A stretch of DNA of 64,000 bases from an uncultured Verrucomicrobiota bacterium. Lineage in GTDB: Bacteria; Verrucomicrobiota; Verrucomicrobiia; Limisphaerales; UBA9464. The translations under genes were made by a program, and so were the position numbers. The stretch covers positions 578 through 64,577 of the forward strand of contig CAYYSX010000001.1 in NCBI GenBank assembly GCA_964474315.1, read 5' to 3'. How positions within the stretch are numbered: position 1 is the stretch's first letter; every line of letters starts with the position of its first letter. The notes under the pieces were generated by a model, which was not told the DNA's origin, did no database searches, and was given only the letters and a program-made list of their open reading frames with translations. This document shows, in pieces, positions 1-64,000 of the stretch.

Positions 1-57
1 AGCCACCGGGGTTTTTGATTTCCCCCCTCCTCGCCTGCTCCCATCCTGTTCGCCCTG

Positions 58-1314
58 GTGATTGCTCCTGTTCCACTCGGCCTGCACCGGTCGTTCGGCT
101 TCGGTGACCGTCTCGGCTTGGCCACGCCCGGCCATTTGGCGGCGGCTCGGCAGTTCCCGGATTTCGCTCCCATCTTCGCCCAACAATCCATCCGCGAGAT
201 GACCCGGACCCAGCGGACGCCGCAGGAGGTCCTGGTGGCCGCCACCGACGCGCTGACGGCGGCCGGGTTCACCGGAAGGTGGGGCGCGGATGGCGATCAC
301 TTGAAGACTCCGGAGGACGTTCAACGGGTGGCAGCGGCCGGATTCTGTTTCTTCACCATCGATCCGAGCGCCTCGGTCAACAACACCGCGGACCACCTGG
401 ACGAGGCGGCTTTGCGCGAAGCGGTGGTCGGGCTGGAGCAAGAGGGATTATTCACCGGCTTCGACTGGCGGGAGTATTACCTGAACCGGGTTTTCACCGT
501 GGGCAGTCGGATTCCGCCGCTGCGCTTCGACGAGGAGACCTTGTTTCGCGCGGCAGTGAAGTACGCCCGCGCAACGGCGCAGGCCGAGGTCATGGGCAAG
601 GCCATTGCTTCGGCTTCCGGGGGACGAGGGGAAATCGAAGTGTCGGTGGACGAAACTGACTCGCCGACCTCGCCCTTGGAACACCTCTTCTTTGCCCTCG
701 AACTGCAACGGCGGGGCGTGCCGAACCTGGTCAGCCTGGCACCGCGCTTCATTGGAGACTTTGAGAAAGGGATCGACTACCGCGGGGATCTGGTCCGGTT
801 TGAGGAACAACTGAAAGTCCACGTCGCTATCGCCAAGTTTGTCGGACCGTACAAAATCAGCATCCACAGCGGCTCGGATAAGTTCAGCGTCTATCCCATC
901 ATCGGCCGGGTGTGTCGGGATCTGCTGCATGTAAAGACCGCGGGAACCAGCTATTTGGAGGCGTTGCGGGTGGTGGCGCGTACGTGTCCGGCGTTGTTTG
1001 CCGAAATGGCCGCGTACTGCCGGGATCGTTTCGATACCGACCGCGCCAGCTACCACATCTCCACCACCGACGCTGAGGTCGCCGCCTTGCCGGTGTATGG
1101 CGGCGTGACGGAGGAGTCGGCGTATCTGGACCAGGTGGCGGGCCGCCAGTTGTTGCACGTGACCTTTGGTTCGGTGCTGACCCAGGGCCGGGAGGCGTCG
1201 GGCCGGCCCTTCAAGGAAGCCATTCTCGAAACGCTTCACCGCCATGCCGATTTGCACGCAGAATTACTGGAGAACCATTTTGTGAAGCATCTCGCGACGC
1301 TCAACGCCGGCTGA
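58..1314 (+). CDS. uxaE: tagaturonate/fructuronate epimerase (UxaE family)
   Basis: This is a 418-aa ORF with a GTG start. An in-frame TGA at 16-18 forbids upstream extension. The motifs SFGFGDRLG, PIFAQQSIRE, GADGDHLK and FFTIDPS match my recollection of Thermotoga UxaE. Confidence 0.65.
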   Translation: MIAPVPLGLHRSFGFGDRLGLATPGHLAAARQFPDFAPIFAQQSIREMTRTQRTPQEVLVAATDALTAAGFTGRWGADGDHLKTPEDVQRVAAAGFCFFTIDPSASVNNTADHLDEAALREAVVGLEQEGLFTGFDWREYYLNRVFTVGSRIPPLRFDEETLFRAAVKYARATAQAEVMGKAIASASGGRGEIEVSVDETDSPTSPLEHLFFALELQRRGVPNLVSLAPRFIGDFEKGIDYRGDLVRFEEQLKVHVAIAKFVGPYKISIHSGSDKFSVYPIIGRVCRDLLHVKTAGTSYLEALRVVARTCPALFAEMAAYCRDRFDTDRASYHISTTDAEVAALPVYGGVTEESAYLDQVAGRQLLHVTFGSVLTQGREASGRPFKEAILETLHRHADLHAELLENHFVKHLATLNAG

Positions 1315-1393
1315 CTAAACATCGTAAGAATTCAGTTCCGCCCCCGCAGGAGTACTCGATCGGAACCTCCGGCTGCGGGCCCAGGACTCCTCC

Positions 1394-3259
1394 ATGTTCA
1401 CGCTCACCGAAGTTTCCAAATCTTATGGCGGCCGAACTTTGTTCGAAGACGTCACGTTGACCATCAACCGGTCGGACCGGCTGGGCTTGGTCGGTCCCAA
1501 CGGCGCCGGGAAGTCCACGCTGTTCAAGTTGATTCTCGGCCAGGAGGAAGCCACCAGCGGGGGGATTACGCGTCAACGCGGGGCGACGGTAGGATTCCTT
1601 CCGCAAGAGAACGCGCCGGTCGGTGAGGAAACGGTGCTCGAACTGGCCACGAGCCATTTGCACGGTGACGAATTCGGAAGTTTCGATGGCGCACTCGTGG
1701 CGAAAGCCAAGCGGATTCTCAAGGGACTCTCGTTCCGCGAAGGCGACTATGACCGGCCGGCCCGGACCTTGTCCGGCGGTTGGGTGATGCGGGCGCATCT
1801 GGCGCGGTTGTTGGTGCAGGAACCCGACTTGTTGATGCTCGACGAGCCCACCAACCACCTCGACCTGGAGACGTTGCTCTGGTTCCAGGAATACCTGGAG
1901 ACTTACCCGGGAGGCATCGTCTTGATTTCCCATGACCGGGAGTTTCTGAACCAGTTGGTGACCGGCATCATCGAGTTGCGGAGCGGTGAGTTGCACCGGT
2001 ACACGGGGAACTTTGATTCGTTTGTCGAGGAGCGGGCGGCGCGGGAACAGCAGCAGTGGTCGGCCTTCAAGAACCAACAGCGGGAGATCGCCCGACTCCA
2101 GGAGTTTGCCGACCGCTTTCGCGCCAAAGCCAGCAAGGCCAGTCAGGCGCAGGCGAAGCTCAAGCAGATTGCTCGAATGGAGAAGATCGAAGCCCCGGAG
2201 GCCGCGGCCGCTACGGTGGATTTCTCCTTTCCCCAACCCGAACCGAGCGGGCAACGGGTGATCGGCCTGCGCGGAGTGGACTTCGCGTACGGCGACCACG
2301 TGGTGTACCGCGGACTGGACTTTCAGGCGGAGAAGGGCGAACGCACCGTGCTGGTGGGACCCAATGGCGCCGGCAAATCGACGCTGCTAAAACTTCTGGC
2401 CGGTGTGCTCACTCCCCAAGCGGGAACACGCGAAACCGGATTGCGGGTCAAGATCGGGTACTTTTCCCAGTATCGCAGCGAGATGCTGGACGCGGGCCGG
2501 ACCGTGCTGGAGGAAGCGTTCGATACCCCCCGGCTGCTGCGCGAAACCGATGTGCGGGCGTTGTTAGGCTGCTTCCTGTTCCGGGAGGATGACGTAAAGA
2601 AGAAGGTGAAGGTCCTGAGCGGCGGTGAGAAAAGCCGGCTCGCGCTGGTCAAGCTGCTCCTCGATCCGCCGAATTTATTGTTGATGGATGAGCCCACGAC
2701 CCACCTCGACATGGGCAGTATCGACGCGGTGATTGCCGCGCTCAGCGATTTCACCGGAACCCTGATCTTCATCAGTCACGACGTGTATCTGATCCGGGCT
2801 TTGGCGACCAAGGTGCTGCATGTCAACGCCGGCCGCCTGACACCCTACGCCGGGGGATACGAGTATTACCTGGAGAAGTCGAAGGCCGGTTCGGCCCGAC
2901 AGGCGCTGACGGCCGGTTTGCAGAACGGCCGGCCGGAGGAAGCGCCCCGACCGGTGATGCGGGAGATCCAACGGGACCAGGGTTCGCAGAAGGAACGGCG
3001 CGAACGGGCCGCCGCGTTGCGTCGAGAACTGGGGGAGCAACGTCGCCAAGTTGCGGCCTTGGAGGCCGACATTCTTCGCCTGGAGGAGCGGCAGGGCTCG
3101 TTGACCGCTGAGCTGGAGCGTCCGGAGACTTATTCCACTCCGGGTCGGGTGGTGGCCGTGAATGGCGAGTTGGCGCAGGTGCAGACGGAGTTAAGCGCCA
3201 AGATCAATGCCTGGGAGGCCGCGGCTTCACGGCTTTCGCGGTTGGAGGAGGGGGAATAG
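1394..3259 (+). CDS. ABC-F family ATPase (two ABC domains, no transmembrane domain)
   Basis: Walker A GPNGAGKST occurs twice. The signature motifs are LSGGWVMR and LSGGEKSR. Walker B is LLMLDEPTNHLD and LLLMDEPTTHLD. The C-terminal tail is Arg/Glu-rich and coiled-coil-like. Confidence 0.9.
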   Translation: MFTLTEVSKSYGGRTLFEDVTLTINRSDRLGLVGPNGAGKSTLFKLILGQEEATSGGITRQRGATVGFLPQENAPVGEETVLELATSHLHGDEFGSFDGALVAKAKRILKGLSFREGDYDRPARTLSGGWVMRAHLARLLVQEPDLLMLDEPTNHLDLETLLWFQEYLETYPGGIVLISHDREFLNQLVTGIIELRSGELHRYTGNFDSFVEERAAREQQQWSAFKNQQREIARLQEFADRFRAKASKASQAQAKLKQIARMEKIEAPEAAAATVDFSFPQPEPSGQRVIGLRGVDFAYGDHVVYRGLDFQAEKGERTVLVGPNGAGKSTLLKLLAGVLTPQAGTRETGLRVKIGYFSQYRSEMLDAGRTVLEEAFDTPRLLRETDVRALLGCFLFREDDVKKKVKVLSGGEKSRLALVKLLLDPPNLLLMDEPTTHLDMGSIDAVIAALSDFTGTLIFISHDVYLIRALATKVLHVNAGRLTPYAGGYEYYLEKSKAGSARQALTAGLQNGRPEEAPRPVMREIQRDQGSQKERRERAAALRRELGEQRRQVAALEADILRLEERQGSLTAELERPETYSTPGRVVAVNGELAQVQTELSAKINAWEAAASRLSRLEEGE

Positions 3260-3412
3260 TGAGAACAAATAAGAAACAAGGGACCGGGCATCGATGGCTG
3301 CGCGTCGGCCCAGTCGCTTGCACCGAACAGCTTGATCCGGTGGTGGCGGTGAGGGTGGTGCTGGAGACGGCTTCGAGCTGGGCGATGAGTTCCTGGGTGG
3401 TGGATACGGCAA

Positions 3413-4291
3413 CTACCCGCCGGCCGCTCGGACGGTGTTGGCCAATAGCATCGCAATGGTCATCGGGCCTACCCCGCCGGGATTGGGCGTAATCCTTCCC
3501 GCCTTGGGCTGCACCTCCGCAAACGCCACATCCCCCACCAGGCGGGTGCCCGTCCGGCTTTCCGGATCGTTTACCCGGTTGACGCCGACGTCGATCACTG
3601 TGGCCCCGGGTTTGACCATCTCGCCGCGGACAAACTCGGGCACGCCCAGGGCGGCAATGAGCACATCCGCGCGGCGGCAGTGGGCTCCAATGTCACGCGT
3701 ACCGCTATGGCAGATGGTCACGGTGCAATTCGCGTGGCGGCCTTTTTGCAGAAGGATCGAAGCCATCGGCTTGCCCACGATGTTGCCGCGACCGAGCACC
3801 ACCACCTCAGCACCGTCGAGCGGGATCTGAGAACGAATCAACAGTTCGTGGATGCCGCCGGGGGTACATGGAATGAATCCGGTCGGGTCGCCCAACATCA
3901 GTTTCCCGACGTTCAACGGATGAAACCCATCGACGTCCTTGGCTGGAGACACGTGCGAGAATACCGCGGCTTGGTCGAGGTGTCGGGGCAATGGCGCCTG
4001 TACCAGAATGCCATGCCATTGAGGGTCGGCATTGAACGAATCCAGCAGGTCGAACAGGTCCGTTTGGGCGGTGGACTCGGGAAGGACCACGGTGTGAGAA
4101 CGGAATCCCAATTCCGCCGCCCGTTTCTCCTTCATCCCGACATACACCTGTGAGGCGGGATCTTCGCCCACCCGGACGAACAGGAGCCCCGGGACCGTTC
4201 CCCGGGCCTTCAATTCCTTCACGCGCCGGCCTGTTTCGGCGTGGACCTGCGCGGCGATGGCCCGGCCGTCGATGAGGTTAGGCACGGCCAT
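3413..4291 (-). CDS. folD: bifunctional methylenetetrahydrofolate dehydrogenase / methenyl-THF cyclohydrolase
   Basis: Motifs include LIDGRAIAAQV, VRVGEDPASQVYVGMKEKRAAELG, GFHPLNVGKL, VVVLGRGNIVGKPMA and PGGVGPMTIAML. I chose the start at MAVPNL (4291) because the longer ORF start would overlap the upstream gene. Confidence 0.92.
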   Translation of the reverse strand: MAVPNLIDGRAIAAQVHAETGRRVKELKARGTVPGLLFVRVGEDPASQVYVGMKEKRAAELGFRSHTVVLPESTAQTDLFDLLDSFNADPQWHGILVQAPLPRHLDQAAVFSHVSPAKDVDGFHPLNVGKLMLGDPTGFIPCTPGGIHELLIRSQIPLDGAEVVVLGRGNIVGKPMASILLQKGRHANCTVTICHSGTRDIGAHCRRADVLIAALGVPEFVRGEMVKPGATVIDVGVNRVNDPESRTGTRLVGDVAFAEVQPKAGRITPNPGGVGPMTIAMLLANTVRAAGG

Positions 4292-4299
4292 CGGCAAGG

Positions 4300-5409
4300 T
4301 CAGGGGAGGATCTGGATGTTCTCCACCTTGAGCACCGGCAGACGCCACCGTTTGTCCAGGTATTCGTGACCGCTCACCATGACCCGCTGGCCGGCGAACT
4401 GGCGTTGGTTGATCAGCGCCTCGAAGAGGAGGAAGTTGATGGCGCCTTCATTGTAGAATCCACGTCGCAGTTCGAATTGGGTCGGAGCCTGCGGGCTGGT
4501 GGTCGGCCGAACGTATCCCTCGCGAACCACGAAGCGGGGAACGGTCATGTCGTTCAAATCCTGATCGAAATCGATCAACTGGGTCCCCAGAAGGACATAA
4601 GGGCCAGGGGTGATGGGGCGGGAACTCAGATCGCGGGGAGAACCGACCGGAGGTCGGCGGGCCGGTTCGGCCACGGGAAAATCCAGGAACATGTTCGGCT
4701 CGTCCTGGGGCGGTTCCGTTTCGACGGGGGGCGGCGCAACGACCTGAGCCGGCACGGGCTCGATGGGGGTCACGATCGGTGCCGGCGGCGGTGGTTCAGC
4801 GACCGGGGGGGTAACCGGAGCGGGGCTACGGGTGACCTGGGTGGTGGTTGGAAGCGTCGCTACCGAACTGGAAGCAGGCGGTGGGGGTTGGAGCGGAACC
4901 ACGGGTCTGGCACTGGAAGGAGCGGGGGTAGTCACGACCGGCGGCGGAACCTCCCCGCCCAGCAATCGGGAAGCGATGTAAGCCACGGCCCCCGCCGGCG
5001 GTTCGATTTGCAGCCAGCCACCCGACTCCTGGATGACGGTGACGACGTCACCGCGTTTCAATTGTCCCAAGACGCTGTAATTGAGGCCGGGACCCGTCCG
5101 GAAGTTCAGCTCCCGTGCTTGAACCGTACCCGCCGGGCGGTTCACCAACGGTCCATGCACCCATACGGCCACGGATTTCGGCAGGGCAATGCGAGTCCAG
5201 GGCTCCTTGCCCCCGGTCGGCAACACCTCGCCCAACACGGTCACCTCCTGGCCCGGATTGAGCGAAGCCAGCACCTCGGCATCCAACGACGGCTGGGCCC
5301 GAACGTTGGTGCGGTTGGCCTTGACGATCACCCGGCTTTGGGCGGTGGCGAACGACGCGCCCCACCACAGGACCAGCAGGACGACGGAGGCACGGATAAG
5401 TCGGTTCAT
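4300..5409 (-). CDS. secreted SH3b-domain protein with a proline-rich linker
   Basis: The signal peptide is MNRLIRASVVLLVLWWGASFATA. There are two SH3b-like segments (VKANRTNVRAQPSLDAEVLASLNPGQEVTVLGE and ELNFRTGPGLNYSVLGQLKRGDVVTVIQE). A ~100-aa P/V/T-rich linker follows. The stop lies 8 nt before the folD start. Confidence 0.6.
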   Translation of the reverse strand: MNRLIRASVVLLVLWWGASFATAQSRVIVKANRTNVRAQPSLDAEVLASLNPGQEVTVLGEVLPTGGKEPWTRIALPKSVAVWVHGPLVNRPAGTVQARELNFRTGPGLNYSVLGQLKRGDVVTVIQESGGWLQIEPPAGAVAYIASRLLGGEVPPPVVTTPAPSSARPVVPLQPPPPASSSVATLPTTTQVTRSPAPVTPPVAEPPPPAPIVTPIEPVPAQVVAPPPVETEPPQDEPNMFLDFPVAEPARRPPVGSPRDLSSRPITPGPYVLLGTQLIDFDQDLNDMTVPRFVVREGYVRPTTSPQAPTQFELRRGFYNEGAINFLLFEALINQRQFAGQRVMVSGHEYLDKRWRLPVLKVENIQILP

Positions 5410-5461
5410 GGGAAAGTGGCCGGGCCACAATGGGCGGCGGCGGTATGGGCAGAGTCCGAAC

Positions 5462-6175
5462 TCAGGCGGGAGGTCGCAAGAGTGATTTAACTTCGGCGTC
5501 ACCTAACACCCGCCATCGGCCCGGAGGGAGCTGCCCGAGTTTGACTGGTCCAATCTGGATGCGCTTCAGTTTTTCCACCGGACGCCCAATGAGCTCGAAG
5601 AGACGTCGGACCTCGCGGTTCTTCCCTTGCGTCAGCTCCAACTCGACCGTGCTGTGGCTGTTGTTGGCGCTCAGAATGCGGACTCGTTCCGCCTTGAGCA
5701 GGTCGCCTTCGTGCTGGACTCCACGCAGGAAGGGATCGGTGTTCCGCGTTTCCACCCGGCCGACGACAACGACCTGGTACTTCTTGCGGACGCCATAACG
5801 CGGATGAGTGAGGCGCAGGCTGAACTCGCCGTCGTTGGTGAGGAACAGCAAGCCCTCGCTGTCCCGGTCGAGGCGCCCCACTGTGAACAGGTGTCCCCAT
5901 TCCTTGGGCAGCAGGTCGGTGACCACCTGCCGGTCCTGCGGATCACGACGGGTGCAGACGAAACCGGGCGGCTTGTTGAGGGCCACGTAGAGTTTACGTC
6001 GGGGCCGGATCTCCCGGTTTTCCACCGCCACACTGTCGCGGGCGGGATCCACCTTGGTCCCCAGGAGTTGGACCACCTTCCCGTTGACGCGCACCTTGCC
6101 GGCGGAAATCAGTTGTTCGGACTGCCGGCGGGAGGCCACTCCGGCATCGGCGAGGAATTTTTGCAGGCGGATCAT
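5462..6175 (-). CDS. rluB: pseudouridine synthase, RsuA/RluB family
   Basis: The S4 domain is IRLQKFLADAGVASRRQSEQLISAGKVRVNG and the catalytic motif is GRLDRDSEGLLFLTNDG. I chose the start at MIRLQK (6175). Confidence 0.85.
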   Translation of the reverse strand: MIRLQKFLADAGVASRRQSEQLISAGKVRVNGKVVQLLGTKVDPARDSVAVENREIRPRRKLYVALNKPPGFVCTRRDPQDRQVVTDLLPKEWGHLFTVGRLDRDSEGLLFLTNDGEFSLRLTHPRYGVRKKYQVVVVGRVETRNTDPFLRGVQHEGDLLKAERVRILSANNSHSTVELELTQGKNREVRRLFELIGRPVEKLKRIQIGPVKLGQLPPGRWRVLGDAEVKSLLRPPA

Positions 6176-6274
6176 CGGCGGTGAGCAGGGGCTGGAAACG
6201 ACAAAAGCCGATGACGGGTTTCCGGTGAACCGGACCGCCATCGGCCGTCGGGCCAGAATCGATCGGGCGCGGGA

Positions 6275-6430
6275 CTATTCCGCGGGCTTGGTTTTGCGCA
6301 GGCCGGTGACGCGGTCCCCATCGTTCCACTGCCGGCGGGACTTGAGCAGGGCGACGCGTTCAAAGCGCTTCAAGACATTGCGTTTGGTGGCCGTGGTGTT
6401 GGCGCTACGGAGGCTGCGGTGCTGTGACAT
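6275..6430 (-). CDS. small basic protein (51 aa) of the family annotated in Planctomycetes, Verrucomicrobia and Leptospira
   Basis: This gene is absent from the ORF track because it is shorter than 60 aa. My translation is MSQHRSLRSANTTATKRNVLKRFERVALLKSRRQWNDGDRVTGLRKTKPAE. The RNVLKR.ER core and the W..G....GL.K tail match my memory of that family. Confidence 0.6.
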   Translation of the reverse strand: MSQHRSLRSANTTATKRNVLKRFERVALLKSRRQWNDGDRVTGLRKTKPAE

Positions 6431-6574
6431 GTTAAGATTCGGAACGTTGAACGACCGCCGGCCGGGCCGCGCGGAGCGCGCTGTTTAGCAAAGGAACCGC
6501 CCAATGCAAACGGCTTTTTTGGAAGGAGACGACGCAGGTCAGCGCCCAGACCGTCCGGTCCGATTCGTTCCCCC

Positions 6575-8428
6575 TCATTCCGCGGGCGGTCGCCGCACCA
6601 CTTTCACGGCGATATCCTCGTCGAACTGAGGCAAAACCAAAGCGGCCTTTCCTCCGGACGCCTGGAACTTCTGGCGCGCCACCCAACGGCCCGACACTGG
6701 ATTCAACCAATCGGCCTGCCATTCGCCATCGGACAAGGCCAGCGTCAGAAACGTGGACCGTCCGCCGCCCGAGGCCGGGAATGGGGAGTCCGTTCCCCAG
6801 GCAAAGTGAACCTGCGGATCCGTCCGGATCTGCCATGCCCGATCAAAATCCCGCCCCTGAAAATACCGTCCGGTCAGCCCCGGCCCGGCCCCCGCCTCGG
6901 GATGGAGTGCCTGATGCGGAACGGCCTGGCGCCGCCGGTCAGGGCGCGACCATTCCAGTTTCATCACCGCCTGACCGCCATTGTAGAAGTACTCCAGCCG
7001 CACCGGATGCCGCCGGCCTGCTTCGAGGCGAACCACCGCGGTATCTTCCGTCTCGCTGTGATCGGTCCAGTTGTCGATCAACAGTCGCTCATCGAGCCAA
7101 AGTCGTACCCCGTCGTTGGAAAACGTGTGCAGGGTGTAGTCTCCGGATTCCGGTGCTTCGAGAAATCCCGTCCACCGGACCGAGAATCGGGTCACCACTC
7201 CCGGTCGGAAATAAGCCGCAACCACCTTTCCCGGTTCGACCAGCGCCCGGGCCGTGTGACTGGGCGGAACGCCTTCCAGAAAGACCGTGTCGTCGGGATG
7301 CATACGAACCAACGGAAGACTGCGGAGGAAATCGCCGAGATGTTTCATTTCGCGGCGGAACTGCGGATTGCCTCCACCCGGCTGCGTCGCGGGATAAGCG
7401 AAGGTCCCGTCCTCGAATCCCACCGCGAACGAATAGTCCAGGTGGTTGAACAACCCTCCCCCCGCGATCAGGAAATCCCAACCCTCCATCCGATAGGGGG
7501 CGTTGTTCGTGCCGCGGAAACCGGTCTCGTTGTCGCCAATGACCCGGTTTAGACTCCAGTTCTGCGCCACGGCGTCCGGCGGGGTTGCATAATGAAAATT
7601 GAAGATCGAAACGGCCGGATGCGGATGGGTCACCACGGCGGTGTTGTTGGCGATGTTCCAGGAGATGAGCTTGGGGTGCGGATGCGACTGCTGCGCGGCG
7701 GCAATCACCTCGGTCAGATGTCGCTGCCAGTCATCGGGGGTTTGGGTGACATAGGGTTCGTTGATGAGTTCGTAGTAGATGTTGCCGAAGTCCTGCAGCT
7801 CCGCGACGAACTTGCGAGCCAACTCCTCTTGGTGGGCCAGGTAGGGACCGCTCTGATTCAAAGTAAGAACGTCCTCGCGCCGGATCGACGGCAAACCGTT
7901 GATGTTATTCTGCGGGTGGTAGGGACTCAGTTGCCACTGCCGGTCTTCATAGAGCACGCAGAACAGGGCGACTTCGACGATGATTCCCCGGCGTTCGGCA
8001 TGACTGAGGAAGTCGCGGAGCCGGCGAAAATAAGCCTCATCCCAGCGGTCGAGATCGAACTTGTTGCCGCCGCCCGCGTAGCCGGGCTGGTCGCTCCGGG
8101 CATAGGGGGATAGAAAGCGTCCCGGCGCCGGAGCGAGCGTGTTGCGCTCAATGTTGAACGCGCCCGGCGGCTCGACGTACATGCCCCCGGTGAAGAGGCG
8201 GGTGTGGTTGAGGCCGTCCTGGGCCAGCGTGTCGAGGTACTTGCGGAAATCGAAATCGGCATTGAGCACGGCGCCGTAGTGTTCAGCGGAAGTCAGCAGG
8301 ATCACCGGTTTCCCTCGCCATTCGAGATACCGCGGGTTGGCTGGGTGTAGCTTTAAGGTATCCCCCGCAGTGGCCGCCGCCGCCGGAACCGCCAGGACCA
8401 AGGCGAACAGGAGAAGATGAAGGCGCAT
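6575..8428 (-). CDS. secreted clan GH-A (GH5-like) glycoside hydrolase with a C-terminal PA14 domain
   Basis: The signal peptide is MRLHLLLFALVLAVPAAAA. The NEP acid/base motif is in IYYELINEPYV. The PA14-like segment is FSVRWTGFLEAPESGDYTLHTFSNDGVRLWLDERLLIDNW...VRLEYFYNGGQAVMKLEWS. Confidence 0.7.
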   Translation of the reverse strand: MRLHLLLFALVLAVPAAAATAGDTLKLHPANPRYLEWRGKPVILLTSAEHYGAVLNADFDFRKYLDTLAQDGLNHTRLFTGGMYVEPPGAFNIERNTLAPAPGRFLSPYARSDQPGYAGGGNKFDLDRWDEAYFRRLRDFLSHAERRGIIVEVALFCVLYEDRQWQLSPYHPQNNINGLPSIRREDVLTLNQSGPYLAHQEELARKFVAELQDFGNIYYELINEPYVTQTPDDWQRHLTEVIAAAQQSHPHPKLISWNIANNTAVVTHPHPAVSIFNFHYATPPDAVAQNWSLNRVIGDNETGFRGTNNAPYRMEGWDFLIAGGGLFNHLDYSFAVGFEDGTFAYPATQPGGGNPQFRREMKHLGDFLRSLPLVRMHPDDTVFLEGVPPSHTARALVEPGKVVAAYFRPGVVTRFSVRWTGFLEAPESGDYTLHTFSNDGVRLWLDERLLIDNWTDHSETEDTAVVRLEAGRRHPVRLEYFYNGGQAVMKLEWSRPDRRRQAVPHQALHPEAGAGPGLTGRYFQGRDFDRAWQIRTDPQVHFAWGTDSPFPASGGGRSTFLTLALSDGEWQADWLNPVSGRWVARQKFQASGGKAALVLPQFDEDIAVKVVRRPPAE

Positions 8429-8526
8429 GGAAGTAGAGGTGAGGACAAGAAGTTAAACCCGAAATGGGCCACATTGAAGGCGGAAATGCCTGGTGTCGTA
8501 ACTCAGCAAATCAGCGGGCGGAGCCG

Positions 8527-9477
8527 TCAACGAGCGGCTCGGTGCCGAATCGCCAGCACGCTTCCCACCGGACGCGGCGCGCCGTCGTAGAGCGGATTGC
8601 GCGGTCGGTTCAACACCCCGCCTTCCGCCACCGCCAAAGTCGATGATCCCCCGCCGTCCATGCGGATCGCATCGCTGGCTCCCAGCCGACCGATCAGTTC
8701 CGACGCCTCCCAAGGGGTGAGGCCTTCGCTGTAACCCGGTTGTCCCCCGTCCACCACCAACCAGTACATCCAGCGCCGGTCTTCTGACAGGCCCACCACC
8801 GTCGTGGCATCCAGGACGATCCGTTCGCCCACATTCTCTCCGTCCCGTCGGATGACGAGAAATCCGCCGACTCCTTCCCGGGCATCGTCAATGGGCATCC
8901 GCGCCTCCAACAACCGCACCACGCCATCACTACGCACCACCAGGTTGTCCAGGTTCCCGACTGGTTCCGACCAGCGTTCGCCGTCGGAAACGGCGAGTCC
9001 TTGTAGTTGGGTGGGTCGTCCGGGAAAGAGGGGTGCCGGAGTAAACGGGGTCGCATTGATCACCGCTCGCAGACGATGTTCCTTCAACCAGGTCATCGGC
9101 CACTCGGCCTGGGTCTCCCCTCCCCCGGCGTAGGCGGCCCGGGGGACCACCAACTCCAAGCCCGGTTCGTTCAAGTCAATCCGCAAAACATGACCACGCA
9201 GGGGGCGCGGTGAGTGCAGGTGGGCTCGGGCGTATTCGATACCCGGTTCCAACGTTTGCCAGTCTCCGAAGGCGTCCCCGGCCGGGGGCCAACGTTCCAT
9301 CCAGCGCGGACCGCGCAGCCCGCCCGCCCGCGCCCACCCCAGGACGGACAGGCCCATCAACAACAGCGACACGCCCAGCCCGAGGGCCACCCGAAGCTTG
9401 AGGTTGACCGGCTGTTTTGCCTTCCGCCGCCGAACGCGTCGGCTCCGGCGAATGCGTGGTTGTTCGGAGGGGGGCAT
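8527..9477 (-). CDS. phosphodiester glycosidase family protein (DUF2233-like), membrane anchored
   Basis: A basic N-terminus is followed by a transmembrane segment (RVALGLGVSLLLMGLSVLGW). Motifs include INATPF, GLAVSDGERWS and IRMDGGGSSTL. I chose the start at MPPSEQ (9477) to avoid overlapping dus. Confidence 0.65.
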   Translation of the reverse strand: MPPSEQPRIRRSRRVRRRKAKQPVNLKLRVALGLGVSLLLMGLSVLGWARAGGLRGPRWMERWPPAGDAFGDWQTLEPGIEYARAHLHSPRPLRGHVLRIDLNEPGLELVVPRAAYAGGGETQAEWPMTWLKEHRLRAVINATPFTPAPLFPGRPTQLQGLAVSDGERWSEPVGNLDNLVVRSDGVVRLLEARMPIDDAREGVGGFLVIRRDGENVGERIVLDATTVVGLSEDRRWMYWLVVDGGQPGYSEGLTPWEASELIGRLGASDAIRMDGGGSSTLAVAEGGVLNRPRNPLYDGAPRPVGSVLAIRHRAAR

Positions 9478-9526
9478 GCGGGCCGGCCAACGGTGGCCGT
9501 TTGTGGCCGCCGACAAAACATCATTC

Positions 9527-10645
9527 TCACCAGACCTCGACCGGGCCCTTGGGGACCGGGATGGCTGACCGCAGCGTGCTCGGTGGTCCATCTTCCCGCG
9601 CCAGCGCAAAGCTCGCCAGCAAGGGCGCCGGCCGGTAGCGGGGCAACAGGTCTCCCTGCTCATCGCAAAACTGCCGCCGCCATCGCAGGTAATGGTCGAG
9701 GATCTCCTGAAACTCCGCCCGTGAACTCATCTGCACGACCCGCTTGTTGAATTCCGCCACCGGTCCGAACCGCTTCGCATACCACGGCGCGACCTTGCGG
9801 AACATCACGCAGCCCAGCTCCTCGCCGAACACGTCGATCATGAGGTCCAGATGCCGTGACAGGATCCGCACCCGTTCCGCAAAAGAAGGTTCGGGCAACC
9901 GTTCGTCGGTGGCGAGGAAGTGGCGAGTGCGTCGGAAAATCCACGGATCGTAGAAGGCGCCGCGTCCAATACTCACGCCGGCACACCCGGTCTCCGCCCG
10001 CATCAACGCCGCTGCCTCCGGGGTGGTTACGTCACCATTGCCAATGACGGGAATGCGCCGGACCGCTTCCACCACGGCTCGGATTCCGGCCAGGTTCACG
10101 GTGCCGCTGAACCCCTGTTCCCGGGTCCGACCATGCACGAACACCGCGGCCGCCCCGGCGTCCTCCACCGCGCGCGCCAGATCCGGCGCGGTGAGGTTCT
10201 CGTCGTCCCAACCCAGCCGCATCTTCGCCGTCACCGGAATCGTCACCGCCTCCACCATGCGCCGCACCAGCGTGGCCGTCCGGTTCAGCTCGGTCATCAT
10301 CGCTGATCCGCCGCCCACCCGGCATACCTTCTTCACCGGACAGCCCATGTTGATGTCCACCGAACTGACTCCGAGCGACTCCAAATGAAGGGCCGCATCC
10401 CGCATTTCCTCCGGAACCGAACCGAACAACTGCACTGCCAAGGGCCGGTCGTGATCGTTGGATTCGATCAGTTTCAACGCCTTCCGGTTCCGTTCCAACA
10501 GCGAGCGCGCATTGACCAGATCGGTCGTGCAAAGGTCCACGCCGCCGAGTTCTCGCACCACGAGGCGGAAGGGCAGGTTGGTGTAACCGGCCAGCGGCGA
10601 GAGGAAGAGGTTGGACTTCAGCTCCAGCGAGCCGAACTGAATCAT
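9527..10645 (-). CDS. dusB: tRNA dihydrouridine synthase
   Basis: Motifs include LSPLAGYTNLPFRLV, DINMGCPVKKV, VTAKMRLGWD, VHGRTREQGF and IGNGDV. Confidence 0.85.
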   Translation of the reverse strand: MIQFGSLELKSNLFLSPLAGYTNLPFRLVVRELGGVDLCTTDLVNARSLLERNRKALKLIESNDHDRPLAVQLFGSVPEEMRDAALHLESLGVSSVDINMGCPVKKVCRVGGGSAMMTELNRTATLVRRMVEAVTIPVTAKMRLGWDDENLTAPDLARAVEDAGAAAVFVHGRTREQGFSGTVNLAGIRAVVEAVRRIPVIGNGDVTTPEAAALMRAETGCAGVSIGRGAFYDPWIFRRTRHFLATDERLPEPSFAERVRILSRHLDLMIDVFGEELGCVMFRKVAPWYAKRFGPVAEFNKRVVQMSSRAEFQEILDHYLRWRRQFCDEQGDLLPRYRPAPLLASFALAREDGPPSTLRSAIPVPKGPVEVW

Positions 10646-10751
10646 GAGACGACCATACGGGTGCGCGGCGGATTGTCAGTCGTCTGGTGGCGGGGAACTC
10701 TGGAGAGTCGGTGTTGTACCAACGGGAACGCGAATCGGTGCTTGTGCCGAC

Positions 10752-12161
10752 TCAATCGTTCGCGTGCTCCTTCGCTTCGGCCAGCATCCGCTCATACTCC
10801 GCCTGGCCGCCGAAGTACCGGTAATTGATCTCCCCAAGCAGAGGAATCTGCTCATTCAACACTTTCCAATCCTGGGCGCGCCAGGCGTGCAGGGCGAAGT
10901 TGTGATGCCAGCCCGTCGCTTCGGGCCACTCGCGAAAGAAGATTTCGAACGCCGACCGGATGTCCTTCCAAACCACAGGATCGCGGTAATAGGAGAGATT
11001 GACCTTTGGGGAGCGGCGGCCGCTCTTGGGATCATCCTCCCGGAAGTAGCGTTCCAATTCTTCGTGGATATCTACGATCATCAGCCGGGCGCGTTTCACC
11101 GCATTGGTATCCGTAAGGCAGGCCCGCCCGAACTGAACCACCTCCCGATTCGACCCGTGCCACTTGGGCATCAGAAACTGGACCTTGGCCTGATACAATT
11201 CATACCACCCCGACGACAGCGTCTGACCCTGCCGAAACCATCGCTCCATTTCCGCCCGCGGATGGCCACGTCCAATGCATACCCAGATCATCCGCATCGG
11301 CACCTGAGCCAGGCTGGGGCTGAGCTGCCAGGAAGTTCGCAACGCCTCCTCTCCGCGTTCCAGCCGTTTGCCGAAGAGTTTCCAGCCCTCGTCCGACACC
11401 GTGCTGGCCCAGCCGCCGCCCCGCGCGAGCCAGGCGAAATCGACATACTTATCTCCCAGTACGTACTGCGCTTCGGCCATTCCCATGTGCCGGTTGGTGA
11501 TCGCCTCTTCGAAGGACGGCCAATATTGGGCCACGAGATTGGTGTTCCACAACAGGCCGCCGAGTGGTTCCGCTAAGTCGAGGAACTCGTCACCGGGTAG
11601 GTCGGGCCGTTCCAATACTTGATAAAAATTCGCGAAGGCCAGATGTCGAGCCCGCCCTGCCTCCGGGGGAACTGGATTGGTGCTGCCCTCCGGATGAAGG
11701 CTCCGGAATGCGCGCAGATAGGCATAGCTTTTCAACAGCGGATCATACCCGGTCGTCGCCAGATCGTCGGCGATCTCGAGAATATTTGTCGTTCCGGACA
11801 TTCGTTTGCCGCCGCGCCGCCAATGGACGTAGCGGATCATCGGATCCGCGCAGTCTCGCTGGATGGCCTCGGCGGTGAAGCTGGTAATGGCCCTGGCCTG
11901 GGGACTGGTCGCGTCCAGCACGCCGGCGCGGGTGGCGGCAAACCGGCCCAGCGCATTGGTCGCCGCGGCATCCCATTGGGCGTCTCGCTGTCCGTGCTTC
12001 AAATAGCCGTTCACCAGCATTTCATAATGCCAGGACCACAGACGGTCCTCCGACCAAGCCGACGGCGACGCTGAGGCTTCCGGCGAGGACGAGGAGTCAG
12101 CAGCGTGTAGCGCCACCACGAAGACGGTAACGTAGATCAAACTCCAGGCCGGACAGGTCAT
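10752..12161 (-). CDS. hypothetical secreted helical protein (possibly DUF4034-like)
   Basis: The 469-aa ORF has an N-terminal hydrophobic signal (SLIYVTVFVVALHA). Codon bias looks coding. WYELYQAKVQFLMPKWHGS is reminiscent of DUF4034, but I have no firm homology. Confidence 0.5.
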   Translation of the reverse strand: MTCPAWSLIYVTVFVVALHAADSSSSPEASASPSAWSEDRLWSWHYEMLVNGYLKHGQRDAQWDAAATNALGRFAATRAGVLDATSPQARAITSFTAEAIQRDCADPMIRYVHWRRGGKRMSGTTNILEIADDLATTGYDPLLKSYAYLRAFRSLHPEGSTNPVPPEAGRARHLAFANFYQVLERPDLPGDEFLDLAEPLGGLLWNTNLVAQYWPSFEEAITNRHMGMAEAQYVLGDKYVDFAWLARGGGWASTVSDEGWKLFGKRLERGEEALRTSWQLSPSLAQVPMRMIWVCIGRGHPRAEMERWFRQGQTLSSGWYELYQAKVQFLMPKWHGSNREVVQFGRACLTDTNAVKRARLMIVDIHEELERYFREDDPKSGRRSPKVNLSYYRDPVVWKDIRSAFEIFFREWPEATGWHHNFALHAWRAQDWKVLNEQIPLLGEINYRYFGGQAEYERMLAEAKEHAND

Positions 12162-12238
12162 GACGAAAGCTGTTCAGGGACCGTCCGGTCGGCAAGGACG
12201 GAGATGGGCGCTCCGTGCTCGTCATAGGCCTTGATCGG

Positions 12239-14953
12239 CTATCGCTGTTTTCCGGAACGCTTCGTCGGTTGCTTGGGTGCCGGGACTGGGTTGGGCGTGG
12301 ATGCCGATTCCGGCGGGGTCGGCCCCCAAGCGAGCCAGACCGTCAGGCCGAGCGCCACCAGCAGGGCGCTGAGAGTGACCCAGAGCATCCGCATCGGAGG
12401 TGCGTACTGGAAGACCACCGTGTGCTGACCCGCCGGGACGGCCACGCCGCGCATGATGAAATTGGCGCGCAGCAGCTCGGCCGGCTGGTCGTCCACCGTC
12501 ACCTTCCAGTCCGGGTGCCACCGTTCATTCAGGAGGAGGATTCCCGCAGCCGGTGAATCGGTCTGGACCGTGATCCGTTTGGGTTGCCATTGGGTAATGG
12601 TGGCCGTAGCAGAGGCATTCGTGTCCGAACCGGGAGAAAGACTGACGGTGGAGGACAGGATGACCGACGTGGCGGGATCGAAGTCAGGACTTTTCAGCCG
12701 GGCGAGAGAACTCGAGTCATCGGTGATCGTTTCCCACTGGGTGAAGAAGCGAGCCCGGGGCAGGGCGCGGGTGTTCTCGAAGATGGCGTACTGGCCGTCG
12801 GGGTCGGCGACCGCGGTGATGTCGTCCAGCGTCAATCCGGCGCCGGGCGGGACTCCCGCTTTCTGCGTCAGGTCAAATACGAGGACCGGTTTGAACCCGT
12901 TGCCGACGCCGACCGACTGCGGGTTGAGTACATCGCCTCCCGGCTCCGGCAAATCGATCGGCATGTTGCTGATACCGGCAAACTGCTGGTTGAGCACGCT
13001 CTCGAATCCGCGCGCGCCGAGCACGTAGCGAACGTTGGTCAGGTCCCACAAGCGTCCCACGAGCGCGAGGTCGGCTTCGGTCTTTGGGGAAAAGGCCTCC
13101 AGCATGGCTTCATCCAGTTCGGGGCGGCGGGGCATCTGCCAAATATCGAGCGTCTGAATCTCATTGTAGGGCATTTGGTTCTCCAGCCACTGGTTGTGGA
13201 CCGTGGCCCAAGTGCGGTCCTGGGGTGCGCTAAACGTGGAACGCATGACGGGATAGGGCCGGGCGACCACCCGGTGTTCCCAAGGTTTCTGGCGGAGAAA
13301 ATCGGTGACTGCATTGGGCTCATAGCGCCGCTGGTAATTGAAATGCAGGACGAAAGGCGTCGCGGCGCGTGCCAGGTCCGCCACCAGGATGATCCCGAGC
13401 AATCCGCCGGCCCACCCCGGCCGGCCCGCAAACCGGCCGGCCGCCAGCAATGCCAACAGCAGGCAGCCTACCACGGTCGTGAGGGCGAAAAGCCCGACTT
13501 CGCGCACGCTGAAGGCCGCCATGGCTCGGCCCTCGGCGCCCGAAAAGCCAAGCTGGGCGAGATGTTGGGTCAGGGCCGGTTGGTAGGAGGCATAGATCAA
13601 GGCCAGCGCCGCGGCTCCTCCTGTTAATCCCACCAAGGTCCAGGCCCAGCGCCGCTCGAAGCCGGTGACCGAGCGCCACCACTTCGGCAGGGCTCCTCCG
13701 GTGGTGGTGGGCGATTCCACATACAGCCGCCACATACCCTGCAATCCGTAGGCAAACAGGATGATCAGGGCGAGGTGGGTGAGATGCAGGAATTTCATTG
13801 GCCCTCGGATGGTCGAGAAGTACGGCAAGGCGAAGACGACCTGATAAAACGGCGCGTAGTGCCCGAAGGATAGCAGCAGGGTCACCAGGGCGGTGAGAGC
13901 CCAGAATCCGATCAATTTCCGTTCTCGATCGGAGAAAGGCTGGCGTCCGGAGCGCGTCAAGGCCCGGGCCACGGCCCAGCCGGCCAGGATGAGCACGAGC
14001 ACTCCGGCGTATTCCCCGCCACCATTGAAACGCGGCGGCGAAATATCCCCACCCACGCTGCCCCAATAGAGTTCCTCCCCGGGTGAGATGGAGCGGACGC
14101 CCATGATCCCGGGGATGGCCAGCCGGATTACCTCCAACTTTGGAAAGCTCAGTCCGCTGACAAACTGCCAGCGTTGTTCCCGCGCCGCCGCATCCTCGCC
14201 CATGCCGGTGACGCCTTGGATCTGGGTGCCGATCAAGGAACTTAAGGCAAGGGCCGAGATCCAGAACGCACAGGCCACGATCACCGCAAAACGTCCGACT
14301 GACAGGAGGGCTCTCCGTCCCAATGAGCCTGGCCCGATCAGAGTGTTAAGCACCATAAAGGCACCTACCATAACACTGAAGTAGGCGCCCACGTCGGCGC
14401 CTTCCATGACAGTCATCCCCGTCGCAAAGCCGGCCAGGGCTAGGCGAAGCCAGGCATGAATCCCTCCCTTGTCTCGCTCGTGCTGGGTGACGGCGGCGAG
14501 GGCGAGGGCAGCGAATGCCACCGTTGCCGCCCGTGATCCGAGACCCCAAGTGGCATGGGAAAGAAGGTTTCCATTGAACGCGATGGCGAGGGCAGGTAAC
14601 GCGCTAGCCACGGGGCCGAAGCCTTGGCGCCTCCCAAAGATCCATACGGCAACGGCGGCGAATCCAAGCGAGAGCATCGCCGCAAACTTGGCGAAAAAGA
14701 TCGCCCCTCCCAGGAGGTATAACCCATGGGAGAAGTTCGGAAGGGTGCTGAGGGTAGGCCCACCGACCCAGACGTTATGCAGCCAGGAGCCGCCCAGAAA
14801 ATAGTCCCAGCGCACCGCAGAGTACGCCTGCATCAGTCCCAACGGTGCGTCGTTCGCGAAACCTGCCATTCCCGGCCGAAAGCCATCCCGGAAGAGGAAT
14901 CCGAGTACCACCGTCAGCACGGCCAGAAACCAAAGAAAAGGGCCTCGTTTCAT
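12239..14953 (-). CDS. YfhO-like polytopic membrane protein (GT-C fold glycosyltransferase candidate)
   Basis: The protein is 904 aa with many hydrophobic helices in the first ~520 aa. A large extracytoplasmic C-terminal domain ends in ERWHPDWKVTVDDQPAELLRANFIMRGVAVPAGQHTVVFQYAPP followed by a final transmembrane segment. This is the pattern I associate with YfhO. Confidence 0.7.
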   Translation of the reverse strand: MKRGPFLWFLAVLTVVLGFLFRDGFRPGMAGFANDAPLGLMQAYSAVRWDYFLGGSWLHNVWVGGPTLSTLPNFSHGLYLLGGAIFFAKFAAMLSLGFAAVAVWIFGRRQGFGPVASALPALAIAFNGNLLSHATWGLGSRAATVAFAALALAAVTQHERDKGGIHAWLRLALAGFATGMTVMEGADVGAYFSVMVGAFMVLNTLIGPGSLGRRALLSVGRFAVIVACAFWISALALSSLIGTQIQGVTGMGEDAAAREQRWQFVSGLSFPKLEVIRLAIPGIMGVRSISPGEELYWGSVGGDISPPRFNGGGEYAGVLVLILAGWAVARALTRSGRQPFSDRERKLIGFWALTALVTLLLSFGHYAPFYQVVFALPYFSTIRGPMKFLHLTHLALIILFAYGLQGMWRLYVESPTTTGGALPKWWRSVTGFERRWAWTLVGLTGGAAALALIYASYQPALTQHLAQLGFSGAEGRAMAAFSVREVGLFALTTVVGCLLLALLAAGRFAGRPGWAGGLLGIILVADLARAATPFVLHFNYQRRYEPNAVTDFLRQKPWEHRVVARPYPVMRSTFSAPQDRTWATVHNQWLENQMPYNEIQTLDIWQMPRRPELDEAMLEAFSPKTEADLALVGRLWDLTNVRYVLGARGFESVLNQQFAGISNMPIDLPEPGGDVLNPQSVGVGNGFKPVLVFDLTQKAGVPPGAGLTLDDITAVADPDGQYAIFENTRALPRARFFTQWETITDDSSSLARLKSPDFDPATSVILSSTVSLSPGSDTNASATATITQWQPKRITVQTDSPAAGILLLNERWHPDWKVTVDDQPAELLRANFIMRGVAVPAGQHTVVFQYAPPMRMLWVTLSALLVALGLTVWLAWGPTPPESASTPNPVPAPKQPTKRSGKQR

Positions 14954-15012
14954 GAGTAGTCGGCTCTAGTCTGGGTGGGCGGCCGGTCTGCTTCAATCTT
15001 ACAGACGCCAAG

Positions 15013-16074
15013 TTATAGCCGGCGGTTGCGGCGCAAGCGCCGGAAGGCCGCCAGGATTACCCGCTGTGTCACGTCCAGAATCACCCGGATGCGAAATCCT
15101 ACTGTTTCGCGGGCCAACGATTCACGGATGGCGTTCCACTCAGGTCGCATGTCGCAACGCCACAGAAGTCCCAGAAGGACCATATACAGCGACAGACCGT
15201 GGTAGCGGACCCAATTCAACTGCGGGGTGTAGTCCGGCCGGCGCAAAAACACCCGGAAGTCGTGCAGGATCACATTGAGGGGCATCCAATGGGTTTTGAC
15301 TGGCACTCCTTCCGTCAGGCGTTCCAGCGGGACCGGCAGTTCACGGAACCAGCGCTGTGCAGTCTCATCCTTGCGGATGCAGGATAGGCCATTTGAAAAC
15401 GTGCCCTTCTTCCGGAGGCTGGTGGGGATAAAGATCACGTCACCGGGAAAGTGAAGGATTCCCTCAACCCGACTGAGAACCTGGTAGGCTTGGCTATGGT
15501 CGGGTGCGAGGTGTGAGAAGACACATCCGGTGGCGCTATGGGCCTGCAGGTCCCGTAGCAGAGCGGAGGATGCACAGGAGTTGAGTCCTCGAGGCAGGTA
15601 CTGCCAACTGTCCTCGTCAAAATCACAGTAGCGGTCCAACAGCTCCCGGCTGGTCATTCGAACGGGTGCCAGGTCGGGCGGCGCCGGAGAGAGGCCTTCT
15701 TCCGGAGTGAGCACCACCGGATAGGTAATCACAGCGTCCGGGGCCTGGAGAAGGATGCGGTGAAGCGTCTCCAAGGCATTCGAGTTTAAGCGCTGCTTGT
15801 CTTCCAGGACCAGGACGTGGAGTCCGCCGGATTGGTTGAAAGCGAATTCCCAGTTCTCATGCATTGGCAGGCAACCGGAGGTCCGAAAGTAACGGATCCG
15901 CGGATCGATGAAGCAGGCTACGACCTCCCGGGTTGCCACGGAGGAATCATCGTTGTCGGAAACAATCAACTCCCAGTCGGAGAAGGTTTGGACTAATACG
16001 CTCTGGATCGCCTCACCAACGATGATCGAGCGGTTCTTCGTGGGGAGAAGGACGCTAAAGAAAGGGGCAGACAT
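15013..16074 (-). CDS. glycosyltransferase family 2
   Basis: FFSVLLPTKNRSIIVGEAIQSVLVQTFSDWELIVSDNDDS is a GT-A N-terminus with a DxD-like DND motif. The start is at MSAPFF (16074). An alternative ATG lies at 16134. Confidence 0.8.
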   Translation of the reverse strand: MSAPFFSVLLPTKNRSIIVGEAIQSVLVQTFSDWELIVSDNDDSSVATREVVACFIDPRIRYFRTSGCLPMHENWEFAFNQSGGLHVLVLEDKQRLNSNALETLHRILLQAPDAVITYPVVLTPEEGLSPAPPDLAPVRMTSRELLDRYCDFDEDSWQYLPRGLNSCASSALLRDLQAHSATGCVFSHLAPDHSQAYQVLSRVEGILHFPGDVIFIPTSLRKKGTFSNGLSCIRKDETAQRWFRELPVPLERLTEGVPVKTHWMPLNVILHDFRVFLRRPDYTPQLNWVRYHGLSLYMVLLGLLWRCDMRPEWNAIRESLARETVGFRIRVILDVTQRVILAAFRRLRRNRRL

Positions 16075-16158
16075 TTTGGTGAAGCGAAAGAGGGCCGAGT
16101 GCCGGAGCCTAGGGCGAATGGTTGCGCAGGACACCGCCGTCAGGCGCCGAATTTGACG

Positions 16159-17319
16159 TTACAGAACAGCTACCTTCCCAGTAAATGAGCCCTTCCGGAG
16201 GGTTCGGCGAATTTCGCGCGCGTAATTTGGATTGGCGATGAGAACCAAGCTGATGCCGTTGAGCCGCGAGTCATCAGGAGCAATGATCGGAACCCTTTTC
16301 CCCGGAATCACGCCGCCCTGTTTGGCCGGATTTGAGTCGATGACCACCGATGGGCGCACCGTGGACAATTGACTGACGAGAGCTACCCCCTTTGCTCCGG
16401 CACCCCAGATCGCCCAGGGACGTTTTCCGGCCTTTTCCCGAATGGATCTCTCCAACGCAGCCAGCTTTCTTCTGGCATTTCTCGCGAACAAGCCAAGTGA
16501 CGCGCCAACTGGGATTCCCGGGGCCGGTCGAACGCGACTTCGGCAACCAGTGGCTACCTCCAGTTCCAATGTCTGGTACTGACCGCCAAAAACGGATCGC
16601 TGACGCAGGATGCGAAAACCGGCCAACGAGGCGAGGTGCGCCAGACTGGGAGACGGAAAATAGTTACAGTGCTCGTAAAAGATGTCCCAAACCGAGGTCT
16701 GTCTCGCGATCCATTCGAAACGCGGTGTCTCCAACAAGACGACCCGCGCCCGAGCGGAGGCAGCGATGGCCTGCAGCTCGCCCAGAAATTTCCCCACCGC
16801 CGGAACATGCTCAATCACGTGTCGGCAGACAACCGCGTCGAATTCCCCGGGAACATCCTGGGCGTACAGATAACGCCGTTCGAACTTGAGGCCTGGTGGC
16901 TCCGGCTGTCCCGATGGTTCAAACGAGGTATCAAATCCCACCCCCCTCGTTCCGGCCGCCTGGCAGAGGAGCCGGAGAAAATCGCCTTTGCCACAGCCGA
17001 CCTCCAGAATGCCCCGCGGCTTCAAGGGATAACGACTGGTCAGGTCGTCTGCCAAACGCTGGAGATAGTCCGCAAAGGCGGGGGAAAAACACTGTCGGTT
17101 CTCGTAATTGGCGTCGTAGGGCACCACGTCGGCAGAAAACTTGGAGTTAAAAATGAGGCCGCATCGGCGGCACTGTCGAAGAAAGAGATCACGCCGCGGA
17201 ACGCGTTGAGCGGATGCGGCATCGGCGAACCGATAGTTAAGCACCACCGGTTGGCGCTTTAGGGAAAACTCTCCCGAGAATCGCTCCCCTCCGCAGCCCG
17301 GGCAGGACCGTTGAATCAT
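16159..17319 (-). CDS. SAM-dependent C-methyltransferase (NDP-hexose C-methyltransferase-like)
   Basis: The N-terminal Zn-ribbon is CPGCGG...CRRCGLIF. The SAM motif is ILEVGCGKGDFL. A C-terminal Rossmann-like domain contains WAIWGAGAKGV. The start overlaps the epimerase stop in an ATGA at 17316-17319. Confidence 0.75.
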   Translation of the reverse strand: MIQRSCPGCGGERFSGEFSLKRQPVVLNYRFADAASAQRVPRRDLFLRQCRRCGLIFNSKFSADVVPYDANYENRQCFSPAFADYLQRLADDLTSRYPLKPRGILEVGCGKGDFLRLLCQAAGTRGVGFDTSFEPSGQPEPPGLKFERRYLYAQDVPGEFDAVVCRHVIEHVPAVGKFLGELQAIAASARARVVLLETPRFEWIARQTSVWDIFYEHCNYFPSPSLAHLASLAGFRILRQRSVFGGQYQTLELEVATGCRSRVRPAPGIPVGASLGLFARNARRKLAALERSIREKAGKRPWAIWGAGAKGVALVSQLSTVRPSVVIDSNPAKQGGVIPGKRVPIIAPDDSRLNGISLVLIANPNYAREIRRTLRKGSFTGKVAVL

Positions 17320-18230
17320 GAAGCCGAGGTCTCTATCAGGCCGCGGACACCCGCTTCAAGCCCGACCTGTGGAGACCAGCCAAGTGCCCGAAGGCGGGAA
17401 ATGTCGGCGACGACATGGAACAGAGGGTCGGCCGAAGGACGTTCCGACGGCTGGACCAATTCGGGGCACCCCAATGTCGCGGCGATGGTCTGAGCGATTA
17501 GAAGGACGGATGAACCTGTGCCCGTACCCACGTTGATCGGGCCGTCGTACCCACGTTCAGCAATGTGGAGAAGCGCCCTCCCAACTTCATCGACATGGAT
17601 GTAGTCCTTGACGCTGAAGGGAGTCATCAAGGTTACTGGCTCACCGCATCGGAAACGACGGATGAGCGAGGTGCATAACTTGGAAGGGGGTTCTCCCGGC
17701 CCATAGAGGTAAAAAAGTCGAGCCCAGGCCAACTGGGTCGAAACAGCCGGAAGCGTCTCTTCCAGCCGGCGTCGAAGTTCATCTTTGCAACAGGCGTACG
17801 TCGAAAGGGGGGCAATGGGCGTGTCATTTTCCCGCATGGGTTGCCCGGTGATCTGATACTCAAGGCAAGTTCCCAAGAGAACAAACCGTCTCAGGCCGCG
17901 GGCAGCCAACCCCCGCACAAAGGCTTCGCTCCAATCCACCCAAAGAGGGTTTCCGGGTGACTCGAAATAGACTCCTGGCGCCACTTCCCAAGCCGCGTGA
18001 ACCAGGACTTCTGGCTGAAAGCGTTCAATCTGAGTCCACGGGGGTGAATCGATGGGCGCTTGGACGTGGTGCCACTCGGAACCGCTCCCGGCTGGCCACC
18101 GCGAAAAAGAAAGCACTTCATGCCCCCGAGCAACGGCCTGCCGGGCTATACGCCTTCCGATGAACCCCGAGCCACCGCTGAGGAGGATTCTCACCGGAGA
18201 AACTTCAGCCGAGGGGATTCCGGCTGGCAA
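17316..18230 (-). CDS. NAD-dependent epimerase/dehydratase (extended SDR)
   Basis: RILLSGGSGFIGRRIA is the GxxGxxG motif. YACCK is the YxxxK catalytic motif. Confidence 0.8.
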   Translation of the reverse strand: MPAGIPSAEVSPVRILLSGGSGFIGRRIARQAVARGHEVLSFSRWPAGSGSEWHHVQAPIDSPPWTQIERFQPEVLVHAAWEVAPGVYFESPGNPLWVDWSEAFVRGLAARGLRRFVLLGTCLEYQITGQPMRENDTPIAPLSTYACCKDELRRRLEETLPAVSTQLAWARLFYLYGPGEPPSKLCTSLIRRFRCGEPVTLMTPFSVKDYIHVDEVGRALLHIAERGYDGPINVGTGTGSSVLLIAQTIAATLGCPELVQPSERPSADPLFHVVADISRLRALGWSPQVGLEAGVRGLIETSAS

Positions 18231-18254
18231 CCCGGGAGGTTGACCGGAGATCCA

Positions 18255-19409
18255 TTATTGGCGTCGGCGGCGGATGGCCATGACCGAGCCGGCGAGGAGA
18301 ATGCCAAAGACCGCGGTGGGACTCGACGACTCCGGTACCGCCGTCGCGATGACGTTATCGATGGCGGCAAGCTGGGACGAGGCGTCGTCTAGGGAGAGAA
18401 AGGTCAACGTGGAGAGGGAACCGGAGGCATTGAAAGAAAGGGTCTTTTCCTCCCAAATGAAATCCGAATCCCAGTTCAAGAGCGGATAATAACCGAAGGC
18501 GTCCCCGACGAAGGCCGCGATGGTTCCTGTGCCATCTTTGCCCCAGTCCTCCTGGGTGGCGGCCAGGAAGGTGACTTCATACAACTCACCCGGAACCGTG
18601 TCGAAGGCTTGGCTGATCCCGCCGCCTTGGTAGGTGAAGGGGGCAAGGTCCACCGCTTTGATGCCGTCCCCAATGACGGTTGGGTAAGGGAAACCCAGAC
18701 CGATGTCGTCATGGGTAAAGATCTCGACCCCATTCAGTTGGGTCATCCAACCATCGATGTAGCTCGATCCGCCAGGGACATACTCGTAACCTCCCGGCGG
18801 GTTCTCAAAGCTCCCGTTGGTCAATAGGTTGACCCCGCCGCCGGAAGGAACAACCGAAACCCCGTCGAGAGCGGCAACATGAAGGAGGGGATTGTCCAGG
18901 GAGAGGAACGTCAGCGTCGAACTGGTTCCGGTGGCGGTGAAGGAAAAACTTTTGGATTCCCACACCAAATCAAGGCTGTGATTGACCAGCGGGAAAACTT
19001 CCACCTGCGGGGCGACCACGGCCAACACGTTGCCGGTTCCGTCCTTTCCCCAGTTGGCCTGGGTCGCCGCTTGGAAGGAAATGTCATAGGTTTGGTTAGG
19101 CGTGGTGGCGAAGGACTGTTGCAATCCACCACCAACGTAAGTGACGGGGGCCAGATCGACGGCTTTGACTCCATCGGGGATGGTGGACGGATACGGAAAC
19201 CCCAGGCCCAAATCGTTGCTCGTGAAGATCTCGACGCCGTTCAAAATGGTCTGCCAGCCGGATGGGATAAAATTACCGCCCGGCACGTATTCATAGTCGC
19301 CGGGCGGCTCTTCGAAGCTTCCGTTCTGGAGTAGATTGGTAGCAAAAACCGGGCTCCCGAATGCAAGCCCAACCAAGCTGAAACAGGTGATCTGGGGGAG
19401 GGATTTCAT
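18255..19409 (-). CDS. PEP-CTERM-anchored protein with two tandem DUF642/'choice-of-anchor C'-like domains
   Basis: The signal peptide is MKSLPQITCFSLVGLAFGSPVFA. Two ~175-aa repeats each start NLL(Q/T)NGSFE.PPG.YEYVPGG and end TLTFLSLD. The C-terminus is VPESSSPTAVFGILLAGSVMAIRRRRQ (PEP-like motif, transmembrane segment, Arg cluster). Confidence 0.7.
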   Translation of the reverse strand: MKSLPQITCFSLVGLAFGSPVFATNLLQNGSFEEPPGDYEYVPGGNFIPSGWQTILNGVEIFTSNDLGLGFPYPSTIPDGVKAVDLAPVTYVGGGLQQSFATTPNQTYDISFQAATQANWGKDGTGNVLAVVAPQVEVFPLVNHSLDLVWESKSFSFTATGTSSTLTFLSLDNPLLHVAALDGVSVVPSGGGVNLLTNGSFENPPGGYEYVPGGSSYIDGWMTQLNGVEIFTHDDIGLGFPYPTVIGDGIKAVDLAPFTYQGGGISQAFDTVPGELYEVTFLAATQEDWGKDGTGTIAAFVGDAFGYYPLLNWDSDFIWEEKTLSFNASGSLSTLTFLSLDDASSQLAAIDNVIATAVPESSSPTAVFGILLAGSVMAIRRRRQ

Positions 19410-19483
19410 ATGATGTGCAGAGCAGTACACTCGGACCGATCATAGTTGTCAACATAATTGGATCATCTGGTGGTTCGACCCGA

Positions 19484-20237
19484 GCATTCACAAGTTGTCG
19501 GTAAAGGTGCTGGACTACTGGGAAAGGGTGCAGGAAGGAGGGCGTGAAGGAAGAACTGGTGGTGCAAGGGCGGAGGTTGGGGTGTGAGGATCTGGCGTGG
19601 TTGGGGGTGGATTGAGGAGCATCCGCAGTGGAGCCGCAAACGGATCGCCCAGGAGCTTTGCCGGCGGCCGTCCAGGCGGAGGCCCAGCGGCGGGGTTTGG
19701 GACGCGCCCAGGTGGTGTACCTGGTGATGGACGGCGCGGTCTGGCTCTGGCTCTTGGCCGAGGACCGGTTCCAGACGGCGCTCAAAACCCTTGATTTTCA
19801 TCACGCCCGCGAACACCTCCAGGCCGTCGCCGAGGCCTTGCACGGAGCCGAAACCGACGCTGCCAAAGCGTGGTTGAAGCCCCTGCTCCACCAACTCCGC
19901 CACGGCCAGGAAACCCGTGTCGTACGAAGCTTGGAAGAACTGCTCAACTCACCCGCGGCGCGGACGGCCCAGGACCCCACGACGACCACGCGCGAAGTCA
20001 GCTACTTCCAAGACCATCGGGACCACCTTCACTCCCAGAAAATGGAGCGGGCCGGAGCTCCCATGGGCAGCGGGGCCGTCGAGTCCCTGGGCAAACAGCT
20101 CCAACGCCGTCTCCGCGGCTGTGGCCAGTTCTGGACCCGCTCAGGTCTCACCCACCTCCTCCGCCTCTGCGTCCTCGTCAAAAACAACGACGATCCCCTC
20201 CTCTGGAACTGACCCCTTACCGACAACTTGTGAATGC
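19484..20237. mobile_element. decayed, internally deleted IS element bounded by perfect 21-bp terminal inverted repeats
   Basis: The left repeat GCATTCACAAGTTGTCGGTAA (19484-19504) is the exact reverse complement of 20217-20237. The interior holds an HTH-like fragment (EDLAWLG / WIEEHPQWSRKRIAQELC), frameshifted at a G-run near 19603, plus a transposase C-terminal fragment. I saw no target-site duplication. Confidence 0.8.
19628..20212 (+). pseudogene. DDE transposase C-terminal fragment (ISKra4/UPF0236-like by recollection)
   Basis: The fragment is 194 aa. It contains VYLVMDGAVWLW, DFHHAREHL, FQDHRDHLH and GSGAVESLGKQLQRRLRGCGQFWTRSGLTHLL. The catalytic N-terminal two-thirds is missing. The stop lies 4 nt before the right inverted repeat. 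Confidence 0.7.
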
Positions 20238-20285
20238 GCCGTCGGGCGACGGCCATCCGACGCCCTGTGAGGCGGTGCGCCGTAG

Positions 20286-21083
20286 TCAAAACGCGCCGCG
20301 ATAGAACTTCGTGGGATCGTCGGTTTGGGTGTCCGTCTCAGGACTCAACCCGAAATCACCGCTCCGCAGCGTGGCGCCTTTGCGGTATTCTGCGTGTCCG
20401 TCGCAGAACAGAAGGTTGCCACCCTTGTCGTGCAGAGCGGAGTAGAGTTCGTGGGTACGGCTGATGTTGTCATGCCACCACGTGTACTCGGCTTCCGCTG
20501 GATCCGCCCCTGGATCCAGCTTCCAAGGCCGCAGGCCAGCGACATGGACGCGATTGTAGGTTTCCTGGAGAAAAACGATGGCTGCCGGCTGCAGCACTTC
20601 CCGGAGTTCCCGCCCCATCACGACCCCGTTGCCGTAGTAGGAGGTACTGCTGGTGGCGGTGGGCACTTCGTCGGGAATGGGAGAGGGTTTTGCGCTCGGA
20701 CACGAGTAAATCCCATTTTGTCGGGTCTGAGTGTAAGGCAACAAGAGCTTGAGGTAAGACGGTTCAGGATTGTCTGCGTAATACACCACCTGGCTGTGCA
20801 TCACTGGAAGTCGGCGGTAGTCGTCCGCATACAGCATGAGGGCCACCCCAATCTGCCGCATGTTGCTCAGGCAGACGACCCGGCGCGCCCGCTCCTTGGC
20901 CCGGGCGAGTCCGGGCAGCAACAGTCCAGCCAGGATGGCAATGATGGCAATAGCCACCAATAGCTCGATGAGGGTAAAGCCGCCTTGATAAGCCCGCCGT
21001 CGGTGCCAGATGTTTAAAAAGGGCCAGGGAGTCGAACGGGTGTTTTCCGCGCGCCGACAGAGATTCGAACCGGGTTTCCACAT
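20286..21083 (-). CDS. prepilin-type N-terminal cleavage/methylation protein (DUF1559, H-X9-DG type pseudopilin)
   Basis: [30 protein letters not shown] is followed by CLSNMRQIG. The C-terminal motif is [16 protein letters not shown]. The leader before the GFTLIE cleavage motif is unusually long (35 aa). Confidence 0.8.
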
Positions 21084-21150
21084 GACTCCCGCAAAGGTTC
21101 CATTTGTTCTGAATTATTCCAGCCCAGATTGATCGACCGTTGCCGCGCCC

Positions 21151-21507
21151 TCACCCCCCCCGGTACACGCACCGTGCCGTGCAGGTTTCGGCGACCACCA
21201 GTTCCCGAAGCAGCGGCAGACCGGGCTGGAGTCGCTCCCAGATCCATTTCGCCAAGAGCTCGCTGGTCGGGTTCTCCAGGCCGGGAATCTCGTTCAGATA
21301 GTGATGGTCCAATTGCCGGAAAATGGGGGCAAAGGCGGCCTTGATGTCGGCGTAGTCCATGACCCAGCCGAGGTGGGGGTCCAGTGGCCCCTCCACCACG
21401 ACTTCAACTCGGAAGCTGTGTCCGTGCAGCCGCGCGCATTTATGGCCGGGCGGAACGTGGGGAAGCCGATGGGCGGCTTCGAATTGAAAGGTGCGGCGTA
21501 GTTCCAT
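21151..21507 (-). CDS. queD: 6-carboxy-5,6,7,8-tetrahydropterin synthase (QueD/PTPS family)
   Basis: Motifs are FEAAHRLP, the C-x3-HGH motif in CARLHGHSF, and DHHYLNEI. The start is at MELRR (21507), 7 nt after the stop of the upstream gene. Confidence 0.85.
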
Positions 21508-21514
21508 GATCCAT

Positions 21515-22939
21515 TCAGACGGTTTCCCAGTCGGTCCAACTGACCAGCTCCCCGAGGGCCGGACGGCCATCATGACGCCAGGAGGCGGGCGGTTCCTGCA
21601 TCCGGCCCAACGGACAGATGCGACTCACACCCCACCGCGCGAGTAAGGGGGCCAGCTCGGTCAAGCGGCTTTCACTTAAGGCGATGCCCAGCGTGCTGAC
21701 CCGACCTCGCACGGGTTCCGCTTGATGCAGGGCCTCGGCGAGATCGCGGCAGGGCTTCACGTAGATAAATCGGTTGAGGCAGGAAGCTTGGAAGCGCGCA
21801 TCGTCTTCAAACACCACGGTCCAGGCGGTCGAATTGGTGCTGCTCCAGACTCGGGTGGCGCCTTGGGGCGGCTCGAAGAATACGCCCCGAGGCATGGTGT
21901 GGGCCTCATCCCTGCTGGCGGCGTGTCGGGCGCCGCGCAATTCATGCAGGGACCTTCGGCTGGCCAGTTCCGCCGAAGTTTCCACCGGCAGATCTCCGCG
22001 CGGCTCGGCCAGCTCCCGCTCGGCCAGCGCTTGGGCGAGTTGTTCCGCAAATCCTTCCGGGGAAACCGAACCTCGTTCCTCTACATAAATCACATGAGGC
22101 GAAAGACATCCAAGCTGATTCCACGCCACCACATCGGCCGCGGCCCGGGTGGCGGTCTTGCGCGCGAGGAAGCTCGACAACTGGTCGCTTCCCACAAAAG
22201 CGAAACTGAGTCGATGCCCATACGCCACGAGGCGGCATCCTCCAGGCAGGCGGGTACGCACCGAGGACACAGTTTCGTCGGTGCCATGGACCGTCACGCA
22301 CTCGGCTTCCGCGAAGACGGTCTCCTCCAGAGCCGCATTGCCGCCGGGCCAGACGGCCATTTCCAAGCAGGCCCCCAGCTTCGGTTCCAAATCGGCCAGG
22401 GAATGGGCGTAGAGCCGGGGTAACACGGTTCCGTGTCGGGAGAGCTTCATGAATTGGGCCGACTTGGTCAGCACGCCGAGGGTCAGGGACATCATCGCTG
22501 AATTCGGCAGGTTTCCCGCCGCCAAGTGAACCAACAGGTCGGGCCCACGCGCCAGCGCGAGGCGGCCTTGCCGCAGTTCGGAGGCGGGCGCGGCGAACTC
22601 GTCGAGGCGGCGGGCATCCCCCAAGTCCTGCGTGAGCAGCGCGTTGAGATGCTCGACCGTCAGGCTGCGAAAGAAGGCGTCGAGACCGCGGGCCAGCGTT
22701 ACCGGTCCGAAGCCCGTTTCGGCCGAAGCCAGTTCCAGCGCGGACTGCCGCAGACCAAAGCCGGGGTCCAGCCACCGTTCCGCATTGTACGCCAGCAGTT
22801 CCACCAATTCGGACGTCCGGCGCTGCGCCAGCCAGTTGGCCCGGTTGCGCTTCACGGCGACGCAGGCTTCGCGCAGGAGCTGCGGGGAGATCGAGGCCTC
22901 GGGAGGCAAGTCGGCCAGGAACAGGTTGGGCAACGGCAT
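21515..22939 (-). CDS. LuxC-like acyl-CoA/acyl-protein reductase (aldehyde-forming)
   Basis: The protein is 474 aa. [30 protein letters not shown] and the candidate catalytic Cys in [15 protein letters not shown] fit the LuxC family as I recall it. The start lies 4 nt after the luxE-like stop. Confidence 0.7.
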
Positions 22940-22943
22940 GAGA

Positions 22944-24044
22944 TCAGCGTGGTTCAGCCGACATCAGGGAACAACCTCGGGCCTCGGCTTGGGGCGCCCG
23001 CCCTAAGAGCTCCAAGCCGTCGCCCCGACGGATCGCCAGGTCGTTCGTCTGGAGGGCCAGCACCGACCAGACATTGGCGAGGTCGATCACTCGGACGAGT
23101 CCCGCTTCTCCCTCCGCGACTTCACGGCCGGTTTCAGGAGAGATGACGAGGACCCGAGCCCAGGGCGGAAAGCGGAGCACTCCGGAGGGCCATTCTTCGG
23201 AACCCTCCCCGGTGTAGGCTTGGGAGCTGAGTTCGCACATACCGTATTCAGTAACGATGGCGTGGCGCGGAACCCCCAAGGCCTCCGACAGCGCCTGATG
23301 CAGGTCGGAACGCTCCAGTTCCCGTGATCGGCCTTTGTAGCCACCGGTTTCCATGATCCATGAACCGGGCGGAAGAAGGGCCGGGGAGCAGTCACCAAGG
23401 GCATTGAGTAGATGGACGAAATTGAAGGCCGTTCCACAGAGCAACAGTGGTTCCCGGGCGGCGCGGATTTGCTGGGTCACGGAGGTGGTATCCACGATCC
23501 ACCCCTCCGGAGCGACCATCCCAGCAAACCGGGCACGTCCCGGCCAGAATTCGCCGGCCAGCACCCCGAGCATCTGCGCCAGAGAGGAATGGGGAGCTGC
23601 TTCCGGCGGAGGGGTGAGAGAAAGCAGGGTCCGAGGCAGTTGTAAGGTGTTGAATCGCCACCGGAAACCATGACGGACCGAGGCCGCATAAAGGTCCAGC
23701 GATGCGGCGTGATGGAAATGTCGGCTGGGAATCTGTGCGGTCGTGCCGCTCGAACGGAACTCGGTTGTTCGCCCTTCCGGAGGAATGGCAGTCACTTCCA
23801 GCTCCTTGAAGGCCGCGGTCGGCAGGGAAGGAAGGTCGTTCCAGTGAAGATGGGTGGAGCGATCCCTCCCCTCTTTGCCGGCCTGTTGACACCAGACCCG
23901 ATAGGCGGGGTTACCTTGGAGTTGCAGCCGGAAGAGTTCTTCAGCCAAGGCAGCGAACTCCGCGTCCAACGCCGGGCCGGGTTCTGGAATACGGCGGAGA
24001 AAGGCGCCGATTCGGCGGGCGAAATGATGGAGATCGTTGATCAT
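22944..24044 (-). CDS. LuxE-like acyl-protein synthetase (adenylate-forming, PaaK/ANL-related)
   Basis: Motifs include FRSSGTTAQ (adenylation P-loop), GTAFNFVHLL, METGGYKGRS and TEYGMCELSSQAY. I chose the start at MINDLHH (24044). The 74-codon upstream ORF extension runs through the intergenic repeat and is rejected. Confidence 0.7.
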   Translation of the reverse strand: MINDLHHFARRIGAFLRRIPEPGPALDAEFAALAEELFRLQLQGNPAYRVWCQQAGKEGRDRSTHLHWNDLPSLPTAAFKELEVTAIPPEGRTTEFRSSGTTAQIPSRHFHHAASLDLYAASVRHGFRWRFNTLQLPRTLLSLTPPPEAAPHSSLAQMLGVLAGEFWPGRARFAGMVAPEGWIVDTTSVTQQIRAAREPLLLCGTAFNFVHLLNALGDCSPALLPPGSWIMETGGYKGRSRELERSDLHQALSEALGVPRHAIVTEYGMCELSSQAYTGEGSEEWPSGVLRFPPWARVLVISPETGREVAEGEAGLVRVIDLANVWSVLALQTNDLAIRRGDGLELLGRAPQAEARGCSLMSAEPR

Positions 24045-24218
24045 TGGCGGTTTTGCAGCAGAACCCGAAGGTTTTCCTGGCTGGTTTTCCGCGACAGTCA
24101 GGAGAGAGGTTGAGTACTGGAATCGGCCGGGGATCGCAAGCCGGCCGGCGGGGGGGCATCCCTCAGGTTGGCGCATCTTGCGGTTTGTCCTTAAAGCCGC
24201 GGGCCGAGCCCCTTCCTC

Positions 24219-24266
24219 AAGCTCCAAAAACCAAGTTCCAAGCTCCAAAGAAGCTCCAAGTTCCAA
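24219..24266 (+). repeat. GYTCCAA-heptamer intergenic repeat, copy 1 (full unit 24171-24266)
   Basis: The core is AAGCTCCAAAAACCAAGTTCCAAGCTCCAAAGAAGCTCCAAGTTCCAA. The unit begins GCGCATCTTG at 24171. Confidence 0.9.
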
Positions 24267-24337
24267 CGGCCAAGCGCCCCCAAACCTCCCCAGACCTCGC
24301 TTCCCGAGATGGTTCGAGCGGGGAACCCAGGTGGTGG

Positions 24338-24380
24338 GAGCTTGAGTCTTTGGAGCTTGGAACTTGGTTTTTGGAGCTTT
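24338..24380 (-). repeat. GYTCCAA-heptamer intergenic repeat, copy 2 (inverted partner of copy 1)
   Basis: 24348-24379 is the exact reverse complement of 24219-24250 (32 bp). The spacer is 97 nt. Confidence 0.9.
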
Positions 24381-24510
24381 CCTGCCCCCTTCTTCTCAGC
24401 GCGGCGGCGCGACTGGGACGGGGGCGAGAGTTCTTCGACGCGGCCGTGCCCATGGGCCGCCCGGCGGGCGGGGACGGCGCAGCGCGCCATCCCTACCGGC
24501 GGTTGGAACC

Positions 24511-25848
24511 TCATCGGCGCAGGTCGAGCGCGACCAAGCGGTCCTCGCTCCGCAGGTACAACCGGCCTCCCGAAAGCACCGGGCCGGCCCAGCACGGGTA
24601 ATGCAGCGACGGCACCTGCCAGCGGGCTAGTTCGACACAGCGTCCGGGATCGGGACGGAAGATGCCGAACAGGCCGCCTTCCCCGAGTGCGTACAACTTG
24701 CCGTCGGCAGCGATCAAGGATCCACGACCGAAGGAATCCGGCTGCTTGGACGAGAATTTGGCCCAGCGTTCGTCGCGTTCCCAAGCAAGGGATCCCGTCG
24801 CGAATTCCACACAACGGAGCCGGGCATCGGGTTCATTGCGTCCACTGAAGGCGTACAGATGCGATCCCACCAGGACCGGTGTGCTCCAATGCATTTCCAA
24901 GGAGAGTCCGCGCCAGAGTTCGGTGACGGCGTTGTTTCCCGGGGCGACGCGAAGCAGAAGCGAGCCAGCTCGGTAGTAAGCGCTGGAGATCAAGACGTCG
25001 TTGTCGCGCACGACCGGATTGGCGGCATTGACCGATTCATCGACCCGGGCCCGGAACCAGCGTTGAAACCGGACGGCGCCGTTGGTCGGGTTGACCCCGA
25101 CCAGTCCTTGGCGAAGGAAACAGAGGACCACGCGTTCTCCATTCAACGTGGTGGCGACCGGCGAGGCGTAGCTGGCCTGCTTTTCCCAGCGCTTCCACCG
25201 GACCGGTGCTTCGCCGGGCCAGCCCAGCATGGGTTGGCCTTGCCAATTGGTTTCTCCGACGGACTCCCAGAGCGTCCGGCCGGTTTCCGGATCGAAGGCG
25301 ACGACTCCGGAGTTGGGCTGGCCGCCGACCATCACGATCAGGCGACCGGATTCCAGGATGGGGGCCGAACCCACCCCGAAGAAGGCTTCGGGAATTTCGA
25401 AATCGTTTGCCGTCTGACGCTGCCAGCGTTGCTCGCCGGTTTCGAGGTCGAAGGCGGTCAGGCGGCCCTCCGCTCCGAAGGTGAACACCGTGGCGTTGGT
25501 GATCAGCGGGGCGCACCGGGGACCGTTGTTGTAGCCATAAGGATCTTGAAACGAAGTGGGATACGCGTTGGTCCACAACGTCCGGCCCGTCACCGGATCC
25601 AAGGCAGAAAGAATCTCCGCCGCTCCGATCCGATGGAACAGGAGGAGTTTTCCCGAGCCGACGGAGGGGGCGGCGTAGCCGGTTCCGACCGCCAGGTCGA
25701 AGACGATCGGCGCTCCCGTGGGTGGGAGGCTTTCGACGAGGTTGGTTTCGGAGGAATGATTGTCGCCGTTTGGACCGAGAAATCGGGGCCAATCCGCCGC
25801 GAGGGAGACCCCTAAAACCAAACTACAACAGGCGACGCGGAACAACAC
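24511..25848 (-). CDS. secreted PQQ-like/BamB-like beta-propeller repeat protein
   Basis: The signal peptide is followed by ADWPRFLGPNGDN. Repeated W/G-rich blade motifs are present (TGRTLW, GEQRWQ, GRTLWE, GSLAWE). Confidence 0.75.
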   Translation of the reverse strand: MLFRVACCSLVLGVSLAADWPRFLGPNGDNHSSETNLVESLPPTGAPIVFDLAVGTGYAAPSVGSGKLLLFHRIGAAEILSALDPVTGRTLWTNAYPTSFQDPYGYNNGPRCAPLITNATVFTFGAEGRLTAFDLETGEQRWQRQTANDFEIPEAFFGVGSAPILESGRLIVMVGGQPNSGVVAFDPETGRTLWESVGETNWQGQPMLGWPGEAPVRWKRWEKQASYASPVATTLNGERVVLCFLRQGLVGVNPTNGAVRFQRWFRARVDESVNAANPVVRDNDVLISSAYYRAGSLLLRVAPGNNAVTELWRGLSLEMHWSTPVLVGSHLYAFSGRNEPDARLRCVEFATGSLAWERDERWAKFSSKQPDSFGRGSLIAADGKLYALGEGGLFGIFRPDPGRCVELARWQVPSLHYPCWAGPVLSGGRLYLRSEDRLVALDLRR

Positions 25849-25896
25849 CCCGTCGTTCTGCGCCCTTGTCGGTGGAAGGGCAAGCGTGGCGAAACC

Positions 25897-26064
25897 TCAG
25901 GCCAACGCTGGCTCGCCGGTCCAGTCAGTGATTTTTAGGAATTCGCGGGCTTTGCGCCGTTCGTAGCGGTGCTTCTGGGCTTTTCCGGGCCGATCGACGG
26001 CCGCGCGGAAGGGATGTCGGGGGTCGCGGAGGGTTTCTGCGACGAGGTCGTTGTTCTTGCTCAT
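25897..26064 (-). CDS. small basic hypothetical protein (55 aa)
   Basis: The sequence is MSKNNDLVAETLRDPRHPFRAAVDRPGKAQKHRYERRKAREFLKITDWTGEPALA. Third-codon positions are GC-rich. The gene lies 48 nt upstream of the PQQ-propeller gene on the same strand. I recognise no homolog. Confidence 0.4.
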   Translation of the reverse strand: MSKNNDLVAETLRDPRHPFRAAVDRPGKAQKHRYERRKAREFLKITDWTGEPALA

Positions 26065-26304
26065 AATAACGGATGCCCGCTCCCCCCAACGGGCGCAGCC
26101 CCACCCGCGAGCGGCGCCGCTAGGGAGACCAAACAACGGCAATAGGCTTGCGCGCCCTGACGCCATGTCAATGCTCCAGTTGCCCGTGTTGCCCATCGGA
26201 TCGGCCAGCCGGGTCTTGGAATTCCGGTGTCTCTGTCGCAGGCTCGCTCTTGAAACACATCACGAACGACCGGCCATCTCACCGACACGGACTACCGATC
26301 CCTC

Positions 26305-27117
26305 ATGCGCTACCTCGAACCTCACGGACATATGGTCAGCCGGACCACCGACGACTACCAGGACATGGTCACTGCGGGCTGCGCCGCCGTCTGCGAACCC
26401 GCCTTCTGGGCCGGCTTTGACCGCGGTTCCGTGAACGGGTTCCGCGACTACTTCCGCCAGCTCACCGAATACGAACCGGCCCGGGCCGCCCGCTATGGCC
26501 TGCCTCATTTCTGCTGGCTCTGTATCAATCCCAAGGAAGCCGAGGACGTGAAGCTGGCGGAAGACGTGATCGCCATCATCCCGGAGTTTCTCGAACGCCC
26601 GACGGTCCTGGGGATCGGTGAGATCGGGCTCAACAAGAATTCCCGCAACGAAGTGAAGGTCCTCGAACGCCACGTGGACCTCGCCGCTCGTCTCGATCAA
26701 CTCATCCTCGTCCATACCCCACATCTGGAGGACAAGCTCAAGGGCACCCGTCTGATCCTCGATGTCCTCCGGGCCGATTCCCGCATTCAACCCGGACGAG
26801 TGCTGATCGACCACGTGGAGGAGCATACCGTCAAGCTGGTGCTGGAGCGCGGACACTGGGGCGGGATGACGCTGTATCCGATCAGCAAATGCACCCCGGC
26901 CCGGGCGGTGGACATCCTGGATCGGTACGGCCAGGAACGGTTGTGGATGAACTCGGCTTGTGACTGGGGAGAAAGCGTTCCCCTGGCCATCCCGCGCACC
27001 GCCTTGGAAATGCGCCGCCGCGGCTGGAGTGCGGACGCCATCGATCAAGTGATCTACCGGAATCCGGTTCAGTTCCTAAGCCAGTCACCGAAGTTTGCCA
27101 GCCAGTTCCCGGTCTGA
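26305..27117 (+). CDS. TatD-related metal-dependent hydrolase
   Basis: Motifs include LEPHGH, GIGEIGLN, LILVHTPH and IDHVEEH, arranged in a TIM-barrel amidohydrolase-like order. Confidence 0.65.
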   Translation: MRYLEPHGHMVSRTTDDYQDMVTAGCAAVCEPAFWAGFDRGSVNGFRDYFRQLTEYEPARAARYGLPHFCWLCINPKEAEDVKLAEDVIAIIPEFLERPTVLGIGEIGLNKNSRNEVKVLERHVDLAARLDQLILVHTPHLEDKLKGTRLILDVLRADSRIQPGRVLIDHVEEHTVKLVLERGHWGGMTLYPISKCTPARAVDILDRYGQERLWMNSACDWGESVPLAIPRTALEMRRRGWSADAIDQVIYRNPVQFLSQSPKFASQFPV

Positions 27118-27195
27118 GCGTGGCGGAAGTCAGCGCGTCCCGCCGTCCGCTTGGACAGCCTTGCCGTCGGTCCGGGTCGCCCGTAGCGTCGGGCG

Positions 27196-28218
27196 ATGAG
27201 TTCGAGATTCCTGCCCAGCATTCTTGGAGCTTCTCTGCTCCTGCCCAGTCTGGCTTGGGGTGATACGGTCCAGCTCCAAGACCAGGCCTCAGTCACCGGC
27301 AAGATCCTGGTCGAGAAGAAGGAGGCCCTCTATTTGGATGTCGGATATACGGTCCTGAGTATCCCCAGGAACCAGATTGTCGAGGTAATCCGCAACGAGG
27401 AATCGGGCACGCCCCCGGGAGGCGTTGCACCGGCCGACCGTCCGATTCGCCCCTTCTCACCCGCCGACGCGAAGGCCGGTTCGGAGGGGGCAGCGGGGAA
27501 CTCCCTGTTCGCCGTGGCCCTCGGCGCTGAAGCGGAGCGGCCGGTGCGGGATCTGGTGGCGAGTTTGGGAGAAGCCGTCGTCCAGGTGCGCACTCCAGGA
27601 GGCTTGGGCAGCGGATTCTTCATTCACGAAGATGGCTATCTCATCACCAATTTCCACGTGATCGAGAACGAAACGAAGATCTCCATCGAGGTGTACCACC
27701 AGAAGGACGGACAGTTGGAACGCCGCAGCTACAAGGACGTTCGCATCGTCGCCATGAACAAGTTCGGTGATCTGGCCCTGCTCAAGGTAGAGGACCAGGA
27801 CGCGCCCAAATTCAAGACCGTCGCCCTCGGGGATGCCGATGCCTTGGCGCAGGGGGACCGGGTGTTTGCCATCGGCAGTCCCCAGGGATTGGAGCGCACG
27901 GTTACGGAAGGCATCGTCAGCACCACCGCTCGTCAGGTGAACGGCGACCTTTATGTGCAGACCACTGCCCAGATCAATCCGGGTAACTCCGGGGGGCCCT
28001 TGTTCAACCTGGCCGGTGCGGTGGTGGGCGTGACCAACATGAAGCTGACGTTTGGCGAGGGACTGGGGTTCGCGATCCCGGTCGGCATGGTCAAGTTCTT
28101 CCTCCAACACCGCGACGCTTATGCTTACGACACGGATAATCCCAGCAACGCGTTCCGCTATTTGGAACCGCCCAGCCGGCTGAAGATGTTGGATCCGAAT
28201 CAGACCAAGGCGCAGTAG
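27196..28218 (+). CDS. trypsin-like serine protease (S1C/HtrA-like, no PDZ domain seen)
   Basis: Triad contexts are TNFHVIE (His), GDLALLKV (Asp) and NPGNSGGPLF (Ser). The signal peptide is MSSRFLPSILGASLLLPSLAWG. Confidence 0.8.
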   Translation: MSSRFLPSILGASLLLPSLAWGDTVQLQDQASVTGKILVEKKEALYLDVGYTVLSIPRNQIVEVIRNEESGTPPGGVAPADRPIRPFSPADAKAGSEGAAGNSLFAVALGAEAERPVRDLVASLGEAVVQVRTPGGLGSGFFIHEDGYLITNFHVIENETKISIEVYHQKDGQLERRSYKDVRIVAMNKFGDLALLKVEDQDAPKFKTVALGDADALAQGDRVFAIGSPQGLERTVTEGIVSTTARQVNGDLYVQTTAQINPGNSGGPLFNLAGAVVGVTNMKLTFGEGLGFAIPVGMVKFFLQHRDAYAYDTDNPSNAFRYLEPPSRLKMLDPNQTKAQ

Positions 28219-28492
28219 GTGGGCCGGCTGAGGAGCGGGCGACGTCGCTCGTACGAATTTCCGGGTTGTGAGGCGTGAGGCGTGGGGCGTGATGAAGAAA
28301 GCGAGCGCCGGCCACTGCTGAGGGCGCATCTCCTCAATTCGGCGGCACTTGGAGCTCTCCACGAACCGTCCTTCTCCCGACGCGGCAGCGTTGGGAGAAG
28401 GTGCCCGAAGGGCGGATGAGGGCTCGTTCCCACCATTCTCCTCCCCCAGCGGTTCATGGTCTCGATTCACGTCCGGATTTTGGAGGTCCACC

Positions 28493-28530
28493 CTTCTTTG
28501 GAACTTGGGTTTTCGGATTTGGAGCTTCGC
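28493..28530 (-). repeat. GYTCCAA-heptamer intergenic repeat, copy 3 (diverged)
   Basis: The sequence is CTTCTTTGGAACTTGGGTTTTCGGATTTGGAGCTTCGC. It is followed at 28536-28590 by a second repeat type that translates as LKTCGTADPEVCAT. Confidence 0.75.
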
Positions 28531-28593
28531 CCCGCGGGCAGGTTGAAAACCTGCGGTACAGCAGACCCGGAGGTCTGCGCTACACGGGAAGCG

Positions 28594-31500
28594 CTACCGG
28601 GGAACTTGTTGCGAATGCATGAGGTAGGCGACCAGGTCCCGGGCCTGCTCCGATGACAGGCCTTCCAGCAGGCCGTCCGGCATCAGCGACTGCTCGGGCT
28701 GTTCCAACGACGTGATGTCGGTTTCCTCCACCGTGACTTCTTCCGTCTGGCTCTGCACCGTTACGGTCCGGCCGTTGCGATCGCGCATTACTCCGTTCAA
28801 CACCCGGCCGTCTTTCAGGGAAACAATGGCCATGCGATAGTCCGCCGGCACCACCGCGCCTGGATCCACGATGTGGTCGAGCAGGTAGTCCAGGTTGCTG
28901 CGGCCGGAACCAGTGAGATCGGGACCGACGGTTCCGCCCTCGCCGTAAAGCCGGTGACATGCGCCACACACTTGCTGGAAAACAGCCCGGCCACTGGATA
29001 AGTCGGCCTGCTTCAGCACCTCAGCCGACAACTGGCGTCGCAGGCGGGTTTTAACGTCCTCTTTGTCGGCCTCGGGCGGTCGCAAGACACCCCAGACCTC
29101 GGCCAGCCGAGCCGTCAGTTCGGCGTTGTTCAGACTGGCGATCTGGCGAGCTTGGAACGGCGCGAGGTCGGCGCGGGAGATTTGCCCGGCCGCCATTGCG
29201 TCGAGCAGCACGCGAGCGGAGGCCGGCCGGGTGACCATCGCGCCCAGCACTGGAGGGCGTTCCTCCAGCCCCAGCCAGAGGTATTGTCCGGTCGCCAGAG
29301 TCGCCGCACCGGGGTCATCGAGCTGAAGCAGGCCGATCAACGCTGCCGAACGGAGGGTGCCGTCACTGACTGCCTGCCGTAGCAGCGGCCCCAGGTTTTC
29401 GGCCCGGGCGTCCACCAGGGTTTTCAGGGCTTGTCGCCGGGCTCCCGTATCGGACCCAGGATCAGCGACGATCGCCCGCAGTTCGTCCAACGCTCGTCCG
29501 TCGCCAAACACCACGCCCAGTTCGCGGACCTGCTCTTGCACACTTGGATTGGCGGACACCCGAGCCACCAGTTCCGCCCAGGCCGCTGGCGCCGATGCCT
29601 TTCTCCAACCTTTCAAAGCGGAATGCAATCCGACGACGACATCCTCCTGGAAGTCGGAGCCCAACGGCGTCACCGCGGCCACCAACGCCGACACCGGCTT
29701 GGGGCTCGTTTCCAGATCCGCCGCCAAACGTCGGGCCACCCGTTGGCGAACCGCAGGAATGCGGCCGGCCAGCAGGAGCCGGACCGCCTCCTCGGGCTGC
29801 GCGGCGACCAGCGGTTCGATGCCGTACCAGATCATCAGGGGCAGATTGGGATCGGCGGCGTCCTCCGCATGACCCAGCAGCGCAGTCGCCACACGGGCGC
29901 GGTCAGGGAAGGCTAAGCGTTGGAGTGCGGAAGCCACATACAGGCGGACCAAGGCCGAGGAATCGGAAGCCCCCAGTTCTTCCAGCCGTCGGACCACCGC
30001 CGCGCTCGCCGGCAGCGCGGCCTGACGCTCCTGCGCGGCTGTCTGCCAGGGCCTCCCGGACGGATCGTCCATGGGCCAGTCATCCACCAACAGGCGAACT
30101 GCCCAACTGCGCACCGCTTCCTCCGGATCCCGCGTCCGTTCCAGCAGCCAACCGGTTGGAAATTCGCCCACGGAGTTCAGGGCCCACATCGCCCGCAGAC
30201 GGCCCGCCGCAGTGGGTTGTCGGTCGTATGCCTCCAGCACGGCCTGGCGAACCGGTGCCGGATCGGTTCCGGCGCGTATCCGGTCGGCCAGGACCCGGTG
30301 CGCGTGGCGACTCAGCCATTCGTTGCGGTAGAAGAGTCGCTGTACCAATTCCGCCGTCGGCGCGGTCGGCATCCCGGTAACCTCGACCGGTGCCGGATCG
30401 CCCTGGGTGACCTTGTAGATCCGACCGGAACTGCGGTGGACGCCATCGCTTTCGTGGCATTCACCCGTGTCGGACCAATCGGCGATGAACACCCCGCCAT
30501 CGGGTCCGTACAGCAATTCCAGTCCGCGGAACCAGGGATCCGCCACGGAGAACAGGTCCGGTTCATGTCGCCCCACGAAGCCGGAGCCTTGGCGTTCCAG
30601 GCGTTCCTGGTTCACGCGGCGTCCGTGGAAGTTGAGAGTGAACAACCGGCCGCGCAGTGATTCGGGCCAGTTCACCCCCAGATAGATCATCAACCCGCAG
30701 TGCGCATGACCCCCGCCCAGGGCATCACTACCCGGAGCGAAGGAACTGCCGTCGTGCGCGGCCCGTGACTTGGTCCAGCCGGCTCCCGTGTCGAAGTGGT
30801 AATGGTCCGCGTGTTGGCCAATCAGCCCATAGTTGTGCGGATGGACGTCGTCACCGTGCATCCGCTGGAAGTGCGCACCAGGGATGGCATGCCAGAGGTG
30901 TCCAATGACCGTGTTGATGAAGAACGGCTCGCCCAGTTCGTTCCAGTCGAGGCCCCAGGGATTAGTCGTGCCGTGACTCACGGCTTCGACGACCCGCCGT
31001 TCTGGATGGTAGCGCCAAATTCCACCCCGCATCTCGATTCGTTCCGCTTCCGGGGTTCCAGGGACGCTGATGCGCGCGCCGCTCGAGATTCCCACCCGTC
31101 CCCAGATCCAGCCGTCGGGTCCCCATTTGAGGCCGTTGGCAAAAGTATGTCGGTTACCGGTCGTGGTCTCGAAACCGTCCAGGAGGACCTCGGGGGGACC
31201 ATCGGGCACGTCGTTGCCATCGCGATCGGGTAGGAAGAGCAACTGCGGCGGACACATCAGATAGACGCCGCCGTAGCCGGGAAGAACGCTGGTCAGCAAT
31301 TTGGCCTGGTCCCAGAAGACGGTGCGTCGGTCGGCCCGTCCGTCGTGGTTGAGGTCTTCGAGAATCAGGACGCGGTCGTTGAACTCGCGTGCGAAATTCA
31401 CCTTCGATTCGGCATAAGTAAAATTCTCCGCCACCCACAGCCGGCCTCGGGAATCGAAGGCCAGCGCGATGGGCTGCCGAATATCCGGTTCGGAAGCAAA

Positions 31501-31656
31501 GACGCTGACTTTGAATCCGGGGGGCAGTTGGAATCCGGCGGCGGCCGCGGCGGCGGGCAGGGGGACGCCGCGGGTTTCGGAGTCAGTGGGTTCGGGGAAG
31601 TCCGCCGCGACCACCAGTAGCGGCAACATCAGGAACAGGCAGGGGAAACGGAGCAC
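28594..31656 (-). CDS. PVC-type heme-binding CxxCH protein (membrane-bound dehydrogenase domain, HEAT repeats, C-terminal cytochrome c domain)
   Basis: The N-terminal segment is FKVSVFASEPDIRQPIALAFDSRGRLWVAE. The central region is HEAT-like. The C-terminal segment is CGACHRLYGEGGTVGPDLTG...SLMPDGLLEGLSSEQARDLVAYL. Confidence 0.85.
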   Translation of the reverse strand: MLRFPCLFLMLPLLVVAADFPEPTDSETRGVPLPAAAAAAGFQLPPGFKVSVFASEPDIRQPIALAFDSRGRLWVAENFTYAESKVNFAREFNDRVLILEDLNHDGRADRRTVFWDQAKLLTSVLPGYGGVYLMCPPQLLFLPDRDGNDVPDGPPEVLLDGFETTTGNRHTFANGLKWGPDGWIWGRVGISSGARISVPGTPEAERIEMRGGIWRYHPERRVVEAVSHGTTNPWGLDWNELGEPFFINTVIGHLWHAIPGAHFQRMHGDDVHPHNYGLIGQHADHYHFDTGAGWTKSRAAHDGSSFAPGSDALGGGHAHCGLMIYLGVNWPESLRGRLFTLNFHGRRVNQERLERQGSGFVGRHEPDLFSVADPWFRGLELLYGPDGGVFIADWSDTGECHESDGVHRSSGRIYKVTQGDPAPVEVTGMPTAPTAELVQRLFYRNEWLSRHAHRVLADRIRAGTDPAPVRQAVLEAYDRQPTAAGRLRAMWALNSVGEFPTGWLLERTRDPEEAVRSWAVRLLVDDWPMDDPSGRPWQTAAQERQAALPASAAVVRRLEELGASDSSALVRLYVASALQRLAFPDRARVATALLGHAEDAADPNLPLMIWYGIEPLVAAQPEEAVRLLLAGRIPAVRQRVARRLAADLETSPKPVSALVAAVTPLGSDFQEDVVVGLHSALKGWRKASAPAAWAELVARVSANPSVQEQVRELGVVFGDGRALDELRAIVADPGSDTGARRQALKTLVDARAENLGPLLRQAVSDGTLRSAALIGLLQLDDPGAATLATGQYLWLGLEERPPVLGAMVTRPASARVLLDAMAAGQISRADLAPFQARQIASLNNAELTARLAEVWGVLRPPEADKEDVKTRLRRQLSAEVLKQADLSSGRAVFQQVCGACHRLYGEGGTVGPDLTGSGRSNLDYLLDHIVDPGAVVPADYRMAIVSLKDGRVLNGVMRDRNGRTVTVQSQTEEVTVEETDITSLEQPEQSLMPDGLLEGLSSEQARDLVAYLMHSQQVPR

Positions 31657-31850
31657 GGAGGAAGGCTAGCGACCCTGACCTTTCCCAGCCACTCCCAGAA
31701 TGCGGAGTGTCGCCACTCGATGAAAGTGTCCCCGGGGAGGGCTCGATAAGAATGTCCCCTGCGTGCGCGCCTGCGACGCAGACGCGCACGATGCAAGGGA
31801 GGAGGGGAGGAGGAAGTGTAGTTTTCAGCGGACACGACTTAGCTCTCCAT

Positions 31851-31879
31851 AAAAAAAGGGCCGGACGTTGGTCCGGCCC
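31851..31879 (-). terminator. Rho-independent terminator of the 31901-35464 gene
   Basis: The 9-bp GC stem is GGGCCGGAC / GTCCGGCCC with loop GTTG. It is followed on the minus strand by a T7 run (A-run at 31851-31857 on the plus strand). It lies 22 nt after the stop codon. Confidence 0.85.
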
Positions 31880-31900
31880 CCTGGTAGTTCGGTCCGTCGA

Positions 31901-34900
31901 TCAGTTGGCCGAACGGAAGTATTGGGCGTCAGCCTGGCTGCCCGCCGGGATGGTGTAGGTCGGAGCGGTGGCGCCCGGAACGGGACTGTAGGTGCCATTC
32001 AGGGTAGCTGACGACTGCAGCGTCCCGCTGAAGGTGATGACCACGTCGCCCGTGTCGTTAGTGCCGACCGAGACCGTGGGTGTCGTCGGCGGAGTGATCG
32101 GCGGAATAGTGCTCAGGTCCTGGCTTTCCAAGCCGGCGGCATAGATGGCCTGGACCTCCGACGCTCCCAAAGGACGCGTCCACAAGCCGATATCATCGAG
32201 CTTGCCGGTCCAGAGACCTGGATTGTTTTCAATCAACTTCGAGCAGATGGTGTCAGTGGGATCCTCGGGATCCAGGACATTGTCCAAAATGCCACCGATG
32301 CCGAGGCAGGGTGCAGTGGCGGAGGTGATCTGCCCGAGGTAGTCGACGCTGCCCACGCTTTGACCGTTGCGGTAAATGGTCACACGGGTGCCGTCCGCAA
32401 CCAGGACGACATGGTGCCACTGAGCCATGGGCAAGGGGGTGGTGTCTCCTTCCCGAGCCGAGTACGGGTTGGGGCCGGCGACGACGAGGCCGCGGAGGTC
32501 ACCGTCCAAGCCGACCAGGTTCAGCTCAAACTGGCTGAGTCGAACCCCGGCGGAGTTGGGCACACCGGCATTGGCGATGATGGTCGCATTCTCTCCGTTC
32601 GCATCCGACCAGACCCAGGCACTCACGGAGACCGCAGTGGTGGCCTTGGTGTAATTGGGGACGACGACGAAATTGCCAAAACCATCGAAGGTCAGCGCAT
32701 TGCCGGCGCGGCCGGGAACCCAGTGCGCCGTGGCGTCCAGATAGTTGTTCAGTTCGCCGGGTTCGCCTCCGGCCGCAGAATTGGCGGCGGTGGTGCCGGT
32801 GGTTTCGTCAAACTTCCAATGGGCCACCAAGCGGTCGCTGATCTGGCCATTGTAAGTGGACAGCACTACGGCGGCGCTGAAGGTCGATCCACCCGCATTG
32901 CCGACCGCGACGCTGTAGGTGCCGGTATCGGCGTCGGTCACCCCGGCAATATTGAGGGTGGCCGTGGTCGCTCCGCTAATTTTGCCGCCATCGGTGAGGT
33001 TCACGGAGCCCTTGCGCCATTGATAGGTCAAAGGACCGGCACCGGTGGCGGTAACGCTGAAGCTGGCCGTGGCGCCGACGACCACGTTTTGGCTGGTGGG
33101 CTGGGCGCTGACGACGGGCGGTTCAACCGTGGCTGGCGGGTTGAGGAGGAGCTGCACGGCATTGATCGGCGCGGTTCCGGCCGGGACTTCCCCCGGTTCA
33201 TTATAGGACACGGCGCTGAGGATGATGGTTCCTGAGGCGTCCGGTTGGATATTGTCGAACCGGACGTAGTTCGCCACCGAACGAGCCGCGGCCGTGGTGG
33301 CCGTACCGCGGATATACTGCGGGTCCGGATTGAACTCGTCCGAATTCTGCGCCCGGACATAAATCGTCGGCGAGGTGGTCACGCCGGTGACGTAATAGTC
33401 AGCGTCGTTAAAGGCGAGCGGACGGTTCACCGTGTACACGATGACCGAATGCGTACCCGCAGGAATCCCGTAGAAGGAGATCATGGCGGGATCGTTCTCG
33501 TTCTGGTGGTCAAGGAAGCCATTGAGCAGCTTGCGATCCGCGTTGTCGGTGCCGGTGCCGGTGCCCCAACTGTTGCTGGCCGAATAGTTCACCGTGATGG
33601 TCGAGGCATTGTTATCGCTGTCCTTCACTTCCGGAACGCTGTCGAAATCCGGCAGGTCGCCCGAGGTGCCCACGGCATTGTTCCAATAGGCTTGTTGATG
33701 TACCCCTCCGACGTCGGTGGGTTCCAGCGGCGTGGGAGCACCATTGGCCCCGCCACCGACAAAATTGACCCCGATGCTCTTGGTGGTGGAGGGGGTGAAG
33801 ATCCTGATGTGGCCCGACTCCGACTGGCTGGAGAGCGCGCCGTTTCTGGCCACGGCGTAATACGCGTCACCGTCATTGGCCGCGGTCACTGGCTCGGTGG
33901 TGTACGACAGTTGGGTGGCGCCGGAAATGGCCTCACCATTTTTGTACCACTGAATTTGCCAGGGGCCGTTGACGGCCACAAAGAACCGGGCGGCCGCACC
34001 GACCAGTACCGAGGTGTCGGCCGGTTGGGTTCGGAACTGGGGCAACGCGCCGCTGTCGGCTGAGAATCCGAGGAATTCCACTTCGGCAATCTGCATGGAA
34101 TTGGCCGAGTCCGGATTGGCGACCGTGGGGAAGATCAATCGGTAAGTGGAATAGGAGGTCGAATTCTCGAAGAAGATTTCCACGAGCTGATACCGCTCGG
34201 TGAACGCCGGGACGTCGCCCGACGAGATGAGAGTGAAGTCAATGCCATCATTGGAACCCGAGAGCACGTAGCTGGCGGGATCCCGTTCCGGGGCGTCGTT
34301 AGCCGACAGAAGCGTCAGGCCGGTGACGATGGTCTTGCCCACCGACGGGGTGACGGTGAAGCCGGTGTCGAGTATGTCGAAGTTGAGATACTTCGTCGGC
34401 TGATTGTCGATGGCATTGGCCACGCCTTCCGAGCCGGGGCTGTTGTTGGAAGTGGCCTCGATGGGATCGCCCGGCTGGGTGACATCCTGGGGAGCAACGG
34501 TTCCCAGCAGCTCGACTTCAGCGATCTGCATGCTGTTGGCCGAGTCGGGGTTGGCCACGGTCGGGAAGATCAGTCGGTAAGACTTGTAGGGCTGGGTGTT
34601 CGCGAAAAAGACTTGGACTGTCTCGTACCGGGCAGTGAAGGCCGGAACCTCGCCGGACGAGATGACAGTAAACGTGGCCCCGTCGTCATTCGATCCCGCC
34701 AGTTCATAGGTGGCCGGATCCCGTTCCGGCGCGTCATTGGCCGACTGGAGAGTTAGCCCGGAGACGATGGTGGCTCCTACCGACGGAGTGACGGTGAAAC
34801 CCGTGTCGAGTATGTCGAAGTTGAGATACTTCGTCGGCTGGTTGTCGATGGCATTGGCCACGCCTTCCGAGCCGGGGCTGTTGTTGGAAGTGGCCACGAT

Positions 34901-35464
34901 GGGATCGCCCGGCTGAGTCACGTCCGGGGGCACGACCGTTCCCAAGAATTCCACCTCGGCGATCTGCATGCTGTTGGCCGAGTCGGGGTTGGCCACGGTC
35001 GGGAAGATCAGTCGGTACACCTTGAAGGCCTTGTCGTTGGCGAAGTCGATCTGCACGGTTTCGTACCGCTCGGTGAAGGCTGGCACTTCCCCGGAGGAAA
35101 TCTCCGTAAACGTGGCTTCCGGATCACTCAGGGCGCCCTCGTCGTTGGAGCCGGACAACACGTAGGTCGCCGGGTCGCGTTCCGGGGCGTCATTGGCCGA
35201 CTGGAGGGTCAACCCGGTGACAATGGTGGATCCGACCGAGGGGGCGACGGTGAAGCCGGTGTCGAGTATGTCGAAGTTGAGGTACTTCGTTGGCTGGTTG
35301 TCGATGGCATTGGCCACGCCTTCCGAGCCGGGGCTATTGTTGGAGGTGGCCACGATGGGATCACCCGGCTGGGTGATATCGCTCTGCGCCCACCCGGTGA
35401 TTGTGCCTGCGAACGCGAGCGCCACGGCCAGGCCGGGAGCAAGCCACGATTTTTGGCTAAGCAT
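31901..35464 (-). CDS. giant secreted protein with three discoidin (F5/8 type C)-like domains, Ig-like domains and a LamG domain
   Basis: A signal peptide is present. Three ~146-152-aa repeats run D(I/V)TQPGDPI.ATSNNSPGSEGVANAIDNQPTKYLNF ... SMQIAEVE(F/L)LG. The Ig-like segments include LTYQWRKGSVNL...DTGTYSVAVGN. The LamG segment is LVAHWKFDETTG...LDDIGLWTRPLGASEVQAIY. Confidence 0.8.
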   Translation of the reverse strand: MLSQKSWLAPGLAVALAFAGTITGWAQSDITQPGDPIVATSNNSPGSEGVANAIDNQPTKYLNFDILDTGFTVAPSVGSTIVTGLTLQSANDAPERDPATYVLSGSNDEGALSDPEATFTEISSGEVPAFTERYETVQIDFANDKAFKVYRLIFPTVANPDSANSMQIAEVEFLGTVVPPDVTQPGDPIVATSNNSPGSEGVANAIDNQPTKYLNFDILDTGFTVTPSVGATIVSGLTLQSANDAPERDPATYELAGSNDDGATFTVISSGEVPAFTARYETVQVFFANTQPYKSYRLIFPTVANPDSANSMQIAEVELLGTVAPQDVTQPGDPIEATSNNSPGSEGVANAIDNQPTKYLNFDILDTGFTVTPSVGKTIVTGLTLLSANDAPERDPASYVLSGSNDGIDFTLISSGDVPAFTERYQLVEIFFENSTSYSTYRLIFPTVANPDSANSMQIAEVEFLGFSADSGALPQFRTQPADTSVLVGAAARFFVAVNGPWQIQWYKNGEAISGATQLSYTTEPVTAANDGDAYYAVARNGALSSQSESGHIRIFTPSTTKSIGVNFVGGGANGAPTPLEPTDVGGVHQQAYWNNAVGTSGDLPDFDSVPEVKDSDNNASTITVNYSASNSWGTGTGTDNADRKLLNGFLDHQNENDPAMISFYGIPAGTHSVIVYTVNRPLAFNDADYYVTGVTTSPTIYVRAQNSDEFNPDPQYIRGTATTAAARSVANYVRFDNIQPDASGTIILSAVSYNEPGEVPAGTAPINAVQLLLNPPATVEPPVVSAQPTSQNVVVGATASFSVTATGAGPLTYQWRKGSVNLTDGGKISGATTATLNIAGVTDADTGTYSVAVGNAGGSTFSAAVVLSTYNGQISDRLVAHWKFDETTGTTAANSAAGGEPGELNNYLDATAHWVPGRAGNALTFDGFGNFVVVPNYTKATTAVSVSAWVWSDANGENATIIANAGVPNSAGVRLSQFELNLVGLDGDLRGLVVAGPNPYSAREGDTTPLPMAQWHHVVLVADGTRVTIYRNGQSVGSVDYLGQITSATAPCLGIGGILDNVLDPEDPTDTICSKLIENNPGLWTGKLDDIGLWTRPLGASEVQAIYAAGLESQDLSTIPPITPPTTPTVSVGTNDTGDVVITFSGTLQSSATLNGTYSPVPGATAPTYTIPAGSQADAQYFRSAN
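34060..35385 (-). repeat. intragenic tandem triplication (periods 456 and 438 nt) encoding the three discoidin-like domains
   Basis: The string CACGCCTTCCGAGCCGGGGCT recurs with starts at 34421, 34859 and 35315. It sits inside nearly identical ~100-nt blocks (GTGACGGTGAAGCCGGTGTCGAGTATGTCGAAGTTGAG.TACTTCGT.GGCTG.TTGTCGATGGCATTGGCCACGCC...). Boundaries are approximate. Confidence 0.85.
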
Positions 35465-35691
35465 AGGTAGATAGAGGTTCGTATTGAGGTCCCAAAAGTA
35501 AGGGGAAGGAGAGAAGGGCTCCTGATTTCCTCCTTCAAGTCAACTCTGGTGTGGCTGACTGCTGAAAAACCCCAAAATGGAGTGCCCAGGGCGACTTGAT
35601 TGAGGAGGACTGGACTGAATTGGAAACGCTCAGCGTGGGCCGGCAATTCGGACCGACGCCGCTACAGCTTTGAGAACTTCCACGGAGGAAG

Positions 35692-38600
35692 TCAGCGAGG
35701 TGACTCGACCCGGATTTCGGCTTCTCCACCCGCTGCTTCGGCTTCCGTCACCTGACCACCGGGCCAGCGGACGCGGAGGTGCATTGCATCCCCGGTTCCT
35801 TTCGGGCGGGCCAGCACGATCGTCGGGGCATCCGTTGACAGGTAACCGGCTCCGGCATGCAGCTCTCGGGCCGGACCGTGCCCGGCGCCATGGATCAGTT
35901 GAACCACCGCTCCGATGCCGGTCGGGTTGCCCGGCGGGCCAGCCAGTTTCACTCGCAGGCCGGGTTGGCCCCGGCGATTGCGGAAGAGCCGGGTTTCCGC
36001 ACCGTTCTGCGTCACAATTAGATCGGGTCTTCCGTCCCGGTCGAAATCCGCGGTCGCGGCCCCGCGTTGTTCACCCAGAATATTCAGCCCGGAAAGACGG
36101 GCCGGCTGAGGTATCAGTCCGCCGCGTCCGTCGCCGCGCAGCCAGAGTCCTTGGCCGGCGTCGCGTCGAGGCAGACCGGGACGCAGGGCGAAGAAATTCT
36201 GGCTCAGGAACAGGTCCTCAGCGCCGTCGCCATCGAAATCGGCGACCACCGCCGCCAACGCCGGAGTCCATTGAGCCTCGTCGGGCAGGCGCCGGAGTTC
36301 GAAGCGGTCGCCTCGATTGAGAAGCAGAATCGTCGCCAGGATGTTCGCTTCGAAGCGCCGGGAATCGGGTTCCTGAGGTCCCAGAACTTCGCTCAGGGTG
36401 GCCTCGCTGAAGGCGCGGAACGAATGGAATTGGCCGACCAACCACGGCATGCCCTCGGCCAGCTCCGGCAAGGATCGGATGGGCGTCAACGCCTGCCGTT
36501 GATGATCCCAGGCGGCCTCCACCAACGCGAGCCGCCCGTCCCCTGGCCCGTCCACCGCGATCAGCCAGGCCGGAGACCGGCCTGGGAGGGCATCCTCACG
36601 GTTCTCCCCCCAATTCGTCGCCACGAGATCCAACCGACCGTCACCATCGAAGTCGCCGGCAGTGACGCCATTCCAACGGCCGGTCAGGTCTTCCAATGAC
36701 TTTTGGTCGCCACCAACGAGGGCCGGATTCCACGGTTTCAGCGTGCCGCGCTCATTGCGAAAGATCCGGATCGGTCCCCATTCGCAGGCCAGGACCAACT
36801 CGGCGAACCCGTCCCCATCGAGGTCGGACCAAACGGCGCCATTCACGCTGCCCGAATCCGCTACCACTTGCGAATTCGCTTCGTCCACCACCCAACGCTC
36901 ACCTTCACGTCGTAGAATGCGACTGGGACCTCCTTCCGGGTACCGCCCGGTGCGGGCTCGCCCCCCGGCGAACAAGTCCAAATCCCCATCGCCGTCGAAA
37001 TCCGCCAACGCCAGCGGACCGAATCCCTCCGGCGGTAGGCGCCCATCGCTTTGGGCGGGGGTGGGCGTCGGACCGAATTCCGCCAGCACATTCGACATCC
37101 CGGGAGGAGCGGCATGACGATCCAACGCCGCCAGCAGATGCTGGCCGGAGCCAGCGGGCACGGGAACGATCCCCAATAGGTCGGTGACGACCGACGATTC
37201 AAGGCCCGGCCAAGCCAAAGGGGTAAAAGAACCAGTGGGATCATTGCGGAACACCGCCAAGCGACCCCCGGTGCCGCTGCCAAGGGCCAGGTCATCCCGA
37301 CCGTCTCCATCCCAATCCGCCCAAACGACCCCAGGACCGCTCTGGCTCAGTCGCCTCGGCAGGAGTGGCTGCCGACCGAAGTCGTCTGCGGTGTTTTCGG
37401 TATGCCGGTGTTGCAGAAGGGCCGACCGATCCTCAAACCACGGTTCCACCGCGGGCACCGGCGGTGGGGGAGGGGCGGTGTCCAATCCGGCCTCCTGCCG
37501 GATTTCATATTCCCGATTGGCTTGGATTCCCTCGATCACCCGCCGGGTGCCATCACGCCAGCGGACCTCCAAGGTGGCCGGTTCACGGTTGGTTCCGGCG
37601 GCAAACACCAGAAGGGGATCACTGCCCGACAGATAGCGGCCCCCCCCGATGACCTCCTGACGTTGAACGGGTCTCCCGGGTGCGCGTAACGTGACGACGG
37701 CGCCCAAGGCTTCCGTGTTGGGAGTCCGGCCCTTCAGTCGAACCGCGATCCGAGGGGCGGTGCTCTCGTTGCGAAAAAGGGCGGCCGGTCCGTTGAGGAC
37801 GTTGATCGCCAAGTCCAGATCCCCGTCTCCGTCGAAATCAGCCGTGGCGATCCCGTGATAAACGGCCGGTCGGCCGGTACCCCACTCCGATGTCACATCG
37901 CGAAAGCGCAGTTCACCTTCATTTCGGAAAGCCACCACCGGCGTGTTCAAACGGGGATACAATTGGAGATTGGCCAAACGGTCGTGGGCGATTTGCCGGC
38001 GTCGTTCCGCTGGATCGGCGATGCCTTTCCGGTCCCGTTCTCGTGCTTCGACGGCCGCTTCCGCATCCCGATCTTGAACGTCGCGGGCATGCCCTGAGGT
38101 GATCAACAGGTCCGGGCGTCCGTCCAAATCGACGTCGAGGAACACCGGCTGCCACGACCATTCCGAGGCCGCGACGCCGGCGAAGGCCGCCAGCTCCCGG
38201 TAGGATCCATCGGACTGCGCCAGGAACAACGTGTTGCGCAGGGTCTGTGGCTGGTTAGTGAACACGCCCGGCACTGCGGGGGACTCGGTCTGAGCCTCCC
38301 TTTGTTGCTTCCGCCAGGCCAAATCCCGACTGAGCATATCGACGACGAAAATCTCTGGCCGACCGTCCTCGTTCAGGTCCGCCAGATCCACCCCCATGGA
38401 GCTGCCGCTGATCTGGCGGAGCGCCGAGGTGGAAAGCGCTTGGAAGATCCCTCGTCCGTCATTGATCCACACCCGATCGGGGGTCCAAAAGTCGTTGCAG
38501 ACGTACAGGTCCGGTGCGCCATCGCCATTGAGATCCCGGAACGTGACAGAAAGGCCCCAATCCAGTGGAGGTCCGCCCACCGGATTTCCGAACTCATCGC

Positions 38601-39390
38601 GGAACCGGCCGTCGGTCCACGAAACATCGCGGAATTGTCCGGTCCCGTCATTAGTCAGCAACCGGTCCGGCTCGCCGTACTCCAGGACCTGCCCGTCCAA
38701 CAGGGTCAGTCGATTGGTCAGCGACGGGGGGATCGCCGGCCGGCCGTTGATCAGACGCAATTGGACTTCGCCCCGGTCCCGAATGTCATCGAAGCGGTTG
38801 TTGGTCACATACACGTCCACCGTGCCGTTCCCATCCACGTCCGCCAGCGCCAGGGTCATGCTCCCTTGGCGGGACGCGGTTTCGCCCATGGTGAGGCCGT
38901 CGCCAAAGCGCCCGCCGCCCAGATTGCGGAACCAGCGGATTCCTCCGCCCATCGTGCTTAAGAGAAGGTCCGGCGCACCGTCCCCATTGAGATCCGCCAG
39001 CACCACGCCGCGGTTGGGGGCGTTGGTGGCCACCAACCCGGAGCCCGTCGTCACGTTGGTGAAGCGTCCCGCCCCGAGGTTCCGGTAAAGTTCCAGCCGG
39101 CCTTCCAGCCCGGCCAACACCAAGTCGGGCCGGCCGTCGCCATCCACATCGCCCGCCGCCACCCCCGACCCATTGAAGAACGTTCGGTTGATGGCTCCGT
39201 CGGCGTCTCGCAGGACGTTGGTGAAGTTGACGCCGGTCTCGGAGGGGGACAGCAAAACAAACCCCGTCCGGCCTTGGGAGGGGACGGTCAAGGCCCGCGA
39301 TCGACCGCCCGGGAACTCCACCCACTCTTCGGCGGCGGCCACCCAAGTGGCTGCCAAGACCAACTGGGTAACCAGAACGCGGGCCGCCAT
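35692..39390 (-). CDS. CRTAC1/ASPIC-UnbV family protein with two FG-GAP (VCBS) propeller plus UnbV_ASPIC modules
   Basis: Many D.(D/N)GDG..D(L/I) FG-GAP motifs are present. Two UnbV_ASPIC-like segments are RIAVRLKGRTPNTEALGAVVTLRAPGRPVQRQEVIGGGRYLSGSD and LRVKLAGPPGNPTGIGAVVQLIHGAGHGPARELHAGAGYLSTD. The start is at MAARVLV (39390). Confidence 0.8.
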   Translation of the reverse strand: MAARVLVTQLVLAATWVAAAEEWVEFPGGRSRALTVPSQGRTGFVLLSPSETGVNFTNVLRDADGAINRTFFNGSGVAAGDVDGDGRPDLVLAGLEGRLELYRNLGAGRFTNVTTGSGLVATNAPNRGVVLADLNGDGAPDLLLSTMGGGIRWFRNLGGGRFGDGLTMGETASRQGSMTLALADVDGNGTVDVYVTNNRFDDIRDRGEVQLRLINGRPAIPPSLTNRLTLLDGQVLEYGEPDRLLTNDGTGQFRDVSWTDGRFRDEFGNPVGGPPLDWGLSVTFRDLNGDGAPDLYVCNDFWTPDRVWINDGRGIFQALSTSALRQISGSSMGVDLADLNEDGRPEIFVVDMLSRDLAWRKQQREAQTESPAVPGVFTNQPQTLRNTLFLAQSDGSYRELAAFAGVAASEWSWQPVFLDVDLDGRPDLLITSGHARDVQDRDAEAAVEARERDRKGIADPAERRRQIAHDRLANLQLYPRLNTPVVAFRNEGELRFRDVTSEWGTGRPAVYHGIATADFDGDGDLDLAINVLNGPAALFRNESTAPRIAVRLKGRTPNTEALGAVVTLRAPGRPVQRQEVIGGGRYLSGSDPLLVFAAGTNREPATLEVRWRDGTRRVIEGIQANREYEIRQEAGLDTAPPPPPVPAVEPWFEDRSALLQHRHTENTADDFGRQPLLPRRLSQSGPGVVWADWDGDGRDDLALGSGTGGRLAVFRNDPTGSFTPLAWPGLESSVVTDLLGIVPVPAGSGQHLLAALDRHAAPPGMSNVLAEFGPTPTPAQSDGRLPPEGFGPLALADFDGDGDLDLFAGGRARTGRYPEGGPSRILRREGERWVVDEANSQVVADSGSVNGAVWSDLDGDGFAELVLACEWGPIRIFRNERGTLKPWNPALVGGDQKSLEDLTGRWNGVTAGDFDGDGRLDLVATNWGENREDALPGRSPAWLIAVDGPGDGRLALVEAAWDHQRQALTPIRSLPELAEGMPWLVGQFHSFRAFSEATLSEVLGPQEPDSRRFEANILATILLLNRGDRFELRRLPDEAQWTPALAAVVADFDGDGAEDLFLSQNFFALRPGLPRRDAGQGLWLRGDGRGGLIPQPARLSGLNILGEQRGAATADFDRDGRPDLIVTQNGAETRLFRNRRGQPGLRVKLAGPPGNPTGIGAVVQLIHGAGHGPARELHAGAGYLSTDAPTIVLARPKGTGDAMHLRVRWPGGQVTEAEAAGGEAEIRVESPR

Positions 39391-39633
39391 TTTCCCGATA
39401 CTGCTCGGATGGCGCCGGAGGGGCAACCGGCTCGCCACAAAAATTGAATCGTCAACCAACAAAGGCTTGCAGCTTCCCGGTGACATCTGTATCAAAACCC
39501 AATCCCATGGCGTTTGCGTCCCCCAGCATTGCCCACTGGCACCTCTTCCGCGCTGGCCCGGAGTCTCGGGCGGTCGCGGAAAGGGTCCCGTCACCTGTTG
39601 CTCGCGCAGACGCCATGAATACACACACACACT

Positions 39634-42600
39634 ATGCGTAACCATTCAATCTGCGCTCTCCCGCGGTTGACGTCGTTGCTTGCCGCTGGAATCGGTCTAG
39701 GTACCGTTCTTCAGGCAGCCGAGGTCCTCACGTCGGGTTATGTGAAACGGGAGGTTTACTATCTCCCGGTTCTTCCCAACACGATCGCTGCGCTGACCGA
39801 CAGCCCGAACTTCCCCGACAGCCCGGATGCGGTCACCTACATCGATTCGTTCGCCAGCCCGCAGTCGGCTGATCCGAACGTAGAAAATTACGGTGGTCGG
39901 CTCTCCGGCTTCATCACGCCCAGTGAGACCGCCGATTACGTTTTCTTTGTGTCCTCGGATGATCCAGGTGCCTTCTACCTCAGCACCGATGAGGATCCGG
40001 CCAACAAGAAGTTGGTCGCCCAAGAGAACACTTGGTCGGATCCGTTGCGGTGGCAGAGCTCCGGAGGTGGCAGTTCGTTGGCCGACAAGCGTTCCGACCA
40101 GTTTGCCGGGACTCAATGGCCTGGAGGCGCGACCATTCACCTGGAGGCTGGGAAGAGATACTATGCCGAGATGCTCTGGAAAGAAGGGACCGGTGGTGAC
40201 AATGGCGGAGTGACGATGATCAAGGCCAGTGAAGTCGTCACCGTCCCGGACGACCCCTTTAGCAGTTATCCGGCGGACGATGATCCCTCCACGTTGACCG
40301 GTGCGCTGGTCAGCACTCTGGCCACGGATACGTTGGGCTTCCTGAAACAGCCGGAAAGCCAGACCATTTTGCAAAGCCGACCGGTGACCTTTTCGGTGAT
40401 CGCCGCCACTCCGCCCGGCAACCCTCCGCAAGATCCCACCAAGCTGGTGCCGGATGTCAGCTATCAGTGGCGCAAAAACGGAGTGGATATCCCGATCGAG
40501 TGGGATGAATTCGGCGAAAATCCCCTTCCGGGATCATCGGGCACGGCGAGTTACGTCATTCCCTCGGTCACGCTCGCGGACAATGACGCCAAATTCACCT
40601 GCGTCGTCACGGTTGTTTCCAGTGGCCAATCCGTCACCAGCGCGGAGGTCACCTTGACGGTCACGACCGATGACGTGGCTCCTACCATTGTGGGGGTGAC
40701 GGGTAGCCCCACCTTCAACTCGGCGACCCTCACCTTCGATGAAGCGGTGGACGTAAGTGGAGCCACATTCTCATTCACCGGCGGACTCACCGCGGGTGCC
40801 GTTACGGTGCTGGACCCGACTCGAGTTACGATCGCTACCTCAACTCAGGCGGAAGGAGCCGAATACACCGTGACGGTGAACGGGGTAAAGGATCTGGCTG
40901 GGAACGTGCTGACGGTCAACAATACCGCCAGCTTCAATGGCTACGTTTTCAAGGCCGGATTGGTTCAATACGGGACGTGGCAGAATCAAACAGGGGGATT
41001 TGACACGTGGGAGAATGGCACCGCGGATGATCCCACTCCGGTGAGGGACTTGCCTCCCACCACGAGGGCGATCAGAACTCTGTTTGAAGCCAACGAGGGC
41101 GATGAGTATGACAACTACTTCGGCCAGTTGACGGCGTACTTCATCCCGCCGACCACCGGAGACTATGTCTTCTTCATGTCGTCGGACGACCACGGTGAAC
41201 TCTGGCTGAGCACCGATGAGGATCCGGCGAACAAGAAACGGATTGCGGTGGAACCCACGTGGAATGATCGCCGGAATTGGTTGGGCGTTGATCGTCGTGG
41301 AGGCGAAGGGTTCCAGGAAAACCGTTCCGATCAATATTTTGAAACGGAGTGGCCTAGCGGAGCCACGATCAACCTCACGGCCGGCAACCGGTATTACATC
41401 GAATTGCTGTTCAAGGAAGGCGGCGGCGGTGACAACGGTGGCGCAACCTACAAGCTGGCCAGCGCGGCGGATCCGGCCAGCGGGACCGCCTCGACCATCA
41501 CCGGAAACGCCGTGGGAAGCTATGTCGATCCGGAGGGCCTTCCCCCCATCATTACCCAACGCCCGGTGGGCAAGGTGTTCGAGAAGGGGGAGAACATCGA
41601 GCTCTCGGTGACCGTCGATTCGCCCAGCGCCGTTACCTATCAATGGTTCCGGAACAAGAGGCCGATCCCAGGGGCGACCGCCAGCACCTTGGTGATCAAC
41701 AACGCCGGGGTGGCGGATATCGGTGACTACTATGTCGATGTGATCAGTCCCAACGGGACGGTCAGTTCCTACCCCGACAATGATTCGCGTCTGGTGATGA
41801 AAGGCGCCTATGTGATTGAAGCGGAAGATTTCAACTACGACAGCGGCAAGACCGTTGCCGCGGCCAGCACCATGCCCTTGGCAGCAGACCTGTTCCGAGG
41901 GTTGGACGGCATTCCGGACACGGATTTCCGCAACACCAGTCAAACCGACATGAATCCAAGTGTGAATGGATCCGACTACCGCAATGGCTGGGTGGATGAT
42001 GGCAACCCCATCGATCCTCCGTTTGATCCAGCCGGTGGCAATCTGGGTATCGCCTTGGATAACGGTGGTGGCAATACCGAGCGCCCGGACTTCACCTTGG
42101 CCAACAACTACAAGATTGGTTGGAACGGAAGCGGCAATTGGTGGAACTACACGCGCGACTTCCCGGAGGGCACCTACAACGCAGTCTGGGTGGGTTCGCG
42201 TGATGGACGGGCGGAGGATGCCTATGGACGTGTCCTCGAGTTGGTGACGGGCGATCCGACCCAGCCTAACGCCGCTGCAACCGTTTTGGCTGAGCTGACG
42301 TTCAGTGGTACCGGTGGGTGGAGCTCGAACGATTACATTCCGTTCCTCGCCCCGGGTAGCACTTCGTTAGCACAACTGACCTTGGGCGCAGGGACAACCC
42401 TTCGGCTGCGCATCAATGTGGGCGATGGAGATAACGACTTCCTGTTGTTCTATCCGGCTGAGCCGGTTGTCGTGGGACCGGAGATCACCAGTGTGGTCCT
42501 CAATCCCAACGGTTCGATTACCATCAAGTGGACCGGCGGTGGCCAGTTGGAAGCAGCGCCGACTCTGAACGGTCCTTACACTCCCGTACCGGATGCCACG

Positions 42601-42666
42601 GGTGGGGAATACACCTGGACCCCGGGAGCAACGGATACACAGTTGTTCGGACGAATCAGGGATTGA
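39634..42666 (+). CDS. giant secreted protein with two PA14-like domains, Ig-like/SbsA-Ig domains and a CBM6-like domain
   Basis: The PA14-like pair is YGGRLSGFITPSETADYVFFVSSDDPGAFYLSTDEDPANKK and YFGQLTAYFIPPTTGDYVFFMSSDDHGELWLSTDEDPANKK. Ig-like segments include SYQWRKNGVDIP and TYQWFRNKRPIPGA. YVIEAEDFNYDSG is a CBM6/35-type motif. Confidence 0.75.
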   Translation: MRNHSICALPRLTSLLAAGIGLGTVLQAAEVLTSGYVKREVYYLPVLPNTIAALTDSPNFPDSPDAVTYIDSFASPQSADPNVENYGGRLSGFITPSETADYVFFVSSDDPGAFYLSTDEDPANKKLVAQENTWSDPLRWQSSGGGSSLADKRSDQFAGTQWPGGATIHLEAGKRYYAEMLWKEGTGGDNGGVTMIKASEVVTVPDDPFSSYPADDDPSTLTGALVSTLATDTLGFLKQPESQTILQSRPVTFSVIAATPPGNPPQDPTKLVPDVSYQWRKNGVDIPIEWDEFGENPLPGSSGTASYVIPSVTLADNDAKFTCVVTVVSSGQSVTSAEVTLTVTTDDVAPTIVGVTGSPTFNSATLTFDEAVDVSGATFSFTGGLTAGAVTVLDPTRVTIATSTQAEGAEYTVTVNGVKDLAGNVLTVNNTASFNGYVFKAGLVQYGTWQNQTGGFDTWENGTADDPTPVRDLPPTTRAIRTLFEANEGDEYDNYFGQLTAYFIPPTTGDYVFFMSSDDHGELWLSTDEDPANKKRIAVEPTWNDRRNWLGVDRRGGEGFQENRSDQYFETEWPSGATINLTAGNRYYIELLFKEGGGGDNGGATYKLASAADPASGTASTITGNAVGSYVDPEGLPPIITQRPVGKVFEKGENIELSVTVDSPSAVTYQWFRNKRPIPGATASTLVINNAGVADIGDYYVDVISPNGTVSSYPDNDSRLVMKGAYVIEAEDFNYDSGKTVAAASTMPLAADLFRGLDGIPDTDFRNTSQTDMNPSVNGSDYRNGWVDDGNPIDPPFDPAGGNLGIALDNGGGNTERPDFTLANNYKIGWNGSGNWWNYTRDFPEGTYNAVWVGSRDGRAEDAYGRVLELVTGDPTQPNAAATVLAELTFSGTGGWSSNDYIPFLAPGSTSLAQLTLGAGTTLRLRINVGDGDNDFLLFYPAEPVVVGPEITSVVLNPNGSITIKWTGGGQLEAAPTLNGPYTPVPDATGGEYTWTPGATDTQLFGRIRD

Positions 42667-42687
42667 TTCTTCGAGGTTGAAAGCAAA

Positions 42688-42723
42688 CGGGGCTGGAACA
42701 TCTCCAGCCCCGTTCTTTTTTTT
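42688..42723 (+). terminator. Rho-independent terminator of the 39634-42666 gene
   Basis: The 10-bp stem is CGGGGCTGGA / TCCAGCCCCG with loop ACATC. It is followed by TTCTTTTTTTT. Confidence 0.9.
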
Positions 42724-42768
42724 GGAACGAGATGCGCCATTATTCCCTCCGTTCCTGACATTCCGTCC

Positions 42769-44337
42769 ATGCCGGTCCCAGCGGTCCAGTTCGCGGTAAG
42801 TTTCTGCCTGCTGTTGGCCGCTGCCCGCAGTCTGGCCTCCGAGCCGGCTGCTCCCAATCCTCAAGATCGCCTGTCTGTCGCTCGCGGCGCCCAATTGGCA
42901 CGAACCCACTGCGTCACCTGTCACCTGTTTCCGGAACCGGATGCCCTGGATCGGAAGACTTGGTTCGAGCAGATCCTTCCTCGAATGAAATACCGGCTGG
43001 GATTCTCCAGTCCGGATTTGGAACAGAGCGCCAATATTCGCCTCCTTCGTGAGCATCGTCGGATTCCACTTTCTCCGGTCATTACTGAAGCCCAATGGCT
43101 GGACATCGCCGCTTATTATCTGGCGAACGCACCGGAAAAGGCGCTGCCGCAGGTGTCCGCCCCGCCGATTGAGGTCGGAATTCCAGGATTCCGCGCTTTG
43201 CCCCTTCCCATTCGGTCGCCCCAGCCGGCCGTCACCACGGTACGCATTCTCCCGGACGGTGGAGCTCTGGCGGCGGATGATCTCGGGAAAAGCCTGCACT
43301 GGATCCGCCCCGACGGTCGGATGGCTGGCTCCTTGGAAGTCAGCAACACCGTCAGCGCCTTACGATGGATGTCCAACGGAGTGCTCGCCGCTGGCTTGGG
43401 AAGCTTTCTTCCGTCGGATGACCTTCGCGGGAGCGTTTTCTGGCTAACCCAGTCCAATGGCTGGCAGGCCTCGCCTTCGGTGATTTCCGAGCTTCCCCGC
43501 ACCACCGATGCCAACGCCGCCGATCTCAACGGAGACGGACGGCTCGATCTGGTCGTGAGCAGCTTTGGCAACAACCTCGGCCGACTGTCCTGGTGGGAAG
43601 CACGGCCCGAAGGAGGCTATCGCGAACGGGAGCTGTTCCCCCTTCCCGGAACGCTGAAAACCGAGATCGCCGATTTCACCGGGGACGGACTTCTCGATAT
43701 TGCGGCGCTGGTGGCCCAGGAGACGGAGGCGTTGTATCTATTCGTCGGTGACGGCAAAGGAGGTTTCGAGCGACGAACCGTCTTCCAGCGCCCGCCCTAT
43801 TGGGGACACAGCCACTTTGTCATCGCCGATTTCAATGGAGACGGCCGGCCCGATTTCCTGGTGGCCAACGGCGACAACGGGGAGTTTTCGTCACCGTCGA
43901 AGCGTTGCCATGGCATCCGTCTGTACGGCTCTCGCCCCGGTGGAAACTGGGTCGAGGAGTTCTTCATCCCCTTGTACGGTGCGTATCAGTTGGCTGCCCG
44001 GGATTTCGATCGGGACGGTGACCTGGATATCGCCGCGATCTCCTTCTTCCCCGATTATGAAAAGTCGCCGCGAGGGAGTTTCGTCTATCTGCAAAACCAA
44101 GGGGCAAACCAGTTCCGGGGATTCACCTTCTCGGAGAGCGCGATTGGCCGCTGGCTGTCGTTGGACGCAGGCGATTTCGACGGAGATGGTGATGACGACC
44201 TGCTGCTGGGTTCCTATATCAGAGGACCCACCCCCGTCCCTCGGATTCTCATGGAGGCTTGGGAGGAAGCTCGGCGCCCTCTCCTGCTTCTCCAGAACCA
44301 GATCAATTCCCCTCCCGGCTCCGTCTCGTCCCCGTGA
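42769..44337 (+). CDS. FG-GAP/VCBS repeat protein with an N-terminal CxxCH heme-binding motif
   Basis: After the signal peptide comes ARTHCVTCHLFPEPDALDRKTW (CxxCH). Five FG-GAP motifs follow (DLNGDGRLDLVV, DFTGDGLLDIA, DFNGDGRPDFLV, DFDRDGDLDIA, GDFDGDGDDDLLL). Confidence 0.75.
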   Translation: MPVPAVQFAVSFCLLLAAARSLASEPAAPNPQDRLSVARGAQLARTHCVTCHLFPEPDALDRKTWFEQILPRMKYRLGFSSPDLEQSANIRLLREHRRIPLSPVITEAQWLDIAAYYLANAPEKALPQVSAPPIEVGIPGFRALPLPIRSPQPAVTTVRILPDGGALAADDLGKSLHWIRPDGRMAGSLEVSNTVSALRWMSNGVLAAGLGSFLPSDDLRGSVFWLTQSNGWQASPSVISELPRTTDANAADLNGDGRLDLVVSSFGNNLGRLSWWEARPEGGYRERELFPLPGTLKTEIADFTGDGLLDIAALVAQETEALYLFVGDGKGGFERRTVFQRPPYWGHSHFVIADFNGDGRPDFLVANGDNGEFSSPSKRCHGIRLYGSRPGGNWVEEFFIPLYGAYQLAARDFDRDGDLDIAAISFFPDYEKSPRGSFVYLQNQGANQFRGFTFSESAIGRWLSLDAGDFDGDGDDDLLLGSYIRGPTPVPRILMEAWEEARRPLLLLQNQINSPPGSVSSP

Positions 44338-44359
44338 CGCTGATGGTGTTTCAACTGCC

Positions 44360-44782
44360 TCAGGTTTCCCCGAAGACATGCAGCACCAGCCGGCGCTGAT
44401 GGGGCGAGGTTCGATGCTCCCAAACATAGATTCCTTGCCAGGTTCCGAGCGCCAGACTGCCCCGCACCACTGGGATGGAGAGCTGGACCCCCAGCAAGGC
44501 CGAGCGGATGTGGGCCGGCATGTCATCCTCGCCTTCGGCCGTATGGACAAACCCACTGTAACCATCCGGAACCAGCTCACTGAAGAAGGTCTCAAAGTCC
44601 CGGCGAACCTCTGGGTCGGCATTCTCCTGAATCACGAGAGAGGCCGAGGTGTGCCGCAGAAACAGCGTGCAAAGTCCCGTCTGGATGCCCGTTTTCCTCA
44701 GCCAGTGGCTGACGTCGCGGGTGACTTCATGGAATCCACGGCTCCGGGTGGGCACGACCAGTTCAGAGATGGCATGAGTCAT
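44360..44782 (-). CDS. yjbQ: YjbQ/UPF0047 family protein (secondary thiamine-phosphate synthase)
   Basis: The protein is 140 aa from MTHAISELV. Motifs are LFLRHTSASLVIQENADP, DMPAHIRSALLG and LGTWQGIYVWEHR. Confidence 0.8.
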   Translation of the reverse strand: MTHAISELVVPTRSRGFHEVTRDVSHWLRKTGIQTGLCTLFLRHTSASLVIQENADPEVRRDFETFFSELVPDGYSGFVHTAEGEDDMPAHIRSALLGVQLSIPVVRGSLALGTWQGIYVWEHRTSPHQRRLVLHVFGET

Positions 44783-44792
44783 GGGAGGAGCT

Positions 44793-45632
44793 TTACGCCG
44801 AACTCTGAGGCGGTGCGAGGCTCCGGGTGAGCGTGGCAAAGGACTCCAGGCTGACCGTTTCGGCACGGGCGGTTGCGGCAATGCCGGCGGTCGCCAACGC
44901 GGCCACCAAACGGTCCGCAGGCCAATGAGGGCGCAACAGCTTCCCCAGCATCTTCCGCCGCTGACTGAAAGCGGTTTTGACAACCCGGGCGAATAGCGGA
45001 ATAGCCTCATCCGGAAGCAAGGGGATGCTCCGCCGCACCAGGGTGACGCAGGCCGAATCCACTTCGGGTACCGGGTGGAAACAGTCGCGCGGGATTTTGA
45101 ACCAGCCGGCTACCTCATAGTGCAGGCCCACGAGCAGGGTCAGGATTCCATAGACCGCGGAGCCCGGCGCAGCAGCCAGGCGTTGAACGACCTCGAGCTG
45201 AAGGGTGGCGACCATCCGCTCGGGAGGCGAAGGGTTGAGGGCGAGTTCCACCAGAATTGGCGATCCCACCGAATACGGCAGGTTCGCCACGAGCTTCCAC
45301 CCGCTCCAGTCGTGCGGCGCGCTCCGCAACCAGTTCAACGCATCCATCTCCAGCAGCTCGAACCGCGAATTCCCTTCCCACCGGTCCCGCAGCACGGCAC
45401 ACAAACGGGCATCCTTTTCCACCGACAGCACCGGTCCTCCCCCGACCAACAGCAGTTCAGTCAGCGGTCCCAGCCCCGGTCCAATCTCCAGAATGCGGTC
45501 GGTCGGAGTGAGTTCGGCCGCCGCCACGATCCGGCGTAGTTGATTGCCGTCGTGGAGGAAGTTCTGACCCAGCGACTTCGTTAGTTGGAGTCCGCGCACT
45601 TCGATCAGGCGGCGCATTTCCGATAAGGTCAT
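44793..45632 (-). CDS. rsmA: 16S rRNA (adenine1518/1519-N6)-dimethyltransferase
   Basis: Motifs are LGQNFLHD, ILEIGPGLGPLTELL and VANLPYSVGSPIL. The start ATG overlaps the upstream stop in an ATGA at 45629-45632. Confidence 0.88.
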   Translation of the reverse strand: MTLSEMRRLIEVRGLQLTKSLGQNFLHDGNQLRRIVAAAELTPTDRILEIGPGLGPLTELLLVGGGPVLSVEKDARLCAVLRDRWEGNSRFELLEMDALNWLRSAPHDWSGWKLVANLPYSVGSPILVELALNPSPPERMVATLQLEVVQRLAAAPGSAVYGILTLLVGLHYEVAGWFKIPRDCFHPVPEVDSACVTLVRRSIPLLPDEAIPLFARVVKTAFSQRRKMLGKLLRPHWPADRLVAALATAGIAATARAETVSLESFATLTRSLAPPQSSA

Positions 45633-47032
45633 GACGAGCCCTTGGGTTGAGTTCGCCGCCGCTGGCGTGGACGGCTGATTGCGTCGAGTCCCTCCCCGAC
45701 GAGGGTCGCGGCGCGGTCCAGATCCGTGCCCTGGATCGTCAACGGTGGAGTGAAGCTCACCACCTCCCCGTGTTCGCCCTCCGGCAGAACGATCAGTCCG
45801 CGTGAAAGCAGCCATTTCACCAACGCCAACGCCTCAGTCGAAGCCGGCTGGTCGGTTTCCGTCCGCAGTTCCAGACCGGCCATCAAGCCCAGCCCGCGCG
45901 CTTGCACCCGCAGCGAACCCGCGGGTGCGGGCAGGGTTTGCAGGTTCTGCAGAAATCGCGCTCCCAACCGGGCACTCCGGTCGGGAAGGGCTTGGCGACG
46001 CAATTCCGCCATCTGCGCCAACGCCATGGCGCAACCGACCGGATGTCCAAGAAAGGTGCTGGTATGAATGGCCTCTCCCTGGCTGGGCGGCCAGCAATCC
46101 ATGAGTTCCGCACGTCCGACACAGGCCGAAAGGGGAAATCCCCCGGTCAAGGCCTTGCCGAGGCAGATCACGTCCGGAACCACGCCGGAGTGCTCACAGG
46201 CAAACCAGCGTCCCGTCCGTCCAAAGCCGGTGTAGATCTCATCGACGACGAGAAGGGCGTCGTGTTCGGTGGCGAGACGGCGCAGCAGAGGCAGGAAACC
46301 CGTCGGAGGAATGCGAATACCGCCCCGAGCCTGAACCGGCTCCACCAGGATGGCGCCGACCGGGCGACGGCGGAAGGCTTGGCGGACGTCGCGTTCGACC
46401 TGCTCCAAGCAGTTAGCTTCAGTCATCCCGCCGCGTCTCTCGCCTGAGCTGGTAGGCCAGTTCACGAACGTGCCGAACTCTCGCAGTTGATTGCGGAAGG
46501 GTTCGCGAAACAGGTCCCGTTGCGTGACATTCAACGCGCCGTAACCCAGCCCATGATACGCTCCGTGGAAGGCGATGATGCCTGGCCGGCCTGTGGCGAG
46601 CCGGGCCGTCTTCAGGGCTGCCTCCACCGCCTCAAATCCGGAGTTGCCGAAAATGGCCTTTCCGCGAGCCGGCTCGGAATCCCTGGACACATCGGGTCGC
46701 GCGGATGCGGCCCACCGTCCAAACGTGAGCTCGCTAAGTGTCTCCGCGAGTTCGGCCTTCAGCGCATGTGGGTGAACATCCCCCATGGCATGCAGAAGCC
46801 GGCTCATTTGCCGCTGGCCGGCGCGGACGACTGCCGGATTGGCATGACCGGCCGCCGCCACGCCGAATGCCGCAGTCAGGTCTAAATAGCGGCGCCCCTC
46901 GGCATCCCACACGCTGCAATTTCGCGCCCGTTCCCACACGATGGGCCATCCTCCGGCCGGATCCACATACGTGATGTTCCGCGACTCGAAGGCAGCCAGT
47001 CGGTTCAGGACGACCTGAGTGGGAGAAGACAT
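45629..47032 (-). CDS. class III (ornithine/GABA-type) PLP-dependent aminotransferase
   Basis: Motifs are DLTAAFGVAAAGHANP, GFEAVEAALKTAR, LVVDEIYTGFGRTG and the PLP lysine context VICLGKALTGG. The ATG is at 47032. An alternative TTG lies at 47047. Confidence 0.8.
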   Translation of the reverse strand: MSSPTQVVLNRLAAFESRNITYVDPAGGWPIVWERARNCSVWDAEGRRYLDLTAAFGVAAAGHANPAVVRAGQRQMSRLLHAMGDVHPHALKAELAETLSELTFGRWAASARPDVSRDSEPARGKAIFGNSGFEAVEAALKTARLATGRPGIIAFHGAYHGLGYGALNVTQRDLFREPFRNQLREFGTFVNWPTSSGERRGGMTEANCLEQVERDVRQAFRRRPVGAILVEPVQARGGIRIPPTGFLPLLRRLATEHDALLVVDEIYTGFGRTGRWFACEHSGVVPDVICLGKALTGGFPLSACVGRAELMDCWPPSQGEAIHTSTFLGHPVGCAMALAQMAELRRQALPDRSARLGARFLQNLQTLPAPAGSLRVQARGLGLMAGLELRTETDQPASTEALALVKWLLSRGLIVLPEGEHGEVVSFTPPLTIQGTDLDRAATLVGEGLDAISRPRQRRRTQPKGSS

Positions 47033-47043
47033 GATTCCGAAGT

Positions 47044-47766
47044 TCAAACCCCCCGCTGGTCAGGCGGCCAGATGAACTTATGCATCTGGAGCTGAAACCG
47101 GACTGGGAGGCGGTCGGCAATGATGGCTTCCACGAGTTCCAGCCGGGTGAGCGGTGTTTGGCCCGGCGGAACCGGCTTCAACGAGGAGTTCTGCTGATGT
47201 GGAGCCAGTGGAGAAACCCACGAGAAGAGCAGGGGACAGACCCCGGCCAGGCCATGACGCGCCATGGTCTCCCGCGCCCACGCATAATCTTCCCGGGTCC
47301 CGATCACGAACTTCACTTCATCGGTCGGGCGTAACAACGGAATATTCTCCCAGCGATTCCGCGCGACTTCACCGCTGCTAGGCGTTTTGAGATCCATGAT
47401 GCGTCGGATCCGTGAATCCAGACGTCCGATGTCATGAGCGCCGCTGGTTTCCACCAGCACGGTCAAGCCATCGTCGCAGATCTCACGCATCAGGTCGGCG
47501 GCCCCTGGCTGAAGAAGGGGTTCACCACCCGTGAATTCGACCAGCGGCAGGTTTTGGCCGGCGACCTCGACGTCGGCATACGGTTCGGCCAGGCGCCGAA
47601 CTTCGGACTGGATGTCGTCGAAGGAGCGTCGTTTCCCTTCGGTAAAGGCGTAGGCGGTGTCGCAATACGAGCAGCGGAGGTTGCAGCCGGTCAGGCGCAC
47701 GAAGACGCAGGGTAACCCGGCCAACGTGCTTTCGCCCTGCACGCTCAGATATACTTCATTGACCAT
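47044..47766 (-). CDS. queE: 7-carboxy-7-deazaguanine synthase (radical SAM)
   Basis: NEVYLSVQGES is followed by FVRLTGCNLRCSYCDT (the CxxxCxxC-type cluster motif of QueE). The start is at MVNEVY (47766). An alternative ATG lies at 47820. The longer ORF extension runs through the repeat and is rejected. Confidence 0.85.
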   Translation of the reverse strand: MVNEVYLSVQGESTLAGLPCVFVRLTGCNLRCSYCDTAYAFTEGKRRSFDDIQSEVRRLAEPYADVEVAGQNLPLVEFTGGEPLLQPGAADLMREICDDGLTVLVETSGAHDIGRLDSRIRRIMDLKTPSSGEVARNRWENIPLLRPTDEVKFVIGTREDYAWARETMARHGLAGVCPLLFSWVSPLAPHQQNSSLKPVPPGQTPLTRLELVEAIIADRLPVRFQLQMHKFIWPPDQRGV

Positions 47767-47866
47767 CAGGCTGCCGGTCACGACGGGAAGGTAGGGAATG
47801 AGGACGGTTGGGAACAGCATTGGCGAGGCGGAATGAAATCCCTGACCACGAGCCAGCTTCCACAGG

Positions 47867-48369
47867 GTGCATCTTGATTTTATCCTTAACCGGCGGGCCG
47901 AGCCCAAGCTCCAAAGGCTCAAACCCAAATCCCAAAGAAGCTCCAATCCAAACCCCACTTGAATCGGTCCGAGGGCGCATCTCAGTTTTTGGGAAGTGGT
48001 GAGGGACGGTCTGGAGGAACTGTGTAGCGTCGGCTGTCCTCAGCCGACCGGACGGGTAGAGTCCCTAGGGCCACTGGAACGAACGGGCGTGGAGATGAGG
48101 ACGCTCGATGCTCTCGACGGTCAGGGGGCGGCTGAGGACAGCCGACGCTACAGGCCTTCCGCTGCGGTCCTCTGTCGTCCGTCCTCGGTCCTCGGTCCTC
48201 CCTCCCCTTTCCCCGACTGTCAAAAACTGAGATGCGCCCTCGGCCCGACAGATGCCCTGTGCCCAGCGGTCGGTCCCCTGGCACTTCTTTGGAGCTTGGA
48301 ACTTGGCTTTTGGAGCTTTCGCCCCCCACTCCCCATCGCGGTCCCGGGAAAGACAGACTCAAGATGCGC
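47867..48369. repeat. ~500-bp composite head-to-head palindrome containing heptamer-repeat copies 4 (47905-47953, +) and 5 (48284-48322, -)
   Basis: There are three nested inverted pairs. The outer pair is unit 47867-47953 against 48284-48369. A perfect 23-bp pair is 47969-47991 / 48221-48243 (CCGAGGGCGCATCTCAGTTTTTG). A perfect 24-bp pair is 48023-48046 / 48129-48152 (TGTAGCGTCGGCTGTCCTCAGCCG). A 4 x 7-mer tract (GTCCTCG) lies at 48174-48201. Confidence 0.9.
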
Positions 48370-48437
48370 CCGCGTCCGCACTTTGAATCCGTCACTTCTT
48401 GCGAAGTCGAAGGTCGCAGCGGAACATTTCCCCCACC

Positions 48438-49742
48438 ATGAAGCTGAATTCCTTGCTGGTTACTCTGGCGTGTCTTTCCTCCGGACTTTTCGCCGCCACC
48501 GCGGCCAACTGGCCGCAGTGGCGTGGCCCGGACTTCAATGGCGCTTTCTCCACGGCGAAGCCGATGCCGGAGACCTTCACCAAGGCGGACGCCCGCTGGG
48601 TCACTCCGTTGCCGGGATATGCGGGTTCGACGCCGGTGGTCTGGGGCGACCGGATTTTTCTGACGACGCCGGATGAAGCCAAAAACCTCAACCTTCTCGC
48701 TCTGGACGCCACCTCCGGCAAGGTGTTGTGGACGCGTACCGTGGCGGTGGGTGACAAGGAGAAAGGGCGAAACAACATGGCCGCACCTTCACCCGTCACG
48801 GACGGCCAACGGGTCATCGCCTTGTTCGGCACCGGCGACTTGGCGGCTTTTGATTTCGAAGGCAACGAACTGTGGAAGCGGCCCCTATACAAGGATTATG
48901 GCCGGTTCGCCATCATGTGGATTTACGGCTCCAGCCCGTTGCTGTTGGACGACCAACTCATCCTCCAGGTGTTGCAGCGAGATGAAATGCCGTCCGACTA
49001 TCCGTTGGCGGATGGCAAGCCCCAACGCGAGTCCTTCCTGCTGTCGCTCGATCCAGCGACGGGAAAAACCCGGTGGCAGGTGAAGCGGGTGACCGACTCC
49101 ACCAAAGAGAGCCACGAAAGCTACGCCACGCCGATCCCGCACCAAGGTCCCCACGGAAAGGAAATCCTCATCGTGGGCGGGGATCATGTCAGCGGACACC
49201 ATCCCAAGGATGGAACGGAACTCTGGCGTGCCCGGCTGTATGAGAAGCGCGACGACTGGTATCGGATCGTGACCTCGCCCGTTTCGGGATCCGGCCTGGT
49301 TTATGCCGCCGGTCCCAAGGGGCAGCCGGTGGTGGCGTTCAAAGATGGCGGGAAGGGAGATGTCACCGGGACCCACCGGGCCTGGGAGTTCACCGAGGCT
49401 CCGACGGATTGGGCGACGCCGCTGCTCTATGACGGCAAGATGTTCGTCCTCGATGGCGGCAAGCGGATCTTGAGTCGTATCGATCCCCAGACGGGAGAAA
49501 AGGTATGGTCGGGCAAACTGGATGTGCAGGACAGCATCTGGAGTTCGCCGCTGGGGGCCGACGGAAAAATCTATCTGCTGAGCGAAGATGGAGTGCTGTT
49601 GGTATTATCCGCCGGAGACGAATTCAAGGTACTCAACCGCGTGGCCCTGGAGGAGTCGCCGACCCGATCCTCCGTGGTGCCCGTGGACGGTGGGATCCTC
49701 GTGCGCAGTGCCCATCATCTATACCGATTCGATGCCCGGTGA
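48438..49742 (+). CDS. secreted PQQ-like/BamB-like beta-propeller repeat protein (paralog of 24511-25848)
   Basis: The signal peptide is MKLNSLLVTLACLSSGLFAATA. It is followed by ANWPQWRGPDFNG. Blade motifs are GKVLWT, GNELWK, GKTRWQ, GTELWR and GEKVWS. Confidence 0.8.
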   Translation: MKLNSLLVTLACLSSGLFAATAANWPQWRGPDFNGAFSTAKPMPETFTKADARWVTPLPGYAGSTPVVWGDRIFLTTPDEAKNLNLLALDATSGKVLWTRTVAVGDKEKGRNNMAAPSPVTDGQRVIALFGTGDLAAFDFEGNELWKRPLYKDYGRFAIMWIYGSSPLLLDDQLILQVLQRDEMPSDYPLADGKPQRESFLLSLDPATGKTRWQVKRVTDSTKESHESYATPIPHQGPHGKEILIVGGDHVSGHHPKDGTELWRARLYEKRDDWYRIVTSPVSGSGLVYAAGPKGQPVVAFKDGGKGDVTGTHRAWEFTEAPTDWATPLLYDGKMFVLDGGKRILSRIDPQTGEKVWSGKLDVQDSIWSSPLGADGKIYLLSEDGVLLVLSAGDEFKVLNRVALEESPTRSSVVPVDGGILVRSAHHLYRFDAR

Positions 49743-49800
49743 GAGCTAAAGCCTCACGACTTCCCACCCCTCCAATGCTGCCGCTCCACCTGCTAACCTG

Positions 49801-50790
49801 ATGCTCTTTGGCCGTCTTGGCTGGCTCTGGATCATCCTGCTGTGCGGGTTGATTGCCGGCTCCGGTCAGGCTCAGTCCTCGCGGGGCGACTTGGTGCTGA
49901 TCAATGGCCGGCTCTATGCCGATCTCTCTTTGTGGGGAGCACGGCAGGGGTTTCGGAGTCATTGGAATTCCACCAGCGGTGAACTTCAGTTGACCAACCG
50001 CTCGATGAAGTTGGTGTTCAAAACTGATACGGCACGGGTGGAGTATAGCGGCGTTCGGCTCTGGCTCGAATACCCGGTGGCGTTGGAGCGTGGTCGCCCC
50101 TACATCGCCCAGCGGGACATCGACTTGACCCTCAACCCGCTGTTGAAGCCCGCCAAGATGCCCGAAGGTCGCCGGATTCGCCGGATTGCTCTCAGCGCGG
50201 GCCACGGAGGAAAGGACCCGGGCAACACCGAAGGGGTCCATCAGGAAAAGCAGTACACGCTCAAGCTGGCTCGTGAATTGGCGAGCCGGCTCAAGGCGGC
50301 TGGTTTCGAGGTCATTCAAGTCCGCAACACCGATGAGTTCATCGCCCTCGACGAACGCCCCAAAGTGGCCAACCGGACCCAAGCCGATCTTTATCTCGCG
50401 CTCCACTTCAATGGCGCAGGGCGGCGAGGCAGCCCCACGGCCAAGGGAGCGGAGACGTTCGCCCTCACGTTGCCGAACGGCCGTTCCACGCACGGGGGAA
50501 ACTCGCCGGGCAATCAACTGGGAAATCGCTTCGACCGCGAGAATCTCCTCCTCGCCTACCAGGTCCATCGCTCCATGGTGAAATCCCTGAATATCGCCGA
50601 TCGGGGAATCAAACGGGCCAATTTCGTCGAACTCCGCGGGGTTCGTATGCCTGCCATCCTCATCGAAGGCGGGTTCATGGATCATCCGGAGGATTTGCGC
50701 CGTATTCGCAGTGATCGGGAGCGGGGCCGGCTGGCGGATGCCATTGTCAAGGGGATCCAGGCCTACCAACGCCTGGTCGAACGGAACTAA
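49801..50790 (+). CDS. N-acetylmuramoyl-L-alanine amidase (Amidase_3) with an N-terminal targeting domain
   Basis: Motifs are IALSAGHGGKDPGN, EKQYTLKLARELASRLKAAGFEV, DLYLALHFNG, GAETFAL and PAILIEGGFMDHPED. Confidence 0.85.
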   Translation: MLFGRLGWLWIILLCGLIAGSGQAQSSRGDLVLINGRLYADLSLWGARQGFRSHWNSTSGELQLTNRSMKLVFKTDTARVEYSGVRLWLEYPVALERGRPYIAQRDIDLTLNPLLKPAKMPEGRRIRRIALSAGHGGKDPGNTEGVHQEKQYTLKLARELASRLKAAGFEVIQVRNTDEFIALDERPKVANRTQADLYLALHFNGAGRRGSPTAKGAETFALTLPNGRSTHGGNSPGNQLGNRFDRENLLLAYQVHRSMVKSLNIADRGIKRANFVELRGVRMPAILIEGGFMDHPEDLRRIRSDRERGRLADAIVKGIQAYQRLVERN

Positions 50791-50845
50791 GCCGTCACCG
50801 GCCGTTGAATCGGGAAGCACGCCCGCCTCGGGTGCTGCCGTCGGC

Positions 50846-50872
50846 GCGCGGGTCTGTGACCCGCAGCCACGT
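50846..50872. repeat. short hairpin repeat GCGCGGGTCTGTGACCCGCAGC.ACGT, copy 1
   Basis: It is identical to 63318-63344 except at one position. It contains the GCGGGT / ACCCGC 6-bp stem. Confidence 0.8.
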
Positions 50873-51098
50873 CCCGCCTGCTCCGGCTCCAGTTCCTTCT
50901 CTCTGCCCTCCCTGCCACCGGATACTGGGAGTCACCGACTCCCGTCTTGGGTTTGTGTGTTGGGCAATGCACCTCATTCCTTGCTGGAACGAAAGTGGCA
51001 TTGGCGGAATATGGATCGGGTGCTGAAATGCCATTTCTTAAGACGCGATTTACGTGTCTTACAACGAACTTGCCATCTGGAATCCTATCTGAAGTATC

Positions 51099-52739
51099 AT
51101 GAATATGAAACCGCTGTTGTTACTCAACCTGTTCGCCGCACTGGCCTTGGGGGCCGCCAGTCCGGATCGCCTTCCCGGGCCGGTCTTTGAGGAATTGGGA
51201 ACGCTGCGCTTTCCGGTCACCACGCGGTCACCTGCCGCGCAGCGTTATTTCAACCAGGGCTTCGCGCTGCTCTACGGTTTCAACCACCAGGAGGCGATCC
51301 GCTCGTTCCGTTCCGCGGCCCACCTCGATCCGGACTGTGCCATGGCCTATTGGGGAATCGCCTATGCCTCCGGCCCGCATGTGAACCGGCCGATGTCGCC
51401 GGAGGACACCACCCGGGCGTGGCAGGCCCTGCAGCAAGCACGACTCGCCCAGGCCGGAGCCGCTCCGCGCGAACAGGCCTATATCCGTGCCTTGTCGGCC
51501 CGGTATCAGGAGCAACACGCCGAGGATCGCTCCGCCTTGGACCGCGCCTTTGCCGAGGCCATGCGCGCCGTGGTGACGGAGTATCCCGACGACGTGGAGG
51601 CGCGGGTCATCCTGGCCGAATCCATGATGAACCTCATGCCTTGGGATTACTGGCAGCCGGACGGAACACCGAAACCGGAAACGGCCGAAGTCTTTGCCAC
51701 CCTGCGCTGGGTGTTGCAGCGCGAGCCGGACAACCCGGGCGCCAACCATTTCTATATTCATGCGGTCGAGGCTGGCCCGAATCCGGAATGGGGAATCCCT
51801 TCCGCCGACCGCCTGCTGGGCTTCGCGCCGGCCGCGGGACATCTGGTTCATATGCCATCCCATATTTACATCCGAGTCGGCCAGTATGACGACGCCATCA
51901 TCGCCAACCAACGAGCCGTCAAGTCCGACGAATCGTACATCCGCCGGGTCCGGGCTCAGGGATTTTATCCGGGTGTCTATTACCCGCATAACATTCACTT
52001 CCTGTGGTTTGCCCAACTGATGGACGGCCGAAGCCGGGACGCGCTTCGCACGGCGGACAAGGCGGCGCAGTACGCGGTGGACAATTCCTGCGGGCCGAGC
52101 AAGGCGATGGAAGCGCCCCGGCTGCGTCACCTGCCCGGGCTGACGGCGGTGCGGTTTGGGAAATGGGATGAGGTTTTGAAGATCCGGCGTCCTGCCGACA
52201 CCAACGACTTTCTGGTGGATCGGGTGATGTGGCATTTCTGCCGCGGCCTGGCATCGGTGGGAAAGGGCGACGTGGAAGCGGCGGCGGCCGAACAGGCGGC
52301 GTTGGAACGGATCCTTCAAGATCAAGGAGCCAGCCCGTTGGATAGTCCACTGTTTCCCGCCTCCGACACCCTCAAGGTAGCCAGGCTTTGGTTGGCTGGC
52401 AGTGTTGCCGGTGCCCGGGGCAACTGGCCGGAAGCGGTGGCTCAATTGGAACAGGCGGTGGCGGCCGAGGATGCCCTGCCGTACATGGAGCCGGCGTATT
52501 GGCCCATCGCGGTGCGTCCGGCTCTGGGCGTCGCGTGGCTGAAGAGCGGTCAACCCCTTCAGGCCGAAACCGTGTTCCGGGCTGATCTCGAGCGGCTGCC
52601 GCGTAATGGCTGGGGACTGCTCGGCTTGGAAGAAAGTCTTCGCCGCCAGAACCGCACCGATGCCGCGGCTCTGGTGCGGACTCAGTTCGATGAGGCGTGG
52701 GCGCGATCCGATGTGAAGTTGGATTTGGCCTGGTTCTGA
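51099..52739 (+). CDS. secreted TPR-like repeat protein
   Basis: The signal peptide is MNMKPLLLLNLFAALALGAA. Helical-repeat segments include AQRYFNQGFALLYGFNHQEAIRSFRSAAHLDPDCAMAYWGIAYA. Confidence 0.65.
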   Translation: MNMKPLLLLNLFAALALGAASPDRLPGPVFEELGTLRFPVTTRSPAAQRYFNQGFALLYGFNHQEAIRSFRSAAHLDPDCAMAYWGIAYASGPHVNRPMSPEDTTRAWQALQQARLAQAGAAPREQAYIRALSARYQEQHAEDRSALDRAFAEAMRAVVTEYPDDVEARVILAESMMNLMPWDYWQPDGTPKPETAEVFATLRWVLQREPDNPGANHFYIHAVEAGPNPEWGIPSADRLLGFAPAAGHLVHMPSHIYIRVGQYDDAIIANQRAVKSDESYIRRVRAQGFYPGVYYPHNIHFLWFAQLMDGRSRDALRTADKAAQYAVDNSCGPSKAMEAPRLRHLPGLTAVRFGKWDEVLKIRRPADTNDFLVDRVMWHFCRGLASVGKGDVEAAAAEQAALERILQDQGASPLDSPLFPASDTLKVARLWLAGSVAGARGNWPEAVAQLEQAVAAEDALPYMEPAYWPIAVRPALGVAWLKSGQPLQAETVFRADLERLPRNGWGLLGLEESLRRQNRTDAAALVRTQFDEAWARSDVKLDLAWF

Positions 52740-53014
52740 GCGGCTTTTCGGGTGATGACGTCGATCCAATGGGCGGGCCTCTGGTCAGGCATCCATCGAC
52801 GCTGACTTACTAAGGAGACTGCCGGATTGGACGCCCCACGAACGGTAGGGAGCCCCACCTGGAGGCGGTGGAGACGACTCAGCCGGGGCCGGTATCAATC
52901 GTTGCGTCAGTGCGTGCGTGTAGCGTGCGGTGTCCCCACCGCACCACTCGCGTGCCAGTCCCTGAAGCCGTATGAACATACTTTCGCAACGATTGATAGA
53001 AGCGGGCCGGACCT

Positions 53015-55066
53015 TCAGTTGAGCCGGAACGGCGCCGACGCAAAGGCGCCCGCGGGCTGGATGCTGTCGGCCGCAAAGGCGGGGGCCCGCACCCGCAACC
53101 GCCGGCCATCCCAGTCCCAGGACACGGTTCCGACGCGGGTGCGTATTCCGAGGACAGACATCGACGAAGACAGCCAGGCCGTGGGCACCCCGGCACCCAC
53201 CACCAACCGCGGTTGCGGGCCTGATTCGTCGAGATAGGCGAGCATCGAGAGCTGTAGCAGGAGAATCTCGGCGGCGGTCCCATAATGGGGTGAAACATAC
53301 GGCGGATTGACCCAGCCCCGGACCGTTTCCCATCGGTCGAAACTGTTTTCTTCGCTATTGCCTTCCCACCAGGAATAGAGCCCGGGGGAACTTTGGTTGT
53401 CCCAGAACCAATGGAGGTCGCGCCAAGCGCGATCCGAGTGGCCCAATAGCAGCCACTGATGCGCGACCGCCGCATTGAAAGAAGTTCGCAACGGCCGCTC
53501 GCGGAGCAGGTCTTCCGACGTGTGAGTCTGTTCACGCACGGCCTGCAGGAGGCTCCGGTAGGCCTCCCGGTCGCGGACGATCCAGGAGGGATGCAGGCCG
53601 CAGGTCCAATTGCGCTCGTTGCGGAATTCCGCCCGGTCGAGCGCGGCGTTCCACGCGTCCCGCAGGCGGCTCGCGACGGCGGCCGTCCGGCGGGCCCGAC
53701 TCGCATCTTTCGTGCGGACGAGATAATTGATCGCCTGGCGCAACCCGGCATAGGTGGCCGCGTTCACATAGAGCACCGGCCGGTGCCACTCCAATCTTCC
53801 CCAAATCAATCCGTCCGTTGCTGCCTCGCACACCAGATCGGCTTCGGAGAGTTCGATCTTGCGTGGGACCAACGGGCCGGTCCAAGGCTTCCGAAGGGGA
53901 CCCGTCGCGTTCAGCATGTCGTCGATCAACGCGAGCTTTCGTTCAACGTGGGGTCTCAGCATCTGGTCGAACGCGGTGTCGTTCAGGATTTCCGCCACCT
54001 CGGTGATGGCCCAGAGGGACAGCCCCGGGCCGTCGGCTTCGGCCCCGAACCCACCGAAAAAATCATGGTGCGCGAAGGGCTCACACAACTGGCGCGCGAC
54101 CTCAAGTTGGCCCGCCCGAGCCAGGGCTACGATGATCATGGCACCCTCACGAAGCCAGTTGAGGGGATAGTTGTTGGGATCTCCCGGCCGGGTTTCCTGG
54201 CCAACCAATCCCATGAGGAGTTGGGCGACTTGGGCGTTCAGGCAGGTGGCGAAGCGGGATTCGGGAAGGTTGAGGGTGATGGGGGAGCGGGTGGTGGACC
54301 AAGTCAGCGGATTCGGCGCCGGAGGCTGGTTATCCTCGAACGTCAGCGTCGCCTCCCGGTTGAACACCAGGACGACCCGGCCCCAACCATCCCGACGATC
54401 GGCTTCGGCCTGGGGACTGTGGCTGACCACGATCCGTGGGCTCGACCGGGACGGAGCCGTCGAGGTTTCCCGAGTCGTGAGGTTGGTCGGATTGAGGTAA
54501 CCCAGTTGGATCTCGAGGGGTGCCCGTGCCGGGGTGATCGTCCATCGGTTGTTCAGGTGGATGGAACGCCCATCCCAAGCGGCATTCGTCAGTGGACCGC
54601 CCGCCGGACCGACCGAGCGGATCGCCACGACCATCCGGGGGTGGCGAGTACTGGTGGCCTCCAGCCGCCACCGCTTGCCATCCACGAGAGACCAGGTTGC
54701 CACGTAGTCCGTCGTCTCGGTCCTCACCCCGGGAATGTCCCGGGCCCGGGGCCAAACCCAAGCCTGCTGAAGTTCTCTCAGGGGGACGAAGTCGCTGGCG
54801 ACCTCGATTTCCTGCTCGGCATTCTCCACCACCAACTGGACACCGAAGCTGCCGAACGACGGACTGAAGCTGCCGCCCGGTTCCAGGTAGGCTTTCTCGT
54901 CTTCAGTGGAACCAGGAAGGCCCAACACCACATGACCGGATCCCCGAGGCCATAGACCACTGGGCCGCGCATTCATGGCGTCGAGCATCGTCTGACGCTC
55001 ACTGGCCGTGGCTGAGAGGAAGAGGCAGGCGCCCAAGACGGGGACCGCCAGAACCCGTTTCAACAT
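53015..55066 (-). CDS. hypothetical secreted protein, possibly (alpha/alpha)6-barrel glycosidase-like
   Basis: The 683-aa protein has a signal peptide, MLKRVLAVPVLGACLFLSATA. The C-terminal half is helix-rich (NYPLNWLREGAMIIVALARAGQLEVARQL ... GLYSWWEG). I recognise no firm family. Confidence 0.5.
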   Translation of the reverse strand: MLKRVLAVPVLGACLFLSATASERQTMLDAMNARPSGLWPRGSGHVVLGLPGSTEDEKAYLEPGGSFSPSFGSFGVQLVVENAEQEIEVASDFVPLRELQQAWVWPRARDIPGVRTETTDYVATWSLVDGKRWRLEATSTRHPRMVVAIRSVGPAGGPLTNAAWDGRSIHLNNRWTITPARAPLEIQLGYLNPTNLTTRETSTAPSRSSPRIVVSHSPQAEADRRDGWGRVVLVFNREATLTFEDNQPPAPNPLTWSTTRSPITLNLPESRFATCLNAQVAQLLMGLVGQETRPGDPNNYPLNWLREGAMIIVALARAGQLEVARQLCEPFAHHDFFGGFGAEADGPGLSLWAITEVAEILNDTAFDQMLRPHVERKLALIDDMLNATGPLRKPWTGPLVPRKIELSEADLVCEAATDGLIWGRLEWHRPVLYVNAATYAGLRQAINYLVRTKDASRARRTAAVASRLRDAWNAALDRAEFRNERNWTCGLHPSWIVRDREAYRSLLQAVREQTHTSEDLLRERPLRTSFNAAVAHQWLLLGHSDRAWRDLHWFWDNQSSPGLYSWWEGNSEENSFDRWETVRGWVNPPYVSPHYGTAAEILLLQLSMLAYLDESGPQPRLVVGAGVPTAWLSSSMSVLGIRTRVGTVSWDWDGRRLRVRAPAFAADSIQPAGAFASAPFRLN

Positions 55067-55191
55067 GCATCCATTAGACGGCTGAACCGTGGAACCGTCC
55101 AGTCAGCGCAAGAGCACGGAGGCCCGGCCCCGGGAAAATATCAGGGGTTGACCGGCTTCCGGTCGAAGGATTGTGAGGCGGGGGACAGGGG

Positions 55192-55238
55192 GCGAAAGCT
55201 CCAAAAGCCAAGTTCCAAGCTCCCAAGAAGCTCCAAGG
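55192..55238 (+). repeat. GYTCCAA-heptamer intergenic repeat, copy 6
   Basis: The sequence is GCGAAAGCTCCAAAAGCCAAGTTCCAAGCTCCCAAGAAGCTCCAAGG. It is nearly identical to the reverse complement of 48284-48322. Confidence 0.9.
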
Positions 55239-55299
55239 CGCCCAGCCAATCGCTCCTCTCGCCTTTCACCTCCCCGGCTAACTGGACTACGCTCCCGCC

Positions 55300-56568
55300 A
55301 TGAACATCAACCTCGCCTACGGTCAGGGGCATCTGTCAGTCGATTTTCCCGAGGGGCGTACCACCGTCATCGAACCCTCCTTCCGGCCCGGACTGTCCGA
55401 TGAGCGGGCGGCCGTGGTAGAGGCGTTGGAGCATCCCATCGGCTGCCCGCCACTAAAGGACTGGCTGAAGCCTGAGGCTCGGATTTGCATCCTGTTCACT
55501 GACCTCACCCGCGCCACCCCGAATGACCGGTTGATTCCCCTGTTGCTCGACCGATTGGCATTACACGGGGTGAAACGGGAGCAAATCACGTTGCTGAACC
55601 AATTGGGTACCCACCGGCCCAACACGCCGGCGGAATTGGAAAAGATGCTGACTCCTGCGGTGGTCGCGAACTACCGCGTGGTGAATCACGAACCGGAAAA
55701 CCACGAGGCCTGCGTCCAGTTGGGTGTCACTCGTACCGGTACCCCCGCCTGGATCAACCGTCTGGCGGTCGAAGCCGACGTCCGGATTCTCACCGGCTTT
55801 ATCGAACCGCATTTTTTTGCCGGCTTCAGCGGTGGTCCCAAAGCGCTGATGCCGGGAGTAGCGCACGTCGAAACGGTCATGAGCAATCATGGCGCGCAGC
55901 ACATCGGCGACGCGCGCGCGACCTTCGGAATCTGCGAAGGGAATCCGTTGTGGGAGGAACTCCGCGACATCGCGTTGCGCGTGGGACCCAGCTTTCTGCT
56001 GAACGTCACGCTCAATGAACAGCGGGCTATCACCGGAGTCTTCGCCGGCGACCTCCTGGCAGCTCACCGGGCGGGACGCGAGTTCGTTCGCACCTCCGCC
56101 ATGCAGAAGGTTAAAACGCCGTTCGAGGTGGTGGTCACCACCAACTCCGGCTATCCGCTCGACCTCAATCTTTATCAGGGCGTGAAGGGCATGAGCGCGG
56201 CCGCGCGCATCGTGGCCGAACGCGGGACGATCATCCTCGCTGCCGAGTGTCGCGAGGGGGTTCCCGCCCAAAGCCCGCTGGACCGACTCCTGCGGGAAGC
56301 CAGTTCTCCGGAGGAGATCCTGGCGCTGTTGTCCACCCCCGGGTTTGTTCGTCCCGAGCAATGGCAGGCCCAGATCCAGGCGTTGATCCAGCGGCGGGCG
56401 CGGGTGCTGGTGCATTCCACGATTCCGCCGGAAGTCTTGTCGGCCGCCCATCTCGAACCGTGCGCGGACATCGCGGCCACGGTCCGAGCGGAACTGGCCC
56501 GGTTCGGTCCGGAGAGCCGGGTGGCGGTCCTGCCCCAGGGACCCTTGACCATTCCGTACCTCGCTTGA
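55300..56568 (+). CDS. larA: LarA family nickel-pincer-dependent 2-hydroxyacid racemase/epimerase
   Basis: Motifs are LGTHRPNT, GFIEPHFFAGFSGGPKALMPG (His and tethering-Lys positions conserved by eye) and TVMSNHG. Confidence 0.75.
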   Translation: MNINLAYGQGHLSVDFPEGRTTVIEPSFRPGLSDERAAVVEALEHPIGCPPLKDWLKPEARICILFTDLTRATPNDRLIPLLLDRLALHGVKREQITLLNQLGTHRPNTPAELEKMLTPAVVANYRVVNHEPENHEACVQLGVTRTGTPAWINRLAVEADVRILTGFIEPHFFAGFSGGPKALMPGVAHVETVMSNHGAQHIGDARATFGICEGNPLWEELRDIALRVGPSFLLNVTLNEQRAITGVFAGDLLAAHRAGREFVRTSAMQKVKTPFEVVVTTNSGYPLDLNLYQGVKGMSAAARIVAERGTIILAAECREGVPAQSPLDRLLREASSPEEILALLSTPGFVRPEQWQAQIQALIQRRARVLVHSTIPPEVLSAAHLEPCADIAATVRAELARFGPESRVAVLPQGPLTIPYLA

Positions 56569-56670
56569 CCGATTGGTACCGGCTCGGGTCGGTCCACAGC
56601 CCGTCCTTCACCGCTTCCCAAAAACGGAGATGTGCCCCCGCCGGCGCGGAGTTGAACATTGAGCTATCCC

Positions 56671-57246
56671 TCAAAAGGCGGGCTCGTGGCCGGCCTTCCA
56701 CTTGATGTTGCAACCCATACTGGGAATCTGGCGGGCATCGACGGGGCGGCCGGCGAGGAGTGAGTCGAGGGCCGCGCGCAGGTCGGCACCGGTAATGGGC
56801 CGGCCGTTGCCCGGACGTGAGTCATCAAACTGGCCCCGATAGACCAGGTGTCTTCCGGAATCGAACAGGAAGAAATCCGGGGTGCAGGCAGCGCGATAGG
56901 CCCGGGCCACTTCCTGGGTTTCGTCGTAAAGGTAGGGGAAGGTCCATTGGGCCGCGCGGGCGGTCTCGACCATGCGGTCGGGCGAGTCGGCCGGGTGGGT
57001 GGTCACATCGTTGGAGTTGATGGCGACGAAGGCGACGCCGCGCCCCGCCAGCTCGCGGCCCAACTGGGCGAGCGCTTCCTGCAAGTGCCGGACATACGGG
57101 CAGTGGTTGCAAATAAAGGCCACCAGCAGGGCGGGCGACGCCGCGAAATCGGCCAGACTGACGGTCCGTCCGGTAGCGGGGTCAGGGAGCTGAAAGGCGG
57201 GGGCCGGCGCGCCCAAGGGAACCATGGTAGAAGGAGTCAAAGCCAT
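56671..57246 (-). CDS. thioredoxin-fold (redoxin-like) protein
   Basis: APAFQLPD...LLVAFICNHCPYV carries a CxxC motif. The C-terminal segment is QIPSMGCNIKW. The start is at MALTPS (57246). Confidence 0.7.
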   Translation of the reverse strand: MALTPSTMVPLGAPAPAFQLPDPATGRTVSLADFAASPALLVAFICNHCPYVRHLQEALAQLGRELAGRGVAFVAINSNDVTTHPADSPDRMVETARAAQWTFPYLYDETQEVARAYRAACTPDFFLFDSGRHLVYRGQFDDSRPGNGRPITGADLRAALDSLLAGRPVDARQIPSMGCNIKWKAGHEPAF

Positions 57247-57340
57247 GGGTGACGATGGGCCGGAGGAACGCGTCCCGCCAACGGTGAAAAAATGGATCAC
57301 TGACAACGGCGGGCCCTTGCGCCATGGTGGCGTCTCGCCA

Positions 57341-58300
57341 ATGAAGCAACTCCTGCTGGTGATCGTCGTGCGCCTGCTAGCCGGACCGGTTTGGACCGGG
57401 GCGGCTGAACTTCAGCGACCGTTGGGGACGAAAGATGTTGTGGCGCTGGTGGGTGGCACGCAGTTGGCCGAGGCGGCGGCCGCGGGATATTTGGAGGCTC
57501 TGGTGGCCGTTCGTTCCGCCCACGGAGCACCGCGGTTTCGCGATTTTTCCTGGGAAGGCGACACCGTGTTCGAACGGCCGCGACCGGTGAATTTTCCGGA
57601 GCTGACGGTGTTGCTCACCCGGTCAGGGGCCACGGTCGCCCTGCTCCAATTCGGCCAGATGGAATCCCTGGCGGGAGTCAGGGCGCTACCGGCGTTCAGT
57701 GAGGCCTACGAAGCGTTGCTGAAATCGGTGGACGCGGTCGTCTCTCAGGTCGTGTTGGTGACGCCCACCCCGTTTGCCGAGGGAGGGGTGTTGGAGGCCC
57801 GCACCGTGGAAACCCGAAACCGTCACCTTGCGGCCTACGTGGCGGAGATCCAGCGCCTGGGCGAGGCTCATGACCTACCCGTCGTGAACGTGTTCAGGCC
57901 CCTGACGCGGCTCGCCGGGGATTCGGGTGCTCCGCTCCGCACTGTGGATGGAGTGCGGCTAACTGATCGTGGACAGATGACGATGGCCGTCCTGATCGGG
58001 AATCAGCTCAGTACGTTGCCGTCGGGTGCCATCCACGGAGCGGCGTTCTGGGCGGCTTTGGAACCGGTCCGGCAAGCCGCCCAGGCGAAACACCAGTTGT
58101 GGACGCGCTATTGGCGGCCGACCAACTGGGCTTTCCTGGCGGGCGACCGCACGGATCAACCGAGCAGTCGCGATCATGTGGATCGGAATATCCGTTGGTT
58201 TCCCGCGGAGATGGAGGAGTACGGGCCATTGATTCAAGCGGCCGACGCGGAGATTGCGCGGCGGGCCGGCGTGTTCAGAGAACAGGAGGCGGCCAGATGA
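57341..58300 (+). CDS. SGNH/GDSL-fold protein with apparently degenerate catalytic motifs
   Basis: A signal peptide (MKQLLLVIVVRLLAGPVWTGAA) is present. The block I-like segment VVALVGGTQLAE has GGT where GDS is expected. The block V-like segment DGVRLTDRG has R where H is expected. The stop overlaps the next start in an ATGA at 58297-58300. Confidence 0.55.
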   Translation: MKQLLLVIVVRLLAGPVWTGAAELQRPLGTKDVVALVGGTQLAEAAAAGYLEALVAVRSAHGAPRFRDFSWEGDTVFERPRPVNFPELTVLLTRSGATVALLQFGQMESLAGVRALPAFSEAYEALLKSVDAVVSQVVLVTPTPFAEGGVLEARTVETRNRHLAAYVAEIQRLGEAHDLPVVNVFRPLTRLAGDSGAPLRTVDGVRLTDRGQMTMAVLIGNQLSTLPSGAIHGAAFWAALEPVRQAAQAKHQLWTRYWRPTNWAFLAGDRTDQPSSRDHVDRNIRWFPAEMEEYGPLIQAADAEIARRAGVFREQEAAR

Positions 58301-61300
58301 ATCGCAAAGCGGCGCCCCGCATGACCCTTCCGGGCCGAAGGCAGGTCGGAATGACGCGGACGTTGATCGGACTGGTCTTGGTCAGCTTCGGCCTTTCGGT
58401 CTTGGGCCAGCCGGATCCGGAGACGGAGCGGGCCTCGTTCCGCGTGCTCGATGGATTTGAGGTCAACCTGTTCGCCTCGGAGCGCGAGGGCGTGCGTAAG
58501 CCCATCCAAATCCGGTTCGATCCGGAGGGCCGACTGTGGGTGGTGGGCAGTGTCGTGTATCCGCAGATCAAACCGGGGGAGGATCCCGACGACGAAGTGG
58601 TGGTGCTGGAGGACACCGACGGCGACGGCCGGGCTGATCGTTCCACGGTGTTTGCCCGCGGACTGCATATTCCCACCGGACTCGAGCTGGGTGACGGTGG
58701 CGTCTATGTCGGGGCCGCCACCGAACTGTTGCATCTGCGCGACACCAATGGCGACGGGCGGGCCGATCAACGCCGGGTGGTCTTCCGGGGCTTTGGCACC
58801 GGTGACACGCATCAGACGATCAATTCGTTCTGCTGGGGGCCGCAGGGAGAACTGATGATGTCGCAGGGCCTGCATGCGGACAGCCGGGTGGAAACGCCGT
58901 GGGGAATCGAGGAATTGAAGCAGGCCGGCGTCTGGAGGTTATGGCCGCGTCCCCTGCGGCTGGACGCGTTCTGGAGCGGTGCGATGGGCGCGCACAACCC
59001 GTTCGGCACCGTGTTCGATCGCTGGGGACAGCCCATCATCCTCGCCGGGAATGGCCACGGGATTTATCATCTGACGCAGGCGATGATCCGGACGGATCGG
59101 TTCCTGGAACAACGCTGGATCTGGAACCAAGGCCGCAAGTTCGGCGGGGGCGACTTCGTGGAGAACAGTCATTGGCCCACGGCGAACCAAGGCGAGGTCG
59201 TGTCCGGAGGTTATTTGCAGAATACCGTGGAACGGTTTCGGCTCACGGACGACGGGGCCACGTTCCGAGCGGAACGCCTGCCGCCTCTGGTGGAATCCAC
59301 CAACACCGCCTTCCGCATCGTGGATGTCCGCTTCGGTCCGGACGGGGCGCTGTACCTGTGCGACTGGTACAACCCCGTGATCGGCCATTACCAAGCCAGC
59401 TTCCGCGATCCGGCCCGGGACAAAGCGCATGGCCGAATTTGGCGGGTGACGGCGAAGGGACGTCCGCTGGTTCGCTGGGAACCGTTGACGGCCAAGTCCA
59501 CCGCGGACCTGGTCAACCGGCTGGGTTCAGCGGAACGATGGGAACGGCAAATGACCCGCCGGGTCCTGGCGGAGCGTTCGCCTGAGGAAGTGGCGTCCGC
59601 GTTGATCACCTGGCTCGCCGCTCTTCCTCTCCCGGCCGTGGAACACGCCCGATACGAAGCCCTCGGCCTGCTCTCGGAATTAGATCGGCGGGACACCGAC
59701 TTGCTGACCAAGGTCGCGGCCTCTCCGGTTCCGGAGGCGCGCGCCTTTGCGGCGCGGGTCGCGGGCGAATGGGCGCGGCGCTGGGGACCGGGAGCCCAAC
59801 CAGAGTGGTGGCGTCCGCTGCTCGGACGGCTCGTGTCCGATGACCATCCGCGGGTGCGCTTGGAAGCGGTGGTGGCGTGTAGTTATGTGCCTGACCCGCA
59901 CGCGATCGAAGTAGCCGTGCAGGTGGCTGACCGGCCCATGGATTCCGCATTGGAATACGCCTTCGCCCAATGTGTGCAGGCCCTGCGTCCTTGGTGGGAA
60001 CCAGTGCGCCAGGAACTCCAGTTTGAGAACCAACCAGCGCGAGCCGCCGCGTTTGCCCAGGCGGAAGGCGGGGCCGGATCGGCCCAGTTTGCCGCCAGCC
60101 GCCTGCGCCGCGTGGCCGAGGTGGCCCTCGACCCCGCCACGGTGCGCCAGTTGACGGCGGTCGTGGCGTCCGCGGGTGGCCCGGCCGATTTGACGTCCCT
60201 TTTGCTCCCGCGCTCCTTTACGGTGGGCGCCCACTACGACGCCCAACTGCACGTCCAACGGCTGCGCGAAGCGGTCGATTCCAGCCGTCAGCGGGGAGTG
60301 ACCCCGGGAACCAACGCCGTGCCTCTGGTCGCCCGGCTTCTCGAGAGTCCCGATCCGCAGGTCCGCGCTGCCGCCTGGCGTGCGGCGGGTCAGTGGCGGA
60401 TGGAATCACTACGGCCGGGTCTGGAAACCGCCGCTAACAATGAGGCGTTGAGTCCGGAGGAACGGTCCGCGGCGGTGGAAGGCCTCGCCGGCTTTGACGA
60501 CGACGCGGCCCGGGTGTCGCTGGCGGCCTGGAGCCGTCCGGGAAATCCGTCGTTTCTCCGCGCTACGGCTATCGTCCTCCAGGTGCCGACCCAGCCTCGG
60601 GATGCTGCTTCCGCGACCGCCCGCTGGTTCGCCGAACCCGTCGATCCTGAAGCCGTGGCCGAGGTGGTTACGGCCTTCCTGCGTCAACGGGAAGGATTGT
60701 CCGCGCTGACGCTGGCCTTGCGGGACCAGCCTCCCCATCCGGCGGTGGGGCCGGTCATTCTCACGCAGTTGGCCCGCAGCGGACGTCACGACGCCGATTT
60801 GTCCGCTCTGCTGGCGAAAGCCGGCGGTTTCGAGCGTTCCGAACCGTGGTCCGCAGCGGACATTCCCACCTTAATGGCCGCGGTCCGGTCCGGAGGAAAC
60901 GCGGCCCGCGGGGCGGTGGTTTTCCAGTCTCCCCAACTCGCCTGCACGACCTGTCACAGTGTCGATGGCACCCCCGGAAAGATCGGACCGGACTTGGGCG
61001 CGCTGGGGACTGCCCAGTCGTTGGAGTTCATTCTCGGCGCCCTGATCGAACCGCAGCGGGAAGTGAAGGAAGGATTCATGGCGCACGAGGTGGTGACCCA
61101 AGACGGGACGGTGTTGCAGGGATACTTACGAGGGGAATCGGCGAATCATCTGGCCGTGCTGGATCACCTGACCGACCAGGTGGTGCAGGTGCCGCGGCCA
61201 ACGATTGCCGAACAACGTCAACTGGGTTCACTGATGCCGGCCGGGCTGGTGGATGGTTTGTCGGCGGACGACTTCCGCGACCTGGCCGCTTACCTGGTCA

Positions 61301-61317
61301 GCCTGGGGCGGAAGTGA
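58297..61317 (+). CDS. PVC-type heme-binding CxxCH protein (second paralog)
   Basis: The N-terminal segment is FEVNLFASEREGVRKPIQIRFDPEGRLWVVG. The central region is HEAT-like. The C-terminal segment is CTTCHSVDGTPGKIGPDLG...SLMPAGLVDGLSADDFRDLAAYL. I chose the start at MNRK (58297), in frame within ORF 58099-61317. Confidence 0.85.
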   Translation: MNRKAAPRMTLPGRRQVGMTRTLIGLVLVSFGLSVLGQPDPETERASFRVLDGFEVNLFASEREGVRKPIQIRFDPEGRLWVVGSVVYPQIKPGEDPDDEVVVLEDTDGDGRADRSTVFARGLHIPTGLELGDGGVYVGAATELLHLRDTNGDGRADQRRVVFRGFGTGDTHQTINSFCWGPQGELMMSQGLHADSRVETPWGIEELKQAGVWRLWPRPLRLDAFWSGAMGAHNPFGTVFDRWGQPIILAGNGHGIYHLTQAMIRTDRFLEQRWIWNQGRKFGGGDFVENSHWPTANQGEVVSGGYLQNTVERFRLTDDGATFRAERLPPLVESTNTAFRIVDVRFGPDGALYLCDWYNPVIGHYQASFRDPARDKAHGRIWRVTAKGRPLVRWEPLTAKSTADLVNRLGSAERWERQMTRRVLAERSPEEVASALITWLAALPLPAVEHARYEALGLLSELDRRDTDLLTKVAASPVPEARAFAARVAGEWARRWGPGAQPEWWRPLLGRLVSDDHPRVRLEAVVACSYVPDPHAIEVAVQVADRPMDSALEYAFAQCVQALRPWWEPVRQELQFENQPARAAAFAQAEGGAGSAQFAASRLRRVAEVALDPATVRQLTAVVASAGGPADLTSLLLPRSFTVGAHYDAQLHVQRLREAVDSSRQRGVTPGTNAVPLVARLLESPDPQVRAAAWRAAGQWRMESLRPGLETAANNEALSPEERSAAVEGLAGFDDDAARVSLAAWSRPGNPSFLRATAIVLQVPTQPRDAASATARWFAEPVDPEAVAEVVTAFLRQREGLSALTLALRDQPPHPAVGPVILTQLARSGRHDADLSALLAKAGGFERSEPWSAADIPTLMAAVRSGGNAARGAVVFQSPQLACTTCHSVDGTPGKIGPDLGALGTAQSLEFILGALIEPQREVKEGFMAHEVVTQDGTVLQGYLRGESANHLAVLDHLTDQVVQVPRPTIAEQRQLGSLMPAGLVDGLSADDFRDLAAYLVSLGRK

Positions 61318-61571
61318 TGCCTTGGCGGACCGGAAAGGGCACCGGATCGGAGCGCCAGGGAGCACGGAGAGCGCCTCGAAAGAGAGATAACGCGGCAGCG
61401 CGCGGGTTTGGCTGTTCTCCTTGTTGGTGAGTTGTGTGCGGCGCGACCATCACGACGCTGGCTCTCCCTTGAGGCTTTTCGCGCTCCTGGAGCTTCCATC
61501 CACTGGTGTCAGAGGGGGATTGCCTTCGGCGTTTTTCCGAAGGGACGCTTTCCGAAGGGGATTTTGGAAGC

Positions 61572-61646
61572 TGGTGCCAGCGGGAGGAATCGAACCTCCG
61601 ACCAAGGGCTTATGAGTCCCCTGCTCTACCGCTGAGCTACGCTGGC
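61572..61646 (-). tRNA. tRNA with anticodon CAT (elongator Met or Ile2), CCA encoded
   Basis: The reverse complement reads GCCAGCG TA GCTC AGCGGTA GAGC A GGGGA CTCATAA GCCCT TGGTC GGAGG TTCGATT CCTCC CGCTGGC A CCA. The 7-bp acceptor stem and the D and T arms fold. The 1-72 pair is G-C, so it is not a bacterial initiator. Confidence 0.9.
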
Positions 61647-61964
61647 GGTCGGAGGGGTGTAGGTAATCGGCGAGAACTTACGGCGCAAGGGGTTTCTATC
61701 GCAGGCAGGGCAGGGGCCTAGTTGACACCCCGCCGCTGACCCGACCGGGACGGCTCCCAGATCTGTTTCAAGATGAGCATCGGGATAGGAACCCTGTCGG
61801 TTAGAGCACCGATAAATGAGCTGTCCCTATCCGCATTTTTTTCCGAGCGCGAGTCTCTAACTCACCGCAGCGTCCCGGTTCTCGAGGCTTCGGTTCACCG
61901 CCCTCCCGCTTACCACGCCGCTGCGGTTTGCCGACCCGCGCTCCTGGAGCAGCCGACCGGCCGC

Positions 61965-62969
61965 TTACTTTAGGAGTTCTTCGGCGATTTGGACGGCATT
62001 GAGAGCCGCCCCCTTGAGCAATTGGTCGCCGGAAACCCAGAAGCACAAGCCGTTGTCGAGGGCGATATCCTTCCGAATCCGGCCGACGGCACAGTTGTAC
62101 CGGCCGGACCAATCGAGGGGCATCGGATAGCGGGACGAGGCAGGGTCATCTACGACCTCCATTCCCGGTGCTTTGGCTAACACAGCACGGGCCGCTTCCA
62201 CCGTCACCGGTCGCTCAAACTCAGCGCTGACCGCCACCGAATGGGCTCGATAGACGGGTACACGGACACAGGTGACCGAGGCGCGGAAGGTCGGATGATG
62301 CATGATCTTGCGGCCTTCGATCTGCATTTTCATCTCCTCCTTGGTGTAACCGTCGGGAAGGAATACATCGACCTGAGGCAGGACGTTGAAGGCAATCTGG
62401 TGCGGATAAACCTCCTGGGTAACCGGCTGGCCAGCGGTGATTTGCTTTACCTGGCGTTCGAGTTCTTCGAGGGCCTTGGCCCCCGTTCCCGACACCGCCT
62501 GATAGCTGGAGGCAAAGACCCGCGTCACTCCGAAGGCTTGGTGCAGCGGATACAGCGCCATCAAGGTGATGATGGTGGTGCAGTTGGGATTGGCGATGAT
62601 GCCGCGGTGCTGGCGGAGGTCGGCGGCATTGATTTCCGGAACGATGAGCGGGACTTGATCGTCCTGGCGGAAGGCGCTGGAGTTGTCGATGACCACGCAG
62701 CCGGCTTGAGCGGCGGCGGGAGCGAACTCCCGTGAAATGCTTCCGCCGGCGCTGAACAGCGCGATATCGATGCCTTGGAAGGAATCCTTGGTCAGCTCCG
62801 TGACGGTGTGTTTCACGCCTCGGAACGGCATTTTCTTTCCGGCGGACCGGGCCGAGGCGAGCAGCGTGAGCTTCCCGACCGGGAAGTTTCGCTTCTCCAA
62901 CGTTTCAATCATCTCGACGCCGACAGCGCCAGTGGCGCCGACGACGGCCACCTGCGGAGTCTGATGCAT
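61965..62969 (-). CDS. asd: aspartate-semialdehyde dehydrogenase
   Basis: Motifs are VAVVGATGAVG, IANPNCTTI (active-site Cys), SYQAVSGTG and VRVPVYRAHS. Confidence 0.92.
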   Translation of the reverse strand: MHQTPQVAVVGATGAVGVEMIETLEKRNFPVGKLTLLASARSAGKKMPFRGVKHTVTELTKDSFQGIDIALFSAGGSISREFAPAAAQAGCVVIDNSSAFRQDDQVPLIVPEINAADLRQHRGIIANPNCTTIITLMALYPLHQAFGVTRVFASSYQAVSGTGAKALEELERQVKQITAGQPVTQEVYPHQIAFNVLPQVDVFLPDGYTKEEMKMQIEGRKIMHHPTFRASVTCVRVPVYRAHSVAVSAEFERPVTVEAARAVLAKAPGMEVVDDPASSRYPMPLDWSGRYNCAVGRIRKDIALDNGLCFWVSGDQLLKGAALNAVQIAEELLK

Positions 62970-63054
62970 AAAAGGAAGCGGAGCCTAGGCAGGAACCCGA
63001 CGGTGTCGAGGGGGGAATTGGCGGAGGATACGGAGAGGGGCATCGGGCGTGGGT

Positions 63055-63149
63055 GCGAAAGTTCAAAGCTCAAAAATTGCGGTTAGTCGCGGGGAGAAGC
63101 TCCAAGAGCCAAGCTCCAAGTTCCAAAGAAGTTCCAACCTCCAAGAACC
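63055..63149 (+). repeat. GYTCCAA-heptamer intergenic repeat, copy 7 (expanded)
   Basis: The sequence is GCGAAAGTTCAAAGCTCAAAAATTGCGG...GAGAAGCTCCAAGAGCCAAGCTCCAAGTTCCAAAGAAGTTCCAACCTCCAAGAACC. Confidence 0.85.
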
Positions 63150-63317
63150 AGGGGGCGGTTGGCGGACGGATGAGCCGGCACGCGGTGTCTCGCCCCCTTC
63201 CGCCTTCCGCCTTTGGGACGACAAGACACCTATCGCCCTCCGTGCCCGCCGCTCCTCCGTGGTCCAACGAACAACAGCCAGGGAGAACATCTGTGCCGGG
63301 AAGTTCCCGCGGACGGA

Positions 63318-63344
63318 GCGCGGGTCTGTGACCCGCAGCAACGT
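63318..63344. repeat. short hairpin repeat GCGCGGGTCTGTGACCCGCAGC.ACGT, copy 2
   Basis: See copy 1 at 50846-50872. Confidence 0.8.
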
Positions 63345-63478
63345 AGCCACCCGGAAGGCGATGGAATTCCCCTCGATCGATGCTCTCATGGGGTTCGGGG
63401 TGAGCTGGAACGAGCGGGCGTGACGAAAAGAGTGCGCCTCGTGCTCTCTGCGGCGACGGGCTCCTCAGTCCGGCTCTA

Positions 63479-64000
63479 TCACGGCACGGCCCACTGGGCC
63501 TTCCAACCGGTTCCTGCCCGCTGAAACTGCGCTCGGCGATGGTCTTCCGGCGCCAGCCAGAGCCAGTCGAGCTTCGTCACCCGACCAATGATGACAGTAA
63601 ACCGCGCGGTGCTTCCCGGGGTCAGAATTTGTCCTGGCTGCGGCCCGTCCAGCGGCGTGGCCGGCGCTTCGCCAGCCTGGTAGTTGTACCGGCTTCCCGC
63701 GGGAAGCCGGTGCCAGTAGGTATCGGCCACCGAATCGTTGGTGTGCAGACGGACTTCCGAAAAGGCCCGGAGTTGGACCTGTTCCCGAGGATCGTAGAAG
63801 AGCCAGACGGCGGAGGGATCCCGCTCGAGTTCAGTGACTTTGGCGGTCCGGCTGTCGGAAAACGCCAGGAGCTCAAAGCCGGGGCGCGTTACCGCCCGCA
63901 GCACCACGGTTCGCGCATTGGGACCGGATCGGCCGGCCGTGGCCAGCACCGGCAGACGCCACGGATGCCCGGGTTCGCCTACCGCCTGGACCAGAGTTGC
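63479..64000 (-). CDS. pyridoxamine 5'-phosphate oxidase family protein (5' end beyond the window)
   Basis: Motifs include LATAGRSGPNARTVVLRAV and VWLFYDPREQVQLR. The reading frame stays open to position 64000 (ATLVQAVGEPGHPWRLPVLATAGR), so the GTG at 63949 is probably not the true start. Confidence 0.65.
   Translation of the reverse strand, partial: ATLVQAVGEPGHPWRLPVLATAGRSGPNARTVVLRAVTRPGFELLAFSDSRTAKVTELERDPSAVWLFYDPREQVQLRAFSEVRLHTNDSVADTYWHRLPAGSRYNYQAGEAPATPLDGPQPGQILTPGSTARFTVIIGRVTKLDWLWLAPEDHRRAQFQRAGTGWKAQWAVP

Follow-up and report, generated by a model that had tools for sequence, protein, structure and literature searches.

The window that we analyzed is a stretch of 64,000 nucleotides from an uncultured Verrucomicrobiota bacterium of the order Limisphaerales. 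It contains three closely packed minus-strand genes, preceded by a conspicuous repeat:

22944-24044, minus strand: luxE-like gene, 366 amino acids, for an adenylate-forming acyl-protein synthetase; its start is the ATG at 24044
21515-22939, minus strand: luxC-like gene, 474 amino acids, for a thioester reductase
21151-21507, minus strand: queD, 118 amino acids, for the 6-carboxy-5,6,7,8-tetrahydropterin synthase QueD
24219-24251 and 24347-24379 (span 24219-24379), no strand assigned: perfect inverted repeat with 33-nt arms in the 466-nt spacer upstream of luxE

The maximal open reading frame of the luxE-like gene extends to a TTG at 24266. Only 4 nt (22940-22943) separate luxE from luxC, and 7 nt (21508-21514) lie between luxC and queD; a sequence-only reading of this DNA had placed the three frames and both gaps at exactly these coordinates, and the motifs that it quoted for the LuxE-like, LuxC-like (NQLGCLSPH) and QueD (CARLHGHSF) proteins are all present. 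The neighboring genes encode a PQQ-like beta-propeller protein (upstream) and a prepilin-type protein (downstream); hence, as had also been stated, no lux, fatty-acid, queC or queF gene directly flanks the cluster. The core 20-mer of the inverted repeat is present in five copies in the window (0.01 expected), some of them at sites unrelated to que genes. The repeat, one copy of a dispersed REP-like element, probably delimits the luxE-luxC-queD operon on its upstream side. Since it is found upstream of luxE and of queE (see below) but also at positions 55208 and 63109, we rejected it as a shared regulon signal and regard it as an ordinary dispersed repeat. A search of the whole window with Rfam at the gathering threshold recovered a tRNA but neither a preQ1 riboswitch nor any other riboswitch, and permissive riboswitch scans of positions 23950-24600 and of the first 700 nucleotides (1-700) of a related locus, L148, revealed nothing relevant. 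No promoters or terminators were detected between positions 20900 and 24600, a result that is uninformative, though compatible with a single transcript.

Profile searches against Pfam and NCBIfam, the check that the sequence-only reading had recommended, upheld the assignment of the three proteins to the LuxE, LuxC and QueD families. The LuxE-like protein matches PF04443 (E 4.7e-12; 45.9 bits, cutoff 24.9) and the LuxC-like protein matches PF05893 (E 1.4e-65; 222 bits, cutoff 21), a family that comprises 3251 clusters at 50% identity. Both fall far short of the equivalog models for the true bioluminescence proteins: the LuxE-like protein reaches 37 bits with the LuxE model NF052244 (cutoff 550), the LuxC-like protein 45 bits with the LuxC model NF052251 (cutoff 750). 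The sole PDB match of either protein is its counterpart in the LuxC-LuxE complex 7xc6 (7xc6_E, E 3.9e-8, for the LuxE-like protein; 7xc6_A, E 2e-5, for the LuxC-like protein). In these alignments, the C-terminal RGCSL of the LuxE-like protein coincides with the acylated KGCSL of 7xc6_E, and Cys278 of the LuxC-like protein (NQLGCLSPH) coincides with the catalytic cysteine in the DQQACFS segment of 7xc6_A. These catalytic features are conserved: 95 of 99 LuxE-like homologs possess the SSGT[TS] motif and 95 of 99 the C-terminal [KR]GC[SAT] motif, while the catalytic-cysteine motif is kept in all 141 LuxC-like homologs and a C-terminal WRHDGR motif in 121 of them. QueD matches PF01242 (PTPS; E 7e-36), scores 108.5 bits against the equivalog TIGR03367 (cutoff 89.25), aligns over its full length with the E. 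coli QueD structure 4ntm (E 1e-55) and carries the Cx3HGH zinc/catalytic motif in the form CARLHGH; judged from its sequence, it is a close ortholog of the E. coli enzyme.

The three-gene arrangement is conserved far beyond chance. In genomes of different Limisphaerales species, queD lies directly downstream of luxC at 74 of 76 testable loci and luxE lies upstream of luxC at 58 of 58. The flanking genes vary among 80 such loci, and no other flanking family occurs at more than 21 of them. The concern, raised by the sequence-only reading, that the synteny might be restricted to a single genome is thereby dispelled. At 21 loci, a gene for an MFS permease separates luxE from luxC; transport of preQ0 and preQ1 for salvage has been demonstrated for a protein of this superfamily (PMC11130926).

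A second set of genes relevant to the function of the operon is located 23 kb away:

47044-47820, minus strand: queE-like gene for a radical SAM 7-carboxy-7-deazaguanine synthase; start ATG at 47820 or 47766
45629-47032, minus strand: gene for a class-III (omega) aminotransferase (PF00202), 467 amino acids, 11 nt downstream of queE

All top profile matches of the queE product are QueE models, the best of them TIGR04349 with 248 bits (cutoff 300), against which its ortholog from locus L160 reaches 298.4 bits. In the PDB, it matches the QueE structures 6nhl, 4njg and 5tgs, and the N-terminal NE..S.QGE motif is conserved, so that QueE, like QueD, looks canonical. The PF00202 domain of the aminotransferase was found on an identical protein (P0121), and its NCBIfam matches all remain below the equivalog cutoffs. 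The nearest solved structures are mostly GABA, putrescine and acetylornithine aminotransferases, enzymes that interconvert aldehydes and primary amines, together with a few racemases/epimerases, the top match among them. The pairing of queE with the aminotransferase gene recurs in 4/4 other verrucomicrobial contigs examined (L081, L082, L174, L175), and hence in 5/5 with the window; the upstream neighbors vary in these four, and on the downstream side all of them carry the same gene of the RrnaAD family (rRNA adenine dimethylase). While queE had been described in the sequence-only reading as part of an unrelated operon, its partner belongs to the very enzyme class that recurs beside LuxE/LuxC elsewhere, the verrucomicrobial protein (about 450-470 amino acids) being 34-40% identical to the type of about 400 amino acids found next to LuxE-LuxC in other phyla. 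The queD and queE operons are separate in Limisphaerales, where the five genes are split between the two.

Loci from distant lineages, whose LuxC proteins are 27-40% identical to that of the window, link the pair to the same set of partners. Locus L148 carries queD-queE-luxE-luxC as contiguous or overlapping genes, and its QueD scores 98.8 bits against TIGR03367, above the cutoff. At L160/161, queE (298 bits against TIGR04349) is followed by an aminotransferase gene, one gene on the opposite strand and then luxE-luxC. In four NC10/Methylomirabilales loci (L088, L090, L147, L167), queG (385 bits against TIGR00276, cutoff 200) is followed by an aminotransferase gene and luxE-luxC. All eight (8/8) further contexts that we sampled (Nitrospiria, Binatia-like and other MAGs) possess luxE-luxC and an Aminotran_3 gene within 2 kb of each other, in the order luxE-luxC-aminotransferase in the Nitrospiria and Binatia-like MAGs. 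Among the 40 distant loci with enough flank on both sides, 16 have an aminotransferase gene within 3 kb; a class-III aminotransferase is the most frequent partner of the LuxE/LuxC-like pair. At least four lineages show linkage to que genes independently of one another, and three different genes (queD, queE, queG) are involved; at most aminotransferase-linked loci outside these four lineages, no que gene was found within 10 kb.

In a neighbor-joining tree of LuxC-like proteins, the clade of the window groups with L160/161 (100/100 bootstrap replicates) inside one aminotransferase/que-linked clade (73/100), apart from the clades associated with ABC transporters and SDRs or with other genes. The most explicit que cluster, L148, falls outside the aminotransferase/que clade. 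We also considered residues that might determine the specificity of this clade, but Q448 alone separates it from the other LuxC-like clades, and this comparison is not informative.

De novo synthesis of queuosine has been described as requiring QueD, QueE, QueC and QueF to reach preQ1 (PMC11130926). A tblastn search with E. coli and B. subtilis probes for queC and queF gave no match in the 2.1 Mb formed by the window and 170 loci; this is a weak negative, each genome being represented by a small sample of about 17-21 kb. In the literature that we searched, no description was found of a link between LuxE/LuxC and QueD, preQ1 or 7-formyl-7-deazaguanine.

Collectively, these observations make a functional link between the LuxE/LuxC-like pair and 7-deazaguanine metabolism highly probable. 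We lean, on the basis of comparative sequence data, towards reading luxE, luxC and queD as one operon of 7-deazaguanine (queuosine precursor) biosynthesis, in which the pair, together with the aminotransferase, would produce preQ1 without QueC and QueF. GTP would be converted to H2NTP, from which the operon-encoded QueD would form CPH4, and QueE would turn CPH4 into 7-carboxy-7-deazaguanine (CDG). The LuxE-like protein would then adenylate the 7-carboxylate of CDG at the expense of ATP and form a thioester on its own C-terminal cysteine; the LuxC-like protein would take up the acyl group at Cys278 and reduce it with NAD(P)H to 7-formyl-7-deazaguanine, which the class-III aminotransferase would convert to preQ1 (7-aminomethyl-7-deazaguanine), the compound on which tRNA-guanine transglycosylase acts. 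The predicted cost is one ATP, one NAD(P)H and one transamination, in place of the two ATP and NH3 spent by QueC and the two NADPH spent by QueF. The wider proposal, that LuxE-like, LuxC-like and class-III aminotransferase proteins constitute an unrecognized QueC/QueF-independent route from CDG via 7-formyl-7-deazaguanine to preQ1 in Limisphaerales (Verrucomicrobiota), NC10/Methylomirabilales, Nitrospiria, Binatia-like and other bacteria, is for us evenly balanced.

The proposed chemistry has precedents. The fatty acid reductase LuxC-LuxE of Photobacterium phosphoreum (7xc6) likewise combines a synthetase bearing a C-terminal acyl-cysteine with an ALDH-like reductase bearing a catalytic cysteine, both cysteines align, and the expected reaction is the same (acid + ATP + NADPH to aldehyde). 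The kinship in sequence is remote, however (E 2e-5 and 4e-8), with the window proteins far under the Lux equivalog cutoffs, and the partners of the window system are que genes and an aminotransferase instead of luxA, luxB, luxD, a LuxD-type acyl supply or a lipid context. Neither a luciferase nor a LuxD-type acyltransferase appears among the gene-cluster and Pfam assignments of the window and more than 160 related loci, whose neighboring genes are que genes, aminotransferase genes and unrelated ones. Carboxylic acid reductase (CAR) coupled to an omega-transaminase converts aromatic acids via aldehydes to benzylic amines (cf. vanillin aminotransferase), and the envisaged route resembles it in the ATP/NADPH-driven reduction of a (hetero)aromatic acid followed by class-III transamination to a primary amine. 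CAR, in contrast, unites A-PCP-R in one polypeptide and depends on phosphopantetheinylation; in the window, LuxE and LuxC domains reside on separate proteins with no carrier domain and thus do not constitute a type I CAR, and for a LuxE+LuxC fusion protein found elsewhere (P0427) no carrier domain is listed.

QueC is an ATP-dependent nitrile synthase and QueF an NADPH-dependent nitrile reductase that catalyzes a four-electron reduction; both are among the most unusual enzymes of the queuosine pathway. The steps proposed here would share with theirs the start (CDG), the end (preQ1), QueD and QueE upstream and QueG downstream. They differ in that the protein families are entirely different from those of QueC and QueF, the intermediate would be an aldehyde rather than an amide/nitrile, and transamination instead of ammonia would supply the nitrogen.

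Any role of the module in bioluminescence or as a source of lipid aldehydes, including the suggestion in the sequence-only reading that queD is simply co-transcribed with such a module, we rejected in view of true-Lux scores far below the thresholds and of the absence of lipid genes nearby. We regard as unlikely a broader version of this idea: the pair, joined by the aminotransferase at loci that encode one, would use an unrelated carboxylate (for example a fatty, dicarboxylic or aromatic acid), and queD would be a housekeeping gene carried along as a passenger on the transcript in a single verrucomicrobial order. The family is functionally heterogeneous: matches in a plasmid database belong to a clade in which luxE and luxC are joined to ABC transporter and short-chain dehydrogenase (SDR) genes, as in Azospirillum lipoferum (AZOLI_RS19245-19270), Priestia megaterium and Pantoea dispersa, and other clades are accompanied by homocitrate-synthase-like and aconitase-like genes. 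The proteins of the ABC transporter-SDR clusters belong to the same subfamily (30-34% identity, DQxGCxSP motif, tight coupling of the genes). They fall into a different tree clade, however, an importer and a dehydrogenase take the place of que genes and an aminotransferase as partners, and they probably run from acid via aldehyde to alcohol on another substrate; their hosts presumably possess the canonical QueC and QueF. The scarcity of que genes around most luxE-luxC-aminotransferase loci and the paucity of clade-specific residues likewise speak for an unrelated acid. Yet a passenger would not account for independent que linkage in at least four lineages with three que genes, nor for the aminotransferase beside queE in 5/5 verrucomicrobial contigs; such a linkage would not have outlasted the divergence of 80 species with shuffled flanks, and lipid genes are absent from the neighborhood.

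The sequence-only reading had regarded the pair as a carboxylate-activating and -reducing module that acts on the pterin formed by QueD. The synteny and the clustering with que genes lend strong support to such a module and to its place in the QueD pathway rather than in fatty acid metabolism; CPH4 as the substrate, and a side branch to a 6-formyl-pterin, are less likely than CDG. CPH4 carries a free carboxylate, the order of steps is not fixed by gene order, and queD is the gene joined to luxE-luxC at 74/76 Limisphaerales loci. Reduction to 6-formyl-tetrahydropterin, either in a side branch that ends in a new pterin or as a first step before amination and ring contraction by QueE, nonetheless seems improbable to us. 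In L148 and L160/161, the pair is clustered with queE, whose product turns CPH4 into CDG, and the QueE proteins look canonical (QGE motif, near-threshold TIGR04349 scores), which suggests that they use CPH4 itself. Moreover, the frequent aminotransferase implies a sequence from acid via aldehyde to primary amine that, from CDG, would yield preQ1, and QueG, an enzyme acting at the level of tRNA, heads the NC10 operon; a pterin side product accounts for neither. With QueE, the aminotransferase and QueG as partners, the module seems to belong to the main pathway, where it would replace QueC and QueF, rather than to a branch.

There is a similarly small chance that the module does act on the 7-deazaguanine carboxylate but that its end product is a secreted 7-deazapurine metabolite or a precursor for DNA modification instead of preQ1 destined for tRNA. 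The MFS transporter gene within the operon at 21 loci would fit secretion, and the QueD/QueE pathway is known to feed both secondary metabolites of the 7-deazapurine type and DNA modifications (PMC5699537; PMC6884629). Against this stand the lack of recurring DpdA-like or natural-product tailoring genes at the loci, the housekeeping nature of the flanking genes and the linkage to queG, which points to queuosine in tRNA; a scan of viral contigs found no homologs, and a protein of the MFS type is also known as a salvage transporter for preQ0 and preQ1.

If the route from CDG through the aldehyde to preQ1 is correct, it would represent a non-orthologous replacement within a textbook tRNA-modification pathway and a second, less costly way of accomplishing its two most unusual steps. 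Predictions of de novo queuosine synthesis from genomes and metagenomes would change, because organisms lacking queC and queF might be producers rather than salvagers. The proposal would also provide a first function for a family of about 3250 clusters at 50% identity, a large group whose annotation reads 'acyl-CoA reductase / bioluminescence', and it would offer biocatalysis a natural two-protein reductase for heteroaromatic acids.

The three minus-strand genes proposed by the sequence-only reading lie where it placed them, and profile searches upheld their families; the genes are separated by gaps of 4 nt and 7 nt:

22944-24044, minus strand: LuxE-like protein, 366 amino acids from the ATG at 24044 (PF04443, 45.9 bits)
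21515-22939, minus strand: LuxC-like protein, 474 amino acids (PF05893, 222 bits)
21151-21507, minus strand: queD, encoding a PTPS-family protein of 118 amino acids (PF01242, 123 bits)

The QueD protein scored above the TIGR03367 equivalog cutoff (108.5 bits; cutoff 89.25) and, since it aligns along its full length with the crystal structure of E. coli QueD (4ntm, E 1e-55), is predicted to be an ordinary synthase of 6-carboxy-5,6,7,8-tetrahydropterin (CPH4). Some 1 kb past the downstream end of the operon, at 19628-20212 on the plus strand, is the C-terminal part of an ISKra4-family transposase (116 bits, covering profile positions 245-421 of 422), apparently an insertion-sequence remnant.

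A one-genome-per-species scan recovered more than 550 LuxC-like relatives, the best 80 of which (52-75% identity) were used for comparison. All 80 stem from metagenome-assembled genomes, most of them labelled Verrucomicrobiota (Limisphaerales/Pedosphaera) and a few carrying other taxon labels. Among these loci, the luxE-luxC-queD synteny on which the sequence-only reading had hung its proposal is conserved: queD directly follows luxC in the same orientation in 74 of the 76 testable loci, with a median gap of about 50 nt, and luxE lies upstream of luxC in all 58 that could be tested. When all open reading frames of the loci were clustered, luxE, luxC and queD were the only broadly conserved genes. 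Because this arrangement is kept while the flanks vary between genomes, it speaks against queD having been carried along by accident. Two Limisphaerales-type loci (L020, L063) have no queD downstream of luxC though their flanks are long enough. In 21 of the 80 loci a gene for an MFS permease of about 420 amino acids is found between luxE and luxC (e.g., positions 6739-8004 of locus L005), accompanied in L037, L051 and L066 by an L,D-transpeptidase-like reading frame; this permease, which could be a queuosine-precursor transporter, is missing from the window operon.

The LuxE- and LuxC-like proteins are remote relatives of their bioluminescence counterparts and fall outside that system because both the equivalog tests (LuxC, 45 bits, cutoff 750; LuxE, 37 bits, cutoff 550; NCBIfam) and the context tests failed. 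The two sets of proteins nevertheless appear to work alike. The sole solved structure matched by the LuxC-like (E 2e-5) and the LuxE-like protein (E 4e-8) is 7xc6, the P. phosphoreum LuxC-LuxE complex. Cys278 in the NQLGCLSPH motif of the LuxC-like protein aligns with the catalytic cysteine of LuxC (DQQACFS), and RGCSL of the LuxE-like protein aligns with KGCSL, which in LuxE holds the cysteine acylated near the C terminus; the former motif is kept in 141 of 141 homologs collected, the latter in 95 of 99. Given these aligned cysteines and their conservation, the mechanism leading from acid via acyl-AMP and acyl-S-enzyme to aldehyde has very probably been retained, on a substrate that may differ. 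An identity with carboxylic acid reductases (CAR) was rejected, as the window pair differs from these in having no carrier domain. A natural LuxE-LuxC fusion of 841 amino acids (P0427; PF04443, PF05893 and PF00501) occurs within the aminotransferase-linked group, and this domain arrangement lends support to an obligate partnership of the two activities.

The LuxC-like family is large, with 3251 clusters at 50% identity (517 with E < 1e-30) among the 1.8 billion representatives searched and with DQQGCLSPH and a C-terminal WHHDGR as common motifs. With distant family members as seeds, a scan of metagenomes yielded 80 further loci with 27-40% identity to the window LuxC-like protein. luxE adjoins luxC in nearly all of them, and the commonest neighbor after luxE is a class-III aminotransferase gene (adjacent in L088, L090, L098, L100, L103, L112, L117, L126, L147, L152 and L156; nearby in L123), which lies within 3 kb in 16 of the 40 loci having at least 1.3 kb of flank on both sides. 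All eight additional contexts sampled from a profile search (sources named NC10, Nitrospiria, 'Deltaproteobacteria' and Binatia, among others) likewise carried Aminotran_3 and luxE-luxC within 2 kb, among housekeeping genes and often with only 10-15 nt between genes. Queuosine genes are present in the following distant loci:

L148: queD-queE-luxE-luxC, contiguous or overlapping (QueD 98.8 bits, above cutoff; QueE 231 bits)
L160/L161: queE (298 bits), an aminotransferase gene (50% identity to the window aminotransferase), one opposite-strand gene, luxE-luxC
L088, L090, L147 and L167 (NC10/Methylomirabilales): queG (TIGR00276, 385 bits; cutoff 200), an aminotransferase gene 10 nt downstream, luxE-luxC

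In the window, the QueE-like radical SAM enzyme is encoded at 47044-47820 (best NCBIfam model TIGR04349, 248 bits); among solved structures it matches 6nhl, 4njg and 5tgs, all of them QueE, and its N-terminal NE..S.QGE motif is intact. A class-III aminotransferase gene (45629-47032; 467 amino acids) begins 11 nt after its stop codon. The sequence-only reading had assigned queE to an unrelated operon; this has to be corrected, since queE is coupled to the very type of enzyme that recurs as a LuxE/LuxC partner. The four other verrucomicrobial contigs examined (L081, L082, L174, L175) all carry this pair as well, its two genes 2-30 nt apart. The neighbors upstream of the pair vary; downstream of it, each of the four has an RrnaAD-family gene (rRNA adenine dimethylase, KsgA-like) that has no equivalent at this position in the window, where the next same-strand gene is yjbQ-like (44360-45010). 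Most of the nearest solved relatives of the window aminotransferase act on GABA, putrescine or acetylornithine and are aminotransferases that turn aldehydes into primary amines and back; a few, the top match included, are racemases/epimerases. The verrucomicrobial QueE-adjacent aminotransferases (450-470 amino acids) share 34-40% identity with the type of about 400 amino acids adjoining LuxE-LuxC elsewhere, which is 53-84% identical within itself, and the two types may have been recruited independently.

No riboswitch was found upstream of the operons, either with Rfam on the window or in permissive scans of window positions 23950-24600 and of L148 positions 1-700, nor was a regulatory element shared by the luxE and queE operons. 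An inverted repeat upstream of both genes was rejected as such a signal; it belongs to a dispersed REP-like repeat whose core, CCAAGTTCCAAGCTCCAAAG, occurs five times in 64 kb (0.01 expected) and which ORF finders translate into spurious peptides of the 'LELGTWFLEL' type:

24219-24379: copy upstream of luxE, an inverted repeat whose 33-nt arms match perfectly and lie 95 nt apart
47906-47945 and 48279-48318: diverged pair upstream of queE
55208-55227 and 63109-63128: further copies

Two free carboxylates occur in the QueD/QueE pathway, CPH4 and the QueE product 7-carboxy-7-deazaguanine (CDG). We favor CDG as the substrate because QueE co-clusters with the LuxE/LuxC-like pair, because the recurrent partner is an omega-type aminotransferase, and because QueG, whose substrate is tRNA-bound epoxyqueuosine, heads the NC10 operon. 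The pair would reduce CDG to 7-formyl-7-deazaguanine, which would then be transaminated to 7-aminomethyl-7-deazaguanine (preQ1), the base inserted by tRNA-guanine transglycosylase. At an inferred cost of one ATP and one NAD(P)H plus a single transamination, this would replace QueC, which uses two ATP and ammonia and proceeds via an amide and a nitrile, and QueF, which uses two NADPH. The logic has precedents in the carboxylic-acid-reductase/omega-transaminase sequence and in aromatic aldehyde aminotransferases. In a possible variant, CPH4 would be reduced and aminated before QueE acts. What the sequences show is membership in the families, the catalytic residues and the linkage of the genes; the acid, the aldehyde and the amine of the route are proposed. 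We are confident of a functional tie between the operon and 7-deazaguanine metabolism, and we lean, with due caution, towards the particular route in which CDG is turned into preQ1 by way of the aldehyde. The functional link with the QueD pathway drawn by the sequence-only reading stands, while CPH4 is probably not the substrate and the pair probably serves the main pathway rather than a side branch. QueC and QueF queries from E. coli and B. subtilis gave no tblastn match in 2.1 Mb, which samples only about 17-21 kb of each genome. The pathway has been described as needing QueC and QueF (PMC11130926), whereas the proposed LuxE/LuxC-like and aminotransferase route would be free of both; full-text literature searches returned nothing relevant on a LuxE/LuxC-queuosine link or a 7-formyl-7-deazaguanine route.

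In a neighbor-joining tree of 90 LuxC-like proteins, the queD-linked Limisphaerales clade is sister to the queE-aminotransferase-linked clade of L160/L161 (bootstrap 100/100), and both nest in a larger clade holding all aminotransferase- and queG-linked sequences (73/100). Only one LuxC residue, Q448, is specific to this aminotransferase/que clade; L148 falls outside it. It stands apart from clades associated with an ABC importer and an SDR, with an alcohol dehydrogenase, and with homocitrate-synthase-like/aconitase-like genes. The last of these (L130, L134, L137, L150, L154; 26-30% identity) is the most divergent; its loci, which also carry thioredoxin-reductase-like genes, a 520-amino-acid gene and an unannotated 390-amino-acid gene, represent a different biosynthetic cluster. 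The separate ABC/SDR clade takes in annotated clusters on Azospirillum, Priestia megaterium and Pantoea replicons, with conserved luxE-luxC-ABC importer (ATPase, permease, binding protein)-SDR arrangements in cultured bacteria:

L171: Azospirillum lipoferum 4B plasmid AZO_p2, record positions 208568-214409
L172: Pantoea dispersa
L173: Priestia megaterium

The pair is annotated there as 'long-chain fatty acid--CoA ligase / acyl-CoA reductase (bioluminescence)', which is probably wrong. Because the LuxC-like clades separate by partner, the LuxE/LuxC-like pair is best read as a reusable acid-to-aldehyde module in which the partner enzyme would decide the fate of the aldehyde. The new element would be a pathway-level role for known enzyme families, and the window copy belongs to the branch with an aminotransferase partner in a queuosine context.
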